Shown piece after piece: positions 1 to 64,000 of a stretch of DNA of 64,000 nucleotides (its first letter is position 1; each line of letters starts with the position of its first letter). A model generated the notes under the pieces. That model searched no databases. It saw nothing but the letters and a program-made list of their open reading frames with translations, and was not told the origin of the DNA. The position numbers and the translations under genes are program-made. Source of the DNA: a virus; the IMG/VR virus record IMGVR_UViG_3300045988_122441. One strand, 5' to 3'.

Positions 1-49
1 ACAACAAGCCGACGATCTTTTCGTCGGTATGCTTACCTATGCTCGGCTT

Positions 50-78
50 CCGGGAGGACGACAACTCCTCCCGGTTTT
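50..78 (+). terminator. Rho-independent terminator
   Basis: 9-bp stem ccgggagga/tcctcccgg with a 7-nt loop, followed by TTTT. It lies just upstream of the RNase H RBS. Confidence 0.6.
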
Positions 79-99
79 ACAAAGTAAACGGAGGTCACT

Positions 100-744
100 A
101 TGGCTAAGAAGAAAAACAACTTTTATGCGGTGAAGAAAGGAAAGAATCCGGGGATATATAAAACCTGGTATGAATGTAGAGCGCAGGTTGAAGGCTTTAG
201 TGGCGCTCTATACAAAGGTTTCACAACCAGAAAAGAAGCTGAGAAGTATCTGAGTTGTAACAATACATCGGAAAAACAGGAGTTAAAAGAAGCTGATGTT
301 ACTATCTATGTTGATGGTAGCTTTGATGAACGATCCGGTGTTTATGGGTACGGGTGTGTTGTTATCAAAAATGATGGGGCTGTGGAAAAATATTACGGAG
401 CTGGTAATAATCCAGAATCAGTCAAGCTGAGAAATGTGGCAGGTGAGATGCTTGCCGCAATGAATGCAGTCAGATACGCAATGCAGAACGGATATAAATC
501 TGTGAATATTTGCTACGACTACAGTGGCATTGAGATGTGGGCTACTGGGGAATGGAAAACAAACAATGCATTAACAATGAAATACGCTCGTGCGATGCAG
601 GAGTGGGGAGAGAAAATCTCAATCATGTTTCAGAAAGTCGCAGCTCATACAGGTGTCGAATACAATGAAGCCGTAGATCAACTTGCAAAATTTGCGGTAA
701 GTAATTTTTGTAAGGAAAACGGTATAGGGAATGAAATGCGTTGA
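100..744 (+). CDS. Ribonuclease H (RNase HI type) with N-terminal hybrid-binding (Cauli_VI-like) domain
   Basis: The N-terminus FYAVKKGKNPGIYKTWYECRAQVEGFSGALYKGFTTRKEAEKYL is typical of the RNase H1 HBD. It is followed by IYVDGSF...GEMLAAMNAV...KVAAHTG..YNEAVDQLAK, an RNase H fold D-E-D-H/D pattern. RBS aacggagg is upstream. Confidence 0.85.
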   Translation: MAKKKNNFYAVKKGKNPGIYKTWYECRAQVEGFSGALYKGFTTRKEAEKYLSCNNTSEKQELKEADVTIYVDGSFDERSGVYGYGCVVIKNDGAVEKYYGAGNNPESVKLRNVAGEMLAAMNAVRYAMQNGYKSVNICYDYSGIEMWATGEWKTNNALTMKYARAMQEWGEKISIMFQKVAAHTGVEYNEAVDQLAKFAVSNFCKENGIGNEMR

Positions 745-779
745 GGCGCTAAGTGCGGGTTCGATTCCCGCCATTCCCT
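727..779 (+). other. Truncated tRNA-like element (7-bp acceptor stem plus T-arm only, 53 nt)
   Basis: gggaatg (727-733) is the perfect complement of cattccc (772-778). A canonical T-arm gcggg-ttcgatt-cccgc lies at 755-771. Only 21 nt separate the acceptor 5' strand from the T-arm, so no D-arm or normal anticodon arm fits. It overlaps the last codons of the RNase H gene. Confidence 0.35.
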
Positions 780-881
780 CTATCTCATAAATTGAAATGA
801 GATATGAGGAGGCTGTCCGAGATGTAAGAAACAGTCGGCTCGTGGGTTGCCGGTACAAATATGCTGAAAATCCACATGAAC

Positions 882-955
882 GGATCGTTAGCTCAGTTGG
901 TTAGAGCAATCGGCTCATAACCGATCGGTCATCCGTTCGAGTCGGATACGATCCA
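882..955 (+). tRNA. tRNA-Met (anticodon CAT); elongator type, or tRNA-Ile2 if lysidine-modified
   Basis: Hand-folded cloverleaf: acceptor ggatcgt/acgatcc, D arm gctc-agttggtta-gagc, anticodon arm atcgg-ctCATaa-ccgat, variable cggtc, T arm atccg-ttcgagt-cggat, discriminator A. The G1:C72 pair and the absence of a 3xGC anticodon stem argue against an initiator. Confidence 0.9.
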
Positions 956-984
956 TTGAATATTAGAAAAGGAGGAATTTTAAA

Positions 985-2592
985 ATGTTCAGACCAACCA
1001 TTAATTCAACGCCACTGACATCACAGACGGCGAACACTTTTTTCAGAAACATTGGTGGAGAAAGTTTCCACAATGATGTAACATTCATCTCTACATTGAG
1101 AGCATTAGTTGCATCAAGAGTTAGTGAGGGAGAAAGTGTATTTGTTGCATTTAGAAATACCAGCTATTCAAAAAACACTATCGAAGATAATCCGAGTCAT
1201 GCTGTATTAAACGCTATGTATGATCCGCGTGATTACGGAGAGGGAAGCATTATTATCCATAGCTTTGAAGGTAATGCATCAGATAATCTCGCATCGTTCA
1301 AAATTATCGAGAGAGAGTTTGCATCACATAATAGTGGATTTGAACGAATCGTGAAAGTGACCGAATTTTTCAGGAAAACTTTTTATTCTTTGTGCTATGT
1401 AAATCCGGCGGAGCGCAAGGTCGTTATCTTCGTAGACCATCTGAATATTCGCAGAATGCATTATTTACAGTGTGCGATATTCGCCTTTTTACCATGGTAT
1501 TTTGATCCGAATGCAGGAGTTACAGAAGATGAGATGGATTTGATTCAGTCTTTAAGAGAAACTACTCCGGAAAGATATATGGCAGCAATCTCAAAAATTG
1601 CATCTGCATACGATTTCAGAGGTATGCATATCAGAAATTCTCTGAAGGGATTTGAAACGATTTATGAAAAGCATCAGTGTGATTCTCTCAGAAGCAGTAT
1701 CCAGAGTTATATCAGAAAGATTAGAGATTATAACGACCAGATTGCTAATGTATTGAGAAATAAAAATGATGCGGAAATCAGGCTGATGGGGCTGGAAGAG
1801 AAAATCGCAAGACTTGAGGGAGAAGATTCTGAAATCATGGAATACTTCCTTTGCAACACAAAACTCGATTTGGAATATGTCAATGGTTCAGAACTGACAT
1901 TTGTTGTAAAAGATTACCTGATGTATTTCGATGAGGATATGGCAAAAACAATCATTGACAATAATAACAGCTATGTGTACAGACATTCAAGAAGCTTTGA
2001 CCGTGAAGATGTAAAAAAGCTGATGTATGCAATTTTCATCGATCAGGTGTTAAAACTTAGATTTTGCTGCGCTTATACTATCCGCCTTGGTGAAAGAGTA
2101 ACCGGTATGCGCGACTATAGCTATAACGAAAGCTGTGATACATACATCCCGAACCCACATATCGACCGCTTTAGTTGTCTCGGAAACTACGAGAGAACAA
2201 TGAATGAACGGTTGATGGACAACGATGCGATTGGTGCTATCGAGCAGTGTATCAGCTCATGTAAGAGTTTGAACTTCAGTGACAGCACAGTTATGGAAGT
2301 ATTTATGGATCGTATGTGTAGTAGAGATGGATACAGACATAATAAATGCATAGAGCTTCCAGACGGCAATATCGTGGATATGAAGGGTGCAATCGAATGG
2401 ATGAAAGAGCAGGAAAGAGCTGCTCAGGAAGCGGAAGCTCCAGAAGAAGAACAGGAAGAAACTTCAGTTGCTGAAGCACAGGAGCCGACAGAGGAAATTC
2501 CAGTTCCGGATGAAGAAACTGTAGACCACATCGATGAAGATGAAGAAATCGAAGATGACCTCGAATTACTCGAAGAGGATGAATTATTCTAA
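985..2592 (+). CDS. Hypothetical protein (535 aa) with central coiled-coil and strongly acidic C-terminal tail
   Basis: Long ORF with RBS aaaggagg 8 nt upstream. The C-terminus is E/D-rich (EEEQEETSVAEAQEPTEE...DEDEEIEDDLELLEEDELF). No motif was recognised with confidence. Confidence 0.7.
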   Translation: MFRPTINSTPLTSQTANTFFRNIGGESFHNDVTFISTLRALVASRVSEGESVFVAFRNTSYSKNTIEDNPSHAVLNAMYDPRDYGEGSIIIHSFEGNASDNLASFKIIEREFASHNSGFERIVKVTEFFRKTFYSLCYVNPAERKVVIFVDHLNIRRMHYLQCAIFAFLPWYFDPNAGVTEDEMDLIQSLRETTPERYMAAISKIASAYDFRGMHIRNSLKGFETIYEKHQCDSLRSSIQSYIRKIRDYNDQIANVLRNKNDAEIRLMGLEEKIARLEGEDSEIMEYFLCNTKLDLEYVNGSELTFVVKDYLMYFDEDMAKTIIDNNNSYVYRHSRSFDREDVKKLMYAIFIDQVLKLRFCCAYTIRLGERVTGMRDYSYNESCDTYIPNPHIDRFSCLGNYERTMNERLMDNDAIGAIEQCISSCKSLNFSDSTVMEVFMDRMCSRDGYRHNKCIELPDGNIVDMKGAIEWMKEQERAAQEAEAPEEEQEETSVAEAQEPTEEIPVPDEETVDHIDEDEEIEDDLELLEEDELF

Positions 2593-2605
2593 GGAGAGAA
2601 TGAAT

Positions 2606-3550
2606 ATGAGTAAACTGATTAAATTGCCGCAGGATATTCTCGATCAGTATACAAAGGAGTTTTATGAAACTCTGAGATCGGGAAAATTTTCAGATGGGAA
2701 GGTAAACTTTACAAAGACACTTGGGACTGTTGATCGAAAAGCAACAGTCCTTTTTACTAAGATGGCATGGGAGAAAATGCAGCTGCTTGTTAAAGAATTT
2801 GATAAGGAAGTTGCATGGCATGGAATTGCAGAGAGATGCGAAGAGAAAGATACATATCTGATTTCAGACATCCTTGTTTATCCACAGGAAGTAACGGGTT
2901 CTACAGTTACAACAGATCAGTCCAAATACGAAAACTGGCTTATGTCACACGATGACGAAGTGTTTAATAACATTAGAATGCAGGGGCATTCACATGTAAA
3001 TATGGCGGTAAGCCCATCAAGTGTGGATTTGAGTCTGTACGAACGAATTCTGGATCAGCTCAGTAGCGATATGTTCTATATCTTCATGATTTGGAACAAG
3101 CGTGGTGAAAAGACTGTAAAAATCTATGATCTCAGAGAGAATATCCTGTTTGAAACAGCAGATGTCACAGTGACTATCAAAGGTATGGAAGATATGACGG
3201 AATTCCTTGAAGAGGCAAAGGAATTGGTCGTGACAAAAACATACAATTATGGCGGATACGGAACCGGTGCCCATCCATATCATTATCCGGGCTATGGAGC
3301 TGCAAAAAGAGATGAGTCGAAAGGCGGTGCAAGCCTGGGAAAACATCAGCCCCTTGTGTCAACAGGTAAGAAAAGCAAAGGGCGCAAGGGGAAACGTAAG
3401 AAAGACAAATCAACTGGAAAACAGATGAGCATGGCTGATTATGGATATCCCGGTTGTGGCGATGATGACTATGATGACACAGATATTCATGGCGGAGTCA
3501 ATGGATATAACGACGAATACTGGAGACGCCAGTATGGGTTCGACTATTAA
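2606..3550 (+). CDS. JAB/MPN (JAMM) metalloprotease-domain protein with Gly/Lys-rich C-terminal extension
   Basis: Complete JAMM signature: upstream Glu (EVAWHGIAER) plus GHSHVNMAVSPSSVD, which matches H-x-H-x7-S-x2-D. The start was chosen at the ATG with RBS aaggag 9 nt upstream; the track ORF begins earlier, inside the upstream gene. Confidence 0.8.
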   Translation: MSKLIKLPQDILDQYTKEFYETLRSGKFSDGKVNFTKTLGTVDRKATVLFTKMAWEKMQLLVKEFDKEVAWHGIAERCEEKDTYLISDILVYPQEVTGSTVTTDQSKYENWLMSHDDEVFNNIRMQGHSHVNMAVSPSSVDLSLYERILDQLSSDMFYIFMIWNKRGEKTVKIYDLRENILFETADVTVTIKGMEDMTEFLEEAKELVVTKTYNYGGYGTGAHPYHYPGYGAAKRDESKGGASLGKHQPLVSTGKKSKGRKGKRKKDKSTGKQMSMADYGYPGCGDDDYDDTDIHGGVNGYNDEYWRRQYGFDY

Positions 3551-3563
3551 GGTGGTGAAATGA

Positions 3564-4052
3564 ATGACCAGAGAAGAATTTCAAGAGAATGTAAATAGCT
3601 GGTACGACCTTAGAGAGTTTTGTAATGAATATGGCTGCGAGGTATGCAGTGATATTTATTCACAGGACGAAATGGACGAGGAAATCGATAATAGTATCGT
3701 AGATATGGCAAGAGAAGCGACGGATTGGAGAGATTTATTATCGAAATTAGAGGACATTCCTACTGAAGATGAGTATTACATAAAGAATGGATATGGTGAT
3801 TTCACGGAAGTAGATGAAGAAGATTTCGATTATCACAAAGATGATGTCTTTGATTGGGCTGAGAATGAAGGTGTCTTCGACGAGGAAGATGAAGAGGATG
3901 AAGAGCCAGAGGAAGAATCAGAAGAAGATATCGAAGAACCGGAGGAACCAGAAGACCCTGATGATGGATATGAGGTAGGAAATGAGGAAATGTCTATCGC
4001 AGAACTTTTCGTTGTACCGAACAATGGAAAAAGAGGAATATATAACGTTTAA
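3564..4052 (+). CDS. Hypothetical highly acidic protein
   Basis: ORF with RBS aaggtggtg. It contains long runs of D/E (EEDEEDEEPEEESEEDIEEPEEPEDPDD). Confidence 0.6.
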   Translation: MTREEFQENVNSWYDLREFCNEYGCEVCSDIYSQDEMDEEIDNSIVDMAREATDWRDLLSKLEDIPTEDEYYIKNGYGDFTEVDEEDFDYHKDDVFDWAENEGVFDEEDEEDEEPEEESEEDIEEPEEPEDPDDGYEVGNEEMSIAELFVVPNNGKRGIYNV

Positions 4053-4067
4053 ACTAAGGAGGATAAC

Positions 4068-4739
4068 ATGGATTTAAGTAAATCATATGAATTTTTTCAG
4101 CCAGAGAAGGATAAAGCAAGAATCCACATCGTAGGATGTGGTTCCGTTGGATCAACAGTTGCAGAAAACCTTGCAAGATGCGGTGTAACAAAGATAACTC
4201 TGTATGACTTTGATAAAGTTGAACCGCATAATATCGTAAACCAGATGTTCGATCAGAACGACGTAGGAAGACTGAAGGTGGATGCACTGAAGGATATCCT
4301 TACAGACATCAATCCAGAAATCGCAGATCAGATCGAGGTGAAACCAGAAGGATGGCAGGGAAAATTAATGTCTGGATACATCTTCCTGTGTGTGGATAGC
4401 ATCGAACTGAGAAGAGAGATCGTTGAAAAGCATATGGACAGCCCGTATGTAAAAGCGGTATTTGATTTCAGAACCCTTCTTGAAAGCGCACAGCATTATG
4501 CAGCTGACTGGTCTGATTCCAAAATGAAGAAAGACCTGCTGAACTCGATGCAGTTCTCACACGATGAAGCTAAGGATGAAACCCCTGTATCTGCTTGTGG
4601 TGTAACTCTTGGCGTAGCAACAACAGTGCGATTGATTTCAGCTCTTGGAGTGAACAATTACATTAACTTCGTAAAAGGAGAAGGAATCAAGAAGATGATT
4701 ATCATGGACGGGTTCAAATTTGACCTTCTGGCATTCTAG
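4068..4739 (+). CDS. ThiF/MoeB/E1-like adenylation-domain protein (short, no catalytic-Cys domain)
   Basis: IHIVGCGSVGSTVAENLARCGVTKITLYDFDKVEPHNIVNQMF matches the Rossmann GxGxxG plus D-x-D...N..RQ pattern of E1/ThiF adenylation domains. The protein is only 223 aa. Confidence 0.8.
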   Translation: MDLSKSYEFFQPEKDKARIHIVGCGSVGSTVAENLARCGVTKITLYDFDKVEPHNIVNQMFDQNDVGRLKVDALKDILTDINPEIADQIEVKPEGWQGKLMSGYIFLCVDSIELRREIVEKHMDSPYVKAVFDFRTLLESAQHYAADWSDSKMKKDLLNSMQFSHDEAKDETPVSACGVTLGVATTVRLISALGVNNYINFVKGEGIKKMIIMDGFKFDLLAF

Positions 4740-4741
4740 TC

Positions 4742-4942
4742 ATGAGGGATAAGCAAAGGATTGACCCGTTCTGTGAAGTCTTATCGGCTGAGTGGAAAAG
4801 AATACCAGACATGAGATTTGGTCAGTTAATGTATAACTTCTTTCACGATGAGTATAACTCTGATCCATTTTATATAGAAGATGCTGAACTGATTAGTAGA
4901 TTTCAAGCATACGTCGATAAGATCAGCAAGAATGTGTATTAA
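4742..4942 (+). CDS. Hypothetical small protein (66 aa)
   Basis: ORF starts 2 nt after the E1-like gene stop and is followed by a strong terminator. Confidence 0.5.
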   Translation: MRDKQRIDPFCEVLSAEWKRIPDMRFGQLMYNFFHDEYNSDPFYIEDAELISRFQAYVDKISKNVY

Positions 4943-4951
4943 AAGTGAATG

Positions 4952-4978
4952 AACCGCCACCTTGCGTGGCGGTTTTTA
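4952..4978 (+). terminator. Rho-independent terminator
   Basis: Stem accgccac/gtggcggt with loop cttgc, followed by TTTTT. Confidence 0.8.
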
Positions 4979-4980
4979 TA

Positions 4981-5268
4981 AAGAACATGCAATGATATTT
5001 ACCTCTTTGAGGTAGCTTCTTACTGTCAGTGGAAGTAACAACTTGATAAGGAAAAGAACAGAGGCGACAGAGAAAGCGGAGCACGCCGGAAGAACGTCGA
5101 ACTTCAGAATCAACTGATTCTGTCGAACGATCCAAATAACAAATTACCAAGTTAAAAACAACTAATGAACTGGTTATCAACGGATTACACTACCTGAGAA
5201 AATAAATACATGTCAGGAGGAGATCATCCGGGATACAGCCCATACATACATTAGATTGCGAAGTTCTT
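4981..5268 (+). ncRNA. Structured element A of a 4-member paralogous family (candidate RT-associated ncRNA)
   Basis: Closing helix aagaac-at-gcaat (4981-4993) pairs with attgc-gaa-gttctt (5255-5268). Invariant G at 4994. Hairpin 1 is tacctc-ttt-gaggta (5000-5014). Hairpin 2 is cttc-tt-act-gtc-agt-g-gaag. The 3' motif catacattag is conserved. It ends 13 nt before the RT start codon. Confidence 0.7.
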
Positions 5269-5281
5269 GAAAGGAGAAGAT

Positions 5282-6421
5282 ATGTACTACATTACAGTAA
5301 AACAGCCTCCATCATACCATCAGATGACATTAGAAGAGTTTCTTTTTGGAGGTAACGTACAACCAGAATTAATCAATGAAAATCTTACGAATACCAGAAC
5401 ATATGAGGTTGAAAATGTAAGCGAAAGATTTCTTCAGCTTGTTGATATAGATAAGCTTATTGCCAGACTTGTGTGGTTTAATGAGAGAACCGAATACTTA
5501 CGAGAGAAGCCAAGACGTGAATGGTATTATGAGTTCTACATTCCAAAAAAGAGTGGCGGTCTTAGAAAAATAGATGCACCAGAACCGGAATTAAAAGAAG
5601 CACTTAGCACGCTGAAGAATATTTTTGAGATAGATTTTAAAGCACTTTATCATACATCTGCGTTCGCATATATAAAGAAGAGAAGCACTCTTGATCTGCT
5701 GAAGCGTCATCAGGCAAACGAGAGTAAATGGTTTGAGAAATTGGACTTATCTAATTTCTTTGGAAGTACAACAATGGAATGGGTTCTCCATATGTTTTCA
5801 ATGGTTTTCCCATTCTCAGAAGTTATGAAAGACGAAAAAGGTAAGGCAGAACTTACAAAAGCACTTGAACTCGGATTCCTGGATGGCGGTCTTCCACAGG
5901 GGACTCCATTGTCACCAACTGTTACGAATATCATGATGATTCCGGTTGATTTCAAAGTTGCCAGAGAATTAAGGGAACATAATCATCAGAGATTTGTATA
6001 TACCAGATATGCTGATGATTTTCAGATTTCATCTAAATATAGTTTCAGTTTCATGGAAATCCAGAATGTAATAGTGTCTATCTTAAAGGATTTCGATGCA
6101 CCGTTTACAATCAAGAGTGAAAAGACACGATACGGATCATCGGCGGGACAGAACTGGAATCTCGGTCTTATGTTAAATAAGGACAACGAGATTACAGTAG
6201 GTCATAAGAAAAAGAGACAGTTCCAGGCAATGCTTTCTTCCTATATTATGGACAGGAAAAATGGAATTGCTTGGGATAAAAATGATATTCAGACAATGGA
6301 TGGGTATCGAAACTATTACCGAATGGTTGAGCCGGAAACGATTGATGGAATCGTTAGACATCTCAGCGAAAAATTCGGTGTTGATATCATAAAAGCAATT
6401 AAGGAAGACCTTACGGCTTAG
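5282..6421 (+). CDS. Reverse transcriptase, RT domain only (retron/retron-like type)
   Basis: RT motifs in order: YIPKKSGGLRKIDAP (1), SAFAYIKKRS, KLDLSNFFGST (A), GLPQGTPLSPTVTN (B), YTRYADDFQISS (C, YADD), IKSEKTRYG (D), NLGLMLNKDNEITVGHKKKRQF (E). No maturase, endonuclease or other fused domain. The start was taken at the ATG with RBS aaaggagaag. Confidence 0.85.
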   Translation: MYYITVKQPPSYHQMTLEEFLFGGNVQPELINENLTNTRTYEVENVSERFLQLVDIDKLIARLVWFNERTEYLREKPRREWYYEFYIPKKSGGLRKIDAPEPELKEALSTLKNIFEIDFKALYHTSAFAYIKKRSTLDLLKRHQANESKWFEKLDLSNFFGSTTMEWVLHMFSMVFPFSEVMKDEKGKAELTKALELGFLDGGLPQGTPLSPTVTNIMMIPVDFKVARELREHNHQRFVYTRYADDFQISSKYSFSFMEIQNVIVSILKDFDAPFTIKSEKTRYGSSAGQNWNLGLMLNKDNEITVGHKKKRQFQAMLSSYIMDRKNGIAWDKNDIQTMDGYRNYYRMVEPETIDGIVRHLSEKFGVDIIKAIKEDLTA

Positions 6422-6478
6422 GCTGTAGGTCTTCTGAGGTATTAAAAGGTATAAATAGGCATCATTTAGGAGAATATT

Positions 6479-6700
6479 ATGCTATATGGTAACGATGACA
6501 TTAAAGTAGATGGCGAGGACTATGCTATAGCATTACGCAATCTTGAACAAAAATATGGTTATGATGAGGATATCGAAACGATAATTAAAATGTGTAAGCA
6601 ATGGGAAAATAGTTTTCATAAATTAGAGAACAGATATCACAAATTAGTTATGGAAACAGCTATATTTGAAGCAAAAATCCGTAAAATCACAGCGGAATAA
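6479..6700 (+). CDS. Hypothetical small coiled-coil protein (73 aa)
   Basis: ORF with RBS aggaga 7 nt upstream, immediately downstream of the RT. Confidence 0.5.
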   Translation: MLYGNDDIKVDGEDYAIALRNLEQKYGYDEDIETIIKMCKQWENSFHKLENRYHKLVMETAIFEAKIRKITAE

Positions 6701-6739
6701 TCATCAATATTTATATCTAACTATAACAAGAAAATAAAA

Positions 6740-7001
6740 TCTATGCAATGAAATTACTGTTTTACAGTGCTTTTAGCTGTCAGCGAAAGTAACACCTTGA
6801 GAAGGAAAAGAACCACCTCCCAGCCAGCTGCCACGAGCTTCCTTCCAGGATCCAAACAAACAATATCAGAATCACTAGACATCAACATAATCCAACCACT
6901 GATTATCAATCACCTACAAATAGGAAATGTTCAAAGAACTAGATAACCAGTGAGATGCTCCTGAATTCTCAAGAAGACATACATACATTAGATTGCATAG
7001 A
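6740..7001 (+). ncRNA. Structured element B of the 4-member family
   Basis: 10-bp closing helix tctatgcaat (6740-6749) / attgcataga (6992-7001). G at 6750. Hairpin 1 is actgt-ttt-acagt. Hairpin 2 is cttt-ta-gct-gtc-agc-g-aaag. 3' motif catacattag. Confidence 0.7.
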
Positions 7002-7004
7002 AGC

Positions 7005-7292
7005 AAATGTACAATGAAATTATATCCTTTGGATATGCTTTTAGCCGTTGGCGGAAGTGACAACTTGATAGGGAAAGGAGAAGAGCACCCCGTGCTGCTG
7101 AGGCGCCTAAATCATGATCTTCAGATCCTGGTAAGGTTCCGAACAATATCAAACGAAGATAAAATCACGATAACGTCCTGATAATCAATAAGTTCATACG
7201 CAATCTTCACTCATTTCTGCAAATCAAAGATCTGCGTAGCTAAGCTGAAGACTCATCGAGGACATCACCATCGTACATCAGATTGTACATTT
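7005..7292 (+). ncRNA. Structured element C of the 4-member family (3 nt after element B)
   Basis: 11-bp closing helix aaatgtacaat (7005-7015) / attgtacattt (7282-7292). G at 7016. Hairpin 1 is atatcc-ttt-ggatat. Hairpin 2 inner stem is gcc-gtt-ggc. 3' motif gtacatcag. The 62-aa track ORF inside it has no RBS. Confidence 0.7.
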
Positions 7293-7322
7293 TGGATAAA
7301 TTATATTCAAGGAGGATAGAAT

Positions 7323-7781
7323 ATGTATTTTAACACAAACATCAATTTAATAAGGGTTCCTAGAGTATTCAGTGGCTCTCATCCAAACGAGGATAAGATG
7401 AATGCATGTAGAGCCTACTATAGAGAAAATCACAAAATCGATAGAGATATCGTGGTTGACGAAAATATGCAGCTCAAGGATGGATACATCGGATATCTGG
7501 TTTTGAAAGAAAACAACGAGTCTGTAATTGGAGTCAAACAGACGGAATCAGGTAAAACGACTCTTGTATATGGAGTTCATCCAGGCGTAGACAAAGAGTA
7601 TTGCTGGAAAGTAGTTGATGATACAGAGGATAGACTGAATCTTAATGTTGGATCACATGCTATTGTAAGAACAAAATTCGGAGATGAAGAAATTCTTATC
7701 ACAAGAATTGAGCGTGTTTCCAAGGCTAAGAAGAAAAAGATGGGACACTTAAAAAGAGTCGTAAGATGTCTGGCGGAGTAA
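7323..7781 (+). CDS. Hypothetical protein with ParB-N-like 'L-x-DGY' segment followed by a small beta-rich module
   Basis: RBS aaggagga. IVVDENMQLKDGYIGYLVLKENN resembles the ParB/sulfiredoxin-type DGxxR/Y segment. The C-terminal KEYCWKVVDD..VGSHAIVRTKFGDEEILITRI recurs at the N-terminus of ORF 18058-18513. Confidence 0.6.
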   Translation: MYFNTNINLIRVPRVFSGSHPNEDKMNACRAYYRENHKIDRDIVVDENMQLKDGYIGYLVLKENNESVIGVKQTESGKTTLVYGVHPGVDKEYCWKVVDDTEDRLNLNVGSHAIVRTKFGDEEILITRIERVSKAKKKKMGHLKRVVRCLAE

Positions 7782-7955
7782 CAGTATGAGATGTGTTTAC
7801 TTAGAAAAGAAAGAATTTCTTTCAAACGAAGACAGACGTATTCATACAGCTTGCATATGCAGAAATAAAAAGTGTGCGAAATATAAAACTTTTAGCCTGG
7901 ATAAAGCATACATATGCGGAAATTGCTTGCTTCATGCTAAGGAAAGAGAGGAACA

Positions 7956-8522
7956 ATGAATTTTTATATAGCCGATATGCATTTTGGTCATAAGAATGTG
8001 ATCAGATATGACAATAGACCATTTGATTCTATCGAAGAAATGGATAAGGCAATGATTACACTGTGGAATGAAACTGTCGGAGATAATGATGTTGTTTATA
8101 TTCTCGGCGACTTTAGCTGGTATAAAGAAGAAAAGACGGCATTTATTCTTGGATGCCTTAAAGGACACAAGGTTCTTATCAGAGGGAATCACGACCATAT
8201 TTCTCCAAAAGTCGCAAGACACTTTGAACGGATTTGTGAATATGCAGAAATCAAAGATGGAGAAGAAAAAGTTGTCATGTCTCACTATCCAATGCCTTTC
8301 TGGAATGGTCAGCACAGAAACAGTATTCATTTGTATGGTCATGTCCATAACTCACATCAGTATAATTACTGTCTGAGCATTGAGAAGGAGTTGCGTCAGT
8401 TACAGGATATCCCGATGAGAATGTTTAATGTTGGGTGTATGATGACGTATATGAATTACATGCCGAGAACATTAAATGAAATTTTGGAAAGCAAAGGAGG
8501 TACAGAGGATGGACAGAAGTAA
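7956..8522 (+). CDS. Calcineurin-like metallophosphoesterase
   Basis: Motifs IADMHFGH, GDFS, RGNHDH, SHYP, YGHVH. Confidence 0.8.
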   Translation: MNFYIADMHFGHKNVIRYDNRPFDSIEEMDKAMITLWNETVGDNDVVYILGDFSWYKEEKTAFILGCLKGHKVLIRGNHDHISPKVARHFERICEYAEIKDGEEKVVMSHYPMPFWNGQHRNSIHLYGHVHNSHQYNYCLSIEKELRQLQDIPMRMFNVGCMMTYMNYMPRTLNEILESKGGTEDGQK

Positions 8523-8811
8523 CTTTGATCCACAGGTCGGTGATTCTGTAAGGGTTCGATCGTGGGAAGATATGAAAAGTGAGTTCGGTATCGATGAGGA
8601 TGGAAATATCCCGTGCAGATTTTCCTTTACCGAATATATGAAAGATATGTGCGGGGATGAATTTACCATTACGAAGATTCACGATGGTAAATATAGCGGA
8701 CATGAAAAGGGGAGCGTTATGTTGTCGGTTGATATGCTCGAACCTATCCCAGAAGAAGAAATCGACGGGACGGAAATTGATGATTTCCTGAGTGCAATGA
8801 AGGTAAATTAG
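8509..8811 (+). CDS. Hypothetical protein (100 aa)
   Basis: ATG with RBS aaggagg 10 nt upstream; overlaps the upstream gene end by 14 nt. Confidence 0.55.
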   Translation: MDRSNFDPQVGDSVRVRSWEDMKSEFGIDEDGNIPCRFSFTEYMKDMCGDEFTITKIHDGKYSGHEKGSVMLSVDMLEPIPEEEIDGTEIDDFLSAMKVN

Positions 8812-8824
8812 TGGAGGTAGTGTT

Positions 8825-9232
8825 ATGAGGCTTATCATAGTGACTGGACAAGAGGGTGCGGACGTAGAGAACCTACTCCGCAGAACTATATCCGAAAATA
8901 AATACACGTATGATGATGCTCCTAAAATGGTCTTTCCTGAAAGGTCTAGCTTGCTTTATCATCCAAGAAGCCTTTACAACAACGTTAGAAAAGTTGTCAG
9001 CGATCATATTGACAGGAATGAAGATTTGTTCGTAGCAACATTTTCTGATTATGCTATGTATGGCGTAAGGGTTGAGATAAGACTTGCTGATTTTGAAGGC
9101 GCTAAGCTGTATCAGATGATGTCAGATGGCGAGGTTGTGGTATCCGAGATAGATAGTAATGGGAAATGCCAATATATCAAGGGAGTATTTGATGTTTTGG
9201 ACGAAGCTCTTAATGACGTACTTGGATGGTAG
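8825..9232 (+). CDS. Hypothetical protein (135 aa)
   Basis: ORF with RBS ggaggtag upstream. Confidence 0.55.
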   Translation: MRLIIVTGQEGADVENLLRRTISENKYTYDDAPKMVFPERSSLLYHPRSLYNNVRKVVSDHIDRNEDLFVATFSDYAMYGVRVEIRLADFEGAKLYQMMSDGEVVVSEIDSNGKCQYIKGVFDVLDEALNDVLGW

Positions 9233-9537
9233 AAAGATATTACTGCACATAGTGCATTAGTACACTCACAATGAAGATAGATTGTTTTTGGGCGAAAGTA
9301 TTTAATACGATAGCAATACATAATAGCAATCACTCCTGCTGTTAGCGAGAGTTCGACAATGGTACTTGCATCTCAAAATTACATAAGATTTGAAAAAGAC
9401 TATCAACTGCGTTGACACTAATTTTCAAATCATACGAATTTTTCGATGGCATGATATAGCATATGCTAAACCGAAGTTTCCAGAACGAGGAAACCGGTTT
9501 ACGCATACGGATTGTGAGTAAATAAAAAGGAGGCTAC

Positions 9538-10824
9538 ATGGGATATAAAGATATATATAAATTGCAGGAAATTGGGGGAGCAAAAGCCAAATGCGATTTC
9601 ATAAAAGAACACGCAGATGATGGATATTTTAAAAGATTTCTATATTTTGCGTTGAATCCGTTAATTACATACAATATATCGAAAAAATCACTGGATAAGC
9701 TTGTGACTGAAGAGGGTACAGAGGGTCAAAAGCTTATCTTTTTTAATGATATTTTCGAGTGCTGCGAACACCTTTCAAGATTGAGAAGTATGGATGATGC
9801 AACATTACGGCAGGTAAAAATGCTGTTAAATGTGAAATATTCCGATAAGGCAGAAAGAGAGTTATATATGCAACTGCTCTCAAAGACAGTACGTCTCGGT
9901 ATTACAGGTAAGACCATTAACAAGATCATTCCGAATCTTATTCCTGAATGGGAAGTACAGCAAGCTTATCCGGTTGATAAGTATCCTTTGAAAGAAGGAA
10001 CAGAATTCTGGTTGACACAGAAGCTCAACGGAGCAAGAGCAACCTTATATGAAGGTCAGCTGCTTGCAAGAAGTGGTATGCCATACAAAGGTCTGGAACA
10101 TATCACTTCTGCATTGTCCTGGTTAAGAGTGGCAGGATTCGTTGCTGACGGAGAATTGACACTCAAAGACAAAGGAAATCTGAGTGATAACGAAGCGTTT
10201 AGAGTTGCAACTGGAGTTCTCAACTCGGATAGTGTTAATAAAACGGTGATTTGCTACACGATTTTTGACATGATTCCAATCAGAGATTTCGATTCACCTG
10301 CTCCACAGACTACATATCGTTATCGTCGAGAGATTCTGAATCAGTTCGCCGAAAGGATTGATGATACGAATGGCGCGGTTAAGGTTCTGCCTGTTTTGTA
10401 TCATGGAAACGATCAATCCAAAATAGATGAGCTTTTGGAACAGATGGTTCGTGAGGACAAAGAGGGACTGATGATTAATACGGATGTTCCATATAGAAGA
10501 ACACGACATAAAGGTATTCTTAAAGTAAAGAGATTCTATACTATGGACTTACCAATTATCAGATGTGAAGGTGGAACTGGAAGACTGAAAGGGACTCTCG
10601 GAGCTTTTGTTCTGGAGTACAAAGGTAATGAGGTCAAAGTTGGTTCTGGATTCACTGACGAACAAAGAGAAAAATTCTGGCGAGATAGAGATGATCTGAC
10701 AGGAACGCTTTGTGAAGTAAAATATAAAGAAATTTCACAGGATAAGGGAACTGGGCTTGAAAGCTTGCAGTTCCCCGTTTTTGTAGGATTGAGAACAGAT
10801 AAAACAGAAGTAAGTTACGGATAA
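9538..10824 (+). CDS. ATP-dependent DNA ligase
   Basis: Nucleotidyltransferase motif I KLNGAR (KxxG), motif IV EGLMIN, motif V LKVK. OB-domain pattern GAFVLEYKGNEVKVGSGFTDEQRE. Confidence 0.85.
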   Translation: MGYKDIYKLQEIGGAKAKCDFIKEHADDGYFKRFLYFALNPLITYNISKKSLDKLVTEEGTEGQKLIFFNDIFECCEHLSRLRSMDDATLRQVKMLLNVKYSDKAERELYMQLLSKTVRLGITGKTINKIIPNLIPEWEVQQAYPVDKYPLKEGTEFWLTQKLNGARATLYEGQLLARSGMPYKGLEHITSALSWLRVAGFVADGELTLKDKGNLSDNEAFRVATGVLNSDSVNKTVICYTIFDMIPIRDFDSPAPQTTYRYRREILNQFAERIDDTNGAVKVLPVLYHGNDQSKIDELLEQMVREDKEGLMINTDVPYRRTRHKGILKVKRFYTMDLPIIRCEGGTGRLKGTLGAFVLEYKGNEVKVGSGFTDEQREKFWRDRDDLTGTLCEVKYKEISQDKGTGLESLQFPVFVGLRTDKTEVSYG

Positions 10825-10839
10825 TCAGGAGGAGTAGAA

Positions 10840-11292
10840 ATGTTATTACACAGTCAAAAGTCATTGTATTACGCAGATGGAGAAGAGATTACTAATCTGA
10901 CCGATATGGTTTTGGTTGCAATCAATGAGGTTACAAAGATTGATCCAGATAACAGAGATGATGGTAGTTATAACTACGGTGTGGATTTTTCAAATATACC
11001 GCCATTTAACCCATATATGATAGCAGCAACTCTTGAAGAACTCGGTTATAACGCCGAGTGTTTGGAGTCAAATGGATGGGAGCATGATTATTGGCAGTCA
11101 TTTTATCATCCAGACAATAAGAAATTCCCTCCTATGCAGACTTCTGGAACAAGCTTAATTCATCAATGTCGTTTGCATGGAAATGAAGAAAAGTGCGGAG
11201 AGTATCCTCGCTTAGAAGATAATCCGGAATACGCAGATCGTATTAAGCACGGGCTGGAGCTGCTTAAAAAAGCAATGGATCGTGCTGAATAG
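10840..11292 (+). CDS. Hypothetical protein (150 aa)
   Basis: ORF with RBS aggaggag upstream. Confidence 0.55.
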   Translation: MLLHSQKSLYYADGEEITNLTDMVLVAINEVTKIDPDNRDDGSYNYGVDFSNIPPFNPYMIAATLEELGYNAECLESNGWEHDYWQSFYHPDNKKFPPMQTSGTSLIHQCRLHGNEEKCGEYPRLEDNPEYADRIKHGLELLKKAMDRAE

Positions 11293-11317
11293 GATAAATA
11301 AATCATTAAAGGAGGCG

Positions 11318-11500
11318 ATGTCTATGATTGGACTCGTAATTTGCACATTATTAATTTGTGCAACGGTAATTATATGCATCTTGGGGTGGAAATACCTGGA
11401 TGAAAGAGATGATCTGTCGTATCAGAGATGGAATGCACTTGATACAAAGATTTCAAATATCGAAGAGTTATTAGAAAAGAAAGACGGAGGCAGAGGATAA
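11318..11500 (+). CDS. Small membrane protein (1 TM)
   Basis: ATG after RBS aaggaggc. Hydrophobic segment IGLVICTLLICATVIICILGW. Confidence 0.5.
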   Translation: MSMIGLVICTLLICATVIICILGWKYLDERDDLSYQRWNALDTKISNIEELLEKKDGGRG

Positions 11501-11679
11501 TGAATCCAGTATTTTGGTTCCTGGTATTTCTTGCGGCTGTTGTGTTATGGCTTGCGATTTCCTTCATCTTTATTCCTTTGGGAGGTTTACTCCTGAAACT
11601 GGTGAAGAGAATTTTAAATATTATCAACTATGAGGAAAACGATTCAGAGTCAGAAGAGGAAGAAAATGAAGAAAACTAA
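11500..11679 (+). CDS. Small membrane protein (59 aa, below the ORF-track cutoff) with acidic tail
   Basis: Hand-translated as MNPVFWFLVFLAAVVLWLAISFIFIPLGGLLLKLVKRILNIINYEENDSESEEEENEEN. RBS ggaggcagagg. ATGA overlap with the upstream stop. Confidence 0.4.
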   Translation: MNPVFWFLVFLAAVVLWLAISFIFIPLGGLLLKLVKRILNIINYEENDSESEEEENEEN

Positions 11680-12550
11680 GAAGAAAAATGGTTTAATCGG
11701 AGCTATTGCAACAGCGGTAGTTGTCATTGTTGCATTGGTATGTGTTGTGAGATGTGTAGAAAAGATCCCGGTAGGATACGAGGCTGTTGTGTATAACATC
11801 AACGGCGGTGTCTCTGGAGAAACATTAGATACAGGATGGCATATTGTATCTCCGATGAAGAAGATAAAGAATTTCACAATCAGTAATGAGCAGATTATCC
11901 TGAGCAAAGACAGCAGAGAAGGAAGCGAAGGGGACGACTCCTTTAAAGTTTCCACGTCTGATGATGCAATGCTGGCGATTAGTTTCCAGATGTCCTACAG
12001 ATTTAATCCGGAAACGCTTGTTGATACATATAAGAAGTTCAAAGGAATGGATGGAGAGTCGATCGTAACCAGTAGAGTAAAGACTGTTCTCAAGTCTAAA
12101 GTGTCTGAGGTAACGACGGACTACTCAATGATGGATATCTACTCCGGAAATCGTAGTGAAATCAACAATAAGATTACAGAGTATCTGAACAATGCTTTCG
12201 AGAAAGAGTACGGTATTCAGGTGCTTGATGCAAGCATTATTGATGTTCATCCAGACGATAAGCTGAAAGAATCTATCGACAATAGAGTAACAGCACTGCA
12301 GCAGAAGCAGCAGGCTCAGGTAGAACAGGAAACTGCAAAAGTTCAGGCAGAAACAGCTCTTATTAAGGCAAAGAATGAAGCAGATATCAAGGTTACAAAA
12401 GCAGAGGCAGAAGCTAAGGCAAATAAGCTGAAATCTGAGAGCTTAACACCAGAACTTATCCAGATGACAGAAGCAGAAGCAAGACTTAAACATGGCTGGG
12501 TTACTGTTCAGGGAGCAGATGCGACAGTTGTTGACGCGAGTGAAAAATAA
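11666..12550 (+). CDS. SPFH/Band-7 (stomatin/prohibitin/HflKC-like) membrane protein
   Basis: N-terminal TM (LIGAIATAVVVIVALVCVV) followed by IPVGYEAVVYN...GWHIVSP, typical of the SPFH domain. Long Q/A/E/K coiled-coil tail. Start taken at the internal ATG. Confidence 0.75.
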   Translation: MKKTKKKNGLIGAIATAVVVIVALVCVVRCVEKIPVGYEAVVYNINGGVSGETLDTGWHIVSPMKKIKNFTISNEQIILSKDSREGSEGDDSFKVSTSDDAMLAISFQMSYRFNPETLVDTYKKFKGMDGESIVTSRVKTVLKSKVSEVTTDYSMMDIYSGNRSEINNKITEYLNNAFEKEYGIQVLDASIIDVHPDDKLKESIDNRVTALQQKQQAQVEQETAKVQAETALIKAKNEADIKVTKAEAEAKANKLKSESLTPELIQMTEAEARLKHGWVTVQGADATVVDASEK

Positions 12551-12637
12551 TTAAATAAGAAACTCGGCTGCTATATATAGATATTTTCCTCAAGAAATCG
12601 CAAGTATTAGTAGCCGAGTAATAAAAGAGGTGGATTT

Positions 12638-12937
12638 ATGAATAATGCAATGAAATTTATATGTCGGCTTACCTCGAATGGAGCAAATCAAGGTGTTATT
12701 GATTCATTTTCTGGATCTAATAGCTATTGGTTTGCTTCTATTTTATTCAAAAGATTTATTAGAAATAACGCAACCATCATGTATGATCCGAAGAACCAAT
12801 GCTTTGGAACTCGTATAGGCACGAGGGTATACGACGTGACCGGAGATGTTACAGAAAATCATAAATGGATTTCATGGTTGGAATACTCTAATAAAGCATC
12901 CAAAGAGAAAATCACAAAAGAAAATATTATGTTTTAA
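12638..12937 (+). CDS. Hypothetical protein (99 aa)
   Basis: ORF with RBS agaggtgg upstream. Confidence 0.5.
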   Translation: MNNAMKFICRLTSNGANQGVIDSFSGSNSYWFASILFKRFIRNNATIMYDPKNQCFGTRIGTRVYDVTGDVTENHKWISWLEYSNKASKEKITKENIMF

Positions 12938-13191
12938 ACCGTAATGATATTACTGCTTTGCAGTGCTTCTTACTGTTAGTGGAAGTGACACCTTGAGAAG
13001 GAAAGGAGGAGACGCCTCCAGCACGGCAGGCGCTGCCGCATCCGGATCAGACCCAGAAGACTCCGACGAGAAATCGATAAATTAACCATAACACACTGAG
13101 AATCAATAATCCCCATACCAAGTCGAGTCTCCAGATGCGCGGGATACCGGCGATGAATTCCAGGTTACCGTACATTAGATTACAGTTTAAA
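12933..13191 (+). ncRNA. Structured element D of the 4-member family
   Basis: Closing helix tttaaac-c-gtaat (12933-12945) / attac-a-gtttaaa (13179-13191). G at 12946. Hairpin 1 is actgc-ttt-gcagt. Hairpin 2 is cttc-tt-act-gtt-agt-g-gaag. 3' motif gtacattag. Confidence 0.7.
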
Positions 13192-13210
13192 CAAAGAAAG
13201 GAGCATACAT

Positions 13211-13429
13211 ATGGCTGAGAAGTATCTTATTGTAATGACAACTGTGCTTGTTGCGACACAGGTAATAAGAATCACACAGAATTTCGTACAGCTTTCAAGA
13301 CAGAACAAAGCAATCAAAAGAGAGCTTGATAGAGTTGGAGAAATTACTGATGACGATATCGCAACACAGAAGCGATTCTTTAGAATTGCCTGCGAATATT
13401 TGGATGAAAAGAGGGAACAGGATGAGTAA
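13211..13429 (+). CDS. Hypothetical small protein (72 aa), N-terminal hydrophobic helix
   Basis: RBS aaaggagc 7 nt upstream; directly downstream of element D. Confidence 0.5.
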   Translation: MAEKYLIVMTTVLVATQVIRITQNFVQLSRQNKAIKRELDRVGEITDDDIATQKRFFRIACEYLDEKREQDE

Positions 13430-13592
13430 AGATAATACGTGCCTTTTCTGCAATGAGCAAATTCCAGAGGGAAGAATGGTGTGTCCGGTGTGCGAGGAGG
13501 CACTGAGAAATATTCCTGCTGGAAAGTATACAACGAAATCATTCCTTGCGAGATTAAAAAGAGAAGCAAAGAAACTGTTCCAAATCGCATAG
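13422..13592 (+). CDS. Small zinc-ribbon protein
   Basis: MSKDNTCLFCNEQIPEGRMVCPVCEE carries two CxxC pairs. ATGA-type overlap with the upstream gene. Confidence 0.5.
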   Translation: MSKDNTCLFCNEQIPEGRMVCPVCEEALRNIPAGKYTTKSFLARLKREAKKLFQIA

Positions 13593-14010
13593 GATTTTGC
13601 CCGGTTGAGATAACATACCACGGCTGTAAGTAGCGGTCGGAATCCAGGGTGGATACATTGAAAAGAATGCGTTGTGGTTGGTGCATATCAATTCGTGTAT
13701 TCGGGCGTAAAAGAAACAGAGGTTAGGTAGTATTGCACTATCAAAGCGAAACGATGAGCTTCTGCGATGCGTAAGGCATTGCCTCAGAGCCATTATTCCT
13801 TTTCTGGCTCAAGAAATACCCTGGTAAGCTAAGACGGGAAACACTAATCCCCTTGCTCCTCAGAAGAAAGACTGAAAAGACTATCGGCATCATACTTGAG
13901 ATGTTGTTGTGGTTGAAATATCGCCATGCGTAAAGGCAATGGGTGAGGTCAGGAGTGAAGTTACTTATGCAATAAATTTGAGAATAAGAAAACAGATATG
14001 AGGTGAAATC

Positions 14011-16224
14011 ATGAGAGTTTTACTGTTATTAAGAGGAAGCGCCGGATGCGGAAAATCAACATGGATTGAGCAGAACGGGTTAAAGCAGTATGCATTATCT
14101 GCTGATGATATCCGAATGATGTATTCAAGCCCTCAGATGATGCCGGATGGAACACACGCAATCAATCAGTCAAATGACGGAGTAGTATGGAAAACACTGT
14201 TTAATATTCTGGAAACTAGAATGAGAAATGGAGAGTTTACAGTAATTGATGCCACAAACTCCAAAACAGCTGAGATGAATAGATACAAGAAGATGTGTGA
14301 CGAATACAGATACAGAATGTTTTGCGTTGATTTTACTACGATTCCGATTGAAGTTACAAAGGAAAGAAATCGTGGACGGCAGGAGTTGAAAAGAGTACCG
14401 GAGGAAGTAATCGATAAGATGTATGCAAGATTTGAGACACAGAAGATTCCGTCTGGTATCAAGGTCATTCAGCCGGATGAGTTAAACGCTGTGTTTATGA
14501 AGAAATTTGATCTGAATCAGTATAAGCGCATCCATCATATTGGAGATATTCATGGATGTAGAACTGCACTGGATACATATTTCAAGATGAATGGCGGATT
14601 CAAAGATGATGAGTTTTATATCTTCTGTGGCGATTACACAGATCGTGGAATTGAAAATGCAGATGTCCTGAAATTCCTCCTTTCAACCTACGATAAGCCG
14701 AATGTTTTACTGCTTGAGGGGAATCATGAACGGTGGTTATGGGACTGGGCGCATGACAAAGTAAGCAATTCAAAGGAATTTGAGTTCCATACAAAAGCTG
14801 AGATTGAAGATGCCGGAATTGACAAGAAATCAATCAGAAAGCTTTACAGAAGAATGGGACAGTGTGCTTACTATGAGTTTCGTGGCAAGACAGTCCTTGC
14901 TACTCATGCAGGATTGAGCTTCATCCCAGAGAATTTAACTACAGTCGCTACGAGTCAGATGATTAAGGGCGTTGGAAGATATAATGATGCCGAGCAGGTC
15001 GCATCTACCTTTGCTGAAAAGATGGGCGATGGATTCTATCAGGTTCATGGTCATAGAAATACCAAAGGTCTTCCGGTAAAAGTCAACGCTCATGTCTTCA
15101 ATCTTGAAGGCAGAGTTGAGTTTGGTGGAAATCTGAGAGCCGTTATCCTCGATAACGATGGGGCTTTCGTCCCTGTTGAGGTACAGAATACCGTCTTAAG
15201 AGAGCCTGAGAAATTAGAGTCCAGTGCTGACTCTGTCGGTGAGTGGATTTTTGAATTACGTCGTAATAAATACATCAAAGAAAAACAGTACGGCAATATT
15301 TCATCTTTCAACTTCACCAAAACAGCGTTTTATGACAAAATCTGGGACGAACAGACAACAAAAGCAAGAGGATTGTACATCGACATTCCAAAGCAGAAAG
15401 TTGTAGCCAGAGCATACGATAAGTTCTTCAATGTGAATGAGCGTCCAGAAACAAAACTTGAGATGTTGCATGACAAGCTGTCATTCCCAGTGAGAGCGTA
15501 TGTTAAGGAAAACGGATATCTCGGAATCGTTGCGAATAATCCAGAAACAGGAGAGCTGTTTGTGACAACGAAATCCAATCCGGAAGGAGCATTCGCAGAA
15601 TGGTTTATGGAGGCACTTCAGAAACAGCTCGGCGAAGAAACGCTTGACAAAGTAAATGAGTATTCAAAAGAGCATAACGTATCCTTTGTGTTTGAAAATG
15701 TAGACATGGAGCGTGACCCGCACATCATCAAATACCCAGAAAGTAAAGTATTTCTGCTTGATATTGTAGTAAACGATATGAAGTTCCAGAAGCTGAGCTA
15801 TGAGGATATGTGTGACGTGGCTGACTCAATGAATATTCCACATAAAGAGCTTGGCTATGAGATCGATACATGGCAGGAGTTCTTTGACTGGTACAACGAA
15901 GTGATGGTAGAAGATTACAGATACAACGGAAGACTCATTGAAGGATTTGTGGTTGAAGATTCAGATGGATACATGGTTAAGCTGAAACTGGCATACTACC
16001 ATTTCTGGAAGTTCATGAGATCTATCGCTCATGAGGCAATCAGAAAAGGCTATATCGACCCGAAGAGAACATCAGCACTGGTTACTCCTATTGCAAATCA
16101 GTTCTACTCATGGGTAAAAACACTGCATGATGTGGAAGATGTTGACAGTGTCCCGAGGGATATTTGTACTCTGAGAGATATGTTCTATGAATCCGACTCC
16201 GGTAAGAAATTCAAATATGAATAG
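14011..16224 (+). CDS. Pnkp-type RNA repair enzyme: polynucleotide 5'-kinase / 2',3'-phosphatase / ligase-like adenylyltransferase
   Basis: N-terminal P-loop GSAGCGKST. Central lambda-phosphatase-type motifs GDIHGC, GDYTDRG, GNHE, THAG, GHRN. C-terminal nucleotidyltransferase motif I VKENGYLG (KxxG). The three-domain order matches bacterial Pnkp. Confidence 0.8.
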   Translation: MRVLLLLRGSAGCGKSTWIEQNGLKQYALSADDIRMMYSSPQMMPDGTHAINQSNDGVVWKTLFNILETRMRNGEFTVIDATNSKTAEMNRYKKMCDEYRYRMFCVDFTTIPIEVTKERNRGRQELKRVPEEVIDKMYARFETQKIPSGIKVIQPDELNAVFMKKFDLNQYKRIHHIGDIHGCRTALDTYFKMNGGFKDDEFYIFCGDYTDRGIENADVLKFLLSTYDKPNVLLLEGNHERWLWDWAHDKVSNSKEFEFHTKAEIEDAGIDKKSIRKLYRRMGQCAYYEFRGKTVLATHAGLSFIPENLTTVATSQMIKGVGRYNDAEQVASTFAEKMGDGFYQVHGHRNTKGLPVKVNAHVFNLEGRVEFGGNLRAVILDNDGAFVPVEVQNTVLREPEKLESSADSVGEWIFELRRNKYIKEKQYGNISSFNFTKTAFYDKIWDEQTTKARGLYIDIPKQKVVARAYDKFFNVNERPETKLEMLHDKLSFPVRAYVKENGYLGIVANNPETGELFVTTKSNPEGAFAEWFMEALQKQLGEETLDKVNEYSKEHNVSFVFENVDMERDPHIIKYPESKVFLLDIVVNDMKFQKLSYEDMCDVADSMNIPHKELGYEIDTWQEFFDWYNEVMVEDYRYNGRLIEGFVVEDSDGYMVKLKLAYYHFWKFMRSIAHEAIRKGYIDPKRTSALVTPIANQFYSWVKTLHDVEDVDSVPRDICTLRDMFYESDSGKKFKYE

Positions 16225-16236
16225 GAGATGATAAAT

Positions 16237-16365
16237 ATGGTGGTCAAAATGATTATCATTGGTGCGGTTTGCTTTCTCGTCGGGCTTATGCTCGGCGTGA
16301 TGCTTACTGCCGTAGTCAGTATTGACAGAGTAAACCGAGAACAAAGAGGTAATACATATGACTGA
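16237..16365 (+). CDS. Possible small membrane protein (42 aa, below track cutoff)
   Basis: Hand-translated as MVVKMIIIGAVCFLVGLMLGVMLTAVVSIDRVNREQRGNTYD. RBS aggaga upstream. Confidence 0.3.
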   Translation: MVVKMIIIGAVCFLVGLMLGVMLTAVVSIDRVNREQRGNTYD

Positions 16366-16690
16366 GGTTATGACAAGCGAAGGACGAGTATCAAGAGCAG
16401 ATGCTGCGAGAATACACTTCGCAAAGCACTATGCAATAATGAGAAAATACCATACACAGCTAACCAGAATCAAGAACAGAACTATTAGTAAGAATAACAA
16501 AACTGGAAGAACTGGTGTGTGGTTAGACCAGGAGCATAATAGATATCGAGCATATATCACATTACATAGAAAGAAAATACATCTTGGTTGTTTTGAAAAA
16601 TATGAAGATGCAGTTGCGGCAAGAGAGAAAGCGGAACATGAATATTTTGATCCGTTAATTGCAGCTATTGATGAAGAATTTGGAACATAA
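16358..16690 (+). CDS. AP2-domain DNA-binding protein
   Basis: NKTGRTGVWLDQEHNRYRAYITLHRKKIHLGCFEKYEDAVAAREKAE matches the AP2/ERF-type pattern (G..GV......W.A.I......LG.F....eAa.A) seen in phage AP2 proteins. Confidence 0.65.
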   Translation: MTEVMTSEGRVSRADAARIHFAKHYAIMRKYHTQLTRIKNRTISKNNKTGRTGVWLDQEHNRYRAYITLHRKKIHLGCFEKYEDAVAAREKAEHEYFDPLIAAIDEEFGT

Positions 16691-16700
16691 GGAGGTTCCT

Positions 16701-16898
16701 ATGGATCTTGAAGAAATGATGATTGATTATGTTTTGAATCGTGCAACACAGGAAGAAGTTGAAGAATTTTTCGGATATGCAGACTACGGAGAATGTACGA
16801 GAGAAACATGCGAAGAAAATATTTCACAGATGCCAGATGAAGAGTTTGATATGTTCGTAAAGAAGTTTCGTCTTCCAACGGACGGGATTAAATTGTAA
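16701..16898 (+). CDS. Hypothetical small acidic protein
   Basis: ATG with RBS aaggagg 5 nt upstream. Confidence 0.5.
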   Translation: MDLEEMMIDYVLNRATQEEVEEFFGYADYGECTRETCEENISQMPDEEFDMFVKKFRLPTDGIKL

Positions 16899-16914
16899 CA
16901 GAAGGAGGATAATC

Positions 16915-17556
16915 ATGAATTTAAAAGAAGCGTTTAGATACCAGAATTTTCTGGATCGGATGTTTAGTGCAGCTGCTCTGAGCATCCAGAAACGAGAGCA
17001 TTGTCTTACACAGACAAGAAATCATCTTTGTAGCAAGGTAAATCCAGATGCAAATGACTTTGAAGAAGAGGTTAAAGTAGAGGAGGAATTCTTTGCAAAT
17101 GACGATGTAATTAAGGCAATGCTCTTTATGATCGGAGAGAAGGAGAAACTCACTATCGCAATCAACAATGCAAAGAAGTCAATCGATCTGGATATTGATG
17201 CGGCTGTGGCTGTCAATAAATATAGACAGCAGCTTAATAGTGCAGTTGCTTTCATGATGAGATTCAAGCCTTGCAATCGTGTGGAGACGGAAATCGGTCA
17301 TAAGTTCAATGTTGCAGGAGATCCGGTTGATTACAAGTACGATGTTGAGGTGACCAGTGTAGAAGCATATGACAGAGATGCTGCAAAGAAGGCTGTGAAA
17401 GAAATTATTTCTGAGGCGGATAAGACATCATCTGAAATCGATGCTGCAAAGGTGAATACCAAAGTTGAATATACTCCGGTATTTGATGTAAATGATTCGT
17501 TCGAGGATGTGATGAATGCTTTCCTCGGTATGAATCAGATTGAGAAACAGGAATAA
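16915..17556 (+). CDS. Hypothetical protein (213 aa)
   Basis: ORF with RBS aaggagga upstream. Confidence 0.6.
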   Translation: MNLKEAFRYQNFLDRMFSAAALSIQKREHCLTQTRNHLCSKVNPDANDFEEEVKVEEEFFANDDVIKAMLFMIGEKEKLTIAINNAKKSIDLDIDAAVAVNKYRQQLNSAVAFMMRFKPCNRVETEIGHKFNVAGDPVDYKYDVEVTSVEAYDRDAAKKAVKEIISEADKTSSEIDAAKVNTKVEYTPVFDVNDSFEDVMNAFLGMNQIEKQE

Positions 17557-18057
17557 GGGAGCCATCGGCTCTCTGATTTGGACAGTAATTTAGGATAGTA
17601 TGATATCAGTGTCTGACAGTACATAACTGTTGGCTTTCAGCGATGAAGGTCTATATTGTAAAAGGCATCCCTTAGAGGGTGTTGATTATAAATTATAAAA
17701 AACGAATATAAATTTTCGAGTGAAAATTAACTTCTCCAATCGCTTTGCAATGCATTATACACCATAACCTTATGTCCCTATAATCTCATATCATAAAACC
17801 CATAGCGTGCATTAAGCTCTACTTAATCTCCAATCAATAAACACGCTATTTTCTTCCTCAAAGGATATTTGAGTTTTAGTTAAAGACACATACGGTAAGT
17901 GTAAAATTGGTGAAAACATGTATTATTATTCGGTCATAGCGACTGGTAACGATACTTTTGCAAATTTAATTGCATGGCTTAGTAAGCCGTTTCTGATATT
18001 CATGTTTGAATAAATTGCTGTTCAAATCAGGGAGCCGATAGAAAGAGGTAAGGTATT

Positions 18058-18513
18058 ATGGCAACATTTGCAGGAGTTAAATTGAAATCAGACTCTCAGA
18101 AAGCCTACTGGTTTTCTGTGCCAGAAGAACTTAGTCCCGATATCCGTATGGGGTGTGATGTTATTTGCACAACAGTAAGAGGGACTATGGAAGGTATAGT
18201 CGTAAAAATTCTCGATGGAATACAAGAAGTCGATGCAGCGAAAATTATTCCGGCAAGACTTTTCCCATTAAAGGGCATCATTGCAGTCGCAAGACAATAC
18301 GAGCTGAAAGATGTGTATGTTCCGATGGAACTTGAGATGGAAGCGGTTAAGCCAGAAGCCATCGCAGGAAGAGTTCAGGAGTTTTATGACACAGGTAGAT
18401 TTCAAAAAGTAGTTATAAAGGCTGGCGGTCAGTTAATTGATGGATATGACGCTTTCCTAGTTGCGAAAATGTTTGGTCATGATTCAATAACTGGATGGAC
18501 GCTTGCAGAATAA
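18058..18513 (+). CDS. Hypothetical protein; same two modules as ORF 7323-7781 in reversed order
   Basis: The N-terminus KAYWFSVPEE..MGCDVICTTVRGTMEGIVVKI parallels the C-terminus of 7323-7781. The C-terminus VVIKAGGQLIDGYDAFLVAKMFG parallels its ParB-N-like segment. Confidence 0.6.
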   Translation: MATFAGVKLKSDSQKAYWFSVPEELSPDIRMGCDVICTTVRGTMEGIVVKILDGIQEVDAAKIIPARLFPLKGIIAVARQYELKDVYVPMELEMEAVKPEAIAGRVQEFYDTGRFQKVVIKAGGQLIDGYDAFLVAKMFGHDSITGWTLAE

Positions 18514-18530
18514 AAGTCAGGGGTGATGAA

Positions 18531-18746
18531 ATGATTAATTCTTTCCTCCAGCTGATTGTTTTTGTGTTTGCGGTTTGGTGTCTTGTGATAGTTATTAAGG
18601 CTATTGTAGATAACCCGGACGCAAGATGTCAGTATGGAAATTGTGATGAATGTCCATTCCCTAGATGTAGAAAGGAGATGGTCAATAATGGGCGTATACA
18701 TAACAGGAGACTGCCACGGCGAATGGACAAAACTAAGGCAGTTTAG
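18531..18746 (+). CDS. Small membrane protein with Cys-rich tail
   Basis: TM segment LQLIVFVFAVWCLVIVIKAIV followed by CQYGNCDECPFPRC. The 3' end overlaps the next gene, so the end point is uncertain. Confidence 0.4.
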   Translation: MINSFLQLIVFVFAVWCLVIVIKAIVDNPDARCQYGNCDECPFPRCRKEMVNNGRIHNRRLPRRMDKTKAV

Positions 18747-19449
18747 CATTATGAAGAAATTAACTGAAGAAGATTTCATCATTGTATGTGGAGACTTCGG
18801 AATTTGGAATGATGCAGACGGATATGAGACATTGGGTCTTAATAGACTGTCAAAAATAAAACCAACGGTCGTATTTGTTTCTGGTAATCATGAAAACTTT
18901 GACAGACTTTACAGTGACGAATTTGAAACAGTTGATTTTCATGGCGGAAAGGCTCAAAAGATAAGAGATAATGTATATCACTTACTCAGAGGATATGTAT
19001 TTGATTTCTGTGGGAAGAAATTCTTTGCGTTCGGTGGAGCAAGTAGCCATGATATTGATGACGGGATTCTTGATCCGGATGATTTTGAATCTTGGCATGA
19101 ATTTACAGAAGTAGCAAAGCAGTGGGAGAAAGATCTGAAAATGTTCAGAATCAAAGGGCTGTCATGGTGGGAGCGGGAGCTTCCAACAGAAGACGAGATG
19201 AACTTCGGGAAAGAAACGCTGAAAACGAATAATAATGAAGTTGACTTTATCATATCTCATTGCTGTCCGCAGCAAATAGCTGCTATATTTTCTCATGGAA
19301 TGTACAAGCATGATGTGCTGACAAACTATTTCGACGAGATTATGGAGTCTACAAAATTTACACGTTGGTATTTTGGTCATTATCACGATGATCGAACAAT
19401 CATGGGTAAATTTGTTATGTTATATTACTCATTTGAAAGAGTGGTGTAA
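18688..19449 (+). CDS. Calcineurin-like metallophosphoesterase
   Basis: Motifs ITGDCHGE, VCGDFG, SGNHENF, GHYHDD. Start taken at the ATG after RBS aaaggaga. Confidence 0.8.
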   Translation: MGVYITGDCHGEWTKLRQFSIMKKLTEEDFIIVCGDFGIWNDADGYETLGLNRLSKIKPTVVFVSGNHENFDRLYSDEFETVDFHGGKAQKIRDNVYHLLRGYVFDFCGKKFFAFGGASSHDIDDGILDPDDFESWHEFTEVAKQWEKDLKMFRIKGLSWWERELPTEDEMNFGKETLKTNNNEVDFIISHCCPQQIAAIFSHGMYKHDVLTNYFDEIMESTKFTRWYFGHYHDDRTIMGKFVMLYYSFERVV

Positions 19450-19450
19450 T

Positions 19451-20050
19451 ATGGAGGTAAAAATCAGTAGTGGAAATTCAAAGCTTGGAAAGATTCCGAG
19501 CGTATCGTTACCTGCGGGGCTTACTTGCAGAAGCGATTGTGAATGTAGTAAGAAGTGTTATGCGAAAAAGCTGGAGAGGTTACGGAGAACCGTAAGAGAA
19601 GCATATCAGCATAATTATGACTTGCTGAAAAATAAACCAGATGTATATTGGAGAGAGGTCGAGGCGTCAATTATGATGTCTCGATTTTTTAGATTCCATG
19701 TTTCTGGTGATATTCCTGATGAAGAGTATCTAATACATATGATCGAAGTGGCTGAGAGAAACCCGCATTGTGAGATTCTCTGTTTCACAAAGAAGTATGA
19801 GATTGTAAATAAAACACTACTTTCATATCCAATTCCAGCCAATTTACATTTGATTTTAAGTGGTTGGGTGGGGTTCAAAATGGAGAACCCATTCAATCTT
19901 CCGGAAGCTCATGTGAGATATAGAGACGGAACAACAACGGCAAGAGGTGACGCAGTTGAATGTGCAGGGAACTGTACTGAGTGTGCGATTACTGATGACG
20001 GGTGTTGGTCGCTTCAGAATGGAGAGCAGGTGGTTTTCAATGAACATTAA
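19451..20050 (+). CDS. Cys-rich conserved phage protein (GP88-like pattern)
   Basis: SSGNSKLGKIPSVSLPAGLTCRSDCECSKKCYA resembles the N-terminus of the phage GP88 family as I recall it. This is an unverified family assignment. Confidence 0.45.
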   Translation: MEVKISSGNSKLGKIPSVSLPAGLTCRSDCECSKKCYAKKLERLRRTVREAYQHNYDLLKNKPDVYWREVEASIMMSRFFRFHVSGDIPDEEYLIHMIEVAERNPHCEILCFTKKYEIVNKTLLSYPIPANLHLILSGWVGFKMENPFNLPEAHVRYRDGTTTARGDAVECAGNCTECAITDDGCWSLQNGEQVVFNEH

Positions 20051-20231
20051 TATGGAAGATATTAAGTCAGCTATTATTGATTTAATAGACGATAATAAAG
20101 AGCATTACGAGTTACCATCTTATGACGAAGGCGGCTATGATGCGGGTTATACAGAGGGATATAACGACGGATTAGTTGATTTGTTAAATCGACTAGGGAT
20201 CAAGCATCATGAGCAAATCATGAACGATTGA
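20040..20231 (+). CDS. Hypothetical small acidic protein
   Basis: Internal ATG overlapping the upstream stop region. Confidence 0.45.
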   Translation: MNINMEDIKSAIIDLIDDNKEHYELPSYDEGGYDAGYTEGYNDGLVDLLNRLGIKHHEQIMND

Positions 20232-20242
20232 AACAGTAGGAG

Positions 20243-20581
20243 GTGATTGATTTGAACAGAGAAAAAAGAAGAAAATTCGTCAAAGAAGCAAGAAAGAAAG
20301 GTATTCCAGACGAATACATTGATGCTTATCTTACGATGCTCAGCGGTAAGGAAATTCATGATAACATTAAAGAAGATGAGAAAGTCATGGTAAATGTTGA
20401 GCGTGTTGTTTCTAGTAAGAATTATGCAACAATGAATGACCGATATAAAAGATTCATCCAAAACTGCGTAGGTCAGGTGTTTACTGCACACGTAGAAGAC
20501 AGCGGATTAATTAGTTTAAAGGAGAGTCCGGAGTGGATATTCTGGGAAGGAGATCTCCTTAAATGTGAGGAGGCTGTTTAG
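20243..20581 (+). CDS. Hypothetical protein (112 aa)
   Basis: RBS aggaggtg precedes a non-ATG start. Confidence 0.5.
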   Translation: MIDLNREKRRKFVKEARKKGIPDEYIDAYLTMLSGKEIHDNIKEDEKVMVNVERVVSSKNYATMNDRYKRFIQNCVGQVFTAHVEDSGLISLKESPEWIFWEGDLLKCEEAV

Positions 20582-20582
20582 T

Positions 20583-21095
20583 ATGGACGTGGTAGATAAA
20601 CTTAAAGCAGAGCTGTGTAAATTTGTGAGTACGAAGTTGGGCGCGAAATACGCAGATCAGCTTTCAATCATGAAAATTGTAGATAAGTACAATAGTCATG
20701 TGGGAACAGTAGAGGGACTTCCGGTCGATTGCATTACCATACATAATCGACTGTTAGTAGTAAGATATAATCAGGAACGTCATACTCTTGAAGATATCAA
20801 TAGAATATATAATAGCGTTAATGATGTTATAAGGGATAATACCGCAAGTGTGGTATGTATACCGGATGACGTGAATATTGCCTCAATGTCTGCCTCTGAT
20901 TTTGGAGATTTAATAAATAAACAGCTTGAAATATATAAGATGGTAAGCCAAAGACCGGTGTATATGAGCGACGCATGGGAGATTAATGACGATTCAGTAA
21001 TGTCTTCATGGAGGGGGTTCCCACCATCACCGTCATCAGCCGGGGTGAGCGGTATGATGTTGCACGGTTTAGGTTATGCACCGTGGAGACTGTAG
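20583..21095 (+). CDS. Hypothetical protein (170 aa)
   Basis: ATG 1 nt after the upstream stop. Confidence 0.5.
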   Translation: MDVVDKLKAELCKFVSTKLGAKYADQLSIMKIVDKYNSHVGTVEGLPVDCITIHNRLLVVRYNQERHTLEDINRIYNSVNDVIRDNTASVVCIPDDVNIASMSASDFGDLINKQLEIYKMVSQRPVYMSDAWEINDDSVMSSWRGFPPSPSSAGVSGMMLHGLGYAPWRL

Positions 21096-21097
21096 TC

Positions 21098-21307
21098 ATG
21101 GGTAGGGCTAAAAGAAAGCCGAAGCCATCAATGCCTAGATGGTATTGGCTAGATCAAGACGGATGCTGGTACTGTAAAAACAGAAATAACTGTAATCAGT
21201 GCAAACCCAATAGGAAATACGTCAAAGAGTACGGCGGAAAGAAATTCAAAGGCAGGCATCCAAACAAAGATAGAGGTAAAGATAAATATTGCAATCAAAG
21301 ATGGTGA
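21098..21307 (+). CDS. Small basic Cys-rich (zinc-finger-like) protein
   Basis: MGRAKRKPKPSMPRWYWLDQDGCWYCKNRNNCNQCKPN carries a CxxC...CxxC pattern. Confidence 0.5.
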   Translation: MGRAKRKPKPSMPRWYWLDQDGCWYCKNRNNCNQCKPNRKYVKEYGGKKFKGRHPNKDRGKDKYCNQRW

Positions 21308-21364
21308 GCGTACAGAAATGTATGTCTCATCATTTTTTGGTGAATAAAAGAAAGGAGCAAATTA

Positions 21365-23956
21365 ATGAATGGATTAAGCAGCAAGGAGGTTCTGGAGAGT
21401 AGAAAGCTTTATGGCAGTAATAAGCTTCCGGAGCCGGAAATGAAAAAATGGTATGACTTTGCAAAAGAAGCGTTGAGTGAAAAAATTACAATGATTTTGA
21501 TTGCAATCGCTGTTCTGCAGTTATTCCTTGGTTTCATGGGAGTGATGGAGCTTTCTGATCCGATCATGATTCTTGTAGTCCTTGCAATCGTAACTGGCAT
21601 TGCTGTGAAAACTGGTCTTGGCGTACAGAAATCAGCAGCAGAATTACGGGCAAAGACGGCAGTCAGGTATTGTGATGTGATTCGTGACGGAAAGGTTCAG
21701 ACAATCAATAAGGATGAATTGGTAGTAGGAGATATTGTATGCATTGGAATGGGACAGGAAATTTTTGCAGATGGTTACATCATTGAAGGTAAAATTTCTG
21801 TAAACAATGCAGCAATCAATGGAGAAACGAAGGAGTGTAAAAAATCCCCTATTCCGGGATACATACATGCAAAAACAACATCTACATCTGCCTATACAAA
21901 CCAGAATTGTCTTTTCGCAGGAACCACAGTTATGGCTGGCGAAGGAAAAATGATTGTTACTGATGTCGGTGTTAATACAGTCAACGGAGATACGATGGTT
22001 AAGATGCAGACACTGGAATCTCCAAAGACGGCACTTGACATTGCTCTGGATAATCTGAGTGATTTCATTTCAAAATGGGGGACAATCGCAGCAGTTATTA
22101 CATTCGCAGTTCTTACAGGAACTGGGATCATCAAAGTCGGATTTAGCAATTACTTTGGTGGAAATATTCTTGAAGTAATTCAGAAAATTGCACAGAACTT
22201 TTCTGTGGCATTAACAATCATTGTTGCCGCAGTACCTGAAGGGCTTCCGCTTATCGTGAAATTGGTAACGAAACAGAATGTAAAGACAATGGAAACGTTC
22301 AACATTCTGGCAAAGAATCCGGGAAAGATCCCAGAACTTGCTTATGTAGACATTATTTGTACTGATAAGACAGGAACGCTGACCACAGGTGTTATGACAC
22401 CAAAGAAAATCATTGATGGATTTGCTGATGAGGTGGATACATCATCGGAACTTTGGAACAATATCGTGGCGAATATTTGCTTGAACAACAGTGCGGTATT
22501 TGATGGAAACGGAGAAATTACCGGAGGCAATTCAATCGACAGAGCAGTGTTGACGCTTGTAGATTCTGATGAATATCAAAAAGTACATGACACTTTACAC
22601 GTTAAAGCTAAACAGGTTTTCAATAGTGCAAATAAATATTCAGCAGTGACTTGCGAAGACAACACTTCCTATTATAAAGGCGCTCCAGAGAAACTGGTTG
22701 AACGATGTACAACAGCACTCGGAGATGGCATTCAGACTTTTACTGATAGTGACAAGGTAAGACTTCTGGAAAATATTAAAATCATGACAATGAGTGCGAT
22801 GAGATGCATTGCTTTGGCAAAAGCAGATGGAGAACTTGTTGAAAATGAACTTCCGAACAACATGACATTGCTCGGCATCATCGGTGTTGTTGATCCGGTC
22901 AGAGCCGAAGTACCAAAGGCTGTGGCAATGGCGCATAAAGCAGGTATTCAGGTAATCGAAATTACTGGTGACTGCCTTGAAACTGCAAAGGCAGTAGCAG
23001 AAGAATGTGGAATCTACATGTATGGTGACTTAGCAATCACAAATGATGAGTTTGAGGCGATGTCAGACGAAGAAGTGAAAGGTATTATTCCTCGGTTGAG
23101 AGTTATTTCCAGATGTTCACCGAACACAAAACTGAGACTGGTGACTCTTGCTCAGGAGATTGGAAAATCTGTAGCTATGACTGGAGATGGAGTGAATGAT
23201 TCTCCAGCACTGAAGAGGGCAGATGTCGGATTTGGAATGCAGGGCGGATCTGATGTTGCAAAAGAAGCATCAGATATCGTACTGACTGATGATAATTTTG
23301 CAAGTGTAGTAAAAGCGGTTGAGCTTGGAAGAACGTTCATGCACAACATCATGATGTTCCTTGAGTTCCAGCTTCCGATCAATATTGCACTTCTGATTCT
23401 AAGCGTGATTTATCCAATGGTTGCGACAGGTGCGCTTCTTGCATCAGTTCAAATTCTGATTGTCAATATCATAATGGATTCTCTGAATTCACTATCCTTC
23501 GGCGGAGAGCCTCCGAAAGAAGAATATATGTCAGAAAGACCTATTAAAAAGGGTTCTGGTCTATTTATCAGAGGGGCGAAAAAGCGGATCGCAATTAGCA
23601 CTGCAGCATTTATTGCACTGTATGGAATTATCACTTTCAGCCCGGTAGCAAATATATTTGCATCAGATATCGAATCTATGACAGCAAGATTTGCTCTGTT
23701 ATGCTTCATGGCAGTGTTTAATGGATTCAATATCCGTACAGAGCATATGAATTTGTTTAACGGCATTAGTAAAAATAAGCTGTTTTCATACATTGCAGTT
23801 GGAATTTTTGCGATGACAGTTATTTTGTGTGATTTCGCAGGAGCACTTATCAAAACTACGGCTCTTAACCCGCACCAGTGGCAGGTAGTTGTTGCGCTTG
23901 CGTTCATGGTTATCCCAATCGATCTTATTAGAAAGATTGTTGATAATAGAAATTAA
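21365..23956 (+). CDS. P-type ATPase, type II (Ca2+-transporting, PMCA/SERCA-like)
   Basis: Phosphorylation motif ICTDKTGTLT, TM4 VPEGLP, hinge MTGDGVNDSPALKRADVGFGM, actuator region, and about 10 predicted TM segments. Confidence 0.9.
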   Translation: MNGLSSKEVLESRKLYGSNKLPEPEMKKWYDFAKEALSEKITMILIAIAVLQLFLGFMGVMELSDPIMILVVLAIVTGIAVKTGLGVQKSAAELRAKTAVRYCDVIRDGKVQTINKDELVVGDIVCIGMGQEIFADGYIIEGKISVNNAAINGETKECKKSPIPGYIHAKTTSTSAYTNQNCLFAGTTVMAGEGKMIVTDVGVNTVNGDTMVKMQTLESPKTALDIALDNLSDFISKWGTIAAVITFAVLTGTGIIKVGFSNYFGGNILEVIQKIAQNFSVALTIIVAAVPEGLPLIVKLVTKQNVKTMETFNILAKNPGKIPELAYVDIICTDKTGTLTTGVMTPKKIIDGFADEVDTSSELWNNIVANICLNNSAVFDGNGEITGGNSIDRAVLTLVDSDEYQKVHDTLHVKAKQVFNSANKYSAVTCEDNTSYYKGAPEKLVERCTTALGDGIQTFTDSDKVRLLENIKIMTMSAMRCIALAKADGELVENELPNNMTLLGIIGVVDPVRAEVPKAVAMAHKAGIQVIEITGDCLETAKAVAEECGIYMYGDLAITNDEFEAMSDEEVKGIIPRLRVISRCSPNTKLRLVTLAQEIGKSVAMTGDGVNDSPALKRADVGFGMQGGSDVAKEASDIVLTDDNFASVVKAVELGRTFMHNIMMFLEFQLPINIALLILSVIYPMVATGALLASVQILIVNIIMDSLNSLSFGGEPPKEEYMSERPIKKGSGLFIRGAKKRIAISTAAFIALYGIITFSPVANIFASDIESMTARFALLCFMAVFNGFNIRTEHMNLFNGISKNKLFSYIAVGIFAMTVILCDFAGALIKTTALNPHQWQVVVALAFMVIPIDLIRKIVDNRN

Positions 23957-23969
23957 GGAGGTATGAGAA

Positions 23970-24548
23970 ATGTCAATTAGTTTAGTTAAGGGTCAGAAGA
24001 TTGATCTCACAAAAGGAAATGCAGGACTCAAGAAAGTGGTCTTTGCTCTTGGATGGGATACTAATCGGTACGACGGAGACGCAGAATTTGATCTCGATGT
24101 GTCTGCGTTTTTCACAGATGACTCAGGAAAGGTAACTGGAGAACAGGATTTTGTTTTCTATGGTCAGCCGCAGCATCCGAGTGGAGCACTTATATATTCT
24201 GGTGATAACAGAACCGGAGATGGTGACGGGGATGATGAAACAATGGCTGTCGAACTTAGCAAGATTCCTGCAAACATCTCCAAAATCAGTTTTGCCGCTA
24301 CTATCTATGATGCGGAAAATAGACTGCAGAATTTTGGTATGGTAGATAATTCATATATCAGAGCATACGATGCTGATACAAAAGAAGAGCTGTTCAAGTA
24401 TGAACTGAATGAAGATTTCTCACTGGAAACAGGAGTTGTAGCAGGAGAGCTGTATCGTAGAAACGGAGAGTGGAAGTTCAATGCTGTTGGTTCTGGATTT
24501 GCTGGTGGTTTAGCTGCCGTTTGTAGAAACTTTGGTGTGAATTTATAA
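23970..24548 (+). CDS. TerD-domain stress protein (paralog 1)
   Basis: [15 protein letters not shown]...LGWD...FDLDVSAF...[13 protein letters not shown]...GEWKFNAVG is the canonical TerD/TerE/TerZ pattern, including the Ca2+-binding acidic loops. Confidence 0.9.
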
Positions 24549-24566
24549 GAAAGGAAGTACAGGAAT

Positions 24567-25139
24567 ATGTCAGTAAGTTTGGTAAAAGGTCAGAAAATCA
24601 ATCTCTCAAAAGAAGTTGCAGGTTTAAAGAAGGTAGTTGTAGGTCTCGGATGGGATGCTGCAAAGCAGGGGCTGTTTGGTCATAAGCCAAATATCGACTG
24701 CGATGCATCTGCCATTATCTTAGGAAAGGGCAATAAATATCGAGGCGTCGTTTACTATGGAGATCGATCAGCAGAAAATGGCTGTGTATATCATCACGGT
24801 GATAACCTTACTGGTGATGGAGATGGTGATGACGAGCAGATCACAGTAAATCTGGACAAGATGCCAGCTGATGTGGAAAAGGTTGTGTTCGTTGTGAATA
24901 TCTATGCCTGCACATCCAGAAAACAGGATTTCGGTCTGGTTGAGAACGCATTCATCAGACTGGTTGATGACGCAACTGGAAAAGAAATTTGCAAATATGA
25001 TCTGTCAGAAAACTATGCAGGAAAGACTGCTATGGTATTTGCGGAGGTTTATAAGAAAGATGGTGAATGGAAATTCAATGCGATCGGGCAGGGAACAAAC
25101 GACACCAGTATCAGTGAGCTTACCAACAGATACAAATAA
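24567..25139 (+). CDS. TerD-domain stress protein (paralog 2)
   Basis: [15 protein letters not shown]...[13 protein letters not shown]...GEWKFNAIG. Confidence 0.9.
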   Translation: MSVSLVKGQKINLSKEVAGLKKVVVGLGWDAAKQGLFGHKPNIDCDASAIILGKGNKYRGVVYYGDRSAENGCVYHHGDNLTGDGDGDDEQITVNLDKMPADVEKVVFVVNIYACTSRKQDFGLVENAFIRLVDDATGKEICKYDLSENYAGKTAMVFAEVYKKDGEWKFNAIGQGTNDTSISELTNRYK

Positions 25140-25258
25140 TGCAGAGAAATTTGAATACTTGAAGAAGAATCCAGATAGATTCCTTGAGAATTTCTTCGGG
25201 ATTAAATTCTTTTGGTATCAGAGAATTTTGCTGAAAATAATAGCAAAGGAGAAGAGAC

Positions 25259-25840
25259 ATGTCAGTATCATTAAGTAAAGGACAGAGGGTTGATCTTACA
25301 AAAGGTCGCCCTTCATTAAAGAATATTTTCGTAGGTCTTGGTTGGGACATCAACCATTACGATGGAGAGGCTGATTTTGACCTTGATGCATCTGCTTTTA
25401 TGACGAAAGCAAATGGAAAGGTAGGATCAGACGGAGATTTCATCTTCTATGGCAACCTGGCGCATAGTTCAAAGAGCGTGGTGCATATGGGTGATAACCG
25501 TACCGGAGAAGGTGAAGGTGATGATGAGGTAATCAATATTAAACTCGATCAGGTTCCTGTTGATTACGAGACAATCGCCGTAACTGTAACAATCTACGAT
25601 GCAGAAAACAGACTCCAGAACTTTGGAATGGTTGAAAATGCATATATCAGAGTTGTTGATGCAGATACCGGAGAAGAACTGATGAGATTCGATCTTAGTG
25701 AGGATTTCTCTACAGAAACAGCATTGGTTGTTGCTGAAATTTATCGTCATAATGGCGAATGGAAATTTAAAGCTGTCGGAGGTGGATACAGCGGAGGTCT
25801 TAAATCTCTTTGTAGCCAGTATGGGATTGACGCAGAATAG
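25259..25840 (+). CDS. TerD-domain stress protein (paralog 3)
   Basis: MSVSLSKGQRVDLTK...GDNRTGEGEGDDE...GEWKFKAVG. Confidence 0.9.
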   Translation: MSVSLSKGQRVDLTKGRPSLKNIFVGLGWDINHYDGEADFDLDASAFMTKANGKVGSDGDFIFYGNLAHSSKSVVHMGDNRTGEGEGDDEVINIKLDQVPVDYETIAVTVTIYDAENRLQNFGMVENAYIRVVDADTGEELMRFDLSEDFSTETALVVAEIYRHNGEWKFKAVGGGYSGGLKSLCSQYGIDAE

Positions 25841-25849
25841 GAGGATATT

Positions 25850-26596
25850 ATGACAAACTTCATGTTTATGGTAATTGTTGTAATCGTACTTGCTGTCATC
25901 ATTCTCTTCGGAACCGTCTTCGGAAAGCAGCTTCGTGTGAAGATGAAAGGCAGAACTGACGAGGTAATGCGGCAGGATGCTCAGACTCCAGAGGGAGCAA
26001 AAGATTACTACAATGCAGCGATTCGAGAGAAAGAGGAGTTCTACAATAGAGCATCTACGAGCTTCGCAGAAATCTCCGGGAAACGAAAGGCAGCACAGGA
26101 TGATCTGCGAAATGCGAATAAAGAGTACATGAGAGTCTCAAAGCAGATGAATGACTGTATTGATGGTAATAATGAAAATGAAGCAATGCAGTATGCGATG
26201 AAGAAATCAACTCTGGAAAATAAAATCAATGTGTTGAAGGATACAATCGCAGAGATGAAAGAGGCAGAAGCCCATCAGAAAGATATTATGCAGCAGGCGG
26301 CTGATGATTTACAGCGTCTCAAAGAAGAGAAAGAACAGGTAGTCTTCCAGATGGAAGCAGACAGCCAGATCATCGAGCTTCATCAGAGCATGGATTCTCT
26401 CAACATGAATAACGAGAGCGAAAGAATGCTGGAACGTGTTCGTGAGGGAGCAAGAAAGACACGAGAAAGAGCCGAAGGAAGCAGAATTGCATATGATTCA
26501 AGCTCACAGGCAGCGGATCGTAGGCTCGCGGCTTCTGAAAGAGAAAGAAATGCTCGTCAGATTCTCGAAGAAGCAAAAAGACAGCGAGGAAAGTAA
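25850..26596 (+). CDS. PspA/IM30-like (or TelA-like) coiled-coil membrane-stress protein with N-terminal TM anchor
   Basis: N-terminal TM (FMFMVIVVIVLAVIILFGTVF) followed by about 220 aa of heptad-rich helical sequence. The family call rests on composition and context, not on a specific motif. Confidence 0.45.
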   Translation: MTNFMFMVIVVIVLAVIILFGTVFGKQLRVKMKGRTDEVMRQDAQTPEGAKDYYNAAIREKEEFYNRASTSFAEISGKRKAAQDDLRNANKEYMRVSKQMNDCIDGNNENEAMQYAMKKSTLENKINVLKDTIAEMKEAEAHQKDIMQQAADDLQRLKEEKEQVVFQMEADSQIIELHQSMDSLNMNNESERMLERVREGARKTRERAEGSRIAYDSSSQAADRRLAASERERNARQILEEAKRQRGK

Positions 26597-26609
26597 TTCC
26601 GGTGAAAAT

Positions 26610-26963
26610 ATGTTCAGAGTAATAATTGCAGGTAGCCGATCATTTGCGAACTACGAAATGTTAAAAGCAAATATGAATCGGCTGCTGCAGAACATCAGTG
26701 ATGAAATATCCATAGTTTGCGGAACCGCAAGAGGAGCAGACAGGCTGGGGGAGAGATATGCAAAAGAAATGGGTTTCCATGTTGCATACTTCCCGGCAGA
26801 TTGGGAACGGTATGGCAAAGCAGCTGGATATATAAGAAATAAAGAGATGGCTCAAAACGCTGATGCTTTGGTAGCGTTTTGGGACGGAGAAAGTAGAGGA
26901 ACAAAATCAATGATAGACCTGGCTAAAGAGTATGATCTTGCTGTCAGGGTTTTAAAATTCTGA
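26610..26963 (+). CDS. SLOG-fold protein (DUF2493/YspA-like)
   Basis: RVIIAGSRSF...VCGTARGADRLGERYA...PADWERYGKAAGYIRNKEM...ALVAFWDGESRGT matches the DUF2493 pattern. Start taken at the ATG after the upstream gene stop. Confidence 0.7.
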   Translation: MFRVIIAGSRSFANYEMLKANMNRLLQNISDEISIVCGTARGADRLGERYAKEMGFHVAYFPADWERYGKAAGYIRNKEMAQNADALVAFWDGESRGTKSMIDLAKEYDLAVRVLKF

Positions 26964-26979
26964 CGGAGGTAATACCGAT

Positions 26980-27117
26980 ATGGATAAAGATGAGTTTGAC
27001 TACTGTTATGAATGTGAAGGCTATGGAGATGATTACTCTGTAGATGAAAACGGTGAGCTTGTACATAATTGCGAAACATGTCCAAGTAACCCATTTAGAG
27101 ACGACTGGGATGATTAA
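26980..27117 (+). CDS. Possible small zinc-ribbon protein (45 aa, below track cutoff)
   Basis: Hand-translated as MDKDEFDYCYECEGYGDDYSVDENGELVHNCETCPSNPFRDDWDD. RBS ggaggtaa upstream. Confidence 0.4.
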   Translation: MDKDEFDYCYECEGYGDDYSVDENGELVHNCETCPSNPFRDDWDD

Positions 27118-27126
27118 GATACACGA

Positions 27127-27489
27127 ATGGAGGAAGAAATGCAGAAAGCTAAAATTGCTTACACGATTAAGCACAGAAAAGCATTCAGAAGAGTAGAGAA
27201 AAAACTACTCGGACATAATACCTTGAGAGGAATACTTCATGATTTGGATAAGGTGTTTCTGTATATGATCTTTGATTATAAATCAGTACATAACTGGCAC
27301 AGGAATCATTCCAGACATCATTCTGTTAAGGCAAAGACACATAGTGATTTTGTCCAGATGGTAGTGGACTGGGAATGCGCTAGGTATACAAAGCCGGATA
27401 AGCCTTTAAATGCAAGGGATACGCTTGATAAGTTCTATCCTGAATTAAAAGACAAGGTTTTACCTGTCATTCAGGAGCTTGGTTTATAA
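27127..27489 (+). CDS. Hypothetical His-rich protein (120 aa)
   Basis: RBS ggaggaag. LHDLDK...HNWHRNHSRHH suggests a metal-binding helical protein. Confidence 0.55.
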   Translation: MEEEMQKAKIAYTIKHRKAFRRVEKKLLGHNTLRGILHDLDKVFLYMIFDYKSVHNWHRNHSRHHSVKAKTHSDFVQMVVDWECARYTKPDKPLNARDTLDKFYPELKDKVLPVIQELGL

Positions 27490-27501
27490 AATTGATGTTT
27501 G

Positions 27502-27535
27502 ATAGGGTAGAGTCACATCTGCCCTATTGATTTTC
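27502..27535 (+). terminator. Rho-independent terminator
   Basis: 10-bp stem at-agggtaga / tctgccct-at with loop gtcaca, followed by tgatttt. Confidence 0.6.
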
Positions 27536-27820
27536 TACGGCAGACAATAGTTGGTATCTGTAACGACTATTGTAGAAGACTTTGCTCGGTATATGACTTC
27601 TTCAGTGCATGAAAACAGATAAATGCATTGATAACGAGCAACACTCCAAAAGTCTTGGGTAGTTTTTGAGGAGAGACCCCTTCCGACTTAGGTGATATCG
27701 GTATCCGGGTTACGGGAGAATAGTTTGGAGCCTGCAGAAGCGACGTAACCGCGTGACCAGACATAGGAGGAAATGAGCCTCCTACCACCAGTAAACAGGG
27801 CGATAGCTGGATGGATTTTC
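27536..27820 (+). ncRNA. Candidate structured RNA of unknown class, immediately 5' of the tmRNA
   Basis: No plausible ORF with an RBS. Several helices were read by eye: acaatagt/actattgt; a bipartite aagacttt+tgctcg with cgagca+aaagtctt; ggttacg/cgtaacc; ggagg-aaatgag-cctcc. Confidence 0.3.
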
Positions 27821-28149
27821 GGGGCTGTAAAGGTTTCGACAGGGGTATGAAAGTTATGAATTCGCTAGAGTGATGACTTAATCATCAAACCTTAAATACA
27901 AACGCAAACAGACAGATGTTAGCAGTAGCCTAAGTTGCTACACCAAAACACATTGAGATAATGCTGGTAGATGTTGAGGTTCAAAAACAAGCATATTCAG
28001 TATACGGTTCCCTGTATATGAATACCTGCATTGGTTGAGATGGTTAAGAACAGGGTGGTGGACAAGAAATCAGTACATGATTCCAAAACAGCGTAAAGAT
28101 TCATAGTGAGTAGTATTTTTGGACAGGGGTTCGATTCCCCTCAGCTCCA
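27821..28149 (+). ncRNA. ssrA: tmRNA (SsrA), one-piece
   Basis: 5' end ggggctgtaaaggtttcgacagggg. 3' end ggacaggggttcgattcccctcagctcca. The acceptor stem includes the G3:U70 alanine determinant; T-arm gaggg/cccct-like. The tag reading frame ends ...ANRQMLAVA-TAA (stop at 27931-27933). CCA is not encoded. Confidence 0.9.
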
Positions 28150-28178
28150 TTTTAATCTAAGAAAGGGCGGCAGTTATT

Positions 28179-28376
28179 ATGGATGAAAAAGTAGTTAGAT
28201 ACAGGCAAAGACATAAAAGATGCAAATATTGCATACATAAAACGCTTCGTACACCAAAATGTACCGGATTTCCAGATTATTATGTATGTAATGCAAAAGA
28301 CAAAATAATGTTTGACTGGAGCGTAGAACATTTGTCGAGACTCTTTTGTTCATACTATCAATTAAGCAGATTGTAG
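28179..28376 (+). CDS. Hypothetical small Cys-rich protein (65 aa)
   Basis: ORF with a weak RBS (gggcggcag). Confidence 0.4.
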   Translation: MDEKVVRYRQRHKRCKYCIHKTLRTPKCTGFPDYYVCNAKDKIMFDWSVEHLSRLFCSYYQLSRL

Positions 28377-28392
28377 GAGTGGAGGATTTTTT

Positions 28393-28578
28393 GTGAAATT
28401 GTATGAAATAAATTATATGGATGATTGTGATAATGAGACTTGCTTAATGGTTGCAAGTAATGAAGAAGATGTAAAGAAGAAATTCGAGGAGGAGATATTC
28501 TCGAAACTTCCGTGTCCAATGTATTATTTTGTACACGAGATAAGTGAAATAGATGGTCATAAAATTATAGTCAATTAA
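28393..28578 (+). CDS. Hypothetical small protein (61 aa)
   Basis: RBS ggagtggagga upstream of a GTG start. Confidence 0.45.
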   Translation: MKLYEINYMDDCDNETCLMVASNEEDVKKKFEEEIFSKLPCPMYYFVHEISEIDGHKIIVN

Positions 28579-28581
28579 TAA

Positions 28582-28652
28582 CATGCGGTGGCGGAATAGG
28601 TAGACGCTAATGACAGATAGGTTGCCCTAACGGTTCGATTCCGTCGGCATCT
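28582..28652 (+). pseudogene. Degenerate tRNA-like sequence (type II D-arm and T-arm signatures, no foldable anticodon or acceptor stem)
   Basis: tggcggaataggtagacgc resembles the tRNA-Leu/Ser D-arm and acggttcgattccgt resembles a T-arm. I could not pair an anticodon stem or a 7-bp acceptor stem. Confidence 0.35.
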
Positions 28653-28761
28653 GGAACAGTGAAATAGCTGATGATGCTGGGTCTGATTTGGTAGAAGGGA
28701 GTGGGGAGCTATGTATGGTGCGAATCCATACCCGCTTTATTTAAGAAAGGAGATTTCAGAC

Positions 28762-28998
28762 ATGTGTAAAGTGATGTTAAATTCCATTGACAAAGTAAAA
28801 CGATTTGTCAATATAACCTCAAGAGTAGACGGAGATGTATTTCTTCAGTCTGGTAGATACATAATTGATGCGAAGTCCATTATGGGGATTTTCAGTATCG
28901 ACTTAACAAAACCATTGGAAATGAGCTTTGAGAAATGTTCCGACGGAGAAAGAGATAAGTATCTGGAGAAAATTCAGGAGTTTATCGTGGAGGTGTAG
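28762..28998 (+). CDS. HPr-like (PTS phosphocarrier fold) small protein
   Basis: IIDAKSIMGIFSIDLTKPLEMSFE resembles the HPr-family pattern aKSimgvmsLg...g..i. Start taken at the ATG with RBS aaaggaga. Confidence 0.5.
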   Translation: MCKVMLNSIDKVKRFVNITSRVDGDVFLQSGRYIIDAKSIMGIFSIDLTKPLEMSFEKCSDGERDKYLEKIQEFIVEV

Positions 28999-28999
28999 T

Positions 29000-30028
29000 A
29001 TGAATTTATTACAAATCAAAGATTTAATCGCATCCGATGAATACGAATTTCTCAGAAGCAATGAGCATCTTGGAGATAAAGTAATCATGATAGGGCTTGG
29101 CGGAAGTCATGCTTATGGAACTAATATAGAAACTTCTGACCTCGATGTCAGAGGATGTGCATTAAATAGCAAAGAGGAAATTCTTACGAATCAGCATTAT
29201 GAACAGTTTGTTGATGAGAAAACAGACACTACAATTTATGCATTCAATAAATTAATTAGTCTGCTGTGTAATTGCAATCCAAATACGATTGAAATGCTCG
29301 GGTTAAAGCCCGAGCATTATTTATATCTGTCACCTGTTGGTAGAGAGCTTCTTAATAATAAAGGTCTTTTCCTTTCAAAGAAAGCAGCTCAGGCTTTCGG
29401 CGGTTATGCAACAGCTCAGCTTAGGAGACTTGATAATAAGGCAGCAAGACTTGTCGGGCAGGCTCAACGAGAGCAACATATCCTGAATAGCATTAATAAT
29501 GTCAGGGCGGATTTCAACGAAAGGTATTCTCTGTACCCAGACGATGCTATCAGATTATACATAGATAAATCAGATAAAGAAGATATGGAATCAGAGATTT
29601 TCATGGATGTAAAGCTGACAAGGTATCCTTTGCGTGATTACAAATCTATGTGGTCAGAAATGCATAATGTCGTGAAAGATTATGCGAAAGTTGGTAAGAG
29701 AAATCAACATGCGATTGAGCATAATAAACTCGGTAAGCATATGATGCATCTGATCAGACTGTATATGATGTGCCTGGATATACTTGAGAACAAGGAAATT
29801 GTGACGTTCAGAAGCAAAGAACATGACTTATTGATGTCGATTAGAAATGGTAAATATCTGGATACCAATAGACAGCCGATTCCAGAATTCTTTGAAATGG
29901 TTGATGAATATGAAAAGAAAATGCAGTATGCGAAAGAGAATACTGATCTTCCAGAGAAACCGGATTATAAGAAGATACAGGAATTTGTTATGGATGTTAA
30001 TGAGAGAGTTGTCAGAGGATCAATTTAA
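29000..30028 (+). CDS. Pol-beta-superfamily nucleotidyltransferase (RlaP/PF10127-like, RNA-repair-associated type)
   Basis: IGLGGSHAYGTNIETSDLDVRG matches the G-S-x-x-x-G...D-x-D minimal NTase motif. The size and helical C-terminal half fit the 'predicted nucleotidyltransferase' family linked to RNA repair operons. Confidence 0.6.
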   Translation: MNLLQIKDLIASDEYEFLRSNEHLGDKVIMIGLGGSHAYGTNIETSDLDVRGCALNSKEEILTNQHYEQFVDEKTDTTIYAFNKLISLLCNCNPNTIEMLGLKPEHYLYLSPVGRELLNNKGLFLSKKAAQAFGGYATAQLRRLDNKAARLVGQAQREQHILNSINNVRADFNERYSLYPDDAIRLYIDKSDKEDMESEIFMDVKLTRYPLRDYKSMWSEMHNVVKDYAKVGKRNQHAIEHNKLGKHMMHLIRLYMMCLDILENKEIVTFRSKEHDLLMSIRNGKYLDTNRQPIPEFFEMVDEYEKKMQYAKENTDLPEKPDYKKIQEFVMDVNERVVRGSI

Positions 30029-30041
30029 GGAGGTGTAAGCT

Positions 30042-30857
30042 GTGGGTGAAATTGTAAGTATTGCTGATACAAAAAACAAGGTAATTGATTTGCAAGCTCT
30101 ACAACGACGTAAGATACGATCAGCAGCTGGTCTCATCGCTCCAGCAACAGAAGAAACCCATTGCGAATTAGCACCAGAACATGCTGCGGAACCGATAAAG
30201 AGTCTTGACGATATCTATGCGATTTCAGAATTTCTCATTTCGCAGAAAAGATATAGAGACAATATGCTATTCATAGTTGGAATTAACTTCGGTCTGCGAG
30301 TGAGCGATTTGAGAATGCTTAGGTTTTCAAATCTTATCAATGATAATTTCACATTTCGTGATAATTTCCCGGTGTATGAGAAGAAAACAAGAAACACAAG
30401 AAAGCGAAAAAAGAATAGATATATCACAATCAATACCGCCGTTATAGAGGCGGTAACTTTGTATTTGGAGAATACACCAAATGTTACATTGAGTGATTAT
30501 CTATTCAGAAGCGAATCCAATAGAGGTAAGTCATCAAATCAGCCTCTTTCAAAACAGTCAATCGACAGGATATTAAAGGGAATTGCTGTGGATTTACATC
30601 TGAATATCAGAATGGCAACTCACAGTCTGAGAAAAACATTTTGCTATCATCAGATGGTTATGTCGAATAACGATAGCAGAAAACTTCTTCTATTGCAGAA
30701 AATGCTCAATCATTCATCGCCAGCGCAGACACTGGACTATATCGGAATTACATCTGAGGAGATTGAGAAAGCGTATAAGGAACTGAATCTCGGAGGAAGA
30801 ACCAGAAATTATTTGGTTGACAGTAATCTTGTCGAGGTTGAAAACTCGGCAGGGTAG
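30042..30857 (+). CDS. Tyrosine recombinase (small XerC/D-like phage integrase-family protein)
   Basis: GLRVSDL (catalytic R box), ATHSLRKTFCYH (H-x-x-R), LNHSSPAQTLDYIG (H...Y). Confidence 0.75.
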   Translation: MGEIVSIADTKNKVIDLQALQRRKIRSAAGLIAPATEETHCELAPEHAAEPIKSLDDIYAISEFLISQKRYRDNMLFIVGINFGLRVSDLRMLRFSNLINDNFTFRDNFPVYEKKTRNTRKRKKNRYITINTAVIEAVTLYLENTPNVTLSDYLFRSESNRGKSSNQPLSKQSIDRILKGIAVDLHLNIRMATHSLRKTFCYHQMVMSNNDSRKLLLLQKMLNHSSPAQTLDYIGITSEEIEKAYKELNLGGRTRNYLVDSNLVEVENSAG

Positions 30858-30870
30858 AAAGGAGGTCATA

Positions 30871-31065
30871 ATGTCGTTAGATAAGGCAATTCTGCATGGT
30901 AAAGAACATAGAAAACCGTATATCGGTGGGAAATCTATTGATCGTACTTGCAGAAATCATGGAAGTTATGATTGGTGCAAAGATAACAGTCTACATGCAT
31001 CTAAGATGCAGCAAGAAGTTGCTGATGCGAAGCTGGCAGAATATGAGGAAGGAGGCAGTGGATGA
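30871..31065 (+). CDS. Hypothetical small protein (64 aa)
   Basis: ATG with RBS aaaggagg upstream. Confidence 0.5.
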   Translation: MSLDKAILHGKEHRKPYIGGKSIDRTCRNHGSYDWCKDNSLHASKMQQEVADAKLAEYEEGGSG

Positions 31066-31379
31066 AAAAGTGGTTTTATATCTTTATGTTGTCGCTAATG
31101 GCTACATTCGGAATAATTGGCTGTACATCCCAAAATGATGAGACACGGAATAGCGAAGCGAGTGAAGATACACCGATACATATTACAATCCCGAAAAGGA
31201 GACGGAGCAATTTCGTAGAAGATATTGATACAGTTTCTGTTGTAGATGAAAACGGGGAGATATTGTATGAATGTGATACAAATTTGGAAATAACTATCAG
31301 ACTGGAAGACGGAATCCTTACAGTTACGGTTCCCAAAATAAATGATAGTTGTTTTGATAATGGAGATTTAGATGAATAA
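31062..31379 (+). CDS. Lipoprotein
   Basis: Signal peptide plus lipobox MKKWFYIFMLSLMATFGIIGC. Confidence 0.65.
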   Translation: MKKWFYIFMLSLMATFGIIGCTSQNDETRNSEASEDTPIHITIPKRRRSNFVEDIDTVSVVDENGEILYECDTNLEITIRLEDGILTVTVPKINDSCFDNGDLDE

Positions 31380-31394
31380 GAAAGGGTAGAGGAC

Positions 31395-31916
31395 ATGAAG
31401 AGAGTATTGATTGTAGTTGATGTGCAAAATGATTTTGTGGATGGGGTACTTGGTAGCAAGGAAGCTCAAGCAATCATCCCGGCTGTGAAAGCAAAGATTG
31501 AGAAATATGATAAATACGGTAGAGAGATTCTTTTCACGAGAGATTCGCATGATGGGGACTATCTGTACACCTCGGAAGGAAGAAAGCTGCCTATTAAACA
31601 CTGCATTATGGGGACTCGCGGACATAGAATTGTCGATGGTCTGGAGACACATAATAGTAGACATATTGATAAGCCGACATTCGGATATGCGGGATGGGCT
31701 GAGGTGTTAGACATGCTTGGAGATCCGGATAGCATTGAGATGATTGGTCTTGATACCGATATTTGTGTTGTAACAAATGCGTTGATTATCAAGACATTGA
31801 ATCCAGATATAGAAATCACAGTTGATGCGAGCTGCTGTGCCGGATCAACACCAGAGAAACATAAAGCTGCACTCGAAGTGCTGAAAAGCTGTCAAATTGA
31901 AGTGATTGGAGAGTAA
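31395..31916 (+). CDS. pncA: Nicotinamidase / isochorismatase-family hydrolase
   Basis: LIVVDVQNDF..G, TRDSH, and IGLDTDICV (catalytic Cys) are typical of PncA. Confidence 0.8.
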   Translation: MKRVLIVVDVQNDFVDGVLGSKEAQAIIPAVKAKIEKYDKYGREILFTRDSHDGDYLYTSEGRKLPIKHCIMGTRGHRIVDGLETHNSRHIDKPTFGYAGWAEVLDMLGDPDSIEMIGLDTDICVVTNALIIKTLNPDIEITVDASCCAGSTPEKHKAALEVLKSCQIEVIGE

Positions 31917-31920
31917 GGAT

Positions 31921-32748
31921 ATGATTATTTTGGATGGTACAGAAGTAAAAGTAGAACATTTCCCCGATGGGACACAGCGCATCGTTTTGGAGAATCTTCC
32001 AAATATGGAATGGAGAAATACACATGAAATCACATGGAAATTTGAGAGAGAAGAGGAACTTTCGACACTGATTTATGTTACAAGACATCTGAGAAATATG
32101 CCATGTATACAGGAAATTTGCCTTAATCTGTTATATCTTCCAAATGCAAGAATGGATCGTATCCATAACCATAAAGAGGTATTCACATTAAGAGGCTTTG
32201 CAGACGCAATCAACTGGCTTCGGTTTGATGTGGTGAGAGTCCTTGACGTACATAGTAACGTAGGAGCCGCACTTCTGAATAATGTACTTGTGTGTACACC
32301 AGAGAAGTATTTAAAAGAAGTAATAGATCAGATAGATGAGACCGTACCGTTAGTTTTATATTTCCCAGACGAGGGAGCAGCGAAAAGATATTCAGGTTTA
32401 TTACCGGGTATGAAGTATTGCTACGGAGAGAAGAAAAGAGATTGGGAGACAGGGAAAATTCTTGGACTGGCTATCAAGACAAACGGTATTGACCTACAAA
32501 AGCAGACTGTATTGATGGTAGACGATATTATAGCTTATGGAGGTTCCTTATATTACAGTGCGAAAGAGTTGAAACGCATGGGAGCTGATACAATTTATGC
32601 TTATGCCACACATACGGAAAACTCAATTCTCGATAAAGAAAAAGGAACATTGATTAAGTTGCTGGAGGACAATACGGTAGAAAGATTATTTACAACAGGA
32701 AGTCTGTTCATTGGAGAACATGATAAGATTACAGTTTTGGAGGTGTAA
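31921..32748 (+). CDS. Ribose-phosphate pyrophosphokinase-like enzyme (Prs-like; candidate ADPR-pyrophosphate synthetase of NARP1 type)
   Basis: PRPP/ribose-phosphate binding loop LMVDDIIAYGGSL on a two-domain PRTase-type layout. It sits directly upstream of the NAMPT-like gene. Confidence 0.7.
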   Translation: MIILDGTEVKVEHFPDGTQRIVLENLPNMEWRNTHEITWKFEREEELSTLIYVTRHLRNMPCIQEICLNLLYLPNARMDRIHNHKEVFTLRGFADAINWLRFDVVRVLDVHSNVGAALLNNVLVCTPEKYLKEVIDQIDETVPLVLYFPDEGAAKRYSGLLPGMKYCYGEKKRDWETGKILGLAIKTNGIDLQKQTVLMVDDIIAYGGSLYYSAKELKRMGADTIYAYATHTENSILDKEKGTLIKLLEDNTVERLFTTGSLFIGEHDKITVLEV

Positions 32749-32751
32749 GAA

Positions 32752-34215
32752 ATGGATAGCACAATGGCTTTATTGTTATCAGATACATATAAACAGTGTC
32801 ATGACCGGATGTATCCGCAGGGATTGACTAAATTGGTTTCATACTGGGTTCCGAGAAGATCTATGCTCAAGAAGCAGGATAAGATGGTTTTCTTTGGTTT
32901 GCAGGCATTTATTAAAGAGTATTTGATGGGATATTTTCAGACCAGTTTCTTCGATATTGACGAGGAAGAAATTGTTAAGCAGTACACTGATACGATGAAC
33001 GTACAGATTGGAGCCAGTAATTATGATGTGGATAAGATCGTACAGTTGCATCGCCTCGGATATCTTCCGTTGGAAATCAGAGCACTTCCAGAAGGAACGC
33101 TTGTTACAATGGGAATCCCATGCATTGAAATCACAAACACTAAAGAAGACTTTGCATGGCTCGTGCAGTGGATCGAATGTATTTTACAGGTAGAACTGTG
33201 GAAGCCTTGCTGTCACGCAACAATCGGTCATATGTACAGAAATATTGCAGACTATTGGTATAACAAGACAACCGATGGTCTGGACGGAGCAATGGCTTGT
33301 GCAGATTTCGGGATGAGAGGAATGTCATGTATGGATGAAGCGGTAAGATGCTCTGCTGCATGGCTGCTGTCATTCAACAAAACATCTACAATTCCGGCGA
33401 TTTCATATATTGATAAATATTACAATGCAGATTGTAAAAATAAGGGGATTGGTCTTGGAGCAGTATCCACAGAGCATAGCGTCATGGGTGCGAATTTCTC
33501 AATCGACGGCGATGAAATCACATTCGTCAAAAGGCTGCTTACTGAATTATATCCAGATACATCATTCAGTATGGTTTCAGACACATATGATTACTGGAAT
33601 ATGGTAAACAACATCCTGCCTCAGTGTAGAGATGAGATTATGAACCATAACGGAAAACTTTTAGTCCGACCGGACAGCGGAGATATCGTGGAAATCTCAG
33701 TTAAAACAGTTGAAAGATTGTGGGAAATTTTCGGAGGAACTGAAAACTCCAAAGGGTATAAGGTGTTAGATCCTCATATCGGAATCATTTACGGAGATGG
33801 ATGTACATTATCCAATGTCGAAACTATCTGGAAAGAACTTGAGAAACGTGGATTTGCTGCGAATAACATTGCATATGGAGTTGGGGCATTTTGCTTTACA
33901 GCAATCGTAGAAGATGGAAAACTTGTGGTTGCTACCAGAGATACATTTGGCATCGCAATGAAGGCGACATACGGTGTTATTAACGGTAAAAAACTGATGA
34001 TCTATAAAGACCCGAAGACAGACACAAGCCATTTAAAGAAATCGCATAAAGGTTGTTGCCGAGTATACAAAGAAGATGGACAGCTGAAGTGCCAGGATCA
34101 GCTGTCGGAGATGAGCGATGATAGCTTGCTCACAACAGTTTTCAAGGATGGTAAGCTTGTTAAAGAGGAGTCGTTTATGGATATTAGAGAAAGGATGTAT
34201 GGAGTAAATGATTAA
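32752..34215 (+). CDS. Nicotinamide phosphoribosyltransferase-like enzyme (NAMPT/NadV-like; candidate Namat)
   Basis: Length (487 aa) and blocks DTYKQCH, FGMRGMS, VRPDSGD, IIYGDG match type II PRTases of the NAMPT family. Confidence 0.8.
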   Translation: MDSTMALLLSDTYKQCHDRMYPQGLTKLVSYWVPRRSMLKKQDKMVFFGLQAFIKEYLMGYFQTSFFDIDEEEIVKQYTDTMNVQIGASNYDVDKIVQLHRLGYLPLEIRALPEGTLVTMGIPCIEITNTKEDFAWLVQWIECILQVELWKPCCHATIGHMYRNIADYWYNKTTDGLDGAMACADFGMRGMSCMDEAVRCSAAWLLSFNKTSTIPAISYIDKYYNADCKNKGIGLGAVSTEHSVMGANFSIDGDEITFVKRLLTELYPDTSFSMVSDTYDYWNMVNNILPQCRDEIMNHNGKLLVRPDSGDIVEISVKTVERLWEIFGGTENSKGYKVLDPHIGIIYGDGCTLSNVETIWKELEKRGFAANNIAYGVGAFCFTAIVEDGKLVVATRDTFGIAMKATYGVINGKKLMIYKDPKTDTSHLKKSHKGCCRVYKEDGQLKCQDQLSEMSDDSLLTTVFKDGKLVKEESFMDIRERMYGVND

Positions 34216-34669
34216 AATTATTGACGGCGATTTACTTGCATCCAAAACAGATATTATTGCACACCAGGTTAATTGCAAAGGTGCTTTTAACTCTGGTGTT
34301 GCAAGGGCAATACGGGAATATGATGTTCAGGTTTTCCATGATTATCGTGCGTACTGCTACAGTAAAACGGCAGATGATCTTATAGGAGATGTGAGATATT
34401 TCCAATCAGATATGGATGACAAAATATACGCAAACCTATTTGCTCAGAAATCTTATGGATATGATGGCAAACAATATACAGATTTGGAAGCGTTGAAAAA
34501 GTGCTTTGAAAATCTTCGGGACTATGTAATGGAGAGGAATATGAGTATTGCAATGCCTTATAAGATTGGAAGCGTTAGAGGAGGCGCAAACTGGGAAGAT
34601 GTTTATGCTTTAATTGAAACTACATTTCGAGAAGTAAATGTAGAATTATGGAGGCTTGATAAAGGATGA
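34208..34669 (+). CDS. Macrodomain protein (ADP-ribose binding/hydrolase)
   Basis: IKIIDGDLLASKTDIIAHQVNCKGAFNSGVARAI matches the N-terminal macro-domain pattern. Confidence 0.75.
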   Translation: MIKIIDGDLLASKTDIIAHQVNCKGAFNSGVARAIREYDVQVFHDYRAYCYSKTADDLIGDVRYFQSDMDDKIYANLFAQKSYGYDGKQYTDLEALKKCFENLRDYVMERNMSIAMPYKIGSVRGGANWEDVYALIETTFREVNVELWRLDKG

Positions 34670-35082
34670 TAAGTGCGTTTAGAGGAAAATATTATTTTTT
34701 AAGCAATTTTTATGCAGCTCCTGTGGTGTGGGACGGTGTTTCTTATAAGAATAATGAAGCTGCGTTTCAATCTGCTAAAGTAGGAAGAGAGTACAGGCAG
34801 GAATTTGCAGAACTAACCGCTTCAGAAGCTAAGAAATTAGGCAGGAAGGTTCCGCTTAGACCAGACTGGGAGAACGTTAAGGAAAGAATTATGTACGAGA
34901 TTTGCCTTGCTAAATTCTCTCAGAATGAAGAACTCAAAGAAAAATTACTTTTAACAGGAGAATGTGCCTTAGAAGAATGTAATACATGGGGTGACAAAGT
35001 CTGGGGAACGGTTAATGGTGAAGGAGAAAACAAACTTGGAAAGATTCTGATGAAAATACGGGAGGAACTGAGACATGAGTAA
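34666..35082 (+). CDS. NADAR-domain protein (YbiA/DUF1768 family)
   Basis: FRGKYYFLSNFY...V.WDG..Y.N.EAAFQSAK...W......M...KF.QN..L...LL.TG...L.E......D..WG is the hallmark NADAR pattern. Confidence 0.8.
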   Translation: MISAFRGKYYFLSNFYAAPVVWDGVSYKNNEAAFQSAKVGREYRQEFAELTASEAKKLGRKVPLRPDWENVKERIMYEICLAKFSQNEELKEKLLLTGECALEECNTWGDKVWGTVNGEGENKLGKILMKIREELRHE

Positions 35083-35821
35083 ATTTAATGCAAAGGCAGT
35101 AAAAGATGACATCGTAAAATGGATTAGAGAATTCTTTGAGCAGAATGGTAAAGGATGTAGTGCTGTAGTCGGGATCTCCGGAGGAAAGGATTCCAGTGTG
35201 GTTGCAGCTCTGTGCGTAGAGGCTCTCGGCAAAGATAGGGTTTTCGGAGTGCTTATGCCGAATGGGGAGCAAGTTGATATTGAAGCATCGTATTCTCTGG
35301 TAAAGCATCTCGGGATTGACTATTGTGTGGTTAATATTCATGAAGCAATTCGATCACTGAAACATGAAATTAAACCACAGCTCGGAGACCATTGGTCTAT
35401 GCAGACTTCTATAAATCTTCCGGCAAGAATCAGAATGGCTACATTATATGCAGTATCTCAGACGATTGGTGGAAGAGTTGCCAATACATGTAATTTATCA
35501 GAGGACTGGGTTGGTTATGCCACCAGATATGGAGATGGAGCCGGAGATTTCAGTCCGTTATCTAAACTCACGGTAACAGAGGTTAAAGCGATCGGACGAG
35601 AGCTTGGTCTTCCAGAAGAGTTAATTGAAAAGGTTCCTACGGACGGTCTGTGTGGTCATACGGACGAAGACAATCTCGGATTCACGTATGTAGTTCTTGA
35701 TAGATACATTAGAACTGGTGAAATCGATGATATGCATACAAAAGAAAGAATTGATACTATGCATGAAAAGAACCTATTCAAACTGAAGCCTATGCCAACA
35801 TTTGAATACGAAGCGGCATAA
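35075..35821 (+). CDS. nadE: NH3-dependent NAD+ synthetase
   Basis: PP-loop VVGISGGKDSSV plus GDGAGDFSPL and the TDEDNLGFTY blocks characteristic of NadE. Confidence 0.85.
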   Translation: MSKFNAKAVKDDIVKWIREFFEQNGKGCSAVVGISGGKDSSVVAALCVEALGKDRVFGVLMPNGEQVDIEASYSLVKHLGIDYCVVNIHEAIRSLKHEIKPQLGDHWSMQTSINLPARIRMATLYAVSQTIGGRVANTCNLSEDWVGYATRYGDGAGDFSPLSKLTVTEVKAIGRELGLPEELIEKVPTDGLCGHTDEDNLGFTYVVLDRYIRTGEIDDMHTKERIDTMHEKNLFKLKPMPTFEYEAA

Positions 35822-35842
35822 TATTTAGAAAGGATTGATAAT

Positions 35843-36313
35843 ATGTTAGTCCCAGCTGCGCTATATAAGGATGAAATTATCAAAAATTTTAAGAAGCGAT
35901 ATTACACAGAAGACATGATGTATGAAACCGGATGTTTAGAGCAATGGTATCCGAATATTAAGGATATGCCAAGCGAGGGAGAATTTGATTATGCGATTGT
36001 GTGTTGTGATAAGCTAATTGGATATCTTTCTTACAAAGTAGACTACTATTGCTCAAAAGTATATAATTTTGGACTTATGTCATTCGAGAGTGGCAACCCG
36101 ATTATAGGAAGAGATTTGTTCAATAAAATGGAGGAGCTAGTACATCGGTTCCACAGAATTGAATGGAGAATGGTGGGAGGCAATCCGGTTGAGAAGCATT
36201 ATGATAAGTTTTGTGAAAGATATAATGGTAACAAGTATTTCTTAAAAGATGCGATTAGAGATCGAAATGGGAATTACCACGACGACATTATTTATGAAAT
36301 TGTAAATGAATAA
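35843..36313 (+). CDS. GNAT-like acetyltransferase-fold protein (tentative)
   Basis: The pattern LIGYLSYKVD...RIEWRMVGGNPVEKHYDKF..RYNG resembles RimJ/L-like GNATs. No acetyl-CoA motif is clearly readable. Confidence 0.4.
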   Translation: MLVPAALYKDEIIKNFKKRYYTEDMMYETGCLEQWYPNIKDMPSEGEFDYAIVCCDKLIGYLSYKVDYYCSKVYNFGLMSFESGNPIIGRDLFNKMEELVHRFHRIEWRMVGGNPVEKHYDKFCERYNGNKYFLKDAIRDRNGNYHDDIIYEIVNE

Positions 36314-36323
36314 AGGAGAAATT

Positions 36324-37183
36324 ATGGATACATCAGCACTTGCGAAAAGAATGAAAAAGTATGAAGCAGTGCCGAAAAATACGTTAATGAGAAGAACGCC
36401 CGTAATCATCAGAGTTGATGGTCGGGCGTTTCATACTTTTACAAAAGGATTTCAGAAGCCTTTTGATGACGTATTGGTGCGGGTAATGCAGGATACGATG
36501 AAGTATTTATGTGAGAATATACAGGATGTGTGTTTGGATATACGCAGTCCGATGAAATTACACTAATTCTCATAGATTATAAGAAGCTTAATTCAGAAGC
36601 TTGGTTTGCTTATGAGGTGCAGAAAATGTGTAGCATTGTGGCAAGTATGGCTACAATGGCATTCAATAGATTTTTCATGTATGAGTATGAAGAATTCAAT
36701 AGATGGATTTACGAAGGAAGTCCAACAGATGAAGACAAGCGACTAAATGATGTCTATTACAATGCGATGTGTCAAGGAGCAATGTTTGATGCCAGAGTCT
36801 TCAATATTCCAAAAGAAGAAGTTACGAACAATATTTATTGGAGACAGCTTGACGCAAGTAGAAACTCAATTCAGATGCTCGGACAGGCAAATTTTAGCCA
36901 CAGAGAGTTACTGAATAAGACATGTAACCAAATACAGGATATGTTGATGACGCAGCATGGAATTAACTGGAATGACATGGGTACATCTTATAAACGAGGC
37001 AGTTGCTGTGTAAGAAACAGGCGAGTTATCAGCACATCTGCCGACGGTACAGTAACATGTGAAATCAGGAATCCAAAAGAGCCTGAAACAGCGTGGGTTA
37101 TCGACAATGAAATTCCGATTTTCAAAGGAGAAGGCAGAAAATACATCGACGAGCTGATATTTATTGGAGGTGTTGAGATTTGA
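36324..37183 (+). CDS. Thg1-like protein (tRNA-His guanylyltransferase family / 3'-5' polymerase) interrupted by a -1 frameshift near 36522-36526
   Basis: Frame 1 gives IIRVDGRAFHTFTKGF.KPFD...MQDTMKYLCENIQ. The -1 frame continues GCVFGYTQSDEITLIL. Joined together they reproduce the conserved Thg1/TLP core (RxDGxxFHxF...G.x.YxQSDEIS). Confidence 0.75.
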
Positions 37184-38016
37184 AATGGTCAGAAGCAAAG
37201 GAAAAATCAGCAGATAAGACATGGGCGTTTTTGGAACTGCGACCGACAGGTAAGGTAGTATCCAAAGAACAGTATGAATATGTGCTTTATTACGCAAAGC
37301 AAACAGGTATTGATACCAGGTACATAAGAACATTCGAGGAAGAAAAGGGCAAATATCTCAGACTTGGAAGTTGGTTCGGCGGAGCCAGCTATTATTTCTA
37401 CTTTGCAGAACAGCCAGAAGGCGTATCGGAAACTGCTGAGAGAAATGAATTTGGAGCTTATACAAAATGCACAGAGTATTACGAGGATTTCTCATACGGA
37501 AAGTTTGGGGCTATCACATTTGAAGAAACGACTCAGAAGGTAAAGTGTAAAAGATGTGGTGGACATGGCGTGCTTCCTATTGGAAAGAATATCCGAGGAG
37601 TTATGAAATGTAATGTTTGTGGTGGCAGTGGCGAAGTTGAAGTGGATGCGCCGGTTTATGAAACGAATATGAAGAAGGCTATCCTGTTTGATTATTGCTT
37701 TGAGGCTCCGGAAGAGTTAGTGAATTTCTGCAAGACTATCGGATATAGTAATCCTGATTTTGCAAATGACTTTGACCTTATGTTCGATCAGAGAGTGATT
37801 GAATTCTGCGAAAAGCGTCTGGAACCACTTTGGAGTGAGAAAGTGTATAAGGGAAGAGAAAGTTATGCATTTCGATGTGGCTTTGCAGGAGCCGGATACA
37901 TAAGAGAGATTGATACTTCAAGAGTTTGGAACTTACGACATAATAATGTGGACGCTCCGATTATTAATTATGTAGAAGTAAGCACGAACAAGTATGGATA
38001 TTTGTCCGTATTATAG
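37180..38016 (+). CDS. Hypothetical protein with DnaJ-type zinc finger
   Basis: CKRCGGHGVLP...CNVCGGSGEV carries two CxxCxGxG repeats. Confidence 0.55.
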   Translation: MKWSEAKEKSADKTWAFLELRPTGKVVSKEQYEYVLYYAKQTGIDTRYIRTFEEEKGKYLRLGSWFGGASYYFYFAEQPEGVSETAERNEFGAYTKCTEYYEDFSYGKFGAITFEETTQKVKCKRCGGHGVLPIGKNIRGVMKCNVCGGSGEVEVDAPVYETNMKKAILFDYCFEAPEELVNFCKTIGYSNPDFANDFDLMFDQRVIEFCEKRLEPLWSEKVYKGRESYAFRCGFAGAGYIREIDTSRVWNLRHNNVDAPIINYVEVSTNKYGYLSVL

Positions 38017-38025
38017 GAGGAATTT

Positions 38026-39225
38026 ATGATTTACTTAGATAATTCAGCAACGACTCCGATTCACCCGGAGGTGCTCAAAGCGATGATGCCGTACTTAAAG
38101 GGTGGATATGGGAACGCCGGGGCTGTTTATAGAATTGGACGAGAGTCTGCAAAGGCTATTCAGAAAGCAAGAGAGCAGGTTGCTCAGTTATTTAATGCTT
38201 CTGCAGATCAGATTGTATTCACATCTGGGGGAAGCGAAGGAAATAATATGGTGTTCTCATACGGCATGAGATGTATGCTTGAAGAGCGAGGAAAGAAACA
38301 TGTTGTAATTTCTCAGATCGAGCATGATTCAGTATATGAAGCAGCAACCCATATGTTTAAGCCGTCTGGAAAAGTGAATATAAAAGACGACTTTTATACA
38401 CAGTTTATACATACAAAAAGCGACGGAACGGTCGATGTAAAGCATTTAGAGGCATTATTAGACGAAGATGAGAGCATTGGTCTTGTGTCGGTAATGTATG
38501 TAAACAATGAAACTGGCGCAGTCAATCCAATTAATCATATAGGAGAGATATGCAGAGACAGGGGAATTCTGTTCCATACCGACTGTGTACAGGCAGCAGG
38601 ATGCCATCCGATTGATGCTAACATAATCGGGTGTGATTTTGCAACGATATCCGGTCATAAAATATATGCCCCCAAAGGTATCGGAGCTATATATATTAAA
38701 GATAAGACTCTTGCACGTTCATTAATATATGGCGGCACTAATCAGGAATTTGGTCTTCGTGGAGGAACAGAAAATGTGGCGAGTATAGTTGGTTTGGGAA
38801 AGGCGTGTGACTTAATTTGCTCAGATTTTGGCACACAGAGAGTGACGGTATCCCTGCTTAAACGGTTGTTTTATGAGAATATGACATCTTATTTGAAGGA
38901 ATTGAACCTTGAAGACAGGATTCATGTCAACGGTGCTTCTGTAGGCGATGTAGGTAAAACATTAAATCTTAGAGTTGAAGATATCGACAGTGAAACGCTA
39001 CTTTTGATGTTAGATGCAAAAGGAGTGTGTATATCTGCAGGATCTGCCTGCCATAGTCATAGGTCAGAGCCGAGTAGAGTGTTGACAGCTATGGGGCTTT
39101 CTGATGATGAGGCGAGGGATTCGGTAAGAATATCGTTTTCGTCTACCAACACGCCAGCTGAGATCGAAGAGGCTGCTGCAATATTTTCATCATGCATTAA
39201 AACATTAGCCGGATTGCAGAGGTAG
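38026..39225 (+). CDS. Cysteine desulfurase (NifS/IscS, class V aminotransferase)
   Basis: IYLDNSATTP, FTSGGSEGNN, PLP-lysine ISGHKIYAPKGIGAIY, and active-site loop SAGSACHS. Confidence 0.9.
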   Translation: MIYLDNSATTPIHPEVLKAMMPYLKGGYGNAGAVYRIGRESAKAIQKAREQVAQLFNASADQIVFTSGGSEGNNMVFSYGMRCMLEERGKKHVVISQIEHDSVYEAATHMFKPSGKVNIKDDFYTQFIHTKSDGTVDVKHLEALLDEDESIGLVSVMYVNNETGAVNPINHIGEICRDRGILFHTDCVQAAGCHPIDANIIGCDFATISGHKIYAPKGIGAIYIKDKTLARSLIYGGTNQEFGLRGGTENVASIVGLGKACDLICSDFGTQRVTVSLLKRLFYENMTSYLKELNLEDRIHVNGASVGDVGKTLNLRVEDIDSETLLLMLDAKGVCISAGSACHSHRSEPSRVLTAMGLSDDEARDSVRISFSSTNTPAEIEEAAAIFSSCIKTLAGLQR

Positions 39226-39259
39226 GGCTTTAATGGTAGAATAAAGGAGGTTACAGTAC

Positions 39260-39658
39260 ATGGAAGCATTAAGAAATCAGATTGATTTGAGCTTTTTAAA
39301 TTCTTCTGATAAGAAATGGATTACGGATACGGCAGATGACGTATTGAAAAAGAATCCAGATACAGACAAAGCACGTATCTGCCAGATGCTGTATAGTTAT
39401 CTGGCTTTACGACATATAACAAAAGGTAGAAATGTGAAAGTGAAGTACGAGCTGTTTGAGCCGTCTAAAAATATGGGCTATATCAGTGTGACAGGAAGAA
39501 AAATTGATTATCAGAATAGTAAGGTATTCAAAACTGTTACAGCATTGGCAACGAATTTTGAAGCTTATCCAAAAACAAACGGTACAGTTCAGCTCAACTT
39601 CACGTTTCACAAATTAAGAAAGAAGCGAGGAGATGGTTGCAATGGAAAGTGTGATTAA
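39260..39658 (+). CDS. Hypothetical protein (132 aa)
   Basis: RBS aaaggagg upstream. Confidence 0.5.
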   Translation: MEALRNQIDLSFLNSSDKKWITDTADDVLKKNPDTDKARICQMLYSYLALRHITKGRNVKVKYELFEPSKNMGYISVTGRKIDYQNSKVFKTVTALATNFEAYPKTNGTVQLNFTFHKLRKKRGDGCNGKCD

Positions 39659-40001
39659 GTGTTTTGACGTAGTAAATATGGTGGTTGAAGAGGCGAGTGA
39701 CAGATTTAAACCATTATGGAAAGTCGATAAGGAGAAGCTGGATATCCTTCATGAGTATTGTGATGCGATTGACGGGATCTTAAAAGAGTTTGCAGGAGAT
39801 TCGGTCGATGTAGATATTGATGAAATTAAGATGACAATCAGTATTACGATTGAATGCGAAGATTTAACAATCGAATCAAAAGAGCATCAGTTCCATCAGC
39901 TTGTAGAAAGAGCTGTCAAGTTTTGCTTTTCAAAATCATCAGAGAGAGAAGCAATGTGTGTGAACTTTGTGTTCCCGAGTGTTTGGGATAAAGCAATGTA
40001 G
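39642..40001 (+). CDS. Hypothetical protein (119 aa)
   Basis: Internal ATG overlapping the upstream gene end. Confidence 0.5.
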   Translation: MESVIKCFDVVNMVVEEASDRFKPLWKVDKEKLDILHEYCDAIDGILKEFAGDSVDVDIDEIKMTISITIECEDLTIESKEHQFHQLVERAVKFCFSKSSEREAMCVNFVFPSVWDKAM

Positions 40002-40017
40002 GCTGGAGGTAACCTGC

Positions 40018-40248
40018 GTGAACAATAAGAGACGAGAACTGTTAAGAAATGCGACAGATTTGCTCGGTAAGGCATCCAATATGGTTCAATCGGCATTAGA
40101 TTCAGAGCAAGATTGCCTTGATAATATGCCAGAGAATTTATTGGATAGTGAGAGATGTCAAAAAATGGAGGACGCAATAGAAAGATTAGAGGAGGCTGTG
40201 GAGCAGATCGATAGCGCAAAGGATTGTATCAATGAAGCCTCCGCATAG
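40018..40248 (+). CDS. Hypothetical small helical protein
   Basis: GTG start after RBS ctggaggt. Confidence 0.45.
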   Translation: MNNKRRELLRNATDLLGKASNMVQSALDSEQDCLDNMPENLLDSERCQKMEDAIERLEEAVEQIDSAKDCINEASA

Positions 40249-40259
40249 GAGGTAAAGGT

Positions 40260-40868
40260 ATGTGGAGTTTATTTGGATTGTTGGCGGTTGGTGGGTTTAC
40301 TTTGACAAAATATATCAGTGATTCTTCAACAACTAAGGCTGTTGAGTTGAAAAGAGAAAAAGCTGAAAATATTAATAAACTATTAGAGATGACATATAAC
40401 GATGAAATTTCTCTCGACGAATCACTCAAGGATGACGAATGCAGAGAAAATTTGCTATCATCAATCAGTGATGACATGGAATATATATACGGTAAACGAT
40501 GGCATAGTTTGCTTGAAAATTCAACATATTCATCTGCGATTTATGATGAGCTGAATACGATATGGGGAATTGTATTTCATCTCTTGTGCGCCAAAAATGG
40601 CAAAATAGTGCTGAATCAGAGAAACTATTCATTAGCTGGCAATCCAGAACTCTGCGAACAAAAGGTACGAACGTGCAAGATAATCGAACGATATATAAAA
40701 GACAGGCATCAAAATCTGGAATTGGTGTTTGTACCTGGATGGAAAATTTCAACATCATCGACGAAATTAGAATATCATGAAGAGATTTGCATGGGGAAAC
40801 TTTGGTGGAAACATAATCTTCCGGTATTGAACAAAGAGCAAACTTCGTATGTTAAAAAGCTATGGTAG
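40260..40868 (+). CDS. Membrane-anchored hypothetical protein (202 aa)
   Basis: RBS aggaggtaaagg. N-terminal TM WSLFGLLAVGGFTL. Confidence 0.55.
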   Translation: MWSLFGLLAVGGFTLTKYISDSSTTKAVELKREKAENINKLLEMTYNDEISLDESLKDDECRENLLSSISDDMEYIYGKRWHSLLENSTYSSAIYDELNTIWGIVFHLLCAKNGKIVLNQRNYSLAGNPELCEQKVRTCKIIERYIKDRHQNLELVFVPGWKISTSSTKLEYHEEICMGKLWWKHNLPVLNKEQTSYVKKLW

Positions 40869-40891
40869 TTTTTCCAACTATCGAAATTTCA

Positions 40892-40920
40892 TTGACAGTC
40901 AACTCTTTATATGCTAAAAT
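40892..40920 (+). promoter_or_regulatory. Sigma-70/SigA-type promoter
   Basis: TTGACA (40892-40897), a 17-nt spacer ending in TGc, then TAAAAT (40915-40920). Confidence 0.65.
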
Positions 40921-41184
40921 TAGACTAAACCGAACAAACGTTCGCTGAATGACAAAATAGAATTGCATAAAAAGTAGCCGTGCAACAACCACGAAACACG
41001 GCTACAACCAGCGTTGCGACAACAACACCACAAAGATCACGCTTATACAGCAACAATAAGCGTGTATTAACACGTAATGGAGAAATATGCCACTACGATT
41101 GGAATACATGCCCACTATTAGAACACATATTCTGATTGTAGTATGCCACACCACTGCGAAAAAGTCAATGGAGGAATGCTACGA

Positions 41185-41568
41185 ATGAATGGAAAAAATG
41201 GAAATAATAGAACAAAGATCCTGCTTGTCGATTTATTAGAATATATTGCAAAGTATCAATATGCTAGATATATTTTTTCAAGTCACTATAATGATGAGTG
41301 TTTGAATGAGAATGTAAATAAACACACTCTTAGGATGAATCTGGTATTTAAAGAAATGTCTATCAAATTCAATCCAAATCAAATTTTACTGTATAATTTC
41401 ATGGATTTTAAGTCAACAGATTCCCAGTACGTTATACTTGATAGGGTGAAATATGCCAGAATAAAAGAGATGGCGACGGGAATAAAGATAGATTTTGTGA
41501 GTGGAAATCTATTAGATGATATTGATAATCATACATATACCGTATTTGCGGAGTTTGTAACTAGGTAA
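41185..41568 (+). CDS. Hypothetical protein (127 aa)
   Basis: ATG after RBS tggaggaa. The longer track ORF begins inside the leader. Confidence 0.5.
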   Translation: MNGKNGNNRTKILLVDLLEYIAKYQYARYIFSSHYNDECLNENVNKHTLRMNLVFKEMSIKFNPNQILLYNFMDFKSTDSQYVILDRVKYARIKEMATGIKIDFVSGNLLDDIDNHTYTVFAEFVTR

Positions 41569-41582
41569 ATTATTTTTTTAGC

Positions 41583-41611
41583 TTGACAAAAAGGGCGTGG
41601 TATGCTATTCT
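41583..41611 (+). promoter_or_regulatory. Sigma-70/SigA-type promoter
   Basis: TTGACA (41583-41588), a 17-nt spacer ending in TGc, then TATTCT (41606-41611). Confidence 0.6.
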
Positions 41612-41661
41612 TTAACTGTAAACAAAACAGAAATAAATTACAGTGAAAGGAGTGGCAACCT

Positions 41662-42090
41662 TTGAAGAGCAGTAATAATACAAAAAATCCGAAGATCGGA
41701 GATATCTATCTTGTGTATTTCGACGGTAGTGGAAATGAACAAAAAGGATTTAGACCTGGATTGGTATTCCAGAACAATGTGGGAAATGAACACAGCCCTA
41801 ACTTAATAGTTTTACCACTTACGAGTGCGCTGAAGAAGACTAATCAGCCAACACATGTATTTATTCCAAAGGAGGTTGGACTCCGGAAGGATAGCATGGT
41901 ATTATGTGAGAATCCGAAATGTATGTCAAAATACAAACTTGGAGAGTATATCACTACATTACCAGAAGAATATATGGCACAAGTTGCCGTTGGTAATATA
42001 TTGTCTTCATCAGCAATAGCGTTCATTGATCCGGATTTACTGATGAGCGTTTGGCAGAAGGCGTTAGCATTAAATGCGATAGCTAATTAG
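41662..42090 (+). CDS. MazF/PemK-family endoribonuclease toxin-like protein
   Basis: PKIGDIYLVYFDGSGNEQKGFRPGLVFQNN...NLIVLPLTS is the typical PemK/MazF N-terminal SH3-like barrel pattern. TTG start after RBS aaaggagtgg. Confidence 0.75.
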   Translation: MKSSNNTKNPKIGDIYLVYFDGSGNEQKGFRPGLVFQNNVGNEHSPNLIVLPLTSALKKTNQPTHVFIPKEVGLRKDSMVLCENPKCMSKYKLGEYITTLPEEYMAQVAVGNILSSSAIAFIDPDLLMSVWQKALALNAIAN

Positions 42091-42099
42091 GAGGGACGC

Positions 42100-43056
42100 A
42101 TGTATAATGAAAAAGTAAAACATCAGTTTATGAAAGAACAAATGGAGGCTACTCCGTGGAAGATGAATTTGTGTGAGCTAATATTTAATAGCACACAAGA
42201 ATATGAGGAAGAGTGGGATGCCGATCTGTGTACCAAATCAGCTGAGGAACTTCAACCTATGCTAAGCCAAATAACGGGATTCAGAGCTAGAAGCAAATGG
42301 TCAAGGCTTATCATACTCAAAGACTATGTTAAATGGTGCATAGAAATGGGAGTAGACGGTGCTTGTCCTGGAATGTTGGAAGTTCAAACGGTTGGATTGG
42401 ATAAGGTAAAACAGCAGACAGTTGCAAATCCGAAACATCTGCAAGGCTATTTAGATGCGATATGCGAACCTGCGGACAAGAAAGCTACGGATAATATATA
42501 TCGATGTTACTATTGGCTGGCATATGCTGGTATGGCAGAAGAAGATATACTAAATGTAAAATGTTCAGATGTTGACTTTGCAAAACTTAGGGTGAATTAC
42601 GAATCACGATACACGGTTGTTCCAATTTACCCTGAGAGCCTAGATGCTTTCCATAACTGTGCAGAATTAAATCAATTCCTATTTGTGCATCCGAACTATT
42701 CTAAAGAAATATGGAAGGCTAGGGCAGAAGGAGATACATTGATCCGAGGTATTAAATCAGTACCTACATTAAAAGCTTTGAGGGTAGAATTATCGAGAAG
42801 ATCAAAGCAGAACAGCGACAAGACGCCGCTGAAGTTGAGCTATTTCAGAGTATGGATATCTGGAGTATTCTATAGAATGTATGAGCAGGAGATAATAGGA
42901 GTTCCACCAGATTTCAACGCCATAGCATATCAACAGATGGAAGGAAAGACTTATAAACTGGATAGCGGAAGAAACACAATGGAAGCAAAGCGCAGACAGC
43001 TTGTAAGAGATTACGAAGAAGACTACGAAAGATGGAAACTTGCGTGGTTTTTATAA
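42100..43056 (+). CDS. Tyrosine-recombinase-fold protein with degenerate catalytic residues (possible MrpR-like regulator)
   Basis: The N-terminal SAM-like/core-binding-type helices and LAYAGMAEEDILNVKCSDVDF resemble the box I region of integrases, but the Arg is replaced. No H-x-x-R or terminal Tyr motif is visible. Confidence 0.35.
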   Translation: MYNEKVKHQFMKEQMEATPWKMNLCELIFNSTQEYEEEWDADLCTKSAEELQPMLSQITGFRARSKWSRLIILKDYVKWCIEMGVDGACPGMLEVQTVGLDKVKQQTVANPKHLQGYLDAICEPADKKATDNIYRCYYWLAYAGMAEEDILNVKCSDVDFAKLRVNYESRYTVVPIYPESLDAFHNCAELNQFLFVHPNYSKEIWKARAEGDTLIRGIKSVPTLKALRVELSRRSKQNSDKTPLKLSYFRVWISGVFYRMYEQEIIGVPPDFNAIAYQQMEGKTYKLDSGRNTMEAKRRQLVRDYEEDYERWKLAWFL

Positions 43057-43117
43057 TATTATTTGAGCAATAGCTCAGTTGATCGCCTACTGTGAAGTGG
43101 GCTTTCAATTACATACA

Positions 43118-43140
43118 TCAAGCTAATTAAATAATTTACA
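43118..43140 (+). promoter_or_regulatory. 23-bp conserved intergenic motif, copy 1 (TCAAGCTAATTAAATAATTTACA)
   Basis: 22/23 identical to the copies at 47378 and 52924. It lies 1 nt upstream of tRNA-Gln. Confidence 0.5.
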
Positions 43141-43141
43141 T

Positions 43142-43213
43142 AGGGGTATAGCCAAGCGGTAAGGCACAGGAATTTGACTCCTGCATTCGTCGGTTCAAAT
43201 CCGACTACCTCTG
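43142..43213 (+). tRNA. tRNA-Gln (anticodon TTG)
   Basis: Cloverleaf: acceptor aggggta/tacctct (one G:U), D arm gcc-aagcggtaa-ggc, anticodon arm cagga-atTTGac-tcctg, T arm gtcgg-ttcaaat-ccgac. The overall sequence is close to bacterial tRNA-Gln. Confidence 0.85.
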
Positions 43214-43259
43214 CTCGGACGTAAAAACGTCCAAAAAATAATCTGAAAGGAGAACGTCA

Positions 43260-43838
43260 ATGCTGACAGAAACAAAAAGAGTTGAAAACCATGACAGAGT
43301 TGTGGAACTTCTGAATTCAGTAGAAAGAGATGGTATCTCTGATTTACTGAAATGGCTTGAGGAATCTGATTTCTTCACAGCACCTGCATCTCGTGCATAT
43401 CATGGAGCCTACATCGGAGGTTTATGCGAACACTCTCTGAATGTCTATGACGAAGCAAAGAGATTGTTATCAGCATATCCAGAGGTAGAGGTTTCTGACG
43501 AAACAGTGATTATTTCTGCACTGCTTCATGATTTATGCAAGGTCAATTTTTACGCAACAGAAAAGAGAAATCGTAAAAATAGCGAGACAGGTCAGTGGGA
43601 AAGCTATGATGCATTCACCATTAAAGAGAAGTTCTGCTATGGAGGTCATGGCAGTAAATCGGTATTTCTTGCTCAGAACTTTATCAAACTGACACCTACA
43701 GAGGCAATCGCAATTAACTGCCATATGGGTTCTTGGGATGGCAATAAAGATGTTGGAAGCGCATATGAAAAATACTGGTTTGCATGGCTGCTGCATGTTG
43801 CAGATGAAAGTGCTACATATATCAAAGAGGGAGAATAA
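43260..43838 (+). CDS. HD-domain phosphohydrolase (YhaM-like HD module)
   Basis: ASRAYHGAYIGGLCEHSLNV and ALLHDLCK (the H...HD motif). Confidence 0.7.
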   Translation: MLTETKRVENHDRVVELLNSVERDGISDLLKWLEESDFFTAPASRAYHGAYIGGLCEHSLNVYDEAKRLLSAYPEVEVSDETVIISALLHDLCKVNFYATEKRNRKNSETGQWESYDAFTIKEKFCYGGHGSKSVFLAQNFIKLTPTEAIAINCHMGSWDGNKDVGSAYEKYWFAWLLHVADESATYIKEGE

Positions 43839-43840
43839 GA

Positions 43841-44116
43841 ATGAGAAGAAGAACTGCTCAGGAGCCTGTAGAGATCGATGTGCTCCAGAAAAAGAAAGAG
43901 GAACTTGCTCAGTTTGTAGATCGCTATAATAATGCCGTATCTATGGTGACTGGAACCGTCAGTAGCCTCGAATCACTTAATGAAAGTATTGAAGCGAAAA
44001 TCAAGGAAATTGATGAGTATCAGGCAGAACTTACGAGAACTAAGGATGGTCTCGGAGAAACAAGATCAAAGAATGAGAAAATCATCAAAAATTTTAAGGC
44101 GCTGATTGAGGCGTAG
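43841..44116 (+). CDS. Hypothetical coiled-coil protein (91 aa)
   Basis: ATG 2 nt after the upstream stop. Confidence 0.5.
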   Translation: MRRRTAQEPVEIDVLQKKKEELAQFVDRYNNAVSMVTGTVSSLESLNESIEAKIKEIDEYQAELTRTKDGLGETRSKNEKIIKNFKALIEA

Positions 44117-44128
44117 TAGGGAGGAAAT

Positions 44129-44830
44129 ATGGCAGAGACAGAAACATTAAATCTTATTCAGAAACTTGCAAAAATCCGTGCGATTTCTGATGTCGTAGCA
44201 AAAGAAAAAAGAGGATACAACTACAGTTATGCAGATATTACATCAATTCTGGCTAAGATTACAGCAGGTATGAAAAAATATGGAGTTTCTTTAATTCCAC
44301 AGATTGTTCCGGGAACATCTCATGTTGAACAGTTGGTAACATCCAATACGAAGTTCACTAAAACTGGCGAGGCATATGAGGCGAAGACATCAGAGATGCT
44401 TGTAACTGCCGATATGGTATTCAAATGGGTAGATGATGCAAACCCAGAAGACTTCATTGAGGTTCCATGGTTTGTCACTGGATCACAGGGAGATCCATCA
44501 CAGGCTCTCGGATCTGGTCTTACATATTGCACAAGATATTTCCTTTGCAACTATTTCCAGATTGCACAGGCTGATTCAGATGTTGACGCATACCGTAGTA
44601 AGCAGAAAGCAGCTGAGGAATCAGAAGATAAAGCAATCGCAGAGGAAATCATTGCTCAGTTTGATGGAATTGTAAGACAGTTCCTCGCAGACCATCCAGA
44701 TAAAGCGGATGATGTCAAGAATCTCGTTAAGAGATATGTGAAAAACGGAAATTATCTTGCAATTAAAGAGCCTGCGTTAGCAGCTGATTTACTTGAAAAA
44801 TTCAATGAAAAATTCATTAAAGGAGAATAA
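44129..44830 (+). CDS. ERF-family single-strand annealing recombinase
   Basis: LIQKLAKIRAISDVVAKEKRGYNYSYADITSILAKITAGMKKYGVSLIPQ matches the ERF N-terminal pattern. It sits next to the SSB and a nuclease. Confidence 0.7.
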   Translation: MAETETLNLIQKLAKIRAISDVVAKEKRGYNYSYADITSILAKITAGMKKYGVSLIPQIVPGTSHVEQLVTSNTKFTKTGEAYEAKTSEMLVTADMVFKWVDDANPEDFIEVPWFVTGSQGDPSQALGSGLTYCTRYFLCNYFQIAQADSDVDAYRSKQKAAEESEDKAIAEEIIAQFDGIVRQFLADHPDKADDVKNLVKRYVKNGNYLAIKEPALAADLLEKFNEKFIKGE

Positions 44831-44835
44831 TACAT

Positions 44836-45225
44836 ATGGGATTCAGAACAGGAAGTTATGCAACTATTTGGTCAGTAGAAAGTGCTACAGATACTCGAAC
44901 AAAGGCAAGAATTTCAATCAGCAGAAAGAACAAGCAGACGGGAGAATATGATACAGATTTCTCTGGATTTGTTGACTTCATCGGTACAGCTGCGGCAAGA
45001 AAGGCTCTTACTTTAAAAGAGAAAGATAGAATTCGACTGGGAGATGTTGATGTTACAAATAACTACAATAAGGAGAAGAATATTACCTACACCAACTTCA
45101 AAATCTTTAGTTTTGAGACACAGGCTGAGATCAATTCTGGCGGTGGTGGAAACTCCGGTTTTAACACAGAACCTCAGAGAGCTGTGGATAGTGGAGAAAT
45201 TGATGACTCACAGCTTCCATTCTAA
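44836..45225 (+). CDS. ssb: Single-stranded DNA-binding protein
   Basis: OB-fold-sized N-terminus, Gly-rich linker (SGGGGNSG) and acidic tip DDSQLPF, typical of bacterial/phage SSB tails. Confidence 0.65.
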   Translation: MGFRTGSYATIWSVESATDTRTKARISISRKNKQTGEYDTDFSGFVDFIGTAAARKALTLKEKDRIRLGDVDVTNNYNKEKNITYTNFKIFSFETQAEINSGGGGNSGFNTEPQRAVDSGEIDDSQLPF

Positions 45226-45235
45226 GAGGTGACAA

Positions 45236-46045
45236 ATGGGAGAAATAAGTTATCGTCCACTGATTGAGGCGATGACCTGGAGCTATAGTAGGCTCGAAAT
45301 ATTTGACGACTGCCCGTACAGGTGGTTTCTAACATATATACATACTCCCAAATTAAAAAAAGAAGATAAATTCTATGCTGCATACGGATTGTTTATGCAT
45401 GATTTGCTTGAGAAATATTTTAAAGGTGAAAATTCCAAAGAAGAAATACTAATGATGTTTCTCACGCAATTCAAAGCAAAGACAAAAGGAACTGGAAGAC
45501 CTAAAGCTGCAACAGTACAGAAATATTTCCAGTCAGGAACAGAATTTATTAAATCATTAGAGCCGCTGAGATTCAAAATGATTTCTGTGGAAGAGAAAAT
45601 CGACTTTAAAATAGGAGAGTTTAATTTTACAGGAAGAATTGATTATCTCGGAGAGGAGGACGGAGAGTTTGTTATTATTGACAATAAATCAAGGGATTTA
45701 AAGCCGAGAAGCGGGCGAGCGAAGCCAACGCTAAAGGATAAAGAACTTGATTTGATGTTACGGCAGCTGTACATATATGCAGAAGCAGTACGTCAAAAGT
45801 ATGGTAAATTGCCGAAATTATTATGTTTTAACTGTTTTAGGACAGGAGTGTTTATCGAAGAACCGTTTAACGAAGACGCATATCGCGAAGCCTTATCATG
45901 GGCGCAGCACAAAGTCGAAGAGATATCAGGCGCAGATGAATTCTATCCTAATCGGGAATTTTTCTCGTGTTATTACCTTTGTGGTCTCAGCAATCATTGC
46001 TGTTACGACATAGAAGCACGAGCCGAGAGGAGGACTAGAACATGA
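45236..46045 (+). CDS. PD-(D/E)XK nuclease of the Cas4/RecB-exonuclease type with Fe-S cysteines
   Basis: N-terminal CPYRWF, the core GRIDYL...VIIDNKS, and a C-terminal cysteine cluster SCYYLCGLSNHCC. Confidence 0.7.
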   Translation: MGEISYRPLIEAMTWSYSRLEIFDDCPYRWFLTYIHTPKLKKEDKFYAAYGLFMHDLLEKYFKGENSKEEILMMFLTQFKAKTKGTGRPKAATVQKYFQSGTEFIKSLEPLRFKMISVEEKIDFKIGEFNFTGRIDYLGEEDGEFVIIDNKSRDLKPRSGRAKPTLKDKELDLMLRQLYIYAEAVRQKYGKLPKLLCFNCFRTGVFIEEPFNEDAYREALSWAQHKVEEISGADEFYPNREFFSCYYLCGLSNHCCYDIEARAERRTRT

Positions 46046-47373
46046 CTAGCGTAGATGACATCAATAGTCTTGAGAGTGAAGCCGGTATTATTGCATCGCT
46101 AATACATAAACCGGATTTCATCTTCTATTCCGAATATTTATTACCCAACCATTTTACAAATAAAGAAAACAGATGTGTGTATACAGCTATTGGAGATCTC
46201 GTTGAAAGAGGAATTACCACAATAGACCCGTATAACATCATAGAAAGTCTCAATGCTTCAGAAGCAACACGAAAATATGCTGATGAATTATCTATTGAAA
46301 AGCTGAATGAACTTATGGAAATGAGTGATGTACTGGAAAGACATACAGTCGAAGAATACAAGATGCTCGTTGATAATGTTCTGGATGCAGCTTTCAGAAG
46401 AGATACATTCCAGAGGTTAAAGGAGTGTCAGGCTCTTTGCTACAACCGGGCAGAAACAAATGTTGAAGAGAAGATATATTCCATCATCGATGATGTAATG
46501 ACAGAATTCTCAACAACAAATGATGTGCCGATGTTCAAAGATGTTGTGGATGACTGCTGGGACGAGATTCAGTCCAGACAGGGAGATGGATACGCAGGTA
46601 TTCAGTTCAAATTCCCAGCATTAAATGAATACGCCACGATTGAGCCTGGTGAGTTGTTTATCTTTGCGGCAGAAGCGAAGCAGGGAAAATCAATGATGCT
46701 CCTTAATTGTGCAGTCGATCTGATGAAGAAAGACTTAGCAGTATTGTATCTGGATAGTGAGCTTAACACAAGAATGTTTACAGCACGAATTCTTGCTCAT
46801 ATTGCGAGAGTAGAGTACAAGAGACTTACATCTGGAAGTTACAACGCAGAAGAAGCACAGAGAATTGATGAGGCAAGAAAATGGCTGAAGACCAGAAAGT
46901 TCACTCATTTGTATATCCCAATGTTTGACCAGCAAACAATTTTCACAGCAGTAAAGAGAGTCCAACACACAATGGGGCTTGACGTACTGATTGTTGATTA
47001 CTTCAAAGGATCTGGTGATGGAGATGCATTTGATTCATATCAGGAACTGGGAAGATTTGTAGATATGGTTAAGAACAAAATTTGTGGAGATATGGGGATT
47101 TGTGGAATAGGAGCCGCACAAGCAACAACAACAGGTAAAGTCGCAGATTCAGCTAAGATTGGACGAAATGCAAGTACGATTGCAATTATTCAGGACAAAA
47201 CAGCTGAAGAGGTAGAAGCTGATGGAGCTGAGTGCGGAAATAAGAAATTAAGGGTTATCCTTAATCGAAACGGTATGCAGCACGCATCCGGAGAATACAT
47301 AGATTTGCAGTTTAATGGAAACTTGATTTCCTATGAACAAGCAAAGCAACACATACCGAGTACCCCTTATTAA
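46042..47373 (+). CDS. dnaB: Replicative DNA helicase (DnaB-like)
   Basis: DnaB N-terminal pattern ESEAGIIASLI. RecA-like core with Walker A AAEAKQGKSMMLLN and Walker B LIVDYF. Confidence 0.8.
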   Translation: MTSVDDINSLESEAGIIASLIHKPDFIFYSEYLLPNHFTNKENRCVYTAIGDLVERGITTIDPYNIIESLNASEATRKYADELSIEKLNELMEMSDVLERHTVEEYKMLVDNVLDAAFRRDTFQRLKECQALCYNRAETNVEEKIYSIIDDVMTEFSTTNDVPMFKDVVDDCWDEIQSRQGDGYAGIQFKFPALNEYATIEPGELFIFAAEAKQGKSMMLLNCAVDLMKKDLAVLYLDSELNTRMFTARILAHIARVEYKRLTSGSYNAEEAQRIDEARKWLKTRKFTHLYIPMFDQQTIFTAVKRVQHTMGLDVLIVDYFKGSGDGDAFDSYQELGRFVDMVKNKICGDMGICGIGAAQATTTGKVADSAKIGRNASTIAIIQDKTAEEVEADGAECGNKKLRVILNRNGMQHASGEYIDLQFNGNLISYEQAKQHIPSTPY

Positions 47374-47377
47374 ACTA

Positions 47378-47400
47378 TCAAGCTAATAAAATAATTTACA
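47378..47400 (+). promoter_or_regulatory. 23-bp conserved intergenic motif, copy 2 (TCAAGCTAATAAAATAATTTACA)
   Basis: Identical to copy 3. It starts 5 nt after the helicase stop. Confidence 0.5.
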
Positions 47401-47417
47401 TGAAAGGAGACGACGGT

Positions 47418-48401
47418 GTGGACTTAGAAGAACTGATTGATTCGATAGATATCGTGGAATACATATCACAATTTGTAGAACTTGAGGAGAAAAATGGAGA
47501 ATACTGGGGGCTTAGCCCATTCTCCGATGAGAAAACACCGTCGTTTTCAGTCCGCAGGGAGAACAATACTTTTTATTGTTTCTCCAGCGGCATTGGAGGA
47601 AACGTCTTTACATTCACAAAGTTCTACTATCAATGCGATGCAAACAAAGCAGTAGATATTTTAAAGAAATATGCAGGGTGCGACGGAACAGAGTTTATTC
47701 CGAGAAGAAGAATGGCGGCTACGATGGCTTGCAGGAAGTATATGAAAAAGCAAGTACGCCATAAGGAATCAAAAACGAAGCGATTTCCAGACGACTGCAT
47801 GAGCAAGTATGAAAAGAGAGATGATAAGTTGGCTGTATGGGAAGCAGAGGGTATCTCCAGAGAGGCACTTGATACATTTCAAGTGTACTATGACAGCTTC
47901 TCTAACCGGCTCGTATATCCGATACGAGATATTGAAGGAAATATTGTGAATATCGGTGGCAGAATCCTTGATCCTGAATGGAAAGAAAAAGGAATGAGAA
48001 AGTACACATATCTTTCTGGATGGGGAGAGATGAGCGTGATTTACGGACTTTTCGAGAATATGGAAGAGATTCTAAAGAAGAAAGAAATCATTATTTTTGA
48101 AGGATGTAAATCGGTGTTATTGGCAAGGTCGTGGGGAATAAGAAATACCGGAGCACTTCTTACGTCTCACTTGAATCCGGCTCAAATGAAACTGCTTGCA
48201 AAGCTCGGTGTAAAAGTCGTGTTTGCATTAGATAAGGAAGTAAATATTAAAAAAGATCATAACATCAACAAGTTAAAACAATATGTGAATGTTGAGTATG
48301 TATGGGACAAAGACAATTTATTAGAAGAAAAAGATGCGCCAGTAGATAAGGGGGTTGAAACATTTGATAAGGTTTACGAATATCGGCACCGATTCAGATA
48401 G
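47418..48401 (+). CDS. dnaG: DNA primase (DnaG-like: degenerate zinc-binding region plus TOPRIM)
   Basis: GLSPFSDEKTPSFSV....FYCFSSGIGGNVFTF corresponds to the CHC2 zinc-finger block with Cys-to-Ser changes. RNA-polymerase core RLVYPIRD..G.IVNIGGR and TOPRIM IIFEGCKSVL. GTG 47418 is preferred (RBS aaaggag 8 nt upstream); ATG 47400 is the alternative. Confidence 0.8.
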   Translation: MDLEELIDSIDIVEYISQFVELEEKNGEYWGLSPFSDEKTPSFSVRRENNTFYCFSSGIGGNVFTFTKFYYQCDANKAVDILKKYAGCDGTEFIPRRRMAATMACRKYMKKQVRHKESKTKRFPDDCMSKYEKRDDKLAVWEAEGISREALDTFQVYYDSFSNRLVYPIRDIEGNIVNIGGRILDPEWKEKGMRKYTYLSGWGEMSVIYGLFENMEEILKKKEIIIFEGCKSVLLARSWGIRNTGALLTSHLNPAQMKLLAKLGVKVVFALDKEVNIKKDHNINKLKQYVNVEYVWDKDNLLEEKDAPVDKGVETFDKVYEYRHRFR

Positions 48402-48426
48402 ATATGGCTTTGACGGTCATGGAAGA

Positions 48427-48903
48427 ATGTCTCGTGTAGCCGGTACGGACAGACGTTGGAGAAGCGGTAGCAGTACGATGTCAAGTAGCACGATGTCAAG
48501 ATCAATATCGGACAAAATGGATGCAACAATTTATGGGTATAGATATTGCAGAGATGATAGACAGAGAAGAGCTGCTGAAAACATGACGAAATATTCCTAT
48601 GATATAGCAGAAATTGTAGAAATTCTCAATGAATTCAAGGTGGATATGAAACTGCCGGGAGGGTCTCCACGACCGCTTGTAAGTATTCTATTGGATGTCG
48701 TAAGGATGTATACGCAAATACACGATCCGGCAACTGGTAGTAGATTGCTTACATTATCGGAAAGCATAAATCAGATTATCACCACATGTGTGGAGAATGG
48801 TATGAACCAGAGAGAAATTACATCAGAGATATTGTGCGATCCAGAAGTCGATGATGCTCAACTTGATGATTTCCTCCATGAATTTGCAATAAAGGAGGGA
48901 TAG
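48427..48903 (+). CDS. Hypothetical protein (about 158 aa; start uncertain)
   Basis: The ORF overlaps the primase 3' end; the first ATG downstream of the primase stop was chosen. Confidence 0.45.
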   Translation: MSRVAGTDRRWRSGSSTMSSSTMSRSISDKMDATIYGYRYCRDDRQRRAAENMTKYSYDIAEIVEILNEFKVDMKLPGGSPRPLVSILLDVVRMYTQIHDPATGSRLLTLSESINQIITTCVENGMNQREITSEILCDPEVDDAQLDDFLHEFAIKEG

Positions 48904-48908
48904 GCAGA

Positions 48909-51900
48909 GTGAATAAAGATTATTACGAAATGTATCACTGTCATACGGAGTTAAGCCTTCTCGACAGCTGTACAAAATATCAAGAATATGTGGACTTAGC
49001 AGTAAAAAATGGTCAGAAAGTCCTGTCAATATCAGAGCACGGAAAACCTATGAACTGGACTGAAAAATGGGCGGCTTGTAAGAAAGCAGGTCTCAGATAC
49101 ATACATTCAGTAGAGATATATCTAACAGAACAACTGGAACCAAAAGTCAGAGATAACTATCATACAGTGCTCATGGCTCGAAATATGGATGGACTGCTAG
49201 AACTCAATGCTTTAATTACAAAATCATGTGACAAACAGCATTCGTACTATACAAACAGAATTTCTTTTGATGAGTTCTTAAATATTTCAGACAATATCAT
49301 ATCGACAAGTGCCTGTTTAGCTTCTCCGTTGAATAAATTGCCATCAGATCATCCACGATATATGGAATTGGCTCGTAAGTATGACTTCTTAGAAGTACAG
49401 GCACATAACCACCCAGAGCAGATCGCTTTTAATAAGAAGCTTCTGGAATTATCAAAGGAGATTGGCACTCCATTAATTGCAGGAACAGATACTCACAGTT
49501 CTACTCCATACAAAGCAGAATGTAGAGCTGCGTTAATATCCGCAAAGGGTAAATCTTATGGTGACGAAGATGCGTTTGATCTGACATACAAAACATACGA
49601 TGAACTCGTAGAGATGTTCAGAGTACAGGGAGCGTTACCGGAAGAAGAGTATATGCAGGCAATCAGGAATACTCATCAACTATACGATCTCACAGAGGAT
49701 ATCGAGCTTGACACTGCGATTAAGTACCCAATTTTATACGGTTCACGAGAAGCGGACTCAGAGAAGTTCACTGAAACAGTATATACGAAGCTTGAAGAAA
49801 AACTAGAATCCGGTGTCATACCAAGAAGCCAGGAACAGGCATTTAGAGATGCGATTGAAGAGGAACTTCGAGTATTCAGAAAGCTGAAAATGGACGGCTT
49901 TATGCTGTCAATGTCAGAATTGATTTCATGGTGTAAAGAGCATGGCATGGCGATTGGAACAGCTAGAGGATCTGTAGGCGGTTCACGAGTAGCCTATGTA
50001 ACAGATGTCATTGATTTGAATCCTGAAACATGGCACACAGTATTCTCACGATTCTGTAATGAAGATAGAGAGGAAATCGGTGATATTGATATAGACTGCG
50101 TTGAGTCTGACAGACCAGCAATATTCCAATACATCATTAAGCGATTTGGGGCGGATAAGACCGCAAGAGTGGCATCTTTCGGAACTCTGCAGGAGAAAGG
50201 TGTTATCGATGAGGTCGGCAGATACCTTGCTAAGAAATGGAATAAGGAACACGGCGTAGATAGCGGGGCATCACCAAAGGAAAACCCGTGGACATTACCT
50301 AAGATTGCAAAAATTAAAGAAGAGTATTCAGCTAATCCTGAGAAAACTAAGAGTAAGTATAAGGAACTGTTTTACTACTTCGATGGATTACTTGACACGA
50401 AGATATCGCAGTCAGTACATCCGGCAGGCATGGTAATCAGTCCAATCACTCTTGATGATAACTTCGGTATTTTCGAGAAAGATGGAGAAACCTGTCTGAT
50501 GCTTGATATGGAGAATATCCACGACTATACAGGTCTTGCTAAATATGACTTCCTTATTTTGAAAACAGTACAGGTAATTAGAGACACATGTAGATACCTG
50601 AACAGACCATATCCGAAGACACATGAAATTGACTGGGACGATCAAGAGGTATGGGCGGATATGATTAAGAATCCGTCAGGAATATTCCAGTTTGAGGGCG
50701 CATTTGCATTTGAGAGCTTAAAGAAATTCACTCCAAAGAGTATTTTTGATATGTCAATCGTTACAGCGTGTATCCGACCATCAGGAGCTTCTTACAGGGA
50801 TGCGTTACTTGCCAGAAAGCCACATAGTAATCCGTCAGAGATTATTGATGAGCTTCTAAAAGATAACCTCGGTTACCTGATCTATCAGGAGGATACGATC
50901 AAGTTCCTGCAGCAGATTTGTGGACTATCTGGTAGTGAATCCGACAATATCAGACGAGCTATTGGTAGAAAACAGAAAGACAGACTTGATGCGGCTATGC
51001 CATCAATCTTAGAGGGATACTGCGAGAAGTCACCACAGCCTAGAAAGGTTGCGGAAGCAGAAGCAAAAGAGTTCCTGCAGATTATTGAGGATAGTGCTTC
51101 TTATCAGTTTGGCTACAATCATTCAATAGCATATTGCTTACTCGGTTATCTCTGCGCTTATTACAGATACTACCATCCACTTGAGTTTATCACATCATTC
51201 TTGAATAATGCGGCAAATGAGGATGATATCCGAAATGGTACAGCATATGCTCATAAGATTGGCATCCGGGTAACGATGCCTAAATGGGGATTATCAAAGA
51301 GTGAATACTTCTTCGACAGTGAAAAGCGTGTTATTGCGAAAGGACTTAGTTCCATTAAGTACATGAGCGCTGGTCTTGCAGAAGAAATGTTCGAGATCGC
51401 CCATAAGAAAAAGTACAACAAGTTTATGGATGTACTGTATGACCTCAATAATAATTCTTCACTCAAGACAAATCAGCTGGATATTTTGATTAAGATTGAT
51501 TTTTTCTCAGAGTTTGGAAACCAGAGGGAGCTTCTGAAAATCACAGAACTGTTCTATGACATGTTTAAAAAAGGACAGGCTAAGCAGATTAGAAAAGACC
51601 GAGTTGACGGAACTCCACTTGAAAAGATTGTCCAGAAATATGCAGTTGGAATAACAAAGAGTGGCGGTGTCGCAAAAAGTTATACGCTGTTAGATGTAAT
51701 GTCGATTATGTATGATGCAGAATACGCCGTAAAGGATTTACATATGAATGATCTTAGCATTGTAGCTAAGGTAAGAAACTTTGCAGATGTCATGGGATAT
51801 GTCGGTTATGTGTCAGGAAGAGAAGAAGACCGCAAAAAACTGTATGTATCTGATGTATACGAACTGGTTCGCCGGAAAGATAATAAACAGTTCGGATATT

Positions 51901-52067
51901 CGATTATAACAAAATCCATTGGTAGCGGGGTTGAGAGTAGATTTACGGTAGTAAACAGTGTATACAATGAAGACCCTATCAAGAAAGGTGACATCATTTA
52001 TTGCAAAGGATGGGAAAGAAACGGTCAATATTTCAGATTGACGAGGTTTGAAAAAGTGCTTTATTAG
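48909..52067 (+). CDS. dnaE: DNA polymerase III alpha subunit (DnaE-type, N-terminal PHP domain)
   Basis: PHP motif MYHCHTELSLLDS...SEHG...GTDTH. Palm/fingers blocks GSVGGSRVAYV, DIDIDC, HPAGMVIS, GLAKYDFL, IRPSG, YQED. Length 1052 aa. Confidence 0.9.
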   Translation: MNKDYYEMYHCHTELSLLDSCTKYQEYVDLAVKNGQKVLSISEHGKPMNWTEKWAACKKAGLRYIHSVEIYLTEQLEPKVRDNYHTVLMARNMDGLLELNALITKSCDKQHSYYTNRISFDEFLNISDNIISTSACLASPLNKLPSDHPRYMELARKYDFLEVQAHNHPEQIAFNKKLLELSKEIGTPLIAGTDTHSSTPYKAECRAALISAKGKSYGDEDAFDLTYKTYDELVEMFRVQGALPEEEYMQAIRNTHQLYDLTEDIELDTAIKYPILYGSREADSEKFTETVYTKLEEKLESGVIPRSQEQAFRDAIEEELRVFRKLKMDGFMLSMSELISWCKEHGMAIGTARGSVGGSRVAYVTDVIDLNPETWHTVFSRFCNEDREEIGDIDIDCVESDRPAIFQYIIKRFGADKTARVASFGTLQEKGVIDEVGRYLAKKWNKEHGVDSGASPKENPWTLPKIAKIKEEYSANPEKTKSKYKELFYYFDGLLDTKISQSVHPAGMVISPITLDDNFGIFEKDGETCLMLDMENIHDYTGLAKYDFLILKTVQVIRDTCRYLNRPYPKTHEIDWDDQEVWADMIKNPSGIFQFEGAFAFESLKKFTPKSIFDMSIVTACIRPSGASYRDALLARKPHSNPSEIIDELLKDNLGYLIYQEDTIKFLQQICGLSGSESDNIRRAIGRKQKDRLDAAMPSILEGYCEKSPQPRKVAEAEAKEFLQIIEDSASYQFGYNHSIAYCLLGYLCAYYRYYHPLEFITSFLNNAANEDDIRNGTAYAHKIGIRVTMPKWGLSKSEYFFDSEKRVIAKGLSSIKYMSAGLAEEMFEIAHKKKYNKFMDVLYDLNNNSSLKTNQLDILIKIDFFSEFGNQRELLKITELFYDMFKKGQAKQIRKDRVDGTPLEKIVQKYAVGITKSGGVAKSYTLLDVMSIMYDAEYAVKDLHMNDLSIVAKVRNFADVMGYVGYVSGREEDRKKLYVSDVYELVRRKDNKQFGYSIITKSIGSGVESRFTVVNSVYNEDPIKKGDIIYCKGWERNGQYFRLTRFEKVLY

Positions 52068-52076
52068 GAGGACAAA

Positions 52077-52505
52077 ATGGAAATATTAACAGATGTCACG
52101 CTTAGCAAATTGCTTGCTAATTGTGAGAAGTACGAGAATTATGTTGCAGCCATATTATTTTCGAGCAAGGCGAGAGAGACAGAGTTCCTTAATGAAATCA
52201 AAACTATCGGAAATGATTGGAATGTGAACGTAAGACTCGGAAGAATGAAATGTAAAAAGACGAATAGTCATATCTACACATTTACAATCGCTAAGAATTT
52301 TGAGGATAGAATCCGCGGAATGGAGTTCAATAGTATGTTGCTGGATGGCGATAAAGGTGCGGATGAAGTAATTGCATACATATATGGTCAGTCATTGGTT
52401 AAGTACATGAGTACGCAGAACGTGGAAGAAATGATCGATAAGGGATCGGCAGATAAAGCACTGACGAATTTCCTGGATGAATTTACAATCACAACGCATA
52501 GCTAG
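52077..52505 (+). CDS. Hypothetical protein (142 aa)
   Basis: RBS aggaggac upstream. Confidence 0.55.
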   Translation: MEILTDVTLSKLLANCEKYENYVAAILFSSKARETEFLNEIKTIGNDWNVNVRLGRMKCKKTNSHIYTFTIAKNFEDRIRGMEFNSMLLDGDKGADEVIAYIYGQSLVKYMSTQNVEEMIDKGSADKALTNFLDEFTITTHS

Positions 52506-52516
52506 GAGGTAGACAA

Positions 52517-52636
52517 ATGCTTTTATGGATGTTGCTTGTAGCTGCTGAATTGACTGGCACGCATTGCTTTGACGCAAACGGGTGGCTATTCGTTACTCTT
52601 GCGTGTTGGTTATGGCACTATATTATGTCCGATTAA
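52517..52636 (+). CDS. Possible small membrane protein (39 aa, below track cutoff)
   Basis: Hand-translated as MLLWMLLVAAELTGTHCFDANGWLFVTLACWLWHYIMSD. RBS aggaggtag upstream. Confidence 0.3.
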   Translation: MLLWMLLVAAELTGTHCFDANGWLFVTLACWLWHYIMSD

Positions 52637-52712
52637 ACTTATTTGTATCATATGTTATAAACAAGTTTAGATATAAAACTACTATTTTATATACGAAATT
52701 GAGGTGATTGTA

Positions 52713-52913
52713 ATGGCGAAAAAGATGTATTGCAACAAATGTGGAAAAGAAATGGACTTCTGGGATAAACAAGAAGAGTTTTCAATCCACACACATTGCG
52801 GTTATGGCACGAAATTTGATGGGTCTGATTTAGAACTCGATTTGTGCTGTGATTGTATGGAAGAGCTGGCGGATAGTTGTAAGATACCTCCGGTAGCAAA
52901 TGAAGAAAAATAA
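52713..52913 (+). CDS. Small zinc-ribbon protein
   Basis: CNKCGKEM...CCDCMEE. RBS gaggtg upstream. Confidence 0.5.
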   Translation: MAKKMYCNKCGKEMDFWDKQEEFSIHTHCGYGTKFDGSDLELDLCCDCMEELADSCKIPPVANEEK

Positions 52914-52923
52914 TTATACATAT

Positions 52924-52946
52924 TCAAGCTAATAAAATAATTTACA
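52924..52946 (+). promoter_or_regulatory. 23-bp conserved intergenic motif, copy 3 (TCAAGCTAATAAAATAATTTACA)
   Basis: Identical to copy 2. It ends 11 nt before the ThyX-like start codon, with the RBS in between. Confidence 0.5.
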
Positions 52947-52957
52947 AGGAGTAAGAG

Positions 52958-53494
52958 ATGAAAGTAGAAATTTTAAAACATCCAACAGATGATGACTGGC
53001 GGTTATGCCAGACCTGTACTCTTGTGACGGTTAGCAAGAAACCAGCGAAACCGCCAACAGAAGCGTGGAAAGTAAGATTGCTTAAAGCCAATCACTCTCC
53101 GGTAAGAACATTAGAGTTCTGCTTCAGACTGACAGATATCCCTTATTGGGTGTCTGTTCATCTTGTCAGACATGTTCATGCCACACCTTTCGTGTCTACA
53201 CAGAGAGATGACAGACAGGATAAATACGAAAGAGGAGCCGCACGACAGGATGCGCCAGTAACAATGTGTTGGTTCATGAATGCGGAAGAGCTGATTACCA
53301 TTGCTCATAAGCGACTGTGCAATCAAGCATCCAAAGAAACACGCGAAATCGTAAGAATGATTTGCGAAGAGGTTATCAAAGTCAATCCGGAGTTCAGGGA
53401 GTTACTTGTTCCGAATTGCCAGTACCGTGGCGGTATTTGTGAAGAGTTCAACTGTTGTGGATTGAATCAGAAATATTTGCCTCATATCGAATAG
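52958..53494 (+). CDS. thyX: Flavin-dependent thymidylate synthase-like protein (ThyX-like, short)
   Basis: LVRHVHATPFVSTQRDD resembles the ThyX signature RHRxxSxxxxSxR. At 178 aa it is shorter than canonical ThyX. Confidence 0.55.
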   Translation: MKVEILKHPTDDDWRLCQTCTLVTVSKKPAKPPTEAWKVRLLKANHSPVRTLEFCFRLTDIPYWVSVHLVRHVHATPFVSTQRDDRQDKYERGAARQDAPVTMCWFMNAEELITIAHKRLCNQASKETREIVRMICEEVIKVNPEFRELLVPNCQYRGGICEEFNCCGLNQKYLPHIE

Positions 53495-53498
53495 TGAG

Positions 53499-53957
53499 GT
53501 GATGGCAATGGAAAGCAGAATCCATAACAAACGCAAGATGAAACAGCTTATTGATTTCAAAGGATGCGCTATGGATGGCGGTATGTACCCAACAGATATT
53601 GATGGTGTGATTGAGTACAAAGACTCAAAATACATAATTTTCGAGGTGAAATACGGTGACTCAGAAATACCAATCGGACAAAGATTGGCTCTGCAAAGAA
53701 TGGTCGATGATTTCACTAAATCAGGTAAGCAGGCGATTGTGCTTATATGCTCTCATACAGTTAAAAATCCAAACAAGCCAGTTGTGATGGCGTGGTGCAA
53801 TGTCAGAGAGATTTATTACGGTGATGAGAAGCGCTGGCGTACTCCAGATAGAGAAATAAAGGTCAGAGAAGCGATTGATTGCTTTCAGAAATATTCAAAC
53901 ATTGTTTTAAACAAAGAAGAGGAGGCGAAAGAGCATGGAAGAACAGACAAGGCTTGA
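53499..53957 (+). CDS. Hypothetical protein with PD-(D/E)XK-like motif
   Basis: PTDIDGVIEY...YIIFEVKYG fits the D...(D/E)xK pattern. Confidence 0.4.
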   Translation: MMAMESRIHNKRKMKQLIDFKGCAMDGGMYPTDIDGVIEYKDSKYIIFEVKYGDSEIPIGQRLALQRMVDDFTKSGKQAIVLICSHTVKNPNKPVVMAWCNVREIYYGDEKRWRTPDREIKVREAIDCFQKYSNIVLNKEEEAKEHGRTDKA

Positions 53958-54306
53958 TGATAGCGGAGAGCGTATCTCATACGGAGATGGTATGGCTATC
54001 AGGGAACCGTCAACAGGAAAGGGAAGATATGATTTGGTATCTCCATTTGCTATGAGACGACTTGCTCAGCATTACGAGAATGGCGCTCAGAAATACGCTG
54101 ATAGAAACTGGGAAAAAGGAATGCCATTTTCAAGATATGTTGATTCAGCAAAGCGTCACTTAGACAAATACATAATGGGTATGACAGACGAAGATCATTT
54201 AGCTGCTGCTGCATGGAACATTTTTGCAATCATGCATCATCAGGAGCTTGGACAGACGGAGTTGGATGATATGCCACATTATGATTGTAAATATGAACAT
54301 GAATAA
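53935..54306 (+). CDS. All-alpha NTP pyrophosphohydrolase-like protein (dATP/dGTP diphosphohydrolase N-terminal-like)
   Basis: RYDLVSPFAMRRLAQHYENGAQKYADRNWEKG...AKRHL...DEDHLAAAAWN matches my recollection of the phage dNTP-PPase family pattern. The assignment is unverified. Confidence 0.45.
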   Translation: MEEQTRLDDSGERISYGDGMAIREPSTGKGRYDLVSPFAMRRLAQHYENGAQKYADRNWEKGMPFSRYVDSAKRHLDKYIMGMTDEDHLAAAAWNIFAIMHHQELGQTELDDMPHYDCKYEHE

Positions 54307-54316
54307 GGAGAAAAAT

Positions 54317-54958
54317 ATGCAGAGAAAAGAAACAAACTATTACGACATCGATGTTGATATTGACGAAACACTCTTAAAAATGGGTCTGGTAGATGACATC
54401 TTCTACGTGAGAGACCTTAAACAGAGAAAGCTGTTTCTGACAGCTAATGTAGATCAGTTCTCCATAGGCGATATCACAAAACATATCATGCAGTACAACG
54501 CAGAGGATAAGGGAGTTCCGGTAGAACAGCGACAGCCGATTCTTCTGTACGTGGCGTCCAATGGGGGGGATGTCGATGCCGGTTTCGAGCTGATCGATGC
54601 CATCCTTGCAAGCAAAACGCCTGTTTACACTATCAATCTGGGCTACCAGTACAGCATGGGATTCTTAATTGGACTGGCAGGTCATAAGAGATACGCTACA
54701 CAGAATGCGAAATTCCTTATGCATGATGGTTCAAATCTCATCTGGAATTCTGGAACAAAAGCACAGGATCAGATGGAATTCCAGAAACGTGTAGAGCAGA
54801 GAATCAAACAGTATGTAATTGCACATAGCAACGTCACAAGTGAAGAGTATGACAGCAAATTACGTGTTGAATGGTATCTGTTTGCTGACGAAGCGAAGGA
54901 GAAAGGATTCTGTGACCACATCTTAGGTGTGGATTGCGATATGGATGAAATTGTGTAG
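54317..54958 (+). CDS. clpP: ClpP-family serine protease
   Basis: ILLYVASNGGDVDAGFELIDAI, GYQYSMGFLI (catalytic Ser context) and the KFLMHDGS (His) blocks. Confidence 0.75.
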   Translation: MQRKETNYYDIDVDIDETLLKMGLVDDIFYVRDLKQRKLFLTANVDQFSIGDITKHIMQYNAEDKGVPVEQRQPILLYVASNGGDVDAGFELIDAILASKTPVYTINLGYQYSMGFLIGLAGHKRYATQNAKFLMHDGSNLIWNSGTKAQDQMEFQKRVEQRIKQYVIAHSNVTSEEYDSKLRVEWYLFADEAKEKGFCDHILGVDCDMDEIV

Positions 54959-54970
54959 GAGGCTTGACAT

Positions 54971-55801
54971 ATGGACAAGGAATATCTTGGATTTAAGGAA
55001 CTCGTGATTACAGGGGAAGAGGCTAATGACCTCTTCAACCCTGAGTCTGAGAATACGTTCGGATGCCTGCAGAACGAATATTTGATTGCATCTGACGAAC
55101 ATGGAAGCGCCATCGGCAAATTCAAATGCGATGGACATAAAGTTGTGAAGATTCCGTATAAGGCTATCGAAACAAGATTCGCAGGAAAAGTAAAGCCTAG
55201 AAATCCGCAACAGGAACTTGCTATTGATATGCTTTATGACGAGAACACAACAGTCAAAATTATTGCAGGAAAGTTTGGCACTGGTAAGGACTTCTTAATG
55301 TGCTCTGCGGCAATCGATCTGCTTGAACATGATAAATTTGAAAAGATTGTGTATGTCAGAAACAATATCGAAGTGAAAAATTCTAAGCCAATCGGTCATT
55401 TACCGGGTTCTTATAATGAAAAACTCTTACCATTTGCGATGCCTTTAGCCGACCATCTGGGAGGAGTAGACGGTCTGGAACTGATGATTGGTCACGGAAA
55501 GATTGAAATCGTTCACTTAGGATTTATCAGAGGTAGAGACATTAAGAACTCAATCATTATTTGTTCCGAAGCAGAGAACATGACAAAGGAGCATATACAG
55601 TTACTTCTCGGAAGAGTCGGAGAGGGTTCCTCATTATGGATCAACGGAGATTTTAAACAGTGTGATGCAGATGTATTCAGAGAGAATAGCGGTCTGATGA
55701 TTGCTGTTGATAAGCTGAAAGGTCATCCAAGATTCGGATATGTGAAGCTTCTCAAGACAGAGCGAAGTGAAACTGCTGCTATGGCAGATTTGCTTGATTA
55801 G
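54971..55801 (+). CDS. phoH: PhoH-like ATPase
   Basis: PRNPQQELAIDML, Walker A AGKFGTGKDFL, and the IRGRD block typical of PhoH. Confidence 0.85.
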   Translation: MDKEYLGFKELVITGEEANDLFNPESENTFGCLQNEYLIASDEHGSAIGKFKCDGHKVVKIPYKAIETRFAGKVKPRNPQQELAIDMLYDENTTVKIIAGKFGTGKDFLMCSAAIDLLEHDKFEKIVYVRNNIEVKNSKPIGHLPGSYNEKLLPFAMPLADHLGGVDGLELMIGHGKIEIVHLGFIRGRDIKNSIIICSEAENMTKEHIQLLLGRVGEGSSLWINGDFKQCDADVFRENSGLMIAVDKLKGHPRFGYVKLLKTERSETAAMADLLD

Positions 55802-55812
55802 GAGGTAACTGA

Positions 55813-58035
55813 ATGATTGTAATGAAGAGAGATGGTCGAGAAGACCAATATACAAAAACAAAGATACATACGGCGATTTGTAAAGCGATCGTCGAAGTCA
55901 ACGGAGCAGGGGATACTTCCCTTGCTACCGTTATCACAAACCGTCTGGACTCAAGATATCGTAAGAGAAAGAGAACAATTTCTGTGGAAGAAATCCAGGA
56001 TGATATCGAAACAGAACTGATGAAAGAGCAGGCGTTTGAAGTAGCTAAAGCGTATGTGAGATACAGATACAAACACGAAATGAAGCGTAACGGCAATGGG
56101 ATTGACAGAAAAATTCTCACAATCGTAGATGGTGTAAATGAGGAAGTAATACAGGAAAACTCCAATAAGAATCCAACAATCTTATCTACCCAGAGAGATT
56201 ATATCGCAGGAGAAATCAGTAAGGATATCACAAGAAACACATTGCTTCCAAAAGACATTCAGCACGCTCATGACGAAGGGATTATCCATTTCCATGATTC
56301 GGATTATTTCGTACAAAGAATGCATAACTGTTGCCTTGTAAACCTCGGAGATATGCTTCAGAACGGTACAGTAATATCTGATACGCTGATTGAAAAACCA
56401 CACAGCTTTTCTACTGCTTGTAATGTCGCCACTCAGGTTGTAGCACAGATTGCTTCAAATCAGTATGGTGGTCAGAGTATTTCGTTATCACATCTTGCGC
56501 CTTTCGTAGATGTAAGTAGAAGAAAAATTCGTAAGGATGTAGAGGAAGAAATTGCAGCTTGCAACGGAGACGTAAACAGTATCAATTCTATTGTAGAAAA
56601 GAGACTGAGAGAGGAAATCAAGCGTGGCGTACAGACAATTCAGTACCAGGTACTGACATTGATGACAACGAATGGTCAGACCCCATTTATCACTGTCTTT
56701 ATGTATCTTGGAGAAGTAGAAGATGAACGAACCAAAGCTGATTTGGCAATGATCATTGAAGAGGTTGTACGCCAGAGATATCAAGGTGTTAAGAATGAAA
56801 AAGGCGCGTGGATTACTCCTGCATTCCCGAAACTGATTTATGTCCTTGAGGAAGACAACATTCGTGAAGATAGCGAATACTTCTATCTGACAAAATTATG
56901 TGCAAAGTGTTCTGTGAAACGTCTTGTACCGGATTATATCTCTGAAAAGATGATGTTGCAGAATAAGATTGATGCGAATGGCGATGGTCATTGTTTCCCA
57001 TGTATGGGATGCAGAAGCTTCCTGACTCCTTATCTTGATGAGAACAGAAAGCCTAAATATTACGGAAGATTCAATCAGGGTGTTGTTACAATTAATCTTC
57101 CAGATGTAGGACTTTCTGCTGTGAAAAAGATGGAGGGAATCACTTACGTTAATGACGAGCAATATCAGAAACGTAAGGAAGAAATTTTCTGGGAAATCTT
57201 TGAAGAGAGATTGGAGCTGTGCCATAGAGCACTGCGTCTTCGCCACGAAAGATTGCTCGGAACACTGTCGGATGCTTCTCCAATCCATTGGCAGAATGGT
57301 GGACTTGCAAGATTAAAGAAAGGTGAGACCATCGATAAGCTCCTATATGGTGGCTATTCCACGTTATCTCTCGGATATGCCGGATTGTATGAATGTGTTA
57401 AGGCAATGACCGGAAAGAGTCATACAGACGACGAAGCAAAACCGTTTGCACTTGCTATTATGCAGAAGATGAATGATAAATGTGCAGAGTGGAAAGCAGC
57501 AGAAAACATTGATTATTCATTATATGGGACTCCGATTGAGTCTACTACATATAAGTTTGCTAAATGCCTCCAGAAGCGTTTTGGAGTGATTGAAGGAATC
57601 ACGGATAGAAACTACATCACAAATAGTTACCATGTTCATGTGACAGAAAAAATCAATGCATTTGACAAACTCAGATTTGAATCAGAATTTCAGCTGTTAA
57701 GTCCTGGAGGAGCTATTTCATACATTGAAACTGCGAATCTGAGCAATAATGTCGAAGCGGCAATAAAGGTTATCCAGTACATCTACGACCACATCATGTA
57801 TGCAGAATTGAACACGAAGTCTGATTTCTGTCAGGAGTGTGGATATGATGGAGAAATCCAGATCGTAGAGAACGAGGATGGAAAATATATCTGGGAATGC
57901 CCGAATTGCGGAAATAGAGACAGAGCTAAGATGAATATCGCAAGAAGAACATGCGGTTATATCGGAGTTAATGACTTCAATCAGGGACGTACACAGGAAA
58001 TCAAAGAAAGATATGTGCATTTAGGCGGTGAATAA
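55813..58035 (+). CDS. nrdD: Anaerobic ribonucleoside-triphosphate reductase
   Basis: N-terminal ATP-cone (VMKRDGREDQYTKTKI), C-terminal zinc ribbon CQECG...CPNCG, and glycyl-radical motif ARRTCGYIG. Confidence 0.95.
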   Translation: MIVMKRDGREDQYTKTKIHTAICKAIVEVNGAGDTSLATVITNRLDSRYRKRKRTISVEEIQDDIETELMKEQAFEVAKAYVRYRYKHEMKRNGNGIDRKILTIVDGVNEEVIQENSNKNPTILSTQRDYIAGEISKDITRNTLLPKDIQHAHDEGIIHFHDSDYFVQRMHNCCLVNLGDMLQNGTVISDTLIEKPHSFSTACNVATQVVAQIASNQYGGQSISLSHLAPFVDVSRRKIRKDVEEEIAACNGDVNSINSIVEKRLREEIKRGVQTIQYQVLTLMTTNGQTPFITVFMYLGEVEDERTKADLAMIIEEVVRQRYQGVKNEKGAWITPAFPKLIYVLEEDNIREDSEYFYLTKLCAKCSVKRLVPDYISEKMMLQNKIDANGDGHCFPCMGCRSFLTPYLDENRKPKYYGRFNQGVVTINLPDVGLSAVKKMEGITYVNDEQYQKRKEEIFWEIFEERLELCHRALRLRHERLLGTLSDASPIHWQNGGLARLKKGETIDKLLYGGYSTLSLGYAGLYECVKAMTGKSHTDDEAKPFALAIMQKMNDKCAEWKAAENIDYSLYGTPIESTTYKFAKCLQKRFGVIEGITDRNYITNSYHVHVTEKINAFDKLRFESEFQLLSPGGAISYIETANLSNNVEAAIKVIQYIYDHIMYAELNTKSDFCQECGYDGEIQIVENEDGKYIWECPNCGNRDRAKMNIARRTCGYIGVNDFNQGRTQEIKERYVHLGGE

Positions 58036-58037
58036 AG

Positions 58038-58550
58038 ATGTATTACGGCAAGATAAGAGATTGTGATATTGCGAATGGAAAAGGTGTGAGAGTGAGCTTG
58101 TTTGTATCTGGATGCAGAAATCATTGTAAGAACTGCTTTCAGCCAGAAACATGGAATTTTGATTACGGAACTCCATATACAGAAGAAACCGAAGAGTACA
58201 TTATCCAGTTATTATCAAAGCCGTATATTCAAGGTCTGACAATACTCGGAGGGGAGCCGTTTGAGCCAGAAAATCAACGTGGTTTAATACGACTCCTCAA
58301 AAGAGTCAAATCTGATTGTCCAGAAAAAGATATATGGTGCTATACCGGATATACTCTTGAACAAGCATTAACAGATGGAGCTTCTTGCAGATGTGAGGTT
58401 ACAGATACATTCCTTTCAATGATAGATACATTGGTAGATGGACGATTTGTAGAGAAATTAAAAGACATCTCTTTAGAGTTTAGAGGCTCTTCAAATCAGC
58501 GAATAATTAGCATGAAAGAATGGAGAGAGCAGCATGAGCAGAAAGAATGA
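58038..58550 (+). CDS. nrdG: Anaerobic RNR activating enzyme (radical SAM)
   Basis: SGCRNHCKNCF gives the CxxxCxxC cluster. GGEP motif. Adjacent to nrdD. Confidence 0.9.
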   Translation: MYYGKIRDCDIANGKGVRVSLFVSGCRNHCKNCFQPETWNFDYGTPYTEETEEYIIQLLSKPYIQGLTILGGEPFEPENQRGLIRLLKRVKSDCPEKDIWCYTGYTLEQALTDGASCRCEVTDTFLSMIDTLVDGRFVEKLKDISLEFRGSSNQRIISMKEWREQHEQKE

Positions 58551-58761
58551 ACTGAAAAGATCAATCGCATGGCATAGCATTAAATATGTTTTGACAGCAA
58601 TATTTATGGTGCTTAATCTTCTCGGAATACTGCATTGGTATTGGGTGTGGATATTTTTCCCGATCCTGTTATCGCTGGGGATAAAGATACTGATATTAGT
58701 TGTACTTAGTTTCTTTGTTTGCGTATTACCGAGATGGACTGAGAGGTGGACGGAAGAATGA
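58534..58761 (+). CDS. Small membrane protein (2 TM)
   Basis: Hydrophobic segments VLTAIFMVLNLLGILHWYWVWIFFPILLSLGIKILILVVLSFFV. Confidence 0.5.
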   Translation: MSRKNELKRSIAWHSIKYVLTAIFMVLNLLGILHWYWVWIFFPILLSLGIKILILVVLSFFVCVLPRWTERWTEE

Positions 58762-59186
58762 GAAGATTATTTATTATGAGAAAAGATTTACATATGTCTA
58801 CAGGAAAACTGCTTGCACAGGTAATGCACTGTGCCGAAGCATACTGGACTTCAAAGATTCGTAAGGGTAATTTATACCGAACAAACGATGGACAGTATAT
58901 GGCGCAAATGACAATGCCTGTTGAAGTGTATACAGACTATGTATGCGGATCATTCACAAAGACAGTGTGTGAGGCAAAGAATAAGAACCAGTTGCTTAAA
59001 GCAAAAGCCATTGCAGATGAGTTGGGTCTTGTGGAAGACATTGATTATGGGTGTATTTATGATAACTGCCTTACAGAGCTTGAGCCAGAAGAAGATAACG
59101 GCACAACACTTACTGGCATTTGGTTTTGTCCGTTAGATGATGAGATTGCTCACAAGATCAGTAAAAAATATCAATTATATAAATAG
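58758..59186 (+). CDS. Peptidyl-tRNA hydrolase, PTH2 family
   Basis: LFIMRKDLHMSTGKLLAQVMHCAEA matches the PTH2 N-terminal pattern (vvR.DL.M..GK.aAQ..HA). Confidence 0.6.
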   Translation: MRRLFIMRKDLHMSTGKLLAQVMHCAEAYWTSKIRKGNLYRTNDGQYMAQMTMPVEVYTDYVCGSFTKTVCEAKNKNQLLKAKAIADELGLVEDIDYGCIYDNCLTELEPEEDNGTTLTGIWFCPLDDEIAHKISKKYQLYK

Positions 59187-59197
59187 GAGAGAAAATA

Positions 59198-59653
59198 ATG
59201 ACAACAGTAAATATGAATGTAAAGAAATTAAATAATGATTCCATCGTACCTACAAAAGGCTCTGAATATGCGGCAGGACTTGATTTATACGCATATATCG
59301 AATCCGGTGCGGTTGATATCCCGGCAGGATCGACAGTAAAAATCGGAACAGGTGTTGCAGCAGAAATTCCAGTAGGATGTTTTGGCGGTGTATTTGCGAG
59401 AAGCGGACTTGCTACAAAACGAGGATTAAGACCATCTAACTGTGTAGGTGTAGTTGATTCTGATTATCGTGGAGAAATCATCGTTGCCGTACATAATGAT
59501 TCGGATAAGTGCGAAACAATTCATCATGGAGATCGTATTGCTCAGTTGGTTATCATGCCGTACATTAGTGTTAGCCTACAGGAAGTTGAAGAGTTATCTG
59601 ATACGGAACGTGGAGCTGGCGGGTTTGGTAGCACAGGAGTTTCGCTGTCATAA
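59198..59653 (+). CDS. dut: dUTP diphosphatase
   Basis: AAGLDLYA, ARSGLA, GVVDSDYRGEI, GDRIAQL and C-terminal RGAGGFGSTG. Confidence 0.95.
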   Translation: MTTVNMNVKKLNNDSIVPTKGSEYAAGLDLYAYIESGAVDIPAGSTVKIGTGVAAEIPVGCFGGVFARSGLATKRGLRPSNCVGVVDSDYRGEIIVAVHNDSDKCETIHHGDRIAQLVIMPYISVSLQEVEELSDTERGAGGFGSTGVSLS

Positions 59654-59658
59654 TGCAA

Positions 59659-59688
59659 AGAGGTGGGCGTAAGCCTGCCTCTATTTTA
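59659..59688 (+). terminator. Rho-independent terminator (GNRA-like gtaa loop)
   Basis: 10-bp stem agaggtgggc/gcctgcctct, loop gtaa, then atttta. It is homologous to the hairpin at 61583-61604. Confidence 0.65.
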
Positions 59689-59706
59689 TAAGGAGATATT
59701 ATACAT

Positions 59707-59895
59707 ATGGAGAAAATATTGATGAGCCTCAAAGAGGTATGTGAGTACACAGGGTGGGGAGAAACAAAGGTCAGAGAGATACTGAAAAGACCTAATAGTA
59801 CGTTTACAGTGATACTTGGAAATAGACTGTATGTTAATAAGAAGAAATTCGATGAATACTTAGATAGATGCGCGAAATACCATATCCCTGTGTAA
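59707..59895 (+). CDS. xis: Excisionase-type helix-turn-helix DNA-binding protein
   Basis: LMSLKEVCEYTGWGETKVREILKRP is a MerR/excisionase-like HTH. It lies immediately upstream of the integrase. Confidence 0.6.
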   Translation: MEKILMSLKEVCEYTGWGETKVREILKRPNSTFTVILGNRLYVNKKKFDEYLDRCAKYHIPV

Positions 59896-59927
59896 AAGTT
59901 TGCAGTTGTATTTTTGCGTAAAATAGT

Positions 59928-59944
59928 GTAATGTATATGTGTAA
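59928..59944. repeat. Left copy of 17-bp perfect inverted repeat (gtaatgtatatgtgtaa)
   Basis: Exact reverse complement of 61566-61582. Confidence 0.8.
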
Positions 59945-59981
59945 GTTGATGCTGTAGTCAATATAGAAAGGAATATTGATT

Positions 59982-61178
59982 ATGGGAAGAGACTTAAATG
60001 GTAAAGAACTGGGCAGAGGATTTAGTCAGAGAAAGGACGGTAGATACGAAGCCAGAGCCGTTATATGCGGCACAAAAATAGATATTTATGACATGAATCT
60101 AGCAAAGCTGAAAAAGGAATTTGAAGCTGAGAAAGCTAGAGTGTTACGAGACGAAAAGAATGTAAGACCTAACGTCACGTTTGGAGAGTGGTATCAGGAA
60201 TGGTTTGAAAAGTGTAAATCACCTCAGTTAAAATCTGATGTAAGCAGAAAGACGTATGACAGAAAAGTAAGAAATACCTACTGTAAAATTCTCGGAGAGA
60301 AACGAATGGAAAATATCTCTCAGATGAATATGCAGGCTGCTACAACAGAGTTGATTGAGAAAGGATATACAGACCGTTCTGTAAGAGAAGCTCTCGGAAT
60401 TGTGAACGAATGTATGGAGATTGCTATTGTAAACCACATCATCAATGTAAATCCATGCGTAGGAATTAAAATCCAGAATGCAAACGAGCGTAAAGAAAGA
60501 AGAGTTATGAAGCAGTGGGAACAGGACTTATTCTTGAACGAGGTCAAGGATAGATATTACTACGAAGCGTACAAGATTCTTCTTCTAACTGGAATGAGAA
60601 TCGGAGAGTTCTCTGGGTTGCAATGGCGAGATGTTGACTTCGAGAATAAAGTCATCAATATTAATAGATCCATGCAGACCGCATATATTGACGGAAGAAA
60701 GATCGAGGAACTTACTACACCGAAAACAGCCAACTCATACAGAGCAATCCCGTTCTTTGGAGAAACAGAAGCTTGTTTGAAGAGCTGGAAGAAGAAGCAG
60801 GACGAGTATAAGAAACGTCTGGGTGACAGATGGAGAGCAAGACCTGAGTTAGGCGATCTTGTTTTTACAAGCACTGTAGGCTCGCCTGTGACTCGATATG
60901 TCATTGTACATGACATAGACAAAGTAGTCCAGAACATCAATCTCAAAGAGATGACAAAGGCATTCAGAGAGCACAGAGAGCCAGTGATGTTTGAACACTT
61001 ACATCCACATGCTTTTCGCCACACATTTGCAACACGTTGTTTTGAAAAAGGGCTTGACCCATTGTTTGTACAGAGTATAATGGGACATGCCAATTATGCA
61101 ACTACGGTGTCATATACACATATATTAGACGATTTGCGTCAGAAAGAGGTGCAGAAGGTTGGTAACTTCTTAGAGTAA
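59982..61178 (+). CDS. int: Tyrosine integrase
   Basis: LLLTGMRIGEFSGLQWRDVDF (R box), HPHAFRHTFATR (H-x-x-R), SIMGHANYATTVSYTH (H...Y), N-terminal arm-binding/SAM-like region. Confidence 0.9.
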   Translation: MGRDLNGKELGRGFSQRKDGRYEARAVICGTKIDIYDMNLAKLKKEFEAEKARVLRDEKNVRPNVTFGEWYQEWFEKCKSPQLKSDVSRKTYDRKVRNTYCKILGEKRMENISQMNMQAATTELIEKGYTDRSVREALGIVNECMEIAIVNHIINVNPCVGIKIQNANERKERRVMKQWEQDLFLNEVKDRYYYEAYKILLLTGMRIGEFSGLQWRDVDFENKVININRSMQTAYIDGRKIEELTTPKTANSYRAIPFFGETEACLKSWKKKQDEYKKRLGDRWRARPELGDLVFTSTVGSPVTRYVIVHDIDKVVQNINLKEMTKAFREHREPVMFEHLHPHAFRHTFATRCFEKGLDPLFVQSIMGHANYATTVSYTHILDDLRQKEVQKVGNFLE

Positions 61179-61565
61179 GAGAGTTGCGTAAACCTTACAT
61201 TGCGTCGAGATTGAAGAATCCGCGATACAGTAAGCTCGAAAAGAGTTGCGTAAAAGTTGCGTAGATAGCAGAATTTAATCTCCGTAAGCCCTTGAAATAC
61301 AAGGAGTTAAGAAAATACTTCGCAATTCAGATGGGAATGTAAGTACCTCAGCAAACTAAATCGTATAAGCCTTATAATTACTTGAAATTCAATGACTTGC
61401 AGAAGGCTTGTGTCTAATATGTGGTTTGAGTAACTATCATAAAGTATCGTATTTTAAGGAAAAATATCATATGGTTTTGCGTCAAAGTTGAGTAGCGAAT
61501 TGCGTAAGATAAATTTTGATTATCTTCAGCGAAGTTTACGCAAAATGATGGGTTACAGTATCAAT
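61179..61565. promoter_or_regulatory. Candidate attP region with clustered arm-type repeats (TTGCGTAAA-like)
   Basis: gagttgcgtaaac (61185), attgcgtcgag (61199), gagttgcgtaaaagttgcgtaga (61244), tttgcgtcaaag (61477), aattgcgtaaga (61499) and the inverted tttacgcaaaa (61535), plus tttttgcgtaaaa at 59911 upstream of int. No ORF with an RBS. Confidence 0.55.
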
Positions 61566-61582
61566 TTACACATATACATTAC
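61566..61582. repeat. Right copy of 17-bp perfect inverted repeat (ttacacatatacattac)
   Basis: Exact reverse complement of 59928-59944. It abuts the hairpin at 61583. Confidence 0.8.
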
Positions 61583-61612
61583 GGGGTGGGTGAAAGCCTG
61601 CCCCTTTCTTTT
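61583..61612 (+). terminator. Rho-independent terminator (GNRA loop gaaa)
   Basis: Stem ggggtgggt/gcctgcccc, loop gaaa, then tttcttttt. Confidence 0.65.
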
Positions 61613-61623
61613 TGAGAAAAAGA

Positions 61624-61654
61624 AGGCAGACTGGTAAATCAAACCAGTCTGCCT
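61624..61654. terminator. Bidirectional terminator hairpin between convergent + and - strand modules
   Basis: aggcagactgg / ccagtctgcct (11 bp), flanked by A-run (5') and T-rich (3') sequence. Confidence 0.65.
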
Positions 61655-61687
61655 ATATTTATATACACACTCACAATTTGTTACATA

Positions 61688-61978
61688 TTACTTTTCTGCT
61701 CTTAACAGCGTCACGTCGATATCGGAAGTATCGGTATCAGCGTCTGTGTTAGTGTATGCAGTAGCGTCAATCGTATAGTCAACGACTCTTACGATAATGA
61801 AGTCGCTTTTAGCATACCCCTCTTCATTGAGCATCTTTTCAACTCTTTTATCCAAAGCTTCTTTGGAACCGAGTTCAAGCGGAATTACCTCACCGTCAAT
61901 ATTTGTTGTCAAATATTTATACAGCGTTTCGTAGTTATCACGCTTAGCCTGAGCAATCATAATTCTATACATTCTCAA
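61688..61978 (-). CDS. Hypothetical protein (96 aa), last gene of the minus-strand lysis cassette
   Basis: ORF with RBS aggaggtg (on the - strand) upstream. Confidence 0.55.
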   Translation of the reverse strand: MRMYRIMIAQAKRDNYETLYKYLTTNIDGEVIPLELGSKEALDKRVEKMLNEEGYAKSDFIIVRVVDYTIDATAYTNTDADTDTSDIDVTLLRAEK

Positions 61979-61989
61979 GCACCTCCTGT

Positions 61990-62517
61990 TTAATGCTTTG
62001 TCTTAGCTTTTGCGTTCTTCACGTATGTAGCAGTACCGTCAAATTTGTGCTTATACTGTTCCGGCGGCTGTTTCGGCAATGCACGTATTTCGTCCATAAG
62101 ACCTTCCACGAATGAGTTGCCATGCTCATGCTGATAGATTAAGAATCTACGCTCTAAGCATTCCATAGAGTAGTCATCAATCCAGCCCTGCTCATATACA
62201 AAGAAATGATGACGTTCTGTTACATAAGCTTTGATACTTTCCTTGTCAGACTCAATCAGCATAGTAATACTATCATTGATCTTGTCTACAGAATCATTTG
62301 TATCTTCCTTAGCTTCCTTCAGCTCGTCTACATCTTCTTTAATCGTGTCAATCTCTTCTCGTTCGTCATGGTCTTTATCATAGTATTTGCGGACACGATC
62401 ACAAGCCCAGTCGATAAAAGACACTACTCCCTTAACAGCAAGACACAGAATTACTGTGTACATGATAATATCTGTGGGAGAATAGTTTGTAAGTAATTTT
62501 TCCATATTTCCCTCCAA
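61990..62517 (-). CDS. Membrane-anchored protein downstream of the endolysin (holin-like candidate)
   Basis: N-terminal TM IIMYTVILCLAVKGVVSFI followed by a charged coiled region. It is adjacent to the endolysin. RBS ggaggga. Confidence 0.45.
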   Translation of the reverse strand: MEGNMEKLLTNYSPTDIIMYTVILCLAVKGVVSFIDWACDRVRKYYDKDHDEREEIDTIKEDVDELKEAKEDTNDSVDKINDSITMLIESDKESIKAYVTERHHFFVYEQGWIDDYSMECLERRFLIYQHEHGNSFVEGLMDEIRALPKQPPEQYKHKFDGTATYVKNAKAKTKH

Positions 62518-62568
62518 AAGTTACATGCCGGAAATATGCAAGGGCGGAATGACCCGCCCGAACATAGA

Positions 62569-64000
62569 TTACAGTTTTACGCAGTAATCAAGAGAAATCC
62601 ATCCGGCTCCGGATTTCAGTTTTCCCCAGCCCTTAGTAGAGCCAGTTCCTGCTTTTTCCTCAACAATAGTGAAAGTTCCCTTTCCGGTGTATTTACCAGT
62701 AATAGGATAGTTTGTGCCAGCTCCAGAACGAATTCTGAGATCACTTGCGTCAACACGAACTTTGTACGGTACGTTGCTTGCAGCTGGTTTTGAGGAGGAA
62801 CCAGATACGGTGGAACCAATCGTACAATAAGACGCATTTGCAAGGTAAATCCAGCCAGCACCAGACTTCAGTTTTCCCCATCCGTTGCTGAGAGCGGTAA
62901 TTGTGAATACACCCTTGCCAGTCTGACCAACAATATCGCCGTTCGGTGTTTTTCTGATGTTCAAATCAGATACCAGAACATTGACTGTGAACGGAGTGTT
63001 CGGGAAGTTGGTGTTTGTCTTTGACGGGGTAGTAGTGCTTGTAGAACCAGAAGAGCTTCCTCCGGTAGATGTAGAGCCGCTTCCCAGCAATGCATTGATA
63101 CGATTTGCTAAATCACCGTATCTTGAATATAGCCAGTTACCAGGGCAACTCTTGTTCGCAAAGAAGCGATGAGCAGTCAGAACCATCTCATTGCTCTTTG
63201 GTTCGTATGCCAGAGCTGCTTCCTTACTGCCTTTCCAAACTACTTTGGTTTTGCCGTTTCTACGACAGATATCAGCGCAAAGCTTAATCAGTTTTTCGTA
63301 AACGACATCGTTCATTTCGTAAGGTTCTTTCATACCGCTTGCACACTCAATGGTGATTGCTCGCTGGTCGTTTGCATTACTGGATGAACACCAGCTACGA
63401 TTAGCCTCGTCCACGCATAACACAACTCGTCCATCTTTACCGATACCATAGTTACAGCTTGCCTGTACGGAAGAACTTGTAAAGCAGCTGCCGATAGATT
63501 CAGCGGAGAGCTGTCCAACAACGCAATGCGGTGTTAATCTGTCGATTGAGTGAGTACGTCTGCCGCTGTGGTTAGGACTCTTTACCACACAATCTACAAG
63601 TGAACTGTTTGTGTAACCCATAGTCGTACCTCCTTCTGTCTGAGTTGTTTTTGAAGCAAATTTGTCGTAATATACCTGACCGTAGGATGCTCTGCGGCTC
63701 TGTACAGCAGAACTCTGGTCAGCAGGACGCTCATACTTTAAGAGCACAGCATTTGATGCCTGCAGAACGGAAGTAGCACTACGCAGTTCAGAGAGAACAG
63801 TACCGTAGTTTTCACTCAGTTCCTTGTACATGAACTCAAGCTGCATCTCCAGATCACCAATAGATGTACCTTTAGACTGACAGAATGCAAGTAATGCCTG
63901 CTTTCTGCTCCAATAAGTCCACTGGCACAAACCATAGCCAGCACTGTCTCGTACAAAATTCTTGTATGATCCGTTATCGACTGCTGCCGTATAAGCCGCA
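62569..64000 (-). CDS. Multidomain endolysin (lysozyme-like N-terminal region, amidase_2/PGRP domain, 2x SH3b), 5'-truncated by the window edge
   Basis: The frame stays open upstream of the track start, reading ...AAYTAAVDNGSYKNFVRDSAGYGLCQWTYW. Amidase block ITIECASG...LTAHRFFANKSCPG. Two C-terminal repeats contain GWGKLKSGAGWI. A Ser/Gly/Thr linker is present. Confidence 0.8.
   Translation of the reverse strand, partial: AAYTAAVDNGSYKNFVRDSAGYGLCQWTYWSRKQALLAFCQSKGTSIGDLEMQLEFMYKELSENYGTVLSELRSATSVLQASNAVLLKYERPADQSSAVQSRRASYGQVYYDKFASKTTQTEGGTTMGYTNSSLVDCVVKSPNHSGRRTHSIDRLTPHCVVGQLSAESIGSCFTSSSVQASCNYGIGKDGRVVLCVDEANRSWCSSSNANDQRAITIECASGMKEPYEMNDVVYEKLIKLCADICRRNGKTKVVWKGSKEAALAYEPKSNEMVLTAHRFFANKSCPGNWLYSRYGDLANRINALLGSGSTSTGGSSSGSTSTTTPSKTNTNFPNTPFTVNVLVSDLNIRKTPNGDIVGQTGKGVFTITALSNGWGKLKSGAGWIYLANASYCTIGSTVSGSSSKPAASNVPYKVRVDASDLRIRSGAGTNYPITGKYTGKGTFTIVEEKAGTGSTKGWGKLKSGAGWISLDYCVKL

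Follow-up and report, generated by a model that had tools for sequence, protein, structure and literature searches.

The window, by which we mean the whole 64,000-nucleotide stretch of viral DNA that was analysed, carries between positions 31395 and 35821 a cluster of NAD+-related genes which we consider probably to be a deamidated NARP1 of a temperate phage of human-gut Lachnospiraceae/Clostridia. By a slight balance of probability it represents a fourth phage NAD+ reconstitution route ("deamido-NARP1"), in which a Namat-derived nicotinate ADP-ribosyltransferase, flanked by PncA and NadE, would operate without an adenylyltransferase. Few antiviral strategies are commoner among bacteria than NAD+ depletion, and of the known phage responses to it NARP1 is the main one. 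From the sequence we infer the following reactions, together with a switch of substrate and an anti-defence role. NAD+-depleting defences would split NAD+ into ADPR and nicotinamide; PncA would convert the nicotinamide to nicotinic acid and NH3, and Adps would convert the ADPR to ADPR-PP. A Namat-like transferase (here termed Namat*), whose pocket contains two additional Ser residues and no longer the amide-binding Asp, would then join nicotinic acid and ADPR-PP directly into NaAD, which NadE would amidate to NAD+, possibly with the NH3 released by PncA. Such a route would need no NMN/NaMN adenylyltransferase and would, compared with NARP1, consume one additional ATP. The slot between Namat* and NadE would hold exchangeable feeder or counter-defence genes, and the macro-domain protein found there in the window would probably turn ADPR-1''-phosphate into ADPR, as in NARP1-AP.

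Gene layout

The first-pass annotation had recognised six genes in this region, and both their identities and their positions are borne out by the ORF and family assignments:

31395..31916, + strand, PncA-like nicotinamidase, 173 aa (PF00857, 9e-26)
31921..32748, + strand, Adps-like ADPR pyrophosphokinase, 275 aa (phrog_619, 5e-56)
32752..34215, + strand, Namat*, Namat-like transferase with altered pyridine pocket, 487 aa (NAMPT_N and NAPRTase domains)
34208..34669, + strand, macro-domain protein, 153 aa, variable slot (weak match to PF01661; AF2 fold)
34666..35082, + strand, NADAR protein of the YbiA subfamily, 138 aa, variable slot (PF08719, 7.5e-28)
35075..35821, + strand, NadE, single-domain NH3-dependent NAD+ synthetase, 248 aa (PF02540, 6e-55)

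The six ORFs are tightly packed, and each possesses an ATG start with a GGAG-like Shine-Dalgarno sequence upstream. The intergenic junctions measure, in gene order, +4, +3, -8, -4 and -8 nt; the Namat-like gene begins 3 nt past the Adps stop codon and the macro ORF overlaps the stop codon of Namat* by 8 nt. The arrangement is not due to chance, for hundreds of metagenomic and IMG/VR contigs carry the island in identical or related form. As the first-pass annotation had reported, no PF01467-type NMN/NaMN adenylyltransferase is found in the window (positions 1-64000), and neither is a second NAPRT-family gene, by Pfam annotation of identical contigs and by direct scans. As the phage is at least 115 kb long and the window covers 64 kb of it, the remainder could still encode an NMNAT.

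The Adps-Namat pair and its pyridine pocket

The earlier likening of the two adjacent genes to the NARP1 pair holds, since scores, identities and Prs cut-offs agree in calling them Adps/Namat-like and not Prs/NadV-like. The Adps-like protein is 34% identical to FADO Adps, 31% to that of Gary, 29% to that of ICP1 and 21% to Escherichia coli Prs; it is without the Prs N-terminal segment, and against the NCBIfam Prs models it scores at most 70 bits where the cut-offs are 113-536 (e.g. 70 vs 296). On these comparisons the gene groups with phage Adps (NARP1), apart from cellular Prs. A Namat homologue lies within 10 genes in 97% of the Adps clade, and here the Namat-like gene adjoins it. Lys171 aligns with the catalytic beta-hairpin Lys (ICP1 Lys185, SpbetaL1 Lys162), and the acceptor residues Arg87, His121, Asp161, Asp212 and Asp213 have their aligned counterparts in Arg77, His111, Asp150, Asp201 and Asp202; these catalytic and acceptor residues are also kept in Prs and thus indicate catalytic competence, not specificity. 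The PP loop for the donor ATP (DDIIAYGGS) is near that of FADO (DDLSSYGGT) and unlike those of ICP1 (DDICDGAAS, Cys215-Ser220) and Prs (DDMIDTGGT). The predicted reaction is ADPR + ATP -> ADPR-PP + AMP.

Against SpbetaL1 Namat (9w5x) Namat* reaches 386 bits, against 9ke8 321 bits and against human NAMPT ca. 205 bits, scores which group the gene with phage Namat (NARP1), apart from cellular NAMPT. Five of the seven residues that form the nicotinamide pocket of Namat (Phe189, Arg192, Asp215, Ala242, Arg306, Asp13' and Tyr15') are kept, the other two being replaced: Asp215 by Ser212 and Ala242 by Ser239. Namat* belongs to a deep, monophyletic subclade of single origin in which Asp215 is replaced by Ser or Ala and Ala242 by Ser; ca. 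50 of the nearest 150 50%-identity clusters are of this variant type. The variant and canonical Asp/Ala clades were compared by an unbiased, column-by-column scan of 81 sequences representing 50%-identity clusters, in which Asp215 and Ala242 proved to be the only ligand-contact columns with zero residue overlap between clades. A third zero-overlap column, V304, lies beside Arg306, and the next-ranked discriminating columns (S239, H187, V240 and G213) likewise flank pocket residues. The remaining five nicotinamide-pocket residues and the ribose-phosphate contacts are kept in both clades among these representatives, and so are most of the AMP contacts (D361, an aromatic residue at F392, T398, R399 and D400).

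In the crystal structure of Namat, Asp215 hydrogen-bonds nicotinamide, and the D215A mutant suffers an 8-fold loss of activity with this substrate (PMC12774641). The amide is bound by Asp219 in human NAMPT, and the equivalent residue of human NAPRT, Ser214, helps to direct nicotinate specificity (PMC4442680; PMC7096376, citing Khan et al.); by itself it is not the full explanation according to the authors of the hNAPRT structure (PMC4442680). The two pocket positions and the gene context suggest that Namat* would carry out the reaction nicotinic acid + ADPR-PP -> NaAD + PPi. The deamidated branch imagined by the first-pass annotation, with nicotinic acid as substrate of the transferase and amidation of NaAD, is strongly and independently supported by the sequence: the replacement of Asp by Ser or Ala co-varies completely with the occurrence of PncA and NadE. 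Namat* is probably not a transferase that "also" accepts nicotinic acid; it belongs to a separate subclade with a re-specified pocket.

The selectivity clamp is more variable. At the R40 position (the SCL stacking residue, where Arg, Lys or Tyr is expected) 19 of 22 variants have Arg or Lys, and Namat* has Met38. Its version of the SCH motif GSX-phi-X-phi-X-phi-TRD reads GAFCFT[AIVEDGKLV]VATRD, with aromatic residues at position 3 (Phe380) and position 5; a 9-aa insertion at the site of Tyr396 displaces position 7. The canonical Namat motif, GAYTYQYVTRD, is retained in early-branching variants, Phass-1 among them. Because of the insertion and the Met at Arg40 in the window's subclade, the use of ADPR-PP is not secured for this particular protein.

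The four-gene core and the variable slot

A census of loci with at least 5 kb of flanking sequence on each side comprised 166 variant and 55 canonical Asp/Ala loci. PncA, Adps and NadE are present together in 164 of the former, and PncA or NadE occurs near none of the latter; the validated enzymes of FADO, Gary, ICP1 and F88, all of the Asp/Ala type, likewise lack both genes in their vicinity. On these counts the conserved unit consists of PncA, Adps, Namat* and NadE, and the six-gene block of the first-pass annotation, correct as to its six tightly packed ORFs, is not a fixed island but a core of four genes with a variable slot. Between Namat* and NadE this slot may hold a macro gene, macro plus NADAR, NADAR alone or an HAD-like protein, or it may be empty; the minimal block PncA-Adps-Namat*-NadE, with NadE straight after Namat*, was found in 17 loci. 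The linkage of PncA and NadE to Namat* persists at divergence down to 33% identity, despite re-ordering (PncA is downstream in MT835544-type loci) and under a changed genetic code (Phass-1). As the variant clade is monophyletic, the perfect association may reflect one ancestral event held by linkage rather than many independent events. Among GenBank phages (n = 50,697 records) NadE is found in 53, PncA in 7 and Adps in 1383. We lean towards the view that deamido-NARP1 is abundant in phages of human-gut Clostridia and almost absent from cultured-phage databases, and that the slot is a site at which macro, NADAR and HAD-like phosphatase genes are swapped.

The single origin also allows for a canonical NARP1 with unrelated auxiliaries, in which Namat* would use nicotinamide, PncA and NadE would boost the Preiss-Handler pathway of the host (with host PncB and NadD), and the linkage would be a lineage-specific, historical accident. 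The phage PncA and NadE do resemble Clostridia-type host genes (a bacterial-looking pncA-pncB contig stands at ca. 40% identity), and Preiss-Handler genes have been reported in jumbo gut phages (PMC11662467). We regard this explanation as unlikely: it would leave unexplained why the clades differ most sharply at the amide-touching positions when the active site is otherwise conserved, and it sits badly with the cost of D215A to a true Namat (PMC12774641). Further, PncA would compete with a nicotinamide-using Namat for its substrate, and the linkage outlasts re-ordering and divergence to 33% identity with neither gene in any canonical locus.

The best solved structure for the PncA-like protein is the P. 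horikoshii pyrazinamidase/nicotinamidase (1ILW/1IM5). The catalytic triad, Asp9, Lys93 and Cys124, and the metal ligands Asp50, His52 and His69 align with P. horikoshii PncA and are intact; the predicted reaction is the conversion of nicotinamide to nicotinic acid and NH3. NadE scores 185 bits against TIGR00552 (cut-off 63.65), has no glutaminase domain, and is predicted to catalyse NaAD + NH3 + ATP -> NAD+. Its best PDB matches are 2e18 (138 bits) and then 3fiu of Francisella (103 bits), an NMN synthetase; with this protein as second-best structural relative, NadE could alternatively amidate NaMN.

In Vibrio phage F88 a macro "phosphatase" separates Adps from Namat, and to this the macro-domain protein of the window is homologous over its full length (76 bits, 31% identity). 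Against the validated Adpp of Gary it scores 32 bits (24% identity), and against DarG 29 bits. Foldseek matches to its AF2 model (pLDDT 92) confirm the macro fold, with Poa1p (TM 0.83-0.85) level with TARG1 and DarG. Lys81 aligns with the catalytic Lys of DarG/TARG1, a position which we take to be the catalytic site of those enzymes; columns 81-82 are variable among 34 family members (consensus FAQxxYGYDGK). An ADP-ribosyl glycohydrolase of the DarG/TARG1 type would be expected to keep the catalytic Lys, which is not conserved across these 34 members. The macro gene is present in ca. 80% of variant loci vs ca. 9-15% of canonical loci, and its product is most likely, by homology, an Adpp-like ADPR-1''-phosphate phosphatase. 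A macro protein of this activity, attached to NARP1 and countering aRES, is known from NARP1-AP (bioRxiv 10.64898/2026.01.28.702374), and accessory enzymes supplying ADPR to NARP1 have already been published under the name RyDEP (bioRxiv 10.64898/2026.05.28.727677). The earlier suggestion that the macro protein feeds ADPR into the pathway fits this likeness, but not as a general de-ADP-ribosylase, the NARP1-AP macro being a phosphatase. The extended logic, which had been thought undescribed, would be new only in its nicotinic-acid route, for which we found no published description; the NARP1 macro and the ADPR feeders were known.

The NADAR protein scores 82 bits against TIGR02464 (cut-off 74), 75 bits against YbiA (PDB 2b3w) and 31 bits against 8bau. 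Its LEEC motif aligns with LVEH of YbiA and supplies the Glu in the last NADAR strand that characterizes the YbiA subfamily (PMC11125620). The gene lies within 6 kb of Namat* in 36 of the 166 variant loci, and its product may act on an N-glycosidic ADP-ribose adduct and so set ADPR free.

The remodelled clamp and the fairly close relationship of NadE to 3fiu would also suit an ordinary deamidated salvage pathway, in which the Prs-like enzyme would make PRPP, Namat* NaMN and host NadD NaAD, with NadE last and ADPR uninvolved; in a variant of this, NadE would amidate NaMN to NMN, as in Francisella. In the absence of ADPR-PP, SpbetaL1 Namat can indeed accept PRPP in vitro, but SpbetaL1 Adps gave no product in a Prs-type assay (both bioRxiv 10.1101/2024.02.11.579819), and the Prs-like protein of the window groups with the validated Adps, far from Prs. 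The AMP contacts D361, aromatic-392, T398 and D400 are kept clade-wide, early-branching members have an unaltered SCH motif, the ADPR-processing macro and NADAR genes lie inside the operon in most loci, and neither NadD nor NMNAT was found in the window; we therefore judge salvage to be improbable. Least probable of all is that the island is not a counter-defence but a lysogenic-conversion or housekeeping module, serving the NAD+ economy of the Lachnospiraceae host or the phage's NAD+-consuming enzymes, as might befit a temperate phage (integrases; prophage copies in Lachnospiraceae bacterium A4 and Ruminococcus sp. AM36-2AA scaffolds), since ADPR arises mainly from NADase activity, the characterised Adps/Namat pairs all counter NAD+-depleting defences (bioRxiv 10.1101/2024.02.11.579819; PMC12774641), the macro slot corresponds to the anti-aRES accessory, and the DNA ligase in the window is ATP-dependent, not NAD+-dependent.

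Comparison with known NAD+ pathways

With NARP1 (Osterman et al., bioRxiv 10.1101/2024.02.11.579819) the proposed deamido-NARP1 shares a phage-borne, adjacent Adps-Namat pair in the same order, closest to the validated enzymes and with the catalytic residues, ribose-phosphate contacts and most AMP contacts kept. It differs in the Ser residues at Asp215 and Ala242, in the company of PncA and NadE (absent from all 55 canonical loci), in its predicted transferase product, NaAD instead of NAD+, and, in the window's subclade, in the SCH clamp with its 9-aa insertion. NARP1-AP (Adps, macro phosphatase Adpp and Namat; bioRxiv 10.64898/2026.01.28.702374) likewise has a small stand-alone macro protein in the operon, homologous in the window to that of F88, whose layout is that of Gary; the window's macro gene is downstream of the transferase instead of between Adps and Namat, and its activity is putative. 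The Preiss-Handler pathway (PncA, PncB/NAPRT, NadD and NadE) has the same first and last enzymes and a deamidated dinucleotide intermediate, whereas the window is without PncB and NadD; the place of the two middle steps would be taken by Adps and by a Namat-derived transferase, the latter coupling nicotinic acid with an ADP-ribosyl donor made beforehand.

NARP2 (Nampt and Nmnat, KVP40) and NARP3 (PnuC and NadR; PMC13464706) also restore phage NAD+ against NAD+-depleting immunity; unlike them the window has no NMNAT, NadR or PnuC, and its transferase is a member of the Namat clade and lies outside that of NARP2 Nampt. Finally, the phage NADAR and DarG-like anti-DarT factors (PMC11825919, PMC11125620) resemble the window's stand-alone NADAR with its YbiA-type Glu and its macro protein of the TARG1/DarG/Poa1p structural class. 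They differ in that the window's macro family is without the conserved DarG/TARG1 Lys, that macro and NADAR lie inside an NAD+ synthesis operon, and that no DarT context is known at this locus.

Why phages of Lachnospiraceae should spend an extra ATP on the deamidated form is a question that deamido-NARP1 raises; possible reasons are host nicotinamidase activity, the availability of niacin in the gut, or the shielding of the intermediate from NADases. If the proposal is true, the reaction of nicotinic acid with ADPR-PP to give NaAD would be new to NAD biochemistry, and the four enzymes would constitute a new pathway. A two-residue rule, Asp215/Ala242 vs Ser or Ala/Ser, would then separate nicotinamide- from nicotinate-type transferases in metagenomes, and surveys of cultured phages would prove to have missed a large gut-specific branch.

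Genomic setting and lineage of the NAD+ genes

All six plus-strand ORFs proposed by the first-pass annotation were recovered at its positions, each with an ATG start behind a GGAG-type ribosome-binding site, and its family labels were borne out by scans which returned, in order, isochorismatase/nicotinamidase, Prs-like, NAMPT_N plus NAPRTase, macro, NADAR and NH3-dependent NAD synthetase. The ORF junctions (+4, +3, -8, -4 and -8 nt) are compatible with one translationally coupled operon, and the G+C content of the island (0.40) equals that of the window (0.40). A promoter and terminator scan gave signal at background level.

Features of the window
31395-35821 (+): island of PncA, Adps-like (31921-32748), Namat-like (32752-34215; 487 aa, here Namat*), macro, NADAR and NadE genes
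35843-36313: conserved gene flanking Thg1 downstream of NadE (phrog_30343, faint GNAT-like match)
36306-37183: Thg1-like tRNAHis guanylyltransferase, split near 36523 by loss of 1 nt from a run of G (GGG to GG)
37180-38016: conserved 278-aa protein flanking Thg1 downstream of NadE, with a hint of a DnaJ-type CXXCXGXG zinc finger
882-955 and 43142-43214: tRNA-Met and tRNA-Gln
27821-28149: tmRNA, tag ANRQMLAVA*
9538-10824: ATP-dependent DNA ligase
14011-16224: kinase-phosphatase-RNA ligase fusion, 737 aa
28928-30028: RlaP nucleotidyltransferase
58746-59186: PTH2 peptidyl-tRNA hydrolase
4068-4739: ThiF-like protein, unusual phage cargo
5267-6421: RVT_1 reverse transcriptase, unusual phage cargo
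21365-26596: P-type cation ATPase, then three TerD genes, unusual phage cargo
41662-43056: PemK toxin adjoining an MrpR-like recombinase, unusual phage cargo

The window is phage DNA. Its genes lie nearly all on one strand and include those for replication (DnaB, DnaG, Pol III alpha, NrdD/G), a lysin and integrases. Related copies of the island occur in IMG/VR viral genomes of ca. 90-170 kb and as prophages in assemblies of Lachnospiraceae, Roseburia, Ruminococcus and other Clostridia from gut samples; a megablast search with the island found no match among GenBank phages. The DNA ligase, the RNA ligase fusion, RlaP and PTH2 make up an RNA/DNA repair set which, with Thg1, suggests a tRNA-repair counter-defence arsenal. 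The Thg1-like gene is intact (286 aa) in contig L001, which is otherwise identical to the window, and the split may come from slippage or an assembly error, or may mark a pseudogene; every close relative keeps its two flanking genes in synteny. In Bacillus phage FADO, too, a Thg1-like gene lies a few kb away from NARP1.

By sequence, the Prs-like/NAMPT-like pair belongs to the lineage of NARP1, the phage NAD+ rebuilding pair Adps plus Namat (bioRxiv 10.1101/2024.02.11.579819), since the transferase scores higher with Namat than with NAMPT and its partner is more like Adps than Prs. The choice posed at first pass, between Adps/Namat and Prs/NadV, comes down on the side of the former: against SpbetaL1 Namat, as sequenced in its crystal structures (9w5x, 9w5w), Namat* gave 386 bits, with 321 against 9ke8 and ca. 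205 against mammalian NAMPT, and the Prs-like protein shares 34% identity with FADO Adps, 31% with that of Gary, 29% with that of ICP1 and 21% with E. coli Prs. The latter protein lacks the N-terminal segment of Prs and misses all NCBIfam Prs cut-offs widely. With Adps residue roles taken from PMC13586617, it keeps the catalytic hairpin lysine (Lys171, corresponding to ICP1 Lys185), and its PP loop, DDIIAYGGS, is closer to FADO DDLSSYGGT than to Prs DDMIDTGGT.

The nicotinamide pocket of Namat*

The nicotinamide pocket of SpbetaL1 Namat is formed by Phe189, Arg192, Asp215, Ala242, Arg306, Asp13' and Tyr15'; Asp215 hydrogen-bonds nicotinamide and the D215A substitution results in an 8-fold loss of activity (PMC12774641). 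Namat* aligns with serine at both the Asp215 and the Ala242 positions. In human NAMPT the equivalent of Asp215, Asp219, binds the amide, and the structural equivalent in human NAPRT, Ser214, contributes to steering specificity toward nicotinate (PMC4442680). We refer to loci with Asp215/Ala242 as canonical and to those with Ser or Ala at 215 and Ser at 242 as variant; of the 150 nearest cluster representatives at 50% identity, 85 were Asp/Ala, 29 Ala/Ser and 18 Ser/Ser.

When alignment columns were ranked by how well they separate the variant and canonical clades, Asp215 and Ala242 were the only ligand-contact columns with zero residue overlap. A third such column, V304, lies two residues ahead of Arg306, and the next-ranked discriminators (S239, H187, V240, G213) are 1-3 residues off pocket residues. 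The remaining five pocket residues are invariant across both clades, and the ribose-phosphate and AMP contacts (for the latter Asp361, an aromatic at 392, Thr398, Arg399 and Asp400) are kept; position 40 is Arg or Lys in 19 of 22 variants. From the alignments, this is the pattern expected of an enzyme that has changed its specificity for the pyridine base while keeping the ADP-ribosyl donor. A caveat for donor retention is the window's own subclade, in which the SCH clamp carries an insertion of 9 aa (GAFCFT[AIVEDGKLV]VATRD) and the Arg40 position is occupied by Met; the canonical SCH motif, GAYTYQYVTRD, is intact in basal variants such as Phass-1. An alignment-led search with divergent, insertion-free variants found no close relatives in IMG/VR.

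Many Namat-family representatives (among P0122-P0260) have lengths of 570-1100 aa, with the match broken into 2-4 stretches, of which the first often stops near query residue 310-320, by the conserved RPDSGD motif, which suggests inteins or other insertions there.

Linkage to PncA and NadE, and the variable slot

The loci compared comprised 80 from IMG/VR retrieved with a window-led alignment, 80 with SpbetaL1 Namat and 80 with the Namat of MT835544, a human-faecal contig, together with 19 from bacterial genomes, that of Phass-1 (a complete gut phage), and those of FADO, Gary, ICP1 and F88, which are validated or syntenic. Adps alone as query retrieved close relatives only. With counts restricted to loci flanked on each side by 5 kb or more, PncA, NadE and Adps were present in 164 of 166 variant loci, whereas PncA or NadE was present in 0 of 55 canonical loci, figures which do not represent independent events since all variants form one clade in a neighbour-joining tree. 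The same single clade argues against several independent origins of the variant and implies that the pocket change arose once and then diversified widely. The pocket pair is Asp/Ala in each of FADO, Gary, ICP1 and F88, none of which has PncA or NadE nearby. The linkage persists down to 33% Namat identity and despite re-ordering (in loci of the MT835544 type PncA follows NadE), inserted genes and a recoded genome (Phass-1, of a code 15 clade). Outside this linkage both genes are very rare in GenBank phages: of 50,697 records, 7 have PncA and 53 NadE, compared with 1383 for Adps.

Five GenBank records titled "UNVERIFIED Bacteriophage sp." (MT835572, MT835706, MT836475, MT835800 and MT835512; L365, L364, L014, L017 and L363) have PncA or NadE and no NARP1 genes. 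Cellular genes in records of this type encode PncB, a GH5 cellulase, a nitroreductase, an AlaX-like protein, an ABC transporter, Fe-hydrogenase and PolA. The lone-PncA/NadE records inspected are probably bacterial fragments, and so do not weaken the linkage to variant Namat.

The framing of the locus as a six-gene island needs correcting, for the slot between Namat* and NadE varies across loci. It holds macro alone in 107, macro plus NADAR (as in the window) in 33, a HAD-like protein with a DFDDT motif in 15 and NADAR alone in 4; 21 loci have none of these, NadE directly adjoining in 17. In relatives ca. 90% identical to the window, macro plus NADAR give way to the HAD-like gene.

Nor is the macro component novel, as the first-pass annotation had it, this accessory being already established by NARP1-AP (the pair plus the macro phosphatase Adpp). 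Over its full length the window macro shares 31% identity with the "phosphatase" whose gene separates Adps from Namat in Vibrio phage F88, a layout also seen in phage Gary's validated NARP1-AP operon (bioRxiv 10.64898/2026.01.28.702374), but only 24% with Gary Adpp. Its AF2 model (pLDDT 92) matched TARG1, DarG and Poa1p equally in Foldseek, with no separation of Poa1p-like from DarG/TARG1-like folds. The residue that aligns with the catalytic lysine of DarG/TARG1 varies across the family, and the motif FAQxxYGYDGK is shared with F88. Our best guess is an Adpp-like ADPR-1''-P phosphatase. The NADAR is YbiA-type; NADARs hydrolyse guanine-ADP-ribose and some phage members counter DarTG1 (PMC11125620, PMC11825919).

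The HAD-like protein, which is small (L007, 10293-10700; L009; Phass-1 [L013], 8576-8995), gave no Pfam or PDB sequence match, its sole match being phrog_1238, labelled "phosphoheptose isomerase". It may be a second, non-homologous and undescribed NARP1-associated phosphatase. It also lies between Adps and Namat in ca. 9 of 55 canonical loci (e.g. L124, L136, L145). Some gene calls from metagenomes (P0119, P0300), related to window 32752-35082, join Namat* to NADAR (505 aa) or macro to NADAR (226 aa), and these fusions may be real or frameshift artefacts at overlapping stop/start junctions.

The predicted deamidated route

NARP1, NARP1-AP and RyDEP are the precedents that establish the Adps-Namat pair, its macro accessory and the idea of a "feeder enzyme". 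NARP2 (Nampt plus Nmnat) is a different pathway from that of the window, and NARP3 was rejected as a match because it consists of PnuC plus NadR. A survey of viral NAD+ systems gives NadV, NadM and NadR as the only synthesis enzymes, and a gut jumbo-phage paper describes classical PncB-NadD-NadE clusters. Nicotinic acid is unmentioned in the NARP1 preprint (bioRxiv 10.1101/2024.02.11.579819) and the Namat structure paper (PMC12774641). We found no literature tying NARP1 to nicotinic acid, NadE, PncA, NaAD or Preiss-Handler, in a search of incomplete coverage, and an earlier description is possible.

We infer a four-step mechanism:
PncA would convert Nam -> NA + NH3
Adps would convert ADPR + ATP -> ADPR-PP + AMP
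Namat* would convert NA + ADPR-PP -> NaAD + PPi
NadE would convert NaAD + NH3 + ATP -> NAD+

To our knowledge NadE accepts only deamidated nucleotides, and its obligatory presence therefore implies a deamidated intermediate; PncA beside a nicotinamide-using Namat would be counter-productive. The deamidated branch suggested at first pass, in which the transferase takes nicotinic acid and NadE amidates NaAD, gains support from the pocket swap and the linkage counts. Neither a PF01467 adenylyltransferase nor an additional NAPRT-family gene was found within the 64-kb window, and a self-contained predicted pathway fits this absence of an NMNAT. The route would cost one ATP more than NARP1; what it gains might lie in competing with host nicotinamidase, in drawing on gut niacin, or in an intermediate that resists NADases. 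On balance we favour use of nicotinic acid with ADPR-PP by Namat*, and consider it quite likely that the module acts against NAD+ depletion. The locus is a variant of NARP1, with a predicted new reaction, that is common in the human gut.
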